Shown here piece by piece: positions 1 to 27,882 of a stretch of 27,882 nt of DNA (position 1 is the stretch's first letter; each line of letters starts with the position of its first letter). The notes below the pieces were generated by a model. It ran no database searches. It saw nothing but the letters and a program-made list of their open reading frames with translations, and had not been told where the DNA came from. A program made the position numbers and the translations under genes. This DNA is from a virus (taxonomy: Duplodnaviria; Caudoviricetes). The stretch spans positions 1 to 27,882 of IMG/VR virus record IMGVR_UViG_3300042868_005222; one strand, given 5' to 3'.

Positions 1-1393
1 CAGCGTCAAGATAGAGGTCCTGCTGCGCAAGGTAGGTGCCGTCCACCGCGAGGTTCACCACGTAGATGATCTCGCCGACCTTCTCCTGCAAACGATTGGC
101 AAGGCCCGTGTGATATGCCGCACGCGCGGTCAACGCGAACGAAGAGCCTGCGCCGTAGAGATAGCTCTCGCCAAGGAACGGCTGGTAAAACTGCGGCGTG
201 GCGATGTGGTTCGGGTAGTTGAAGCCCGGCGGGTAAGGATTGACCTTGCCCATCAAGCGCAGGTAGTGCGGGACACTTAGCGCGATGCTGTAGGCAATGT
301 TCAGCGTGATCGTGGTCGCGCCGACTTCGACAACGAAGTGTGTGCCTTGATAGGTCGTTTGCGCAGCCGTTGGCGGCGACACAACCTCTGGACCGATCAC
401 GTTGATGGATTGGCCTACGACGATGCCATGGCCTGCTGCAACCGTGAACGCCACAAAGCTGCCAGTGCCAGACGCTGCCGACGTCGATGTGATCGTTTGC
501 TTGGTAGCGCGGCCTTCGATGGGCGACCACGGCAGGAAGTAAGCCCACTTCTCGAAAGGAACGTCAACCGCGCCAACGGGCGGCGGCTCGATGACGAACG
601 TGTCGTTGTTCGACGGGTTGTTTGGCAGAGCTTCGCTGAAAGTGAGCTTGACCGTTGGCGGTGCTCCTGCAACGTCGTTGGCAATGCCTCCGTCCAACGT
701 GATGCTGCTCACATAGCGCACAAGCCCGACATTGCCTGCGCTTGCACTTGCAGTGCAACGCACGCGCATGCCCGCCAGCGACCCGTTCCAACTGCCGTCG
801 GTTCCGAAGTCATCGCCCAAGCGTGGCTCGATGCAGATGTAACTACCAGACGCACTGTTGACGCCTGCGCGGATCGGGTAGGTGATTTCCTCGCCGATGA
901 CAGGAGGCGGATCAAATGCAGGAGCAACAAGAAGCTGGTCAGCCGCTCCAGCGGAGAGACTGCCTCCCCAGGCACTAACAGTGTGCGTGGTCCCAGTGCG
1001 CTCGCGTGTAAGCGTGCGGCCCGTCGGATCGTATTGCCACTTAAGCGCAGTCGTCAGACCAGTTGACGCTGTCGTGCTCAACTGATTATCGACCGCCGTG
1101 ACACGCGCTGTGCCTGGATATGTGACGTAAGCAATGCCCGTTGCGCACGGGTTGTAGAACGTCAGGTAGCGAATGCTGTCAACGGCTGCGCCCTTCAGCG
1201 AGCACGTCGGGAACTCAGGCCACGTGCCTGGGATCGTGTAGGTGTCGTTGTATGCACCTTGCGCTTCCGACGTCGAGATTGCGTTCTCGACGTCCACAAA
1301 GATCTGGCTGTGCAGCGCGCCCCACGCCGCGTAGTCCGCTTTCGTGCCGCCGTTGGACTGGCCGATGGTCAGGATGAACTTGCGAACTGCCAC
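1..1393 (-). CDS. Large putative virion protein with a split SGNH/SASA (sialate O-acetylesterase-like) domain; 3'-truncated by the window edge
   Basis: Manual translation: GTG at 1393 with AGGAG SD 6 nt upstream, and no stop through position 2 (464 codons), which is why the ORF track omits it. Starts MAVRKFILTIGQSN (SASA block I). A block II-like segment GLANRLQEKVGEIIYVVNLAVDGTYL begins at about residue 430. Thr/Gly-rich beta modules lie between. Confidence 0.8.
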   Translation of the reverse strand, partial: MAVRKFILTIGQSNGGTKADYAAWGALHSQIFVDVENAISTSEAQGAYNDTYTIPGTWPEFPTCSLKGAAVDSIRYLTFYNPCATGIAYVTYPGTARVTAVDNQLSTTASTGLTTALKWQYDPTGRTLTRERTGTTHTVSAWGGSLSAGAADQLLVAPAFDPPPVIGEEITYPIRAGVNSASGSYICIEPRLGDDFGTDGSWNGSLAGMRVRCTASASAGNVGLVRYVSSITLDGGIANDVAGAPPTVKLTFSEALPNNPSNNDTFVIEPPPVGAVDVPFEKWAYFLPWSPIEGRATKQTITSTSAASGTGSFVAFTVAAGHGIVVGQSINVIGPEVVSPPTAAQTTYQGTHFVVEVGATTITLNIAYSIALSVPHYLRLMGKVNPYPPGFNYPNHIATPQFYQPFLGESYLYGAGSSFALTARAAYHTGLANRLQEKVGEIIYVVNLAVDGTYLAQQDLYLDA

Positions 1394-1413
1394 GTGGTGC
1401 TCCTGGTGTAAGT

Positions 1414-1484
1414 GCTCGGCGGGAGTTCCGGCCCGCCGAGCTGCGATCTGTCACAGGGAAGCGACCGCTTGCGCCGCGCGGTCG
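1414..1484 (-). terminator. Tandem GC-rich hairpins after the capsid/cement genes (attenuator or mRNA-stabilising element)
   Basis: 10-bp inverted repeat GCTCGGCGGG (1414-1423)/CCCGCCGAGC (1432-1441) and 7-bp CGACCGC (1462-1468)/GCGGTCG (1478-1484). No strong U-tract. Confidence 0.45.
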
Positions 1485-1498
1485 TGCGGTTGCTCAGA

Positions 1499-1954
1499 TC
1501 AGGGGATCGGGACGATCCAGGCCGAGTAGGTCACGGCAGGCGTCGTTCCGGCGCTGATGCAGGTCAAACGGACGAACTGCGTCGCAATGATGCTGCTCGA
1601 ATCCGTCGCGCTGGTGACTGCGACGTTGTCGCAGTAGATCACCGTGCGACCCAAAGCCGTCGTATCAACAGGCTGGAGGTTGACAGTCGAGTCGCCGAGG
1701 CGCTTCTCTGCCAACACGTAGGCCGTGCTGAAGGCCGAAGCCGTGGCACCTTGCACCTGGAAGCGATACGACTCGTCACCGGTGGTGATGTCCATACCGC
1801 TCCAGTCGATGACCACCGCGAACCGCTGCCAGTTGTTGGCCGCGCCGCCAAGGTCAAACGCCGTGCCGTTGGTCGTGGTCGCGGTCGAGACCGCGGTTGC
1901 ACTAGCGAGCTGAAGCGCTCCATCGAGCGTCAGCGAGTAGCATTGAAAAGCCAT
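1499..1954 (-). CDS. Capsid cement/decoration protein (Bbp16-like, putative)
   Basis: 151 aa, Ala/Thr-rich, beta-like (DGALQLASATAVSTATTTNGTAFDLGG). Lies directly downstream of the major capsid gene with a strong AAGGAGG SD. Confidence 0.7.
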   Translation of the reverse strand: MAFQCYSLTLDGALQLASATAVSTATTTNGTAFDLGGAANNWQRFAVVIDWSGMDITTGDESYRFQVQGATASAFSTAYVLAEKRLGDSTVNLQPVDTTALGRTVIYCDNVAVTSATDSSSIIATQFVRLTCISAGTTPAVTYSAWIVPIP

Positions 1955-1972
1955 GTTGTTGTCCTCCTTGGA

Positions 1973-2941
1973 TCAGGCGATGGCGACTGCGTCGCTGATG
2001 TCGTAGAGGCGGGACACGCAACGCGGGTGGATGTCTGCAATGTTCGCATACATCTCGACGCGCGTGCGACGGACCGCCTTGGCGTTCTGTTCGCCCAGGT
2101 CACGCACCTGGACACCGCCGACCGTGGGCATGCACAGACCCATGTCCGTGAGCGACAAGCAGTAGATCGACGAGCTGCTGTCGTTGTTCTCGTTGAAGCC
2201 GATCTGCTCCAGGCCGCTGACCGTGCCGAGCACGTCCGCGTCGAGAATGGGCAGGCCGTTGTAGGTCGTCACAAGACGGCCGAACTCGTCCTTGACCATC
2301 TGCACCGACGAGCTGCCGCGCAGGAAGGCTTGGATGTTGACGCGCATCTTCTTGGCCATCAGCAGGTGCGTCGGGTTCTCGACCGCCTGGATCGCCTCGT
2401 CGAGCGAGCGCATCGAAAGCGCACCGCCACCAGCGTTGGCGAAGATCTGGCCAGCGTTCTCGCCGCCGTCCACGACCGGCGTGGAGCCGAAGCCGCCACC
2501 GTAACGGACCTGGAGGCCGTCGAAGCCGTTGGCGTCACCGGTCGAGCCACCACCACCAGCGACCGACCCCTTGATGATCTGGAAGCTGATCGTCTGCGCG
2601 ATGAGCGCGGCCTTCGCCTGCTCTTGGATCGCGCGGTGGGCCGGGCCGTGAGCCTGGACCAAGAACTCGTCAACGTCGAGGTCGCCGCCGATGATCTTCA
2701 TCGCAACGGTGCGGGTCTCAACGGTGCCTGCCGATTCCGAGTAGGAACCGTTGACGGAACGGAAGCCTGCCGAGCCAAGCGAGGCTTGACGCGTCCAGGC
2801 GAAAGCGCTGCCTTGGATCGGCAGCATGGGCATAGCGGCGAGCAGCGGCGAGCTGTCGGCAAACGTCTTCAGAACGCCTGCCTTCTTGAACTCACCGTTT
2901 GCTTCCGCAGTCAGAGCGGACTGGAGAAGAGTAACGGCCAT
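1973..2941 (-). CDS. Major capsid protein (HK97 fold)
   Basis: 322 aa following the scaffold gene. Motifs SPLLAAMP, FRSVNGSY, IIGGDLDVD, FDGL and TTYNGLPI are typical of BPP-1-like capsid proteins. Strong codon bias. Confidence 0.9.
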   Translation of the reverse strand: MAVTLLQSALTAEANGEFKKAGVLKTFADSSPLLAAMPMLPIQGSAFAWTRQASLGSAGFRSVNGSYSESAGTVETRTVAMKIIGGDLDVDEFLVQAHGPAHRAIQEQAKAALIAQTISFQIIKGSVAGGGGSTGDANGFDGLQVRYGGGFGSTPVVDGGENAGQIFANAGGGALSMRSLDEAIQAVENPTHLLMAKKMRVNIQAFLRGSSSVQMVKDEFGRLVTTYNGLPILDADVLGTVSGLEQIGFNENNDSSSSIYCLSLTDMGLCMPTVGGVQVRDLGEQNAKAVRRTRVEMYANIADIHPRCVSRLYDISDAVAIA

Positions 2942-3001
2942 GAGGTTTCCTCAATGGGTGTTTGCCCACGAGGAAGCGTCATAGCGGCTCCCAGAAGCTC
3001 G

Positions 3002-3736
3002 CTACCGGTGCATACTGGCACGGTCGAACAGCTCCCTCGCGGATAGAGATCCTGGGACTGACGCCCGAACCGCGCCCGCGGTCGAAGACGTGGAACCGGA
3101 GCCCCCGGTTCCAGAACCTGCGAAGGCGACCTTGTATTCGGCCTGCTCTCGCAACGTATGAACGAACTCGTTGATGGACATGGGAGAGGTCGCGCCCGCG
3201 GCCTTGCTCACCAGTTCCTTGCCCGAGTCATCGACCACAGACACCGCCAAACGCCCGTCTGGAGTGGTCTCGGCCTTCACTGCTGCCTTCACGATCGGCA
3301 ACAGCAGCTTGAGGTTGCCGCCCGCTTCAGCGATCGCCTTTTGTGCGGCGTTGTCCACCATCAGCTCGGTGAGCTGCTTGGTCAGACCGTGCGCCATGGC
3401 GTCCTTCTTCGCTAGGTCAGCGGCAACCTTCGATTCGAGCGACTTGCGGAACTCGTCGATCTCCTTGCTGCCCTTCAAGGCGCCCGCCTTGAGTTGCTGC
3501 AAAGCCTCGCGCGCTGCCGCTGCGTCGTCGATGCCCTCGTAAGCCTGAAGGGCCTTCTCTGCGGTCTTCCGCGCCGTGCGCTCCTCGCTGAGGAACTTGC
3601 GCAGGCCAACGGTGTCTCCCACTTCCCATCCTTCTGGCAGCGAGCTAACGACCCAACGGTCGCCCTCCTGCTTTGCATGGGCGCGCAGCCCTTCGGGAAG
3701 ATCAGAGTCCTTGTCTGCGACGATGCGGAATGCCAT
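3002..3736 (-). CDS. Capsid scaffolding protein
   Basis: 244 aa, Lys/Glu/Ala-rich coiled coil with a Gly/Ser-rich C-terminal linker (FAGSGTGGSGS). Immediately upstream of the capsid gene. Confidence 0.8.
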   Translation of the reverse strand: MAFRIVADKDSDLPEGLRAHAKQEGDRWVVSSLPEGWEVGDTVGLRKFLSEERTARKTAEKALQAYEGIDDAAAAREALQQLKAGALKGSKEIDEFRKSLESKVAADLAKKDAMAHGLTKQLTELMVDNAAQKAIAEAGGNLKLLLPIVKAAVKAETTPDGRLAVSVVDDSGKELVSKAAGATSPMSINEFVHTLREQAEYKVAFAGSGTGGSGSTSSTAGAVRASVPGSLSARELFDRASMHR

Positions 3737-3744
3737 CAGTCGGA

Positions 3745-3773
3745 AAGGTATCGACTTTCAATCGGGCGCACAA
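3745..3773 (-). promoter_or_regulatory. Putative sigma70-type promoter for scaffold/capsid genes (near-leaderless)
   Basis: TTGTGC-N17-TACCTT-N8-ATG (3736). No SD before the scaffold ATG. Confidence 0.45.
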
Positions 3774-3786
3774 GTCCCCTAATCGC

Positions 3787-4224
3787 TCAGGATCGCTCAA
3801 GCTGCGCTTGGACCTTGCGCCAGTAGCCAACGGTCGCCTGCTTGCGATGGCCGCGCGGGCCGCCGTTGTGGACGCGGGAGAGCCGTTCCCAATCCTTGTC
3901 CGCCACGGCCTGCTGGCAATAGCGCAGCATGTAGGCGACCACCACGCGCTCCGCGTAGACGCGGTCGGTCACGTCCTGGTAGACGGCATCGCGCAGCGCC
4001 GGGCAGACCTGGCAGGCGTCCGACCAGTAGATCTCCCAGATCTGGAAGCGGCCAATCGCCTTGCCGCCGTCGCCGACGGCCTGGTCATCGGCCGAGCTCT
4101 CGACCATGGCCACGGCGTCGAGCCACGGGCGCAGCTCGCGGCGCGCAGCGTCAACGTCGCGCAGGCGGATCTGGGCAGACAGGACAGAGCAGAGGAGCAG
4201 GACCAACGAGAGAGTGCGTAGCAT
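3787..4224 (-). CDS. Lysozyme-like endolysin (i-type/destabilase-like) with N-terminal signal peptide
   Basis: Motifs AMVES, GDGGKAIGRFQIWEIYWSDA and SRVHNGGPRG. N-terminus MLRTLSLVLLLCSVLSA. ATG at 4224 preferred over TTG at 4230. Confidence 0.8.
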   Translation of the reverse strand: MLRTLSLVLLLCSVLSAQIRLRDVDAARRELRPWLDAVAMVESSADDQAVGDGGKAIGRFQIWEIYWSDACQVCPALRDAVYQDVTDRVYAERVVVAYMLRYCQQAVADKDWERLSRVHNGGPRGHRKQATVGYWRKVQAQLERS

Positions 4225-4353
4225 GCCCAAGCTATCGGCACTTCCGCTGCGCGAGTTGAGCGGCGATTCCTTCGCCGTCGGCCGGCCGCGTCGAGAATCC
4301 TTCGCGCTTACTCGAGCAAGACCACAAGCGGTCGAGTCCGGGCCGGGCCGCGC

Positions 4354-5466
4354 CTACGAGTCCTTGAGCTCGTCGAGGCTGCGCAAGCGTCCGGTCTTGG
4401 TCACCAAATCCTTGGGCGAAATCTGGCCCGAGCGCAAGAGACGCGCTCGGCCTGGGCCGAAGATCTCGTCTTGCACGTCCTTGGGCTGCCGCTTGACCCA
4501 GTCGTTGTAGGTCACGGCATCTGGCACCTGGCCATCCATGCTCGCGCGCGTCGAGGCGGACAGCTCGGCGGCCTCGGCCTTCTTGGCCTTGCTGCCCTTG
4601 ATGATCTCGGCCAGCGACTTGGTGACCGGCGCCGTTGTGCAGCGGCAGTTCCAGTGCGCTGGCGGGCGCGGGCCTTCCTTGAGCTGGAACACCTTGCCGT
4701 CGAGCGGGCCGCAGATCGGGCAGGTCTTCGTGTCGAGAGTCGCTACCCACTGCACGCCCTTGAGCACGGACTCCATCTCGCCGTAGGTGACCTCGCGCGC
4801 CTGCGTGGTCACGTGGTTGCTGGTCGTTCGCACGATGGCCGCAGCCTGCTCGCGGGTCGCGTTCAGTGCGCCGTCGCGGTAGCCGTTGGCCTGCGTGCCT
4901 CGAACTCGACGCACGATCTGGTCGGCCGTCTCGCCCTGGCTCAAGCCCTTGCCGATCTCGGTGGTGATCTTCTCTTGCGTGCGCGCGGTCAGGTCATCCC
5001 ACCACTTCTTCATCGGCTTGCCCTGGATCGGCTGATCCACGACCTGCTGCACGATGCGCAGGTTGACCGTGTCATCGGGCAGCACGACCACGTGCGCTTC
5101 CTTCGGGATCGACTGGGAGACCATGCCCTCTTGCCAGCGCGCCTCGACCTTGGCCAGCTCGCGCATGAGTTCGGCCAGCATCTTGCGCGCTTCGTCGTGC
5201 CCGCCCTTCAGCATCGCCTTGATGTCGGCCAGCATGGTCGCGTATCGCTTGGTCGTGGCGAAGCCGGAGTCCACGCCGCGAAGGCGGATGCGTTCAAGGC
5301 GGACGGCGAGCTTGGCCAACAGGTCGGGGTAGACCTCTTCGTTGAGGTAGCCCACCACCTGCTGCGTCGCCGTGGCGTAGTAGCGTTCGAGGTAGATGGC
5401 GTGACGGATCGCGCGGTCTTGCATGCGCGCGTTGACGTTCTGCTTGGGATCGTCTGGTTCAGCCAT
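4354..5466 (-). CDS. Minor head morphogenesis protein (SPP1 gp7/Mu gpF family)
   Basis: IVRTTSNH, WVATLDTKTCPICGPLDG and PPAHWNCRC motifs. Downstream of portal. ATG at 5466 (MAEPDD). Confidence 0.92.
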   Translation of the reverse strand: MAEPDDPKQNVNARMQDRAIRHAIYLERYYATATQQVVGYLNEEVYPDLLAKLAVRLERIRLRGVDSGFATTKRYATMLADIKAMLKGGHDEARKMLAELMRELAKVEARWQEGMVSQSIPKEAHVVVLPDDTVNLRIVQQVVDQPIQGKPMKKWWDDLTARTQEKITTEIGKGLSQGETADQIVRRVRGTQANGYRDGALNATREQAAAIVRTTSNHVTTQAREVTYGEMESVLKGVQWVATLDTKTCPICGPLDGKVFQLKEGPRPPAHWNCRCTTAPVTKSLAEIIKGSKAKKAEAAELSASTRASMDGQVPDAVTYNDWVKRQPKDVQDEIFGPGRARLLRSGQISPKDLVTKTGRLRSLDELKDS

Positions 5467-5707
5467 GGCGCTTCTGCTTCTGGTCGTAGGCAATCTCGAT
5501 CATCTGCCCGTCGATGTAGGTCGAAGCGCAGTGCGGCCAGCACAACGGCAGCACGCCGCCCTTGCTGGCCTCTGGGTCCCACGTGTAACCGTTGCGGCTG
5601 TCCTTCTGCATCATGCGCACCGTGCCACCGACAGAGACGCACCAACGGTTGAGGCAGATGAACTGCTGGCCGTAGTCGAGGATCTCGTTGCACAGGTCGC
5701 ATCGCAT
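5459..5707 (-). CDS. Small Cys-rich hypothetical protein (82 aa, possible Zn ribbon)
   Basis: MRCDLC...LCWPHC. SD-like AGGTGG upstream. Overlaps the start of the next gene by 8 nt. Confidence 0.7.
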   Translation of the reverse strand: MRCDLCNEILDYGQQFICLNRWCVSVGGTVRMMQKDSRNGYTWDPEASKGGVLPLCWPHCASTYIDGQMIEIAYDQKQKRHG

Positions 5708-5709
5708 GG

Positions 5710-5787
5710 TCAGTCCACCTTGATCTGGCAGGTGCAGTGTCCGTGAACCAGAACGGCGCCGCAGGAAGTGCAGCGGTCGCCGTTCAT
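5710..5787 (-). CDS. 25-aa Cys/His microprotein
   Basis: MNGDRCTSCGAVLVHGHCTCQIKVD*. ATGA overlap with the portal stop, GAGGAGG/GAGG SD upstream, and it ends 2 nt before the next ATG. Confidence 0.6.
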   Translation of the reverse strand: MNGDRCTSCGAVLVHGHCTCQIKVD

Positions 5788-7442
5788 GCCTCGTCCTCCT
5801 CTTCGGCCACCGGCTCATCCTCGACGTCCGGCACTTCCGGCTGGATCGGCGGCGCGGGCTGCTCGGGCGGGATCGGCATCGACATGCCCGCGAGGTCCGG
5901 CCCTTCGGCCTGCGTCTCGGCGACCTCGGCTTCGATGTCCACTTCCTCGCCTAGCGTGCCGCGCTTCTGGAGCTCGCGCAGGTAGGTGGCCTGCGTGATC
6001 TCCTTCGACTGACGCGCCGTGGTCAGCGTCTGGAGGTCGGTCTGCGCCCGCGTCGGGATGCCGAAGTCGCGGAAGATGTCGATGTCGAACGACTTGGGCA
6101 ACTCGTCGCTCGCGCCCGATGTCTCCCACAGCATCGCCATCTCGTAGGCGTCGTAAAGCAGCCACTCGAGCTGCTCGGTCCACGACTGCACGCGGCTCTG
6201 CGCTCGCGCGCCCGCAGCGTCAACGGCCGTGGCCGTGCTGCCTGCGGTCACCTGCTCGACGAACGGCGCAAGGCCGAGGCTCTGCTCTTCGGTGCGGATG
6301 TCGCGCAGCCTCTCCATGAGCTTGGTCGCGGCCGCGCCGCTCGTCTCGACGAAGCCGACCTGCATGTTGGGGTCGCGGCTGATGATCGTGGCACCTGCGC
6401 CGTAGACGATCTCCTGCGTGCCGTCGGCCAGGTCGCTCGACGCGCCAGAGATCGAGAGCGCCGGGTAGCTGTGCCAGTGCAGGTTGCTCGAGAGCGACGA
6501 GGTGACGAGCCAGTCGTCCACGTTCTTCCACGCCAGGTCGATCAGCGGCGGCTTTGCGACCAGCGGGTCGTTGCTGCGCTTGCTGACGTTGCGGAACACG
6601 AACGGCACAACGCCGAGCGGGTTGATGCCTTGCTGCACCAAGCGGTAGGGGTCGCGGTCGGTCGCGCTCGTCGCGGTCGAAGACTGCTTGGCCGTGATCA
6701 GCAGATCGGCCCCGGTGTCAATCGTGCTCGACAGCCCGGCGATCGAGCTGGGCATCGTGCGCTCCCACATCTCGAAGACCTGCTCCGTCCAGACCAGCAC
6801 GGTCTGCACGGTGCGCTCCTGCATCGTCTGCGGATCGACTTCGTGGTCTTCGTGGTAGATGGCAATGCCAGCGAGGATGCGCTTGCCCGTCGAGTCACGC
6901 CGCCACGACCAGTTGATGATGTTGTCGGGGTGGACGAACGCGAAGTACGGCCGCACGTCGTTGGCCTCTTCCTCGGCCAGCGTCATGTTGCGGAACGCGG
7001 TCGGCGCACCGCTTTCGTCGAACTCGGTCGCCACTTGCGCGCCCGGCTTGTCCACGAGCAGGCAGGCAAGGCCCGTGTCCGCCATCGAGTCCATGAGCAT
7101 GCGGCCCATGGTGGTGAGGTTGGTGTCCTCGCGGTCGCAGTCCTCCTCGAGGTAGCGCAGGTTCTCGGGCAGCAGCTCGGCGTCCTTGAGCACGATCGCG
7201 CGCTGGAACGGCTTGTCCACGATGCCCGTGACGGCGTCATCGTAGGCAGGGAACAGGAACGTGCGCAGCAAGCGAGAGACATACTCCTTGGGCTGCCTGC
7301 GCTCGCGGTGGTCCATCGGCGTGAGCGCCGTGCCCATCGAGCGCATCGCGGTCGTGCCGCCTCGCAGCGCACGCGTGATGATGCGGTCAACCTCCATGGC
7401 CTTCCGCGAACTGTGCCACTGCCCAATCGTGTGTCCGTCCAT
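5784..7442 (-). CDS. Portal protein (DUF4055-like)
   Basis: 552 aa directly after TerL. Motifs GLACLLVD, RPYF, IINW, VVPFV and PPLIDLAWKN. Acidic Pro-rich tail. Confidence 0.9.
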   Translation of the reverse strand: MDGHTIGQWHSSRKAMEVDRIITRALRGGTTAMRSMGTALTPMDHRERRQPKEYVSRLLRTFLFPAYDDAVTGIVDKPFQRAIVLKDAELLPENLRYLEEDCDREDTNLTTMGRMLMDSMADTGLACLLVDKPGAQVATEFDESGAPTAFRNMTLAEEEANDVRPYFAFVHPDNIINWSWRRDSTGKRILAGIAIYHEDHEVDPQTMQERTVQTVLVWTEQVFEMWERTMPSSIAGLSSTIDTGADLLITAKQSSTATSATDRDPYRLVQQGINPLGVVPFVFRNVSKRSNDPLVAKPPLIDLAWKNVDDWLVTSSLSSNLHWHSYPALSISGASSDLADGTQEIVYGAGATIISRDPNMQVGFVETSGAAATKLMERLRDIRTEEQSLGLAPFVEQVTAGSTATAVDAAGARAQSRVQSWTEQLEWLLYDAYEMAMLWETSGASDELPKSFDIDIFRDFGIPTRAQTDLQTLTTARQSKEITQATYLRELQKRGTLGEEVDIEAEVAETQAEGPDLAGMSMPIPPEQPAPPIQPEVPDVEDEPVAEEEDEA

Positions 7443-8725
7443 TACGTGATCCTCATGCTGCTGCCACCGATGGGATGGCGTTCGTGAATGTAGTATCGCA
7501 GAGCGTCGCTCCAGTGGGTGCGCTTAGGGTCGCTCTTGTCGATATCGCGCGTGTCCTTGTCCTCGTTCCAAGTGACCGACTCCAAGTCCTTGAGCGTCTG
7601 CGGTGCGGCCTGCGCGTTGATGGCGAAGCGCACATCGCCTGCTGCATTGAGCAGTCGAGCGTTCACGCTGTTGACCGAGTCCACAATCGGCGGCGCAGAC
7701 CTGGTCACGCGGTCGAGGATGCGAGCGAAGCCCTTGCGCAGATGCTGCCGCACCAGGTCCCAGTCGTTCGACTGCGCGCTGGTCCTGCGCTGATTGCCCG
7801 ACGGGTCGCCGTAGATGACGACGTCGCCCGTGTGCCCGCGATACATGCGCGCCAGCTCGTCGCAGACCAGGTCGGTGCGGCTGTCGTCTGCAATGTGCAC
7901 TTCGCCGATGACGGCCGTGATGACCTTGGGTCCCAGCGTTTGCTCTTGCACCACTACGGCCGAGCCCGGTGCGACGTTGAAGTCGAAGCAGAACACGAGA
8001 GGCAGCGTTGGCTCGTATCGCACCGGCTGCACGTGGACGGCCGTGTCGAATGCGTAGTAGACGCGGCCCGATGCGGTGAGGAAGGCGGCCTCATACTCCT
8101 GCGCGAACATGCGCGGGTCGAGGTCACGCTTGGCGGCCTCGACCTCGGCCGCTCCGATGATGTCGCTCGACGTCCAGTGGAACGCGTCCCAGTCGGGCGT
8201 GGTCTTGGCGTTGGTCCACAGATCGTAGAGCAGCGCCCGGCCCTTCGGTCGCCCGATGAACCAGCACCAGCCAGGTCGGCCGCGCGTCGAGAGCGCAGGA
8301 CGAAGCGACGATGACCAGGCGGACCGCTTGCACTCGTCGATCTCGTCGATGACGCAACCGTCGATCGGGATGCCCTCGACGCGCTGCGGACGGTCCATGC
8401 CCACGACCATCAGCCGTGAGCCGGTCTTGTAGTGGATCGTCAGTTCGGACTCGCTGATGGCCGAGATCCACTGACGCGGGGACAGCGCCTTGAGGTCGTC
8501 CCACCAGATGCGCTTGGCCTGGTCGCGCGTCGGAGCCGCGGCAATGAACGTCGGCGTCGGCACCTTTGGCGGATCCAGCGCGGCCTCGACGAGCTTTCGC
8601 TTGGCGCGCTCGGTCTTGCCACTTCGACGCCCGGCGGCCACGACCTTCCAGCGCGCGGTGGACTGGACCAGCCGCACCTGCTCGGGGTGCGGCTCCAGCG
8701 GATACCACCTAGCTGGCAGCGGCAT
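7442..8725 (-). CDS. terL: Terminase large subunit
   Basis: Walker A AGRRSGKT, Walker B CVIDE, FAQEYEA, and nuclease motifs FDFN, GDPSG, HWSDALRY. Confidence 0.96.
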   Translation of the reverse strand: MPLPARWYPLEPHPEQVRLVQSTARWKVVAAGRRSGKTERAKRKLVEAALDPPKVPTPTFIAAAPTRDQAKRIWWDDLKALSPRQWISAISESELTIHYKTGSRLMVVGMDRPQRVEGIPIDGCVIDEIDECKRSAWSSSLRPALSTRGRPGWCWFIGRPKGRALLYDLWTNAKTTPDWDAFHWTSSDIIGAAEVEAAKRDLDPRMFAQEYEAAFLTASGRVYYAFDTAVHVQPVRYEPTLPLVFCFDFNVAPGSAVVVQEQTLGPKVITAVIGEVHIADDSRTDLVCDELARMYRGHTGDVVIYGDPSGNQRRTSAQSNDWDLVRQHLRKGFARILDRVTRSAPPIVDSVNSVNARLLNAAGDVRFAINAQAAPQTLKDLESVTWNEDKDTRDIDKSDPKRTHWSDALRYYIHERHPIGGSSMRIT

Positions 8726-9137
8726 GCGACTCGTCTTCGGCGACTCCGGCGTTGCGGCTGCGGATGAGCTGCAAGTCCTTGAGCAGTTGCTCGGCCTCGC
8801 CCTTGGTGCTGACCTCGACGTGCTCCTTCTTGGCCCAGCGTTCTGGCCAGCGACGCTCCAGCATCCACGCGCAAGCGGTCCACTGCTTGTCCGTGTGCAT
8901 CAGGATGCGGGACAGGAAGCCCGCCTCTGCCGATGCCTCGGCTTCCTTGACCATGCGCGCGAACTCGGGGTTGCGTTTCTTGAACGAACGCAGCGTGCCC
9001 GCGCTGACACCATGGGCCATGGCGGCGCGGTCTTGGTGCAGGCCCAAGCGGATGGTGCCGAGGATCTTCTCGATCACTTCGTCAGTCATCACGCGCGGCC
9101 TGCCGATCTTCGGCTTGTCTGTGGGTTCTTCGGTCAT
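8709..9137 (-). CDS. terS: Terminase small subunit (HTH type)
   Basis: N-terminal GRP motif, an HTH-like segment and WTACAWMLERRWPERW. Overlaps the TerL start. Confidence 0.8.
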   Translation of the reverse strand: MTEEPTDKPKIGRPRVMTDEVIEKILGTIRLGLHQDRAAMAHGVSAGTLRSFKKRNPEFARMVKEAEASAEAGFLSRILMHTDKQWTACAWMLERRWPERWAKKEHVEVSTKGEAEQLLKDLQLIRSRNAGVAEDESHAAAS

Positions 9138-9544
9138 GCATTCCAGGCACCGTCGCGTTCATCGAGCGCGGCGTGCGTAACGGGTTGGCAGAACATCTCG
9201 CGGTCGTGCGCGAACGCCTCGAACGCAGAGACGGCGACAGTGCGAGCGGACCCGGCAAGAGCCAGCAGTTCCTCGCGGCGCTTGGGCGTGCATGCCTCGG
9301 CCTCGGCCTGCTTGCGGCAGGCGCGCTCCAAAACGTAGCACCAGCCCGCACGGTCCAGGGTCTCGTCGAGGATCTCGCGGACGATCACGTCAACGTCGCG
9401 GTCGAACGACGCGTTGCCGTATTCGAGCTCGCCGACGGCAAGCCGCTTGGCCACGCCGTCGAGGAACAACGCAGACGCTTTGTGGTGGCGGACGCTGCGT
9501 GTCAGTTGCAGCATCCATGCGTCACGGTCGATGTGCTCCGTCAC
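9134..9544 (-). CDS. Helical hypothetical protein, possibly MazG-like (all-alpha NTP pyrophosphatase)
   Basis: GTGA overlap with the upstream stop and ATGA overlap with TerS. RLAVGELEYG...EILDETLD resembles the RxxxGxxKYG...ExxEExxD pattern of phage MazG-like proteins. Confidence 0.55.
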   Translation of the reverse strand: MTEHIDRDAWMLQLTRSVRHHKASALFLDGVAKRLAVGELEYGNASFDRDVDVIVREILDETLDRAGWCYVLERACRKQAEAEACTPKRREELLALAGSARTVAVSAFEAFAHDREMFCQPVTHAALDERDGAWNA

Positions 9545-11430
9545 AGAGCCCTCCACCGTGCGTCGTTGATGCGCTGCGCAGGCGGGAACGAAGTCAGCAC
9601 GAAGTGCGCCTGCTGGTTGATCTCGGCGATCATCACGGCCGACGCCATCGACCACGACTGGCAGGCGGGCGAGACGTAGATGAACGAGGTCCAGCCTTCG
9701 CCCGCCGAGTTGACCGAGGTCGGCCAGGCCCCAGTGCCGAGCACGTCGCCTTCCATCCACCGCACCGCGTATGCGTGCCTGCGGGTTGCGAGGTCGAAGC
9801 ACTGTGTCACGACCGTCTGCGCAAGCCTCATGGCGCTGTTGATCATCTCGCCGTCGCGCAGTTGCTTGCCGAGCGCGAGCAGGCCGATGGCCGCGATGGT
9901 CTCCTGCCACGACTGCCAGCCGATGACCGGCTGACCGTTGGCGTCCGACCACCCATACTTCGCCTGCTCGCGGCCGCCGATGGTGCGGATCTCGCGGTCG
10001 GGCGGCAGCGTCGAGAGCGGGCTGTTGACGATCGCCCGCTGCGCGCACGTGCGTGCGACTTGCGTGGCGCCCGTGAATCCGAGCCAGATCTGGTTGGCGC
10101 GTGTCAATGCCATGCGCCCGACGGATCGAGGCGACGGCACCATGGGCTGCTGGTAGTAGACGTCCAGCTTGTCCAGCTCGATGTGGTCGAGGATAAGCTG
10201 TTCGAGCGCGGGGTCGCGCGTCAGCGCGTAGGTCGCGTGCAGGAAGTTGTCGCTGCGGTGCTGGTCATCGGCCGCCGTCCACAGCGTGGTTGCTGGCGAC
10301 GGCATCCAGCCAATCTGGTTGACGCCAGGCCATCCCAGGCGGTCTTCGACGCCGTAGGCCAGGTCCACGCGCTGGTTGTAGATCGTGGCCTTGGGATGCA
10401 GCTCGGCGCGCATCGGTGCGCCACCTGGCTCTCTGTTGCCCGTTGGGCGCAGCGCGAAGGACTGGCACTGCCACAGCGCGTCGTGGATCTCCCACGGGTC
10501 ACCGGTCGTGACGGCCAGGTCGGACGCGCATCCGAAGTCGGGCTGGTCGCCCGTCGTTCCAGTCTCGCGCGGTTGGCAACGCGGGCGCATGTCGAGCATG
10601 GAGCCGCGGCCAAAGTTGTATTGCTGCCACTGCGTCTCGCGGACCTGCGGCAGATCGGGAGTTGCTTCGACGATCTTGCCGAGCGCCATCCACTTGTCGG
10701 CCCAGCCCATGTAGAGCGCGGACAGCGGCGCATCGCGGCGGGCGACATCGTCGAACGGCAGCAGCACGCCGCGGGACTCCCAGCGCGCAGCTCGGTGAGC
10801 TCGGCCAGCCGGGCGGATCACGCCTCGCCACGTCGGCAGGTTGGAAAACTGCTGCGCCTGCTCCTGGCCGTTGCGCTTGGCGAAGTCGAAGTGGATGCGG
10901 GCGCGCGAAGTCATCGTGACCTCGGGCAGATCGACCGCCTGCGCCTGGCCGTTGTTCTCCGTCGTGCCGTAGACCACCTGCGTCGTGAACTCGACCGATG
11001 CCATGCCCGACGAGACCGTCAGCCAGCAATCGACGGTCACCTTCTCGGCGGCCCAGTGGTCGCGGATGCGCCAGACGATCGCGGCCGGCGAGGAGCGCAC
11101 GAGGTCGAGGCTCGACGTTGTCGGCCCGGCGCCTGCGAGCTTGAACTGCGGCAGGATGGCAAGCGCGTTGTCTGCGAGGATCGGATGCCAGACGAAGGCA
11201 TCGAGCTTGCGCGGCTCGTCCGACCAGGAGCACTTGATCGTGCTTGAGGCAGGCACCGACGCGAGCACGCGGACTCCGTGCGGCTCGCGGACCCATGGCA
11301 TGCTGCTCTGCTCGGTGGCGAGCCAGCCTGCCTCGGCCTCGGGCATGTCCACAGCGGGCAGGCCGACGAAGACCCACCCATGTTGCGGCAATGCCGAGAT
11401 GTTCTGGATGCGGACGGGCGCGTTGGTCAT
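9541..11430 (-). CDS. 629-aa hypothetical protein, putative beta-sandwich plus alpha/alpha-barrel carbohydrate-active enzyme-like
   Basis: TGATG coupling at 11430. Trp-rich, with a beta-like N-half and helical C-half containing TGDQPDFG, DDQH, YALTRDP, PRSVGR and WQSWQE. The CDS is solid but the function is tentative. Confidence 0.6.
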   Translation of the reverse strand: MTNAPVRIQNISALPQHGWVFVGLPAVDMPEAEAGWLATEQSSMPWVREPHGVRVLASVPASSTIKCSWSDEPRKLDAFVWHPILADNALAILPQFKLAGAGPTTSSLDLVRSSPAAIVWRIRDHWAAEKVTVDCWLTVSSGMASVEFTTQVVYGTTENNGQAQAVDLPEVTMTSRARIHFDFAKRNGQEQAQQFSNLPTWRGVIRPAGRAHRAARWESRGVLLPFDDVARRDAPLSALYMGWADKWMALGKIVEATPDLPQVRETQWQQYNFGRGSMLDMRPRCQPRETGTTGDQPDFGCASDLAVTTGDPWEIHDALWQCQSFALRPTGNREPGGAPMRAELHPKATIYNQRVDLAYGVEDRLGWPGVNQIGWMPSPATTLWTAADDQHRSDNFLHATYALTRDPALEQLILDHIELDKLDVYYQQPMVPSPRSVGRMALTRANQIWLGFTGATQVARTCAQRAIVNSPLSTLPPDREIRTIGGREQAKYGWSDANGQPVIGWQSWQETIAAIGLLALGKQLRDGEMINSAMRLAQTVVTQCFDLATRRHAYAVRWMEGDVLGTGAWPTSVNSAGEGWTSFIYVSPACQSWSMASAVMIAEINQQAHFVLTSFPPAQRINDARWRAL

Positions 11431-11822
11431 CAGTTCAACGTCCTCAGCAAGATGCAGCACTTGATGCCGCTTGCGGATGCACCAGCTCCAGCTAAGACGC
11501 GAACTCGGATGAAGTAGGTCGGCTGAACTGCAGCTTGTCCCGATGCGTTTGAAGTGAAATCCCCAATAAATCCAATGGCAGAGGCCGCCCCAACAGTCAG
11601 CGAGGTGGCGTCTGGCGGATACATGGCTCCCCAGTTCGTCCCATCCAACGATCCTTCGATCAAGATGGTGTCGGTTCCGGTGTTGCCAGACATGACCTGA
11701 GCGACAATGCGCTTGGCAGGCGTGACATTGATCGCCGCACAGGTGTCGGTTCGCGCCAATGACGAGTAGGTGTAGAGCGTGTCGCCAGGAGCGACTTCAG
11801 AAACGGTGAATGTGGTTGCCAT
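11430..11822 (-). CDS. Hypothetical beta-rich protein, possibly virion-associated
   Basis: 130 aa, Thr/Ala/Ser/Gly-rich, with IEGSLDGTNW and YFIRVRV. Strong GGAGG SD. Confidence 0.7.
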   Translation of the reverse strand: MATTFTVSEVAPGDTLYTYSSLARTDTCAAINVTPAKRIVAQVMSGNTGTDTILIEGSLDGTNWGAMYPPDATSLTVGAASAIGFIGDFTSNASGQAAVQPTYFIRVRVLAGAGASASGIKCCILLRTLN

Positions 11823-11837
11823 GGTGCCTCCAGTATA

Positions 11838-12038
11838 TCAGTCGTTGCGCTTGCCGCCGAGCAGCCGGTGCTTGCGCAGCTCGTAGATCTCGAACTCCAG
11901 CGGGTAGTGCTTGAGCACGCGGGATGCCCAGCGGCGCACTTCGAGCGGCACTCTCGGGGTCTGCTGCGGGTCGAGGAGGCTACGAAGCAGGTCGCGCGCT
12001 TGATGCAGAGCCCGTAGGCGCTCGTCCGGTAGCGTCAT
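11838..12038 (-). CDS. BPSL0761-family-like small protein
   Basis: MTLPDERLRAL...TPRVPLEVRRWASRVLKHYP matches the MTxPxERxRA...PRVP...LRHYP signature. Confidence 0.75.
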   Translation of the reverse strand: MTLPDERLRALHQARDLLRSLLDPQQTPRVPLEVRRWASRVLKHYPLEFEIYELRKHRLLGGKRND

Positions 12039-12316
12039 CCGTCGGTCCCCTCTGGCCAGCGTTTAGAAGAAACCGAGGAGGCCCAACGCGTGGACGCCGC
12101 CCCCAGATCGTCCTTTTGAGATTGTCTGGAACGTCCATGCACCTCCTCGGCCCCAGCAACACGCTGGGGAATGTCGTTAGCGCGTCGCTCGAGTAACTCC
12201 TCAAGCGCGGCGATGATCGTTACGGCGTTGCTGCCAACGTAGCCCGTCTGCGCGAACTTGCGGCAGTGGACGTAGGTGGCGAGCAGCTCGCGGATCTGGT
12301 CGTCGGTGACGGTCAC
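12035..12316 (-). CDS. Hypothetical protein (93 aa)
   Basis: GTGA overlap upstream and ATGA overlap downstream. Starts MTVTDDQIRELL. Confidence 0.65.
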   Translation of the reverse strand: MTVTDDQIRELLATYVHCRKFAQTGYVGSNAVTIIAALEELLERRANDIPQRVAGAEEVHGRSRQSQKDDLGAASTRWASSVSSKRWPEGTDG

Positions 12317-12576
12317 TTCTGCTCCTTCGCCTCGTCGGCAATCTCGTGGAGCCGATGCAGCGCCTTGGCCCAGCGGCCACCGTGCGATCCCTTGTCCCAC
12401 TTGACGAACTCGCCGATGGCCTCGCGCAGCATCTCGACCTCGTCGGCCAGCCGTTGGATGGCGCAGGCGTGGTGGCCAACGTAGCACGCATCGAAGTGCG
12501 TGCGCTGGATGCCGTCCTTGTCAACGGGCCACGACATGCGCACGAGATCTAGTCCCAACTTGGTGAGCTTGGTCAT
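12313..12576 (-). CDS. Hypothetical protein (87 aa)
   Basis: 4-nt overlaps at both ends. THFDACYVGHHAC His/Cys cluster followed by a coiled coil. Confidence 0.7.
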   Translation of the reverse strand: MTKLTKLGLDLVRMSWPVDKDGIQRTHFDACYVGHHACAIQRLADEVEMLREAIGEFVKWDKGSHGGRWAKALHRLHEIADEAKEQK

Positions 12577-12839
12577 TGCTTCTTTCTCGGCTTGCGCAGC
12601 GGTCTTCCCGATCGGTAACCAGCACGCCAGACGTAGTGTCGGATCGTGCTGGCCTGGTCAGCGATCGTGGTCTCGGCCGCGTTGGGGTAGAGCACGTGCA
12701 GGATCTCGTGGATCAGCGTATCGAGGTATTGCGAGTCGCTGAGGTTGGTGCTGATCTCGATGCGGTTCTCGTCCGGGTATGCATAGCCCCACCAGTCACG
12801 CAACGGCCTGTGCTTGATCTTGATGCGGCGGATGGCCAT
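12573..12839 (-). CDS. Small HExxH zinc-metallopeptidase-like protein (ImmA/IrrE-like minimal zincin)
   Basis: WGYAYPDENRIEISTNL...DTLIHEILH, with a downstream Glu (AEE-like AAET). Confidence 0.75.
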   Translation of the reverse strand: MAIRRIKIKHRPLRDWWGYAYPDENRIEISTNLSDSQYLDTLIHEILHVLYPNAAETTIADQASTIRHYVWRAGYRSGRPLRKPRKKQ

Positions 12840-12840
12840 G

Positions 12841-13047
12841 TCAGTCCTTGGGCTTCGCCTGCGCAGCCTGCTCGCGTAGGTTGCGCATGCGCTCCATCAG
12901 AGCCTGGCGCGCTAGCTTGATGTGCGTCTCGTCGAGCGCCTTTGCCATGTAGCCCATCGCCGTTGCGACCATGTGCCCGACCAGGTCATCGTCGCCCCAG
13001 TCATCCTGCGGTTCACGCCAAACAGATCGCCAGTCAGCCATGGTCAC
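12841..13047 (-). CDS. Hypothetical protein (66-68 aa)
   Basis: Fills the gap in a tightly packed operon. Alternative ATG at 13041. Confidence 0.6.
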   Translation of the reverse strand: MTMADWRSVWREPQDDWGDDDLVGHMVATAMGYMAKALDETHIKLARQALMERMRNLREQAAQAKPKD

Positions 13048-13483
13048 AGCATGCCTTATGCGCGTCCTCGTCCCAACATCCCTGGACGTCTTCTGGCCAT
13101 GGGATCGCCAGCGAGCGGTTCTCGTCCCACTGCTCGGCCAGGACGAAGCCGTCGGCGTTCAAGGACAGCTCGACCACGGTCCCAGTCCAGGTCTTCCGCT
13201 TGCCCCGTGGTCCTTTCTTACCCCACGACACGACGAGGAAGCGGCCGCCAGCCTTGAGCCATGTCTCGATGCGTGGCTCCATGAGAGACTTCTTGACGCG
13301 GGCCGAGCGGCTGCTGTCGGCGCAGGCCTGGATGCCGATGATCTTGTCGGACAGGCCGACGATGTCGATGCAGCCGAACAGGTCCTGGCGGACGCGCGCG
13401 TGCGGGTTCCACTTCTCGACCACCTGCACGGTGTAGCCGAGGTCGCGGGCCCACTTGAGAGTTCGTTGGGTTGGCGTGGTCAT
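13034..13483 (-). CDS. PD-(D/E)XK-type nuclease, Holliday-junction-resolvase-like
   Basis: ATGA overlap at 13483. TPTQRTLKWARDLGYTVQVVEKWNPHARVRQDLFGCIDIVG...IGIQAC is a common phage nuclease pattern. Confidence 0.7.
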   Translation of the reverse strand: MTTPTQRTLKWARDLGYTVQVVEKWNPHARVRQDLFGCIDIVGLSDKIIGIQACADSSRSARVKKSLMEPRIETWLKAGGRFLVVSWGKKGPRGKRKTWTGTVVELSLNADGFVLAEQWDENRSLAIPWPEDVQGCWDEDAHKACCDHG

Positions 13484-13788
13484 GCTGGCACGACTCCGAG
13501 GTTGGAGCACTTGGGACAATCGACGGTGAAGTAATCGCCAGGCATGACCGACCGGCGCAGGTTGTAGGCGCCGTGCCCTTCGCAGCGGTCGCAGGTCACG
13601 TGCAGCTTCGCCATGACGCGCTCGCGGTTGGCGACGCGGAACTGGTAGGCAGAGCGGACCCAGCGGTGCTCCACGCCCTCGTAACGCTCGCTCGGCTCGA
13701 TGGCCAGGTGCGGCTTGCGGGCTGCGGTGTCGAGCGCCCGTTCTTCGACGCGCAGGTCATCTTGCGCCCAGTATTCCCAGTCGTTCAT
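13480..13788 (-). CDS. Hypothetical protein with DnaJ-type Zn-finger motifs
   Basis: CDRCEGHG...CPKCSNLG. ATGA overlap at 13788, alternative ATG at 13797. Confidence 0.7.
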   Translation of the reverse strand: MNDWEYWAQDDLRVEERALDTAARKPHLAIEPSERYEGVEHRWVRSAYQFRVANRERVMAKLHVTCDRCEGHGAYNLRRSVMPGDYFTVDCPKCSNLGVVPA

Positions 13789-14003
13789 CGTTCCCATGGC
13801 ATCCTCAACTCGTCGGCGACGATCTGGGTCATGCGATCTTCGAGCTGCGCGGCGGTGAGGTCCGGTCGGTCGCGGAACTGCCCGCCCTTCTTGGCCGAGC
13901 AGGAGAAGCAGACGGCCTGGTTGCGCTTCGACTGGCTCCGCCTTTTGCAAACGTTGCAAACGAAGTTGTAAATCTTGCAACCGTCGTTGGTTGGCTTGGT
14001 CAC
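13785..14003 (-). CDS. Small Zn-finger protein (72 aa)
   Basis: CNVC...CFSC, basic. GTGA overlap. Confidence 0.65.
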   Translation of the reverse strand: MTKPTNDGCKIYNFVCNVCKRRSQSKRNQAVCFSCSAKKGGQFRDRPDLTAAQLEDRMTQIVADELRMPWER

Positions 14004-14236
14004 TGTGCAATCTCCTCGTCGTCAAGGATCTTGAGCAGCGCCTTGGCCAGTGCTTCGGCGCGCAGGCCGTTCTCCCAGTTGACCAGGTCGATCTTCCTGC
14101 GCTCGGCCCGCAGTTCTGGCGTGCCCAGGATCTCGGTGACCAGAGCCAGCGAGGCGGATGCGTAGACCCACGGGTTGTGGCGTTCGATCTCGCGGCGCAG
14201 GACGTCGCGGTCGGCCTTGGTGCGTTGGTTGCTCAC
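14000..14236 (-). CDS. Hypothetical protein (78 aa)
   Basis: GTGA overlaps at both ends. Helical composition. Confidence 0.7.
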   Translation of the reverse strand: MSNQRTKADRDVLRREIERHNPWVYASASLALVTEILGTPELRAERRKIDLVNWENGLRAEALAKALLKILDDEEIAQ

Positions 14237-14475
14237 AGCGACAGCTCCCAGCCTTCAAGGCGGCTGACGTCCAGGTCCCACGACTTGATCGTGCGACGTT
14301 GCGGGTTGGCTTCAGCGATCACGCGCTCAACCGTCTCGACGGCGAGCTTGGTGCCGATGTTGCCGTTGAGGTCGCGCGCGATGGACTCGGCGCAGAGGCC
14401 GTGACCTTCGTCGTGCAGCTTGAGGATGAGGCTACGGATGGCGCGTTCGATGTTCATGTCGTTCTCGTCGTTCAT
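14233..14475 (-). CDS. Hypothetical protein (80 aa), first gene of the leftward operon, probably leaderless
   Basis: ATG at 14475 lies 7 nt downstream of a -10 box. No SD. Confidence 0.65.
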   Translation of the reverse strand: MNDENDMNIERAIRSLILKLHDEGHGLCAESIARDLNGNIGTKLAVETVERVIAEANPQRRTIKSWDLDVSRLEGWELSL

Positions 14476-14482
14476 GCGCCGC

Positions 14483-14515
14483 AACGTAGAGTTCGCTCGC
14501 CCACTGTCAACTTCC
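14483..14515 (-). promoter_or_regulatory. Sigma70-type promoter P1
   Basis: GGAAG-TTGACA-N16-TACGTT. Shares GGAAGTTGACA and GCGAGCGAA with P2. Confidence 0.8.
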
Positions 14516-14540
14516 GATCGGCTTTCTTCTGCCGGGAAAG

Positions 14541-14569
14541 TTGAAGCAAACTAGAACCACCGCTAGATG
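14541..14569 (+). promoter_or_regulatory. Putative divergent promoter for the HTH gene
   Basis: TTGAAG-N17-TAGATG-N8-ATG (14578). Back-to-back with P1. Confidence 0.4.
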
Positions 14570-14577
14570 TAGTTCCT

Positions 14578-14832
14578 ATGTCGGAGCCGACCACAAGTGC
14601 CACCAAGGCGACCACCAAGCTGTCCACGCTGATCGAGCAGACCGGCTTCACGCAATACCAGGTCGCCCGCCAGCTCGGCCTTTCCCCGAACACCATCTAC
14701 TCGTGGTGCCGCGGCCTGGCTCGACCATGGAGGACGAAGGCCTACCGGCTTTCGACGTTCCTCGGCATCTCCATCACCGAGTTGATGTTGTCTTGGCAGG
14801 CCGGTGTTCCCAAGCGTCGGCGTCGGTCGTAA
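14578..14832 (+). CDS. XRE/Cro-CI family HTH transcriptional regulator
   Basis: LIEQTGFTQYQVARQLGLSPNTIYSWCRGLARP...LSTFLGISITEL. It is the only credible plus-strand gene. Confidence 0.9.
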   Translation: MSEPTTSATKATTKLSTLIEQTGFTQYQVARQLGLSPNTIYSWCRGLARPWRTKAYRLSTFLGISITELMLSWQAGVPKRRRRS

Positions 14833-14844
14833 GCGCCACGAGCT

Positions 14845-14898
14845 GCGGATCTACACCAGGTCGGGCGGATCTACACCACCTGCGGCTGAACTACGCCA
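14845..14898. repeat. Three 14-bp direct repeats with exact 20-bp period
   Basis: GCGGATCTACACCA at 14845 and 14865, and GCTGAACTACGCCA (11/14) at 14885. Confidence 0.85.
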
Positions 14899-14932
14899 CC
14901 TCCACGCTTTCGGAGCGGCGCAAGTAGGGGGG

Positions 14933-15238
14933 CTTCCTTCACTTTCTTCAACCTTTCTTCAAGGGGTCAACTTGAAGAAAGGTCCGAACGTAACTGTATG
15001 TATTATATATACTTAATATATATAGTATACCTTATTTCAATACTTCAAGGCTACCCTCCTTCCCAAGTTAGGGTAAAGTTAGACCCCCTAGTCTCTCCCT
15101 CCACGGTGGGGGTGGCTTATTTCAAGAAATAAGGGTCCAAGCGATCCCATTTCGCGCCGCAAGTCGTTGCCTTGCGCGGGGTTCTAGCTCGGACCCTTTC
15201 TTCAAGACTTCCTTCAACTCGACCCTTTCTTCAAGGGG
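14933..15238. other. Putative phage replication origin (iterons plus AT-rich unwinding element)
   Basis: Many CTTTCTTCAA-like repeats. 13-bp inverted repeat 14951-14963/14971-14983. Almost pure A/T tract at ~14997-15029. 15-bp direct repeat at 15192 and 15221. Directly downstream of the primase gene. Confidence 0.75.
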
Positions 15239-17417
15239 CGAGGAAGTCGCGCGCGATCAGGACGGTCTTCCGGCGTCCGAGCGTCACGGTCTCCTGCGTC
15301 ACGACCTCTTCGCCTTCGACGAGCGAGGCCAGCACGTCCTTACGCTCGCTGCGACGCAGCCACTGGGTCTTGCGGCTCAGTTGGGCCATGGTGATGCCCA
15401 TGGGCCCAGCGTCGCGGACGAGCCGCAGCACGCGCTTCTGCATGGCCTGGACGGCGTTGTCGGCCATGGTCTCGGCCGCCTCGGCGCAGGTGCGCTCGAT
15501 GCACCAGGACGCGAGCTCGCCCGCCCACTCGACGTCATCGACGCTGATGCGGTCGGACGGGTCGCGGCAGACCGAGCGAAGCAGCGCCAGCTTCTCCACG
15601 TGCTCCGTGAACCGCGCCCAAAGGTCCGCAAAGGCCGCCAGTTCGCTCCTGCGCAGTTCCATGATGCGAACGTCGTTCCGGTCCGCCAACGAGCCCAGAA
15701 GCGATTCTGCGGCCTCCTGGTAGGCCACCTTGCGGCAGACGCCGTGCAGGTTGCCTTGCCGACGCGTCAGCCGCTCCAGTTCGCGCAGGCGTTCGAGCAC
15801 GTAGGCGGGCGGATCGTCGCGGTCTACCGTCTGCCGTTGCGGGAGAGCGTCATCGGACACGAACACCAGCAGACGGTTTAGGAAGCCGTCACGGATGGCG
15901 CCCGAGTCCATGCTTGAGAACAGCTCGCTCGGCACGCCGGTGCCGTAGAAGCACAGGTGCGGCTCCTCCAGCGGCGTCGGCGCGTTGATGCGGCGGTCCG
16001 CGTAGGCGGCCGCGAGCCAGGTGTCGCCTGCGCACGAGAACAGCTCGAGCAAGGTGCGCTTGATGCCGAGCTGGTGACCGCCCGCGTTCGGGTGGGTCAC
16101 CTGCTGGAGAAACTTGGTCATCTCGTCGATCAAGCAGACGTGCGACCTGGTCTGCTCATCGACCAGCGAGGAGCGGATGCCGCTGTCGGACTTCCACTCG
16201 CTCGGGCCGATCCAGTTGCTCAGGCCGGCGAGCGCGAAGGCCCGCTGCGGCAGACGCAGGGACGCGTTCTTGCCGCTGGCCGTCTCAGCGATGCCGAGCA
16301 TGTAGAGGTTGGTGCGCAGGCCGCCACGGGTCTGGACGCGCCGACCCATCAGAGCGCCCATGCACGCGAGCACGGACGCCAGGCAGAGCGACGGTTGCCT
16401 GCGGATCGACTGCGTCAGCATCCACGACACCAGCTCGCCGATGATGCCGGGCACGTCGAGGAGCTTGCGCGGGAACGGACGCTTCTGGAGCTGCCGCGGC
16501 GCGTAGTCCGGCTCGGGCTCGGGGACTTCGATGTCGCCCGCCAGCTCCTGCAACACGCCGGGCATCCAGCCGCCGTCTCGGGCCAGGTGAAACAGCGTGC
16601 CGAGCGTGATCTCGGAACCGTCCCAGCGGAACTCCTTGAACGAGTTCCACCGCCTGCGCTGGTCCTTGGGCGTGAACTTGCCCGACTGCGCCGACCACTC
16701 GCACCAGATCTCGTAGGCCTGGTCCTTCGCGCCGGTGCTCTTGAGCGCCATGCCGACTTGCAGCCACAAGTCGTGCGGGTCCGGGTCCACGTGCTTGAGC
16801 GCGTCCTCGATCGACGCAACGTCTGCGCCCGACAACGGCATGGCGTCGCTGGACTCCGCGCCAAAGTTCTCGCCGCCACGGTGGCTGCCGCACAGTTCGC
16901 GCACCCAACCCGGCATCTGGTCGATGTCGCTGACGCCGTCGCTGTCCACGTCGAACGGGTCGCCCGTGCGCCACTCACGGCCAGGTGATGCAGGCGACGG
17001 CAGGACCACGTAGCCGCCGACGGCGCGGACGTCGACGCCAGGCCGCACGCCGACGCGCGAGCTGACCGGCGGGTTGGGCAGCGAGTAGAACAGGTGACGG
17101 CCGCCGCGTGGCGTCGTGGCGATCAGGCCGCACAGGTCGCGGCCGTGGTCTTGCAGCAGCACAGACCAGACGGCCGGTCCGTCAATCGACTTGGTCGGGT
17201 CGTAGTCGAGGTCGATGACGGCGAGGCTGCTGCGCTCGCAATCGACGCCGACCTGTGCATCTGGCCACTGCGCCCACCACGCGGCGAGACGCGCGGGATC
17301 GTTGGTGGCTTCCTTGTGGCCGTGTTGGGTGAACGGGTGCTTGTTAGCGCGGACTGGGAACACCAGCCAGCCGCGTGCTGCGTATCGCAGCGCCGCATCG
17401 AGAGGAGAGGCGAACAT
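15231..17417 (-). CDS. Bifunctional primase-polymerase with PriCT-2 and C-terminal DUF3987-like ATPase/helicase region
   Basis: Prim-Pol motifs AALRYAARGWLVFP, VIDLD, TPRGGRHLF, DVRAVGGYVVLP. PriCT-2 WLQVGMALK...WCEWS...TLGTLFHLA. P-loop-like AETASGKN, LIDE and DGFLNRLL. Confidence 0.9.
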   Translation of the reverse strand: MFASPLDAALRYAARGWLVFPVRANKHPFTQHGHKEATNDPARLAAWWAQWPDAQVGVDCERSSLAVIDLDYDPTKSIDGPAVWSVLLQDHGRDLCGLIATTPRGGRHLFYSLPNPPVSSRVGVRPGVDVRAVGGYVVLPSPASPGREWRTGDPFDVDSDGVSDIDQMPGWVRELCGSHRGGENFGAESSDAMPLSGADVASIEDALKHVDPDPHDLWLQVGMALKSTGAKDQAYEIWCEWSAQSGKFTPKDQRRRWNSFKEFRWDGSEITLGTLFHLARDGGWMPGVLQELAGDIEVPEPEPDYAPRQLQKRPFPRKLLDVPGIIGELVSWMLTQSIRRQPSLCLASVLACMGALMGRRVQTRGGLRTNLYMLGIAETASGKNASLRLPQRAFALAGLSNWIGPSEWKSDSGIRSSLVDEQTRSHVCLIDEMTKFLQQVTHPNAGGHQLGIKRTLLELFSCAGDTWLAAAYADRRINAPTPLEEPHLCFYGTGVPSELFSSMDSGAIRDGFLNRLLVFVSDDALPQRQTVDRDDPPAYVLERLRELERLTRRQGNLHGVCRKVAYQEAAESLLGSLADRNDVRIMELRRSELAAFADLWARFTEHVEKLALLRSVCRDPSDRISVDDVEWAGELASWCIERTCAEAAETMADNAVQAMQKRVLRLVRDAGPMGITMAQLSRKTQWLRRSERKDVLASLVEGEEVVTQETVTLGRRKTVLIARDFLAP

Positions 17418-19072
17418 CAGAAGGGGACCTCAGAGTAGTCAACGTGAGGGGTGGGAGGAGGAGCGTCTGGTTCGTGGATGCCTGGTTCAACTTTGCAGAG
17501 CACCTTCTTGATCTCGGGCCACTCGCCGCCGAGCTCGACGGTGATGGTCAGCGGCTGCGCCAACTCGGCCTTGCGCTCGATGGCTTCCGCGACCGAGCCA
17601 GGGACCGGCGCCTGCGCACGCGAGAGCCACCAGCGGGCTGCGCGTTCGCCTGCGTAGCCTTCGTGCTCGAGGCAGATCCACTCGTTGAACTCGCCGAAGT
17701 CGCCTGCGCGGTAGGTGACGCGCAGCACAGGCACGACCTTGCCCTGCTTCTGATGACGGCGGTATTCGACGCCCGTGACGTCGTAGGTCTCGATCTGCTT
17801 CGGCTCCAAGCCAGCGATGGCCACGGCCTCTGCGGGCCGCTCGTCGTGCGTGATCTCTCGCGGCGGCCACTCGTATCCGCACTCTGGGCACTGCAACACG
17901 GCCGTCGCCACAAAGGACTGGCAGTTCGGACACTTCTTGCACGGCTTCTCGCCCGCCTCGCCCTTGCGCTTGTCCTTTGCCTTGATGTTGTCCAGCGATC
18001 CATGGCGCTCGAAGTTGCCGCCGAAGTCGAGCATCAGGCAGTTCTGCTTGCCTTCGGCCAGGCGGAAGCCGCGACCGGCCATCTGCACGAATAAGCCCGG
18101 CGAGCACGTCGGCCGCAGCAGCGCGATCAGATCCACCTGCGGCGCATCGAAGCCCGTGGTCAGCACCGAGACGTTGACGATGCAGCGGATAGAGTTTGCC
18201 TTGAACTCCTTCACGACACGGTCACGCTCGGCCTTGTCGGTGTCGCCGAACACGGTGGCGACGTTGACGCCCGCTTCGCGCAGCTCGGCCGCGACGGCTT
18301 CGGCGTGCTTGATGCCGCAGCAGAACACCAGCCACGACTTGCGGTCCTGGCCACGCGCGATGATCTCGCCGACCGCGGCCGACACGAGACCTGGTGCCAT
18401 GGCCGCCGACTCCAGCTCGCCCGCGATGAACTCACCGCCGCGGATGTGCACGTCGCCGGTCTCGATCTCGACCTTGCTGCCGCGAGCGATGGTCGGCGAC
18501 AGGAAGCCGTCGTTGATCAGGCTGACCAGGTCGGCGTCGTATGCGATGCCGTGGAACAGCCGATCGTCGCCTTCGTGCAGCGTGCCGCTGTCGGTGCGGT
18601 ATGGCGTCGCGGTGAGCCCCATCACGCGCATGTTGTTGTTCATGCTGCCAAGGTCACCGAGGAACGTGCGATACATGCCGAAGCCGTCCTTCGGCACCAG
18701 GTGCGCTTCGTCGATCAGCACAAGATCAGTCCAGCCGATCTGCGCGGCCTTGCCGTAGACCGATTGGATGCCGCAGAACAGGACCTGCGCTCCTTCCTCG
18801 CGGCGTCCGATGCCTGCGCTGTAGATGCCAACGGGCACGTCGGGCCAGTATCGCCTGGCCTGCGCGCAGTTCTGCTCGATCAGTTCCTTGACGTGCGTCA
18901 CGACCACGATGCGCGTGTCGGGCCACTCCGTCAGTGCGTGCTTGATCAGGCCCGCGATGACGAGCGACTTGCCAGCGCCCGTCGGCAACACCACCAGCGG
19001 GTTGCCCAAGTTGTTCCCCATCCATTCCAGCGACGCCTCGATCGCGCGCTGTTGATATCCGCGAAGCTCCAT
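17417..19072 (-). CDS. SF2 DEAH helicase (RadD/YejH-like) with Zn finger
   Basis: LRGYQ, PTGAGKS, IDEAH, TATP, LTTGFDAP, QMAGRGFR, CPNC...CPECG. Confidence 0.95.
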   Translation of the reverse strand: MELRGYQQRAIEASLEWMGNNLGNPLVVLPTGAGKSLVIAGLIKHALTEWPDTRIVVVTHVKELIEQNCAQARRYWPDVPVGIYSAGIGRREEGAQVLFCGIQSVYGKAAQIGWTDLVLIDEAHLVPKDGFGMYRTFLGDLGSMNNNMRVMGLTATPYRTDSGTLHEGDDRLFHGIAYDADLVSLINDGFLSPTIARGSKVEIETGDVHIRGGEFIAGELESAAMAPGLVSAAVGEIIARGQDRKSWLVFCCGIKHAEAVAAELREAGVNVATVFGDTDKAERDRVVKEFKANSIRCIVNVSVLTTGFDAPQVDLIALLRPTCSPGLFVQMAGRGFRLAEGKQNCLMLDFGGNFERHGSLDNIKAKDKRKGEAGEKPCKKCPNCQSFVATAVLQCPECGYEWPPREITHDERPAEAVAIAGLEPKQIETYDVTGVEYRRHQKQGKVVPVLRVTYRAGDFGEFNEWICLEHEGYAGERAARWWLSRAQAPVPGSVAEAIERKAELAQPLTITVELGGEWPEIKKVLCKVEPGIHEPDAPPPTPHVDYSEVPF

Positions 19073-19095
19073 GCGTTGTCCTCGTTCAGTTGTTC

Positions 19096-19136
19096 AATGA
19101 AAACGGCCCGCACGCCATGTCCAAGCGAGCGGGCCG
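19096..19136 (-). terminator. Intrinsic terminator between SSB and helicase genes
   Basis: CGGCCCGC...GCGGGCCG 8-bp stem (19104-19111/19129-19136) followed by TTTTCATT on the minus strand. Confidence 0.65.
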
Positions 19137-19158
19137 CGTGTTGGTCATGCGACCTCAA

Positions 19159-19629
19159 TCAGCGACGCCACGGCGCAGCCTTAGGAGCCGCAGCAGGAGC
19201 CGACATCTTCGGCGCAGGCGCTGCGCTCGGCGTGTCCATCCCGGCCTTGTAGCCGCGGATCTCGTTGCGCGCGTCGAACTTGCCGTCCGCAGGCACGGCG
19301 CGCACCTTGATCAGCAGCTTTGCGCCCAGCAGTTCGTCCGTGTCGGCGACTTGCAGCTTTCCGATGGCGCGGCAGATCGACGACAGGTTGCGCTGCGCGA
19401 TCTGGCGCGGCTGCTCGTTCGGGTGGTTGACATTGAGACGCTCCCAGACGCGGCGGCCGCAGTAGTTCGGTCCGTCGATCTCGAACGTGAGCTTCAGCAG
19501 CTCGGTCGTGCCGTCACGCGTCGGCACCATCGCAGCCTCAATGATCGAGGCCGCATACCAGCCATCGGGGATCGGCTCAAAGCTCTGGCTCGGCTCGATG
19601 TTGGACGCGTCGAAGTTCAGGTTGCCCAT
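19159..19629 (-). CDS. DUF669-family single-stranded DNA-binding protein
   Basis: MGNLNFDASNIEPSQSFEPIPDGWY, GRRVWERLN, IAQRNLSSICRAIG, NEIRGY and C-terminal APWRR. ATG at 19629 after a purine-rich SD. Confidence 0.88.
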   Translation of the reverse strand: MGNLNFDASNIEPSQSFEPIPDGWYAASIIEAAMVPTRDGTTELLKLTFEIDGPNYCGRRVWERLNVNHPNEQPRQIAQRNLSSICRAIGKLQVADTDELLGAKLLIKVRAVPADGKFDARNEIRGYKAGMDTPSAAPAPKMSAPAAAPKAAPWRR

Positions 19630-19681
19630 GTTCTGTCTCTCTCTCTTCTTGGTTGTTGTGGTTACAGGGTTCAGAGCGTGA

Positions 19682-20437
19682 TCAGGACACCGTGTCCGCG
19701 ATCGCGCCCATGAGTTGGTTCCATCCCGCCTGCGGGTCGTTGGCAGGGATGGGGATCTGGTCCGGCAAGCGGTAGCGGTTCTTCGCACGGAAGGCCGGGC
19801 GCTCGGTGGTCATCAGCACGCGCGAGCCATCGCCCACGCCACGCTTGCGGTCACCGCTGACCACGGCCGTGACGCGGTAGTTGGCGAACAGCACAGCGTC
19901 GGCCCAATCGACGATCGTCGCTTCGGCGAGCTTGTGCAGGCGCAACTGGTAGCGGTCGTATGCATCGACCTCGGGCGACTCGAAGCGCACGACCTGGCTG
20001 TGGCCGATCAGCACGACGGTGATGCCCTTCGCGCGCAGCTTGTCGAATCCGTTGGTCAGCCGACGCCACTCCATCGCCGCAAACGTGAAGCCCTTGCCGT
20101 AGCCGAACTCCTCGATGTTCTTCTTGCCGTTCTCCTCGCAGACGTGTTGCCACAGCAGCGGCTCAAGCGCGTCGAGCGAGTCCAAGATCACCGTGTGGAA
20201 GTCGTGCTGCTCGTTGATCAGCACGGCCATGGCTTCGAGCACCTGGCGGTAGCTCGTGGCCTTCGGGAAGGCGGGCGCCGTGATCGTGCCCAAGCCGTCT
20301 TCGGTCTGGATGAAGACCGGGTTCGACGCGCAGGCGGCCAGCGTGGTCTTGCCGATGCCGGGGACGCCGTAGATGACGATGCGCGGAGCCTGCGGGACGT
20401 TCTGTTGGATGTCGTTCAGGGAAATCATGTCGTTCAC
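19682..20437 (-). CDS. Sak4-like AAA ATPase (phage ssDNA-annealing protein, AAA_24)
   Basis: IYGVPGIGKTT, ILDSLD, FGYGKG, LIGHS, AKNRY. Adjacent to the DUF669 SSB. Alternative ATG at 20428. Confidence 0.9.
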   Translation of the reverse strand: MNDMISLNDIQQNVPQAPRIVIYGVPGIGKTTLAACASNPVFIQTEDGLGTITAPAFPKATSYRQVLEAMAVLINEQHDFHTVILDSLDALEPLLWQHVCEENGKKNIEEFGYGKGFTFAAMEWRRLTNGFDKLRAKGITVVLIGHSQVVRFESPEVDAYDRYQLRLHKLAEATIVDWADAVLFANYRVTAVVSGDRKRGVGDGSRVLMTTERPAFRAKNRYRLPDQIPIPANDPQAGWNQLMGAIADTVS

Positions 20438-20480
20438 TCGTTCAGTCGGTTGCTAGGTCTGCGACGTGCAGACCGGCGGG

Positions 20481-20513
20481 AAGCTAGCGATTCGCTCGCG
20501 TGTGTCAACTTCC
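20481..20513 (-). promoter_or_regulatory. Sigma70-type promoter P2 of the replication operon, with overlapping 17-bp palindrome
   Basis: GGAAG-TTGACA-N16-TAGCTT. GCGAGC-N5-GCTAGC at 20483-20499. A 7-bp hairpin (20456-20474) sits at the predicted transcript 5' end. Confidence 0.8.
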
Positions 20514-20687
20514 TTGCAGCTTTTCTAGAGCAGCAACGGAAAGCGCAATGGCGACGAACCAGAGCAACGAGCACAGGACCAGCGCGGCCCAGCAGTGGAG
20601 CTTGCTTGATGCCCCAGCGTCGCAGGACTTAGCGCAGGGGCGGAGAAGGCAGGAGCCGAAGGCGTGGCAAGGCATGGTGGGAAGGAT

Positions 20688-20877
20688 GCCCACGACGCGC
20701 CCGGTCAAGAATCGGAAGGCCCGGCACGGTCATGCCGGAGGCTCGTCGTGGGCGGTGTGCTGAGAAAGTGACCGGCGGCGACCCCTCTTACGAACATGCG
20801 CTGCTCTCGTTCAACGCATCACTGTCGCCGCCGGTCTGGGAGGGAGGCACGGCCCTCGCAAGCCGTGCCCATGTCGC
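20688..20877 (-). ncRNA. Putative structured non-coding RNA (unknown family)
   Basis: Three consecutive stem domains with perfect 8-, 13- and 10-bp helices and nested stems. G-U pairs favour the minus strand. Begins just downstream of promoter P3. No credible ORF covers it. Confidence 0.6.
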
Positions 20878-20883
20878 GGCGGA

Positions 20884-20916
20884 ATCGTGGCAAGCGTTCT
20901 GCTTGCTGTCAACTTC
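20884..20916 (-). promoter_or_regulatory. Sigma70-type promoter P3 with palindromic spacer
   Basis: GAAG-TTGACA-N17-CACGAT. The 17-nt spacer is the palindrome GCAAGC-N5-GCTTGC (20890-20906). Confidence 0.65.
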
Positions 20917-21173
20917 TACTGACCGGCGTCGCCGTCCAGTGGGTAGATATCCACCATGCGCTGCCACTCGCCATAGACGTCAAGCAGCGCGGCCGCGTCG
21001 AGCTGCGCCGCGAACAGGAAGACCTGCGCGAGCGCGTCCTCGAGGCGGTCCATCTTCGCTCGCTCTTCAGCGGGAGCGAGAGATTCGACGCCGAGGCCGC
21101 GGACCATTGCCAGATACTGCTCGCGGATGCGCTGCACTTCGGCCTGGATGTTTGTCCTTCTCTGGTCCGCCAT
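20916..21173 (-). CDS. Hypothetical helical protein (85 aa)
   Basis: Protein-like composition. Overlaps the phosphoesterase C-terminal tail by 107 nt. Confidence 0.65.
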   Translation of the reverse strand: MADQRRTNIQAEVQRIREQYLAMVRGLGVESLAPAEERAKMDRLEDALAQVFLFAAQLDAAALLDVYGEWQRMVDIYPLDGDAGQ

Positions 21174-22098
21174 GGTTCACCGCTTGGTAGATGCGCCCGT
21201 CAACTAACAGCCTGCCGTCGTGGATGTGGTGCTGGCGGATCGAGACGGCGCCGTCCGTCTCTTCGATGCAGGAGAAGCCCTGCTGCCAGTCGGGGTCGTG
21301 CGTCCAGTCGGGGTCTGGGTCCGACAGGTGCCCGTTCTCAACTCCCCAGTGCACGCCGTTGCGGTCAGTGCGCGCCACGATGCCCATGCGGTGAGTATGG
21401 CCCATGGCGACTGAGCCGCCGCGCCTGGTCATGTGACCACGCACGGAGTTGCCAGCGTCCTTGCGGATGATGCTGCCGTGGAAGATCTCGAACGGCGGGA
21501 CAGTGAGCTTGCACCGCTGGTCGATGAACTCGATGCCCAACGCTTGCAGGTCCAGCAGCTCGTCGAGCGCGAGGCTCGTCACGCTGGACAGCTCGGGCGC
21601 ATGCTGCGTCAGATACCGCTCCAAGCGGTGCTCGTGGTTGCCCATCGTGTAGTAGATGCGCGCCTTCTTGTGATCGTGGCGCAGCACGCGCAGAAACTGT
21701 CGGGCTTCGTTGATCTCGTCCTGGAATGTGATCGGGTTGTGCTTGTCCTTTGGGTGCGACGAGATCTCTTGCGCGTCTAGGATGTCGCCGTTGAGCACGA
21801 TGACGGTCGGATTCCAGTCGCGCGCGAACTCCAGCGCGATGGCCAGCGCGGCCTGGTCGTGGTAGGGGATGTGGATGTCGGACAGGATCAGGCAGCGGTT
21901 GGACGAGACCGGCTTGGCCTGCACCGTATGCAAGCGGACTTGCACTTGGTCACGCTTGATGACGAGCCGCGTCACCTCGCTGCGCATGACGCATCGAACG
22001 CGCCACTCGGTGACGCCTAACTCTCGGGCGACAGACTTTTGCGATTGCCCGCAAGTTACTCGAGCACGGATTAGTTCTTCGAGCTCGGCGCGTTCCAT
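21067..22098 (-). CDS. Calcineurin-like metallophosphoesterase with N-terminal HTH
   Basis: SDIH, NGDILD, GNHE, FHG and GHTH motifs. N-terminal SQKSVARELGVTEWRVR. Strong AAGGAGAGG SD. Confidence 0.9.
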   Translation of the reverse strand: MERAELEELIRARVTCGQSQKSVARELGVTEWRVRCVMRSEVTRLVIKRDQVQVRLHTVQAKPVSSNRCLILSDIHIPYHDQAALAIALEFARDWNPTVIVLNGDILDAQEISSHPKDKHNPITFQDEINEARQFLRVLRHDHKKARIYYTMGNHEHRLERYLTQHAPELSSVTSLALDELLDLQALGIEFIDQRCKLTVPPFEIFHGSIIRKDAGNSVRGHMTRRGGSVAMGHTHRMGIVARTDRNGVHWGVENGHLSDPDPDWTHDPDWQQGFSCIEETDGAVSIRQHHIHDGRLLVDGRIYQAVNHGGPEKDKHPGRSAAHPRAVSGNGPRPRRRISRSR

Positions 22099-22108
22099 GT
22101 CCTCTCCT

Positions 22109-22291
22109 TCAGATCCCCAACAGCAGGAGCGTGGACTCCACGTCTTGCCATATAGCCCACAGCAACTTCTCGACGGTCAACCAGAACTCCTCTGGAGCCT
22201 CGACCAGCGCCTGCGTTGTCGCGCACGCGCTGAAAAGCACGAGAGCAGCCACTGCGGCTGCCCTCGCTGCGTCACGCCCTGGGCGTTTCAC
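22109..22291 (-). CDS. Small lipoprotein (60 aa; o-spanin-like position)
   Basis: GTG at 22291 with AAGGA upstream. MKRPGRDAARAAAVAALVLFSA|C lipobox. Overlaps the preceding gene by 20 nt. Confidence 0.6.
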   Translation of the reverse strand: MKRPGRDAARAAAVAALVLFSACATTQALVEAPEEFWLTVEKLLWAIWQDVESTLLLLGI

Positions 22292-22670
22292 GGATGCGAT
22301 CCTTGAGGCCGTCAAGCTGCTCGTAGATCGCAGCCGTGTTGGCGCGTCGCTTGGCATTGGTCGAGACCGCGTAACCGCCGATGCCGAAGATGGCGAGGAG
22401 CTGCATGACCAGCCCATACCACTCCTCAAGGCCCGCCACCTTGCCGTCGCCGTTCTTGTCGGCTTCAGCGACTGCGGCCCGCACCTCGGCTGCCTTGTCC
22501 GCGAGCTTCTGGCCCTGTTCGCCCATGTTGCGTAGCCCGGCCTCGACGCCGGTCAGCGCCTTCTCGGCTTCCTTAGTGGCCAGGTCAACGCGGTCGATGG
22601 CGTCGTTGAGCTTGGTGTAGACGCCGCAGCTCGTCAGCAGCAGCAACGACAAGATCCATGGGTGTCGCAT
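22272..22670 (-). CDS. Lipoprotein with coiled coil, EF-hand-like loop and C-proximal TM segment (u-spanin-like)
   Basis: TGATG coupling. MRHPWILSLLLLTS|C15, DKNGDGKVAGLE loop, and WYGLVMQLLAIFGIGGYAVS followed by KRR. Confidence 0.7.
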   Translation of the reverse strand: MRHPWILSLLLLTSCGVYTKLNDAIDRVDLATKEAEKALTGVEAGLRNMGEQGQKLADKAAEVRAAVAEADKNGDGKVAGLEEWYGLVMQLLAIFGIGGYAVSTNAKRRANTAAIYEQLDGLKDRIRETPRA

Positions 22671-22912
22671 CACTTGACCTCGGGCACGTTCAGACTGGGG
22701 TTGCGATCGGCCAAGCCCTGCGAGAAGGCTTGCAGCCGTTTGAAGTTGGCGTCCTCGCGCGTCTCGATCCACTGCCGCAGGTTGGTCACCGCAAACTCAA
22801 CTTGCAGCAGCCGCGACTGGATCATCAGCGCACCGCCGACGATCGACATGATGACCGACAGCGGGACCACCGCGTCGCGCAGGTTAATCTGGCTACGTTC
22901 GTCGGAAGCCAT
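22670..22912 (-). CDS. Single-TM membrane protein, holin candidate
   Basis: 80 aa with hydrophobic AVVPLSVIMSIVGGALMI then a coiled coil. Located at the end of the tail module. Confidence 0.55.
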   Translation of the reverse strand: MASDERSQINLRDAVVPLSVIMSIVGGALMIQSRLLQVEFAVTNLRQWIETREDANFKRLQAFSQGLADRNPSLNVPEVK

Positions 22913-22913
22913 C

Positions 22914-23174
22914 TCAACGAGCCTCCCACGTAATCACGTCGGCTGCGGTAAAGGACTCGGCGTGCTCGGTCTGGAGGTTGGCGTGGTCGGCGGCCATCTG
23001 GCACAAGTCCGACAAGATCTCCTCTTGCGTTGCGCCTTCCGCTGGCTCGTAGCCAACCTCGCCGTCCATGACGCCACGCACGGCCTCGGTCAATCGGTAG
23101 TTGACGCAGTATTCGATCGCGCCGTCTTCCAGCTCGATGTGCGGATGCGATAGCACGATCTTGATGGTGCTCAT
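22914..23174 (-). CDS. Acidic hypothetical protein (86 aa)
   Basis: TGATG coupling at 23174. Starts MSTIKIVL. Confidence 0.7.
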   Translation of the reverse strand: MSTIKIVLSHPHIELEDGAIEYCVNYRLTEAVRGVMDGEVGYEPAEGATQEEILSDLCQMAADHANLQTEHAESFTAADVITWEAR

Positions 23175-23830
23175 CAGTAAGCCGTGACCTCTGTCCAGCA
23201 AACCGTGACGCCGAACTGCCAAGTGCCAGTCGCTGGGACGGTAGCGCGCACTACAAATCCCTCGTTCTGCGCGAGGATCAGCGGCGACTCGCCACCAGGG
23301 TCAGCATGGAATAGATCGAACTGCGGGATCCATTGCGTGCTGGCCGCAGTGCCAAACGCAGCCGAGTATTGACCGTGCGCGTGCGCGTCTAGCGTCTTCG
23401 TGCCTGCGGTCAGTGCAGCGGTCGAGCTGATGCGCGCAGCACCGAGCAAGGTGGAGCCCATGCTGGTGCGCTGCTTCTGGTTATTGCCGCTCAACGTCGC
23501 AGCAGAGCCGCCAGAACCGTCAGCGGTCCAAGAACGCGCAACGAGTAGATCGACCTTGCCGATGCCAGCCGCGAACGCTGTCGCGTTGCCCGAAAGTCCG
23601 TCCCACAGCACCGACGTCACGATGCACAGCCTCGTCGCGTCCGACCAGCGGAACTGGAACACCTCGCTGTTAGCTGCAAGACCTGCGGCCATGGTGCCCG
23701 AAAGCAGCGAGAGTCGGTAAGCGCCGAGCGCGCCTGCGTCGATCGGGCGCAGCGTTGCGCGCATCGCCCGGTAGTTGGTGCCATCGACCTCGGCAACGGT
23801 GCCGCCATTCCCTTGTAGTTGGATTGCCAT
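23174..23830 (-). CDS. Putative virion structural (tail-associated) protein
   Basis: 218 aa, Ala/Gly/Thr/Ser-rich beta protein with PLILAQNEGFVVR near the C-terminus. Follows the fibre gene. Confidence 0.65.
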   Translation of the reverse strand: MAIQLQGNGGTVAEVDGTNYRAMRATLRPIDAGALGAYRLSLLSGTMAAGLAANSEVFQFRWSDATRLCIVTSVLWDGLSGNATAFAAGIGKVDLLVARSWTADGSGGSAATLSGNNQKQRTSMGSTLLGAARISSTAALTAGTKTLDAHAHGQYSAAFGTAASTQWIPQFDLFHADPGGESPLILAQNEGFVVRATVPATGTWQFGVTVCWTEVTAY

Positions 23831-23836
23831 GTCTTG

Positions 23837-25012
23837 TTAGCTCCACCGCCAAGCGACGGTCCACTTGCCATAGATGCGCGTGCCTTTTCCGCCAACGCTT
23901 GGCCCGCTGGTTCCGTAAATGCTCGCTGCCGTTTGTCGAAACGTCGCAGGCGCTGCGATTTGCAGCGGCTCGTTCAGTTGCGACGTGTTCTGTGCGTAGA
24001 TGGTGAAGCCCGCGCCGGTGCTTAACGCGCCGACTGCCACCGAGATCGTCTCCACGCGGTGCTCGTCTGCCGTGTGGTCATCTGTATCGACGCCGAGCAG
24101 CCACGCCTGCGCCACGTTCGACGCTGCGTCGAAGCCAGTCTGGCCCGTGATATCCACCGATGCGTCCGAGCTGCCAGGGAACGCGCCGAAGTCGACGGTG
24201 GTCTGGCCGCTCGCGCCTGGGATGCTGGCCCAGGTCTGGTCACCGCGCAGATAGGTCGACGAACTAGCCGTGCCACTGCTTGCAAGACGGCTCGTCGGGA
24301 TCAGGTTCTGCACGTCGTTTGTGCGGCCCGGTCCCATCACAAGGATCTCGCCGGTAGTTGCATGCACGCGAACGACGCGCCCGATGTTCTGCACCAGATC
24401 GGTCGTGCCAGTCGGCCTCGTCGGCGTCAGGCCGCCACCGGCTGCGACATAAACGACGCCGTTCATCGAATACGCAGACGTGTTGAGACCGCGCACCATG
24501 CCCAGCGGGACCGCAAAGCCACTAGCGTTGTTTGCCAGCGTCGCCTCCAGCACTCCGATGCACGGCATTGTGGCACTGTTGCTTGCGTCCGCAGCCGCGA
24601 CTTCAGTCGCGCCAGATGCCCCAACGCTCCCGGTCGCATAAACAGGCGTGCCGATTGTCAGCGATCCGCCGCTCGTATTCTTCACGGGAAATCTGCATGC
24701 CTCGATGTGGGCATACGTCTGATCGCCGCGCAGGAACGTGCTGTTGTCGGCGGTTCCAGTGCCCAAGCGAGCGGTCGCAACTGGCGAATCGAGCGTCCAG
24801 ACGGTGCCACTGCTCGACACCGTGATGTCGCCCTTGTCGCCGTCCGTGACACCACCGCTGACGGCCGAGATCAGACAGCGCTTGACCAGGCCGTCGGTCG
24901 CGTCGAGGAACTCGACGTAGTCAGCAGCTGCAACAGGCGCAGTGACCGTGCGGCGCGCGAAGTCGCCGGAAAACACCACGTTCTCGCTGTAGTCCTGGTT
25001 GATGACTGGCAT
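23837..25012 (-). CDS. Tail fibre-like protein
   Basis: GDKGDITVSSSG and two RLxxGTAxxSTxLRGDQT fibre repeats flanking a beta domain. TGATG-coupled to the tail-tip gene. Confidence 0.75.
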   Translation of the reverse strand: MPVINQDYSENVVFSGDFARRTVTAPVAAADYVEFLDATDGLVKRCLISAVSGGVTDGDKGDITVSSSGTVWTLDSPVATARLGTGTADNSTFLRGDQTYAHIEACRFPVKNTSGGSLTIGTPVYATGSVGASGATEVAAADASNSATMPCIGVLEATLANNASGFAVPLGMVRGLNTSAYSMNGVVYVAAGGGLTPTRPTGTTDLVQNIGRVVRVHATTGEILVMGPGRTNDVQNLIPTSRLASSGTASSSTYLRGDQTWASIPGASGQTTVDFGAFPGSSDASVDITGQTGFDAASNVAQAWLLGVDTDDHTADEHRVETISVAVGALSTGAGFTIYAQNTSQLNEPLQIAAPATFRQTAASIYGTSGPSVGGKGTRIYGKWTVAWRWS

Positions 25013-27882
25013 CAGACGTCCTCAATCCATGTGCGACCGTCGCCGAAGTCGCCGAGCTGGAAGCGTTCGACCTTGAACGTCTCCGTTGGCCCCGGAGTAT
25101 ACCCGTCCGCCGTCTGCTCGGCTGCCGTGTAGACGAACTCGCGCGCGCCACGGATCATCGAGCTGCCCGTGTTCTGTGCACTGATCGTCTTGGTGCGCAG
25201 CAGCGTGACGCCAGTCGGGTCGTAGAAGTTGACCTTGTAGCCTTCGTAACTCTCGTCGAGTTGGTAAGGAGCACCACTTCCTGGCACAGACTGAAGGCGC
25301 GTCCAGTGATCAAACGTGAACGTGCGGTCGTTCGTGCTCAGGTTCAGGTCAGTATCAAACATGCGGCCCGGCATCGGGCGTGCGTTCCAGCAGTCGAGCG
25401 TGACCGTCTCTGCCGTCACATCGTCGATCGACTGACCAGCGGCCACGACCTTGATGTCGATCGTGGTGGGCAAACTTCCCGCGCTCAGGTTGGTCGGGAC
25501 GAACTGCACAGCGCCGAGCTGCCGCGCTTGGTAGAGGAACGTCACCTTGCTGCCTGCGGCCTTGGTGGTCGCTGCGCTGTCGTAGGTTCCTCGCAAGCCG
25601 CGCAGCAGGTGGTCGAACGTGAACGTGCCGTCGCCGTTGTCGACAACGTCGCGCGCGCCGAGGATCTCGAAGTTGGCACCGTTCTCGACCAGCATCCAGT
25701 TCCAGCCCGCCTCGACAAATGCGGTCGTGACCGTGACCAGCGGGACCACGTTGTCGCGGTCGATGGCGACCGTGAAGCTGTTCGTGGTGTCGTAGGTCAC
25801 GCTGCCGATGCCGTCGCCGGGCGTGCCCGATGCGAGCGAGCTGGTCAGCGTGCCCATGCCGCATTGCGTGTTGAGCGTTGCCACCTGCGTGTAGTTCGTG
25901 CCGCCGTCGCGTGATTCGTAGACCACCGCACCGCCCCAGCGCGCTCCGCCAGCCGAGCACGCGCCGATGTAGTAGCCCGGCACGAAGGCGTCCTCGTCCA
26001 CCAGCGGCGGGATGTCGAGCACGCGGAACGTCGGCGTGACCGGCGTGGGCGTCGAGATGACGATGTCGGGCGAAGGCTGCACCGGCGATCCGCGCACGCC
26101 GAGCGTCACGTCCTCGACCACCGCCGTCACGTTGACCACGAAGTTGTTGCCGACCTCGCGGCGGATGATGCGGGCGGTGTAGTCCTGGCCCTCGTCATCG
26201 GTCAGCGTCACCAGGTCGTTCTCCAACGCCTCCAGGTAGGCAACGGGCAACTGGAAGTCGAGCGAGGTCGCGTTGACCCACGACCGACGCAGTAGCGTGG
26301 CAGCGAGGTTCCGCGCCTTCTTGCGGCTCAACACCACGTTGTCGAGCTGGATGTTCTGCTCGTTCGCCGAAGCAAGCGGCGAAGGCTGGCGCTGCTTGAA
26401 GTGCTGGAAGCCCTGCGCGTATTGCTGGTCGGGGTCCTGGTGCGAGACGCCGATGCTGGTCGGCAGGTCTTGCGTATCGCGCTGCGTGATCTTGATCTTG
26501 TCGCCTGCGTTTGGCGTGTCGGCACCGCTGGCAACGCCGAGGTCTGAGAAGCTTGCGCCGTTCTCGATCTGGATGCTGTCGGCGTTCTCGACGTTGAAGA
26601 ACGCCAGCGTGTTGTTGCGCTCTTGGGCGAGCAGGCCATAGGCCAGCATCACCGGTTGCAGCGCCGTCACGGTCGGGATGGCGCCTTGCGTCCAGTAGCC
26701 CTCGAATGGTTCCTGGTCCACGTCCGCAACGTCGATGAGCAGGTCTTGCAGCTCGGCGCGCTCGCAGAGTTCGACCACGGCCTGCGGGACGATCATCACC
26801 GAGTCAGGCTCGATGATGCCCTCGATGATCGGCGGCACCTGGTTGCCGAAGTAGGTCGACAGGTCCCACTGGTCGAGCATCTGGTAGGCCATGCCACGGA
26901 AGCCGGGGATCTGCCCTGCGGTCTTCGTGCGCGCGATGATTGAGTCTTCGAGCTGGCCGTCGGTGCCTTGGTAGTAGCTGTCGACTGGATCGGCCGCGAA
27001 CATGCGGCCCTCATAGCTTTGAATGACAGATGGAGTCAGGACCAGCGTGTTGTTTGCGCATCGGATGCGCAGTTGTTGGTTTGATCCCGTCGGGTTTGTG
27101 TTGATGTATGGGCCAGGAAAAACAACAAAGTCTGGCCCAACACCAGGCGAAGAAGAGAACAACGCTTCCCAGATGCTGCCATCGGCGACGTTGGTGAACA
27201 CGCCAGAGATCTTCTTCTGCGCGTTGTAAGCCTTGATCTCCATGATCTGGTCGACGCCCATGAAGCGCGCCCACCGTTTCTTGATCATGTCCTGCCACTC
27301 AAATGTCTGGTTGGTCGTGATGACTTGGTTGATGCCTGGCTGACCTGTGCCACCAGGGCCCCAGACTTCGTTGGCTGAAATCAGAAAGAAGTAGTCCTCT
27401 CTGACAATCGAAGCAGGGTTGAGCGCAGTGCCAGCGGTGACGCTGACCAGCGAGCCCATGTCTTGCCCAATCAGCGCTTCAAGCGTGACCGATGAAGGAG
27501 TCGATGCGTGCCGTGTCAGCTCGTTTACTCGCCACCAACTGCGCTGAGTCCATAGCCCTCGGCCTTGAATGCTGCCTGCCGCGTTGTCGCTGAAGCCGCG
27601 CAGATCGACAATGTCGCCGATCACTAGCTGGTCCGTGAAGTCGGGCTCGTAGGTGCTGTTCATCGTCAGCTTCAGCACCTTCTTGACCACTTGATACGTG
27701 ACTGTCGCGCCTGGCGTTCCACCGAAGGCCCAATCCACCGTGAACGCGCTCGCGGTGTTGCTGATGATCGGGCGCATCTCACCCGACAGCGGGCCGCTTG
27801 TGATCTTCAGCCAGTTGTAGTTGCGCGCGTAATCGTCAACCGTCATCGAGCCGGTGGTGCTGTTGACCACCGTCGTGGTGCT
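25012..27882 (-). CDS. Tail tip/host-specificity protein (GTA megatron/Phage-tail_3-like), 5'-truncated
   Basis: Frame stays open to the window end. IPGFRGMAY, LPTSIGVSHQDPDQQY, WGGAVVYESRDGG, FEILGAR and LLRGLRGT motifs. Confidence 0.85.
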   Translation of the reverse strand, partial: STTTVVNSTTGSMTVDDYARNYNWLKITSGPLSGEMRPIISNTASAFTVDWAFGGTPGATVTYQVVKKVLKLTMNSTYEPDFTDQLVIGDIVDLRGFSDNAAGSIQGRGLWTQRSWWRVNELTRHASTPSSVTLEALIGQDMGSLVSVTAGTALNPASIVREDYFFLISANEVWGPGGTGQPGINQVITTNQTFEWQDMIKKRWARFMGVDQIMEIKAYNAQKKISGVFTNVADGSIWEALFSSSPGVGPDFVVFPGPYINTNPTGSNQQLRIRCANNTLVLTPSVIQSYEGRMFAADPVDSYYQGTDGQLEDSIIARTKTAGQIPGFRGMAYQMLDQWDLSTYFGNQVPPIIEGIIEPDSVMIVPQAVVELCERAELQDLLIDVADVDQEPFEGYWTQGAIPTVTALQPVMLAYGLLAQERNNTLAFFNVENADSIQIENGASFSDLGVASGADTPNAGDKIKITQRDTQDLPTSIGVSHQDPDQQYAQGFQHFKQRQPSPLASANEQNIQLDNVVLSRKKARNLAATLLRRSWVNATSLDFQLPVAYLEALENDLVTLTDDEGQDYTARIIRREVGNNFVVNVTAVVEDVTLGVRGSPVQPSPDIVISTPTPVTPTFRVLDIPPLVDEDAFVPGYYIGACSAGGARWGGAVVYESRDGGTNYTQVATLNTQCGMGTLTSSLASGTPGDGIGSVTYDTTNSFTVAIDRDNVVPLVTVTTAFVEAGWNWMLVENGANFEILGARDVVDNGDGTFTFDHLLRGLRGTYDSAATTKAAGSKVTFLYQARQLGAVQFVPTNLSAGSLPTTIDIKVVAAGQSIDDVTAETVTLDCWNARPMPGRMFDTDLNLSTNDRTFTFDHWTRLQSVPGSGAPYQLDESYEGYKVNFYDPTGVTLLRTKTISAQNTGSSMIRGAREFVYTAAEQTADGYTPGPTETFKVERFQLGDFGDGRTWIEDV

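Follow-up and report, generated by a model that had tools for sequence, protein, structure and literature searches.

The window, as we call the whole stretch of 27,882 nucleotides analysed here, corresponds to a linear virus record of 27.9 kb with a completeness of ~51%; the DNA runs carrying it come mostly from lake and other freshwater metagenomes, and fewer from soil and wetland. No RNA run is listed as carrying it, and the one run that may be RNA has no contig across the stretch, neither of which bears on expression. Nearly all of its genes lie on the minus strand, in the order tail genes, metallophosphoesterase, 85-aa ORF, the non-coding element treated below, Sak4, SSB, helicase, primase, terminase, portal and capsid (Table 1). 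The GC content of the element (0.64) matches that of the rest of the window. The 85-aa ORF has no match in GTDB, though 21 relatives of it are encoded on Logan/JGI contigs, and the best relatives of Sak4 are at most 53% identical and scattered over many phyla. ARAGORN detected no tRNA or tmRNA gene in the window, no integrase was present among the ORFs scanned in G001, and none of the six terminator-like sites between 14000 and 23000 falls inside the element. The metallophosphoesterase gene (21067-22098) includes an N-terminal helix-turn-helix (Pfam HTH_Tnp_ISL3, E 1e-4, under the curated cut-off). Directly downstream of the primase gene lies an AT-rich origin candidate (14850-15230), with TTGAAGAAAGG or its complement at 14952, 14972, 15195 and 15224.

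Table 1. Positions and properties of the features in and around the structured element
Feature	Position	Strand	Description
Sak4-like ssDNA annealing protein	19682..20428	-	phrog_124, E 9e-45; first gene of the replication block
Promoter-like site P2	20486..20511	-	AAGTTGACA-N16-TAGCTT; overlaps stop codon of the small ORF, upstream of Sak4
56-aa ORF	20505..20675	-	Cys-rich N-terminus, predicted C-terminal membrane helix
12-nt pyrimidine tract	20676..20687	-	module B to start codon; no SD; mean unpaired probability 0.79
Module B	20688..20753	-	long outer helix, hairpin loop AUGACC (20728-20733), second, unpaired UUGACC (20703-20708)
Pyrimidine-rich linker 2	20754..20769	-	from sequence; used in start-region pairing test
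Module A	20770..20836	-	13-bp outer helix, inner hairpin, purine-rich loop, asymmetric internal loop with AGGGG (20782-20786)
Pyrimidine-rich linker 1	20837..20846	-	anti-SD of the preliminary description; varies in L003 and L004
Accessory hairpin D1	20845..20870	-	U-GCGA-G tetraloop; hairpin itself only in the window lineage
Promoter-like site P3	20884..20915	-	-35 box AAGTTGACA (20907-20915), 17-nt spacer, weak -10 CACGAT (20884-20889)
85-aa ORF	20916..21173	-	function unassigned; upstream neighbour of the element, after metallophosphoesterase

The sequence AAGTTGACA occurs three times in the window, always on the minus strand, against 0.09 copies expected: ahead of the element, ahead of Sak4, and at 14505-14513, where 16 nt separate it from TACGTT. 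In the related lineages L005 and L006 (see below) the arrangement of P2 is repeated and the box lies 27-30 nt upstream of the leader, and in L016 no TTGACA box precedes the leader. A strict sigma-70 scan called no promoter at P3, which is a putative one from its sequence. The spacer of P3 (20890-20906) holds a 6-bp inverted repeat, GCAAGC-N5-GCTTGC, and that of L006 a 5-bp inverted repeat; the former may be an operator. Divergent from the third promoter-like site, on the strand opposite to most genes, an 84-aa helix-turn-helix transcriptional regulator is encoded at 14578-14832 of the plus strand (phrog_8, E 3e-10).

Fold and conservation of the element

A preliminary description of the element proposed five stems on the minus strand, and all five are present in the sequence: the D1 stem (20860-20869/20846-20855; 8 Watson-Crick and 2 G-U pairs, loop GCGA), the outer (20824-20836/20770-20782; 13 of 13 Watson-Crick) and inner stem (20812-20819/20796-20803; 7 Watson-Crick, 1 G-U) of its second domain, and the outer stem (20744-20753/20688-20697; 10 of 10 Watson-Crick) and hairpin (6 Watson-Crick, 1 G-U) of its third. 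While this inventory stands, it missed the bulged AGGGG, which is conserved, the YUGAYC motif pair and the 56-aa ORF downstream. The unpaired linkers are pyrimidine-rich, as had been noted: the exterior unpaired bases of the window leader are 14 C, 7 U, 7 A and 1 G. On the minus strand, positions 20680-20885 fold at -99.3 kcal/mol, better than any of 200 dinucleotide shuffles (z -3.31), whereas on the plus strand 39 of the 200 shuffles do as well (z -0.85); for 20676-20877 the sense and antisense z-scores are -4.34 and -0.94. Covariance models of Rfam 15 gave no match in the window at gathering score; the best matches of the element region and of the homologous leaders had chance-level E-values of 0.25-9.4, far under the gathering score, and none of three matches on L127/L193 reached it either. 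The view of the element as a structured, strand-specific, non-coding phage RNA outside known families is thus borne out by folding, by comparison and by the Rfam result. Folding alone is not decisive, since 2 of 70 sampled 200-nt minus-strand windows fold equally well, one of them within the origin candidate (14883-15082, z -4.7; 15283-15482, z -4.6), and the stronger support comes from comparative evidence.

Four lineages of uncultured freshwater phages were found to carry the element, namely that of the window and three distant ones, L005, L006 and L016, with ~76% identity in Sak4 or the phosphoesterase. Protein-anchored scans further yielded four close variants of the window (L003, L004, L092, L095), and L002 is apparently identical to it across the element region. 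Variation among the close variants affects 6 of the 104 positions paired with confidence and 17 of the 97 remaining ones (Fisher p 0.013); of the six, three retain their pair directly and three belong to the base of the inner stem, which is remodelled. Among the variants listed from seven DNA runs, the same pattern is seen. C-to-U changes in D1 (in L092, and at 20851 in the DNA-run variants) retain G-U pairs. The hairpin D1 itself is confined to the window lineage; its hexamer UGCGAG is found in all four leaders and lies within module A in the other three. Leader length varies through extra hairpins, from 202 nt in the window to 365, 282 and 414 nt in L005, L006 and L016. The sense strands of these three leaders fold with z-scores of -4.2, -3.5 and -5.5, their antisense strands with -2.1, -1.0 and -0.2, so that across the four leaders sense values of -3.5 to -5.5 stand against antisense values of -0.2 to -2.1.

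In module A, a helix of 13-18 bp carries an inner arm with purine-rich loops and an AGGGG bulge just 5' of its 3' strand in each lineage. In a hand-anchored alignment of the four lineages, 9 of the 13 helix columns show changes on both sides and none is unpaired. In an alignment of L005 and L006 made from sequence only, 6 of 14 pairs have both partners changed and every one of the 28 cells is paired, a result reached by 7 of 500 shuffles, with slid controls 26-56% paired. A model built from L005 and L006 alone and searched against 46 kb of sequence, made up of the window and the contig of L016, placed module A of L016 first (E 0.005) and that of the window second of 30 matches (E 0.017, 18.8 bits). 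A match in a coding region was nearly as good (E 0.023, 18.2 bits), and the homology of module A therefore leans also on synteny and on the AGGGG bulge.

The corresponding model of module B, searched over the same 46 kb, ranked module B of the window first of 21 matches (26.5 bits, E 4e-4) and that of L016 second (E 0.085); all four held-out E-values are rough and modest. The L005/L006 alignment of module B is fully paired (40 of 40 cells) with two two-sided changes, a result not beyond that of shuffles (134 of 500), and the model-fitted alignment of the four lineages, which leans towards the model and from whose count one antisense row was left out, has 76 of 78 cells paired. YUGAYC is present twice in module B of every lineage, once in the loop of the hairpin enclosed by the long helix and once unpaired outside it, and a third WGACC copy is found in the window, L005 and L006. 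These conserved motifs are located in loops and bulges; in two lineages one YUGAYC occupies a 5-bp stem with a 7-nt loop, a shape like that of an anticodon arm. All three motifs occur together in only 5 of 2000 random 300-nt minus-strand windows, and the element may itself be among these. The modules stand in the order A-B in the window, L005 and L006, and B-A in L016. Another UGACC precedes a hairpin between the SSB and helicase genes (window 19097-19140, minus strand), itself a weak match to the module B model (E 0.85).

Four independent lineages are too few for a formal covariation test, and the alignments of all four, hand-anchored or model-fitted, are biased towards the structure. Even so, we regard the element as very probably a real RNA structure under selection. 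It is very improbable that the hairpins work instead as signals in single-stranded DNA, for priming or recombination: genes for Sak4, SSB, helicase and primase do adjoin and the stems form with DNA parameters too, but the strand difference in the window then shrinks to a small one (-57.2 vs -54.3 kcal/mol), a promoter-like box stands just ahead of the element in three of the four lineages, and the window has a separate, AT-rich and repeat-bearing origin candidate near 14.9-15.2 kb.

Searches for further members remained within the known set. With blastn, the region gave no more than ten chance matches (E about 6) among 50,697 annotated phages, and protein-anchored scans found no member of the family outside the four lineages. 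A pattern scan for module B gave 82 loci, with the fold present in L005 and L006 only, and one for module A gave 97 loci, the three longest stems of which were those of L005, L016 and L006. Descriptor searches covering 1.0 and 2.1 Mb of loci revealed no further member; having been designed on known members, they are circular for those. A covariance-model search of 100 sources and 41 viral records likewise recovered known members only.

Module B is absent, together with the 56-aa ORF, from L017 (the complete record G003) and L096. Since G003 is a complete relative without module B, the element is dispensable for this phage group. In L017 (5452-5970) and L096 (3520-4060) the slot of the RNA is filled by two opposite-strand ORFs, one with CxxC pairs; this slot is an exchangeable cargo site. 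Upstream of it an ORF of ~100 aa resembling HExxH metallopeptidases is found in L018 (601-906), L005 (182-490), L016 (5180-5479) and L017 (5177-5455), with weak matches to Peptidase_M78/DUF6782; the window lineage has no HExxH ORF at that place. On the contig of L016 (L110, 16287-17749) the RNA is followed by an exonuclease and an Erf-like annealing gene in place of Sak4. As the RNA is kept there despite the replacement of Sak4, it travels with the late-gene side.

Linkers, loops and their possible partners

The preliminary description had suggested that the linkers sequester ribosome-binding sites. An RNA acting in this way, by pairing with SD sequences through its linkers, would fit the duplex of linker 1 with the SD consensus (-9.0 kcal/mol), the use of SD sequences by about half of the phage's genes, and the observation that all three linkers form better duplexes at start regions than at random sites. 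The last effect, however, is due to composition, as against 18 phage start regions the linkers perform like their own shuffles (p 0.17, 0.14 and 0.38), and linker 1 is altered from CCUCCCUCCC to CCUACCUCCC in L003 and L004, linker sequences being unconserved among the lineages. We give this function the slightest chance of all.

Similarly, a pseudoknot between the loop ACGAG and the adjacent UUCGU had been proposed. Both sequences exist in the window, but the interaction is not supported: UUCGU is deleted in two of the four close relatives (L003, L092), in which the loop is unchanged. Other pseudoknots, from loop or AGGGG to flank, were likewise rejected, no loop-to-flank pairing being better than with shuffled flanks (p 0.05-0.77), and a search within the molecule gave no conserved partner for either the loop or the bulge of module A. 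A resemblance of the loops in L005 and L006 to the double T-loop of T-boxes was dropped, the window and L016 having no such loops; nor did any of the four leaders contain a T-box or T-arm motif.

The suggestion of a ribozyme fared no better among known classes, as no Rfam ribozyme matched at gathering score or at E-values up to 5-10. A self-cleaving ribozyme of an undescribed class would account for a fold of several helices in which short unpaired motifs are conserved and loops are of the GNRA type, but besides the Rfam result there is no supported pseudoknot, the hammerhead core CUGANGA is absent from all four leaders, and swappable modules argue against a single catalytic core, so we consider this highly doubtful. 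Stacked terminators, raised earlier as an alternative, are not supported: no intrinsic terminator, in which a U tract would adjoin a GC hairpin, was found in the element, and U runs in the leaders reach 3-4 at most.

The module A loop sequence UGAACGAG (20795-20813) recurs upstream of the start codons of Sak4 (20426-20444) and helicase (19070-19088). This recurrence, seen in the window lineage only, may be mimicry of a translation-control site.

The small reading frame and a cis-acting leader

The 56-aa ORF begins 12 nt after the last helix of the element. Homologues 37-43% identical occupy the same place in L005 and L006, with four Cys and two Trp invariant, and of 30 residues that L005 and L006 share, 10 are encoded by different codons. 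All three proteins (56, 50 and 50 aa in the window, L005 and L006) have a strongly hydrophobic C-terminal stretch, with a best 19-residue hydropathy of 2.4-2.6; that of the window has no Pfam, PHROG or Atlas match. The gene changes fast, with 11 (L003), 10 (L004) and 2 non-synonymous differences per 168 nt among close strains, in which Sak4 shows 0 (L003), 2 (L004) and 1 per 741 nt. In L016 the next ORF encodes a hydrophobic peptide of 27 aa unrelated to the 56-aa ORF, so that a small hydrophobic ORF lies 3' of the element in all four cases. The duplex of the 56-aa ORF with the anti-SD amounts to -2.4 kcal/mol; 12 of 23 listed starts, some of them provisional, reach -5 or lower, as do 22% of 295 background ATGs. 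Over the four leaders the predicted unpaired probability is 0.41-0.79 for positions -14 to -1 and 0.56-0.93 for the AU of the AUG.

These features invite a reading of the element as a 5' leader acting in cis, by which translation of the SD-less small membrane protein would be either enabled or held back, much as in type I toxin mRNAs such as tisB, whose structured leader works through processing or a ribosome standby site. The mRNAs of such toxins (tisB/IstR-1, aapA1/IsoA1, hok/Sok) combine a long structured 5' region, under whose control they stand, with a small hydrophobic ORF (PMC8167048), an architecture that the element shares. In all four lineages the AUG follows the last helix at 9-19 nt, behind a pyrimidine tract; the ORF, small, hydrophobic and fast-changing, is conserved in three of them, and L017 and L096 lack both RNA and ORF. 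Because no terminator parts the RNA from the ORF and a hydrophobic ORF follows in each lineage, the case for a leader stays strong. Against it, an antisense TTGACA-type promoter site, from which an antitoxin could be transcribed, was found in none of the four regions; the full-length mRNA has no SD to sequester and, by predicted pairing, a start that is largely open; the order of modules is swapped in L016 ahead of a non-homologous ORF; and L009 has a short hydrophobic ORF ahead of Sak4 with the RNA absent. We therefore hold a leader function possible, but well short of an even chance.

Proposed function and related systems

The reading that we tentatively prefer, at a little under an even chance, is that the element is an early, stable, protein-binding RNA that acts as decoy or scaffold. 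Host RNA polymerase would transcribe it from P3 early in infection, a timing suggested by the -35 box that P3 shares with the promoters of the replication genes. One transcript would carry both the structured RNA and the SD-less ORF of the small membrane protein, and once its 3' portion had decayed, the structured 5' portion would persist as the functional RNA. Each module may constitute an independent binding unit, the long stems presumably holding the exposed motifs (two YUGAYC, one AGGGG) for protein binding, and the two like YUGAYC sites of module B could be bound by an RNA-binding protein that is dimeric or has two domains. From a switch acting in cis one would expect a constant register relative to a single start codon, and also something to hide or expose; as neither is seen, a function in trans is favoured. 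In favour of the decoy are also the structure kept in four lineages, the recovery by held-out models and the swapped module order. Against it stand the poor -10 box of P3, the missing TTGACA box in L016, the small number of lineages (four), the modest held-out E-values, the absence of module B from G003, and the lack of a terminator that would set the 3' end, so that in physical terms the RNA and the 5' leader of the small ORF are one molecule.

An improbable alternative to the decoy is a processing or insulation signal at the junction of late and early operons, in which the helices would be cut by RNase III or stabilise the 5' end, or Rho, loaded on the C-rich linkers, would stop read-through. 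Its location between the tail and phosphoesterase genes and the Sak4-SSB-helicase-primase block is apt, the helices of 13-18 bp with asymmetric internal loops may resemble T7 RNase III sites, and the exterior linkers are C-rich and G-poor in the window and L016; however, there is no U tract, and the doubled YUGAYC loop motifs and the promoter-like site directly ahead would be left unexplained.

Protein sponges of the CsrB/RsmZ type present repeated GGA in the loops of a multi-hairpin scaffold. The element resembles them in its repeated short loop motif on such a scaffold, and differs in having YUGAYC instead of GGA, only 2-3 copies and much longer helices; GGA occurs 0, 3, 6 and 6 times in the four leaders, with none in that of the window. 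Like GOLLD, ROOL and other Weinberg-type orphan ncRNAs, it is a multi-helix, apparently stand-alone RNA with unassigned function. GOLLD and ROOL are perhaps sometimes used by phages (PMC5737381); the element, in contrast, is much shorter (200-415 nt), has no Rfam match, no tRNA in the window, and swappable modules. With the moron represented by HK97 gene 15 (PMC3594210) it has in common that it can be exchanged as a unit, has a promoter-like site of its own, is variably present (absent from L017/G003 and L096) and comes with a small predicted membrane protein, but it has no terminator, a GC content like that of its surroundings, and includes a large structured RNA. Titles and abstract openings in the literature held no description of the element, which supplementary motif lists outside Rfam could contain, and the excerpted text of 10.64898/2026.09.15.751765 leaves phage unmentioned. 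What is new is the modules and the way they are shuffled; the kind, an orphan phage ncRNA or structured leader, is known.

Defined structures are available for few phage ncRNAs, and known partners for fewer still. That two uncatalogued modules retain fold and loop motifs amid changed order and neighbours points to binding units under selection. Were the partner a host defence or regulatory protein, the element would provide a new RNA-based route for phage takeover of the host; were it a leader, it would show how an SD-less gene is translated or restrained in a phage about half of whose listed genes have an SD. More speculatively, and rather unlikely as a whole, the element could represent a phage RNA class of a new sort, in which aptamer-like modules, acquired, lost and rearranged between lineages, are plugged together into a scaffold. 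Its twin YUGAYC sites would titrate away a host protein, either a defence nuclease or an RNA-binding regulator, as infection begins, and its transcript would also make a fast-evolving, Cys-rich membrane peptide.

Follow-up and report, generated by a model that had tools for sequence, protein, structure and literature searches.

A strictly paired two-lipoprotein module with an EF-hand-type loop in environmental tailed phages as a candidate spanin-like device

Genes and features at the locus

The window, i.e., the entire stretch of 27,882 nucleotides considered here, is a 27.9-kb tailed-phage record that is approximately 51% complete. It carries terminase, portal, and capsid genes, a GTA-like tail gene, and replication genes, all of them on the minus strand. 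The tail genes are followed by three small genes, g80, g132, and g60, and these in turn by a metallophosphoesterase gene. The features are as follows:

22670-22912, minus strand: g80, 80 aa, a hydrophobic stretch (aa 13-31) followed by a coil; swappable neighbor outside the core pair
22272-22670, minus strand: g132, 132 aa, predicted lipoprotein composed of a coil, a single EF-hand loop, a hydrophobic segment, and a basic tail
22626-22670, minus strand: signal peptide and lipobox of g132 (LTSC, Cys15, Gly at position +2)
22461-22625, minus strand: heptad coil of g132 (aa 16-70, eight heptads)
22422-22460, minus strand: EF-hand-type loop of g132 (aa 71-83, DKNGDGKVAGLEE), a 13-residue variant with one residue more than calmodulin
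22353-22421, minus strand: Gly-rich hydrophobic segment of g132 (aa 84-106), a likely but marginal transmembrane helix
22275-22352, minus strand: basic helical C-terminal tail of g132 (aa 107-132, 26 aa, KRR at 107-109), predicted to be cytoplasmic
22109-22291, minus strand: g60, predicted lipoprotein with GTG start, AAGGA upstream, and FSAC with Cys23; 38-aa mature acidic amphipathic peptide
within 22109-22291, minus strand: mature g60 motif C-A-T...A-P-x-E-F-W...A...D, a sequence pattern
3787-4224, minus strand: destabilase-family lysozyme, candidate endolysin (PF05497, 38.6 bits versus a cut-off of 26.2; signal-like N-terminus)

The stop codon of g80 and the start codon of g132 share 1 nt, and g60, located in the +1 frame, overlaps g132 by 20 nt. 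All three reading frames, including this overlap, were found as stated in the original prediction. In comparison with locus L002, synonymous/non-synonymous divergence amounts to 0.194/0.036 for g80, 0.186/0.010 for g132, and 0.186/0.023 for g60; the three are real, conserved genes under purifying selection. Among the datasets listed, DNA matches to the window stem mostly from lake and freshwater metagenomes, and one freshwater contig spans 21970-23200 with 53 substitutions and no gap. None of the listed datasets with the window sequence was an RNA dataset, a single RNA-labelled run being probably DNA. A scan for promoter-like sites found none, and terminator-like sites occur at chance level.

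Searches of Pfam, PHROG, and NCBIfam gave no significant match for any of the three proteins, and g132 is without a match among 50,697 GenBank phages. The closest terminases in GenBank share only 37-43% identity. Matches in the Atlas comprise unnamed clusters only. The assignments of lipidation and transmembrane segments given throughout are based on sequence patterns, i.e., the lipobox pattern and Kyte-Doolittle hydropathy. Two further observations concern the surroundings of the three genes. A helix-turn-helix domain fused to the metallophosphoesterase (window 21067-22098) directly follows the pair of g132 and g60 and does so in 7 of 19 loci, with unrelated genes taking its place elsewhere. 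Upstream of the terminase genes, a 639-aa protein (window 9541-11460) is without a Pfam, PHROG, or NCBIfam match.

The g132 family and its EF-hand-type loop

A direct search returned 85 relatives of g132 from 179 candidates (56-99% identity), with the loop being intact in all 85. A 47-sequence alignment, 41 entries of which derive from 46 profile-search matches, extends the family to identities down to 22%. Excluded from it were three long proteins with repeated short matches (P0094, which was inspected, P0112, and P0120) as well as P0118 and P0128, apparently frameshifted fragments that diverge ahead of the loop. The alignment has just three invariant columns: the lipobox Cys, Asp1 of the loop, and its last Glu. 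The protein g132 founds a previously undescribed phage protein family. Pattern scans gave eight matches in a genome collection, none belonging to the g132 family, and zero matches in 151 genomes of one bacterial phylum, neither of which shows absence from cells.

The predicted lipobox with Cys15 was confirmed at the level of the pattern, the Cys being present in 47/47 members. Position +2 is never Asp, a pattern-based outer-membrane lipoprotein signal; the +2 Asp sorting rule is that of E. coli. A second Cys is found in none of the 47 mature sequences. The long coiled coil of the original prediction likewise stands, as 88% of the heptad a/d positions within residues 15-70 are hydrophobic. The spacer between the lipobox Cys and Asp1 varies from 28 to 73 residues across the family and is a multiple of seven in 24 of 41 members (close members counted once), with all seven multiples from 28 to 70 represented (Fisher p 0.0006). 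These heptad-step lengths therefore argue for a coiled coil with its register held from lipid to loop. The periplasmic part of g132 would comprise 69 residues, corresponding to ~23 nm when extended, and the coil as a helix to ~8 nm. In 11 of the 47 members, the distance from Cys to loop end is below 60 residues (minimum 40), and a coil of 28 residues as a helix would span ~4 nm.

A transmembrane segment followed by KRR had also been claimed. The KRR is in place at 107-109; the segment itself is marginal, its best 19-residue Kyte-Doolittle value being 1.54 in g132 (family median 1.46, minimum 0.26) and only 12 of 47 members reaching at least 1.6. An uncharged run of at least 15 residues is found there in 33/47 members, net positive charge follows in 39/47, and the segment is the best-conserved region among close members. 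A first AlphaFold model of g132 was helical (pLDDT 56) and without a viral fold match at E 0.001. A better monomer model (pLDDT 72, pTM 0.55) is helical to ~70% including the tail, with helices at 37-56 and 67-80 and a short strand at loop positions 7-8. It has no significant match in the PDB (best VIA Z 7.8, with generic helical bundles); the non-significant top rows of Foldseek are S100 and troponin C.

In the loop, D1 and N/D3 are kept in 47/47 members, D5 in 43, and G6 as well as V/I/L/F8 in 41 each. The last Glu is kept in all 47, at position 13 in 33 including g132 and at the canonical position 12 in 14. A near-canonical EF-hand loop had been predicted, of which D1-N3-D5-G6-V8 holds. The claimed E12 is off by one, because the invariant Glu is that of position 13: among 61 close members, Glu13 is found in every one and position 12 is variable (35 E, 19 D, 3 N, 3 S, 1 G). 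In agreement with this, the match of the family profile to calmodulin contains a gap of one residue ahead of the Glu. The spacing to the last ligand also varies in other Dx[DN]xDG folds described in PMC3123361. Compared with the calmodulin EF-hand as presented in the same source, g132 shares the helix-loop-helix arrangement, D1, N/D3, D5, G6, the hydrophobic position 8, and the final Glu; it differs in being a single motif, in the extra residue before the Glu in 33/47 members, and in an exit helix that is at the same time the putative membrane segment.

By chance, the loop pattern arises in 42 of 100,000 shuffles of g132, and translation of the window in all six frames yields it once. Profile searches partly build in the retention of the loop; the scan for the g60 motif (see below) served as a loop-independent check, and the loop is intact on 16 of the 16 contigs it found. 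Conservation within the family is highest at the ligand residues, so that the loop is likely to bind metal. Calcium would be at least as likely to act as a structural element as to modulate activity, and we give a role in timing about one chance in four.

Lone loops of the calcium type also abound in phage amidases. A control scan with the 12-residue loop pattern returned 120 loci (L031-L150), 118 of which are amidase-type phage endolysins, with the lone EF-like loop located directly after a GHRD motif. Calcium activation of the T5 endolysin has been published according to a title cited in PMC13510199. In the same context, two small phage proteins (L062, L139) have both a lone EF-like loop and a hydrophobic segment but no lipobox. 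Three large, apparently cellular proteins (L162, L168, L187) carry the 13-residue loop variant with Gly10 and Glu-Trp at 13-14.

Pairing with g60 and the exchangeable neighbor

Mature g60 is amphipathic, with a length of 37-40 residues in all but one of 17 sequences (46 residues in the exception) and a net charge of -3 to -5 in all 17. None of the mature sequences has a Cys beyond that of the lipobox, and one Pro-x-x-Phe-Trp element is conserved. The helix had been described as Trp-rich, which is true for the window copy with its three Trp; across the 17 sequences the number ranges from one to four and only W15 (mature numbering) is conserved. A search of the PDB with the g60 profile found no sequence.

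Genes of the g132 family are present on 17 IMG/VR contigs. When IMG/VR was scanned independently for the g60 motif, 16 contigs were returned, all of them within these 17, and the remaining contig has a divergent partner; a partner lipoprotein gene is thus found in 17/17. Because close relatives make up 13 of the 17, this corresponds to about five independent lineages. In 19 of 19 loci, g60 follows g132 with a frame shift of 1 or 2, one distant locus having an intervening ORF. Four distant phages keep the order of the pair in different places, i.e., before the terminase gene, just before the portal gene (two cases), and after the tail genes. In two metagenome loci, L189 and L190, the sequence stops 0 and 200 nt past the g132 homologue, and the partner motif is absent from that remainder. 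On this distribution, g132 and g60 form a conserved, strictly paired module across distant phages.

The gene upstream of the pair behaves differently. With one hydrophobic segment (Kyte-Doolittle 1.99), g80 has the shape of the holin-like protein originally proposed and is without a holin-family match in Pfam, PHROG, or NCBIfam. It is present in only 5 of 13 close loci, the other eight having a non-homologous membrane-plus-coil gene instead, and in the g132 tree a clade made up of its carriers is rejected (p-AU 2.5e-5). One of the replacement genes has a weak XhlA match (E 0.0014). A small membrane-plus-coil gene adjoins the pair in the close loci read and in three of four distant phages and is ~1 kb off in the fourth; in the three, the layout is opposite to g80 with the coil first and a C-terminal transmembrane segment. 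As the upstream gene is swapped between unrelated types, the core consists of the two lipoproteins only. The three-gene cassette initially postulated is thereby reduced to one conserved two-gene unit with g80 outside it, and the upstream gene is probably an exchangeable holin-type component, holin-like by shape only.

The same data bear on the question of whether the locus is an ordinary two-component spanin that has been misread, with g80 being the i-spanin and g132 or g60 the o-spanin. The type II shape of g80 and its position directly upstream of a lipoprotein gene agree with the rule given in PMC12894885. Its replacement in 8/13 close loci, the rejection of its carriers as a clade, and the opposite layout of the neighbor in the three distant phages speak against it, as does the lack of a periplasmic Cys in mature g132 (0/47) and mature g60 (0/17), unlike most two-component spanins. 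We consider this explanation very improbable.

A possible spanin-like device and its alternatives

Anatomy, conservation, obligate pairing, and the heptad-wise linker can be read from the sequences directly. Taken together with the gene context, they suggest that g132 and g60 may work jointly as a spanin-like device of inverted two-component design, a reading to which we assign a probability of roughly 0.48. With no Asp at +2, the lipid of g132 would reside in the outer membrane, and its C-terminal hydrophobic segment would be placed in the inner membrane, the basic tail being cytoplasmic. The coil may zip into a bundle and draw both membranes together. The amphipathic g60 would be a membrane-deforming helix that likely destabilizes the outer membrane and completes fusion. 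Calcium would most likely stiffen the elbow that joins the coil to the membrane helix, a role in timing being possible but less likely. For this device, we infer lipidation, outer-membrane sorting, membrane crossing, oligomerization, contact between g132 and g60, and calcium binding, and its lysis role from topology and context.

Several properties are in line with this device. The genes g132 and g60 are laid out like overlapped or separated two-component spanins, mature g60 with its 37-46 aa is close in length to Rz1 with 40 aa (PMC6139136), and the 69-residue periplasmic part of g132 is within the range of 60-149 covered by 54 u-spanin rows of the same survey. Against it stand the 11/47 short linkers, which are below every one of the 54 u-spanin rows compared, the weakness of the hydrophobic segment in many members together with its apparent burial in the monomer model, the separate u-spanin-like gene in two of the genomes, and the lack of an adjacent endolysin in the window. 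In terms of homology, the best PHROG matches to ‘Rz-like spanin’ (E 0.0015 for 4/47 and E 0.0028 for 2/47) are not significant and consistent with a generic coil. Considering that spanins are very diverse, a lack of homology does not exclude a spanin.

A comparison with known systems reveals likenesses to both spanin classes. The survey catalogues 58 u-spanins in 13 families, including T1 gp11 and the PB1 family (PMC6139136). They share with g132 the N-terminal lipobox, a hydrophobic segment near the C-terminus, the lack of a periplasmic Cys, and a length range that includes g132. The original prediction had regarded helicity as a departure from this class, which does not hold: 11 of the 54 rows of Table S2c in PMC6139136 have ~40% helix and at most 7% strand, so that the beta-rich domain, a trait of the T1 family absent from g132, is not a class-wide requirement, and PB1-type members are helix-rich as is g132. 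What separates g132 from the u-spanins is the absence of sequence similarity, a near-continuous heptad coil with ~70% helix in the model versus at most 43% in the rows compared, and its EF-hand loop, 26-aa basic tail, and obligate second lipoprotein. With lambda Rz/Rz1 and P2 LysB/LysC, the pair has in common adjacent genes in different frames and a coiled-coil subunit followed by a lipoprotein of ~40 mature residues. In contrast to these, the coil subunit g132 is itself a lipoprotein with a C-terminal instead of an N-terminal membrane segment, the pair is without a disulfide Cys, and g60 is an acidic amphipathic helix with one Pro and not Pro-rich. The disruptin phiKT gp28 (bioRxiv 10.1101/515445) resembles g60 in being a short amphipathic helix for which the outer membrane is the proposed target; according to that report, it is cationic (+7) and without an export signal, whereas mature g60 is acidic (-3 to -5) and its precursor has a lipobox. 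The spanins of phiCbK are described as an ordinary overlapped pair (PMC3556154). A literature search, with most subscription journals outside its coverage, returned no EF-hand spanin and no account of the g132-g60 pair. The pair would function most like a spanin, yet by the features tested it is a member of neither spanin class, in accordance with the original view that the cassette fits neither textbook type. New is the combination of lipid-anchored heptad coil, EF-hand elbow, C-terminal membrane segment with tail, and obligate second lipoprotein.

The marginal, Gly-rich hydrophobic segment and some very short linkers would also suit a different arrangement, in which both lipids are located in one membrane and a soluble bundle keeps the hydrophobic helix of g132 buried until calcium or g60 frees it to permeabilize the membrane without bridging the periplasm. 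The AlphaFold monomer model indeed seems to pack the segment against the N-terminal helices as a bundle (matched range 13-83). In addition, the EF-hand has this segment as its exit helix, and calcium-driven exposure of this helix is usual EF-hand behavior. The basic cluster directly after the segment (39/47) rather suits a stop-transfer anchor, the bundle is impossible for members with a 28-residue linker, and monomer models of oligomeric coils often collapse. We regard this arrangement as distinctly unlikely.

Further evidence comes from the genomes themselves. Eight related records were read whole with a simple gene caller. The pair provides the only credible lipoproteins in G001, G002, G003, G004, and G008, three of which have terminal repeats, and its genes are co-oriented with the late genes and packed among them, beside holin-like genes. 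A separate family of lipoprotein-coil-transmembrane proteins is encoded at 57249-57812 of G006 (L217:19249-19812, minus strand) and 34939-35568 of G007 (L228:6939-7568, minus strand). These proteins of 187 and 209 aa share 45% identity over 84 aa and have a long coil and a strong C-terminal transmembrane segment; they are u-spanin-like in topology and have no family match. Their presence weakens the claim of the pair as the spanin in these two genomes.

This observation is in favor of the pair being a lysis-timing or envelope-bracing module and not a fusogen, with an Lpp-like coil and calcium loop holding the envelope or restraining the holin until release. Two g132 relatives have weak Lpp/OprI (NF040598) matches (E 0.00056 and 0.013, far below cut-off), and the heptad length steps of g132 resemble heptad insertions in Lpp that altered membrane distance (PMC5736177). 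The alanine-zipper lipoproteins Lpp/OprI share with g132 a lipid-anchored heptad coil starting from the Cys and a commonest length of 56 residues; unlike these, g132 is phage-encoded and continues into EF-hand loop, hydrophobic segment, and tail. Extra lysis regulators are moreover documented, e.g., phiKZ gp143 (PMC12894885) and Lcc6 (bioRxiv 2024.01.23.576932). However, swapping of the holin-like neighbor with the pair nearly unchanged is a poor fit to a holin-specific partner, and a timing or bracing role would leave five genomes without a lipoprotein spanin. We consider such a module unlikely.

The destabilase lysozyme of the window lies 18 kb from the pair between head genes, with no endolysin being adjacent to the pair, and has only one weak match among GenBank phages. 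It was found in 4 of 10 relatives searched, and in 5 of 19 loci, which belong to a single clade, its distance downstream of the pair is 0.9-1.4 kb. The complete genomes G006 and G008 (both with terminal repeats) yielded no endolysin family among 73 of 138 and 45 of 64 called genes, respectively, i.e., those of at least 100 aa, plus one added stretch in G008; unrecognized endolysin enzymes are possible in both. Besides, G008 harbors glycosyltransferase-like and methyltransferase genes between its portal and head morphogenesis genes (35674-39508; L221:6674-10508, minus strand).

Endolysins that are often non-adjacent or not found, together with the lack of homology to lysis proteins, would also be compatible with a pair that has no lysis role at all, e.g., one serving superinfection exclusion, receptor masking, or another change of the host envelope, and phage lipoproteins with exclusion roles do exist. 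The co-orientation of the pair with the late genes, among which it is packed, and its retention across unrelated morphogenesis modules beside a holin-like neighbor render such a role decidedly improbable.

Regarding the host, for which the Planctomycetota or Verrucomicrobiota would be conceivable candidates, a lipoprotein of G007 (28401-28757; L227:14401-14757, plus strand, opposite to the late genes) has a weak BamE match (E 0.00013). Together with the Lpp/OprI matches, it indirectly hints at a host with two membranes. In its boldest form, the spanin-like reading would describe a third spanin architecture, a calcium-gated dual-lipoprotein fusogen made of coil, EF-hand elbow, inner-membrane helix, and amphipathic lipopeptide. 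As two complete genomes with the pair show no recognizable endolysin, it may even be the main lysis machine for low-peptidoglycan hosts. We hold this extension to be quite unlikely.

According to the survey, ~13% of the phages of two-membrane hosts covered have no identifiable spanin, and an inner-membrane protein with a C-terminal anchor or an inner-membrane lipoprotein is named as a possible, unsearched form of the i-spanin (PMC6139136). The pair of g132 and g60 is a concrete two-gene candidate for this gap of unsearched anchor topologies. Should the spanin-like reading be false, a strictly paired and still unexplained envelope module of unrelated environmental phages would be left. If true, bacterial membrane fusion would gain a minimal design that includes a metal site, and the natural spread of linker lengths in the family (28 to 73 residues) would serve to examine how linker length matches the width of the periplasm.
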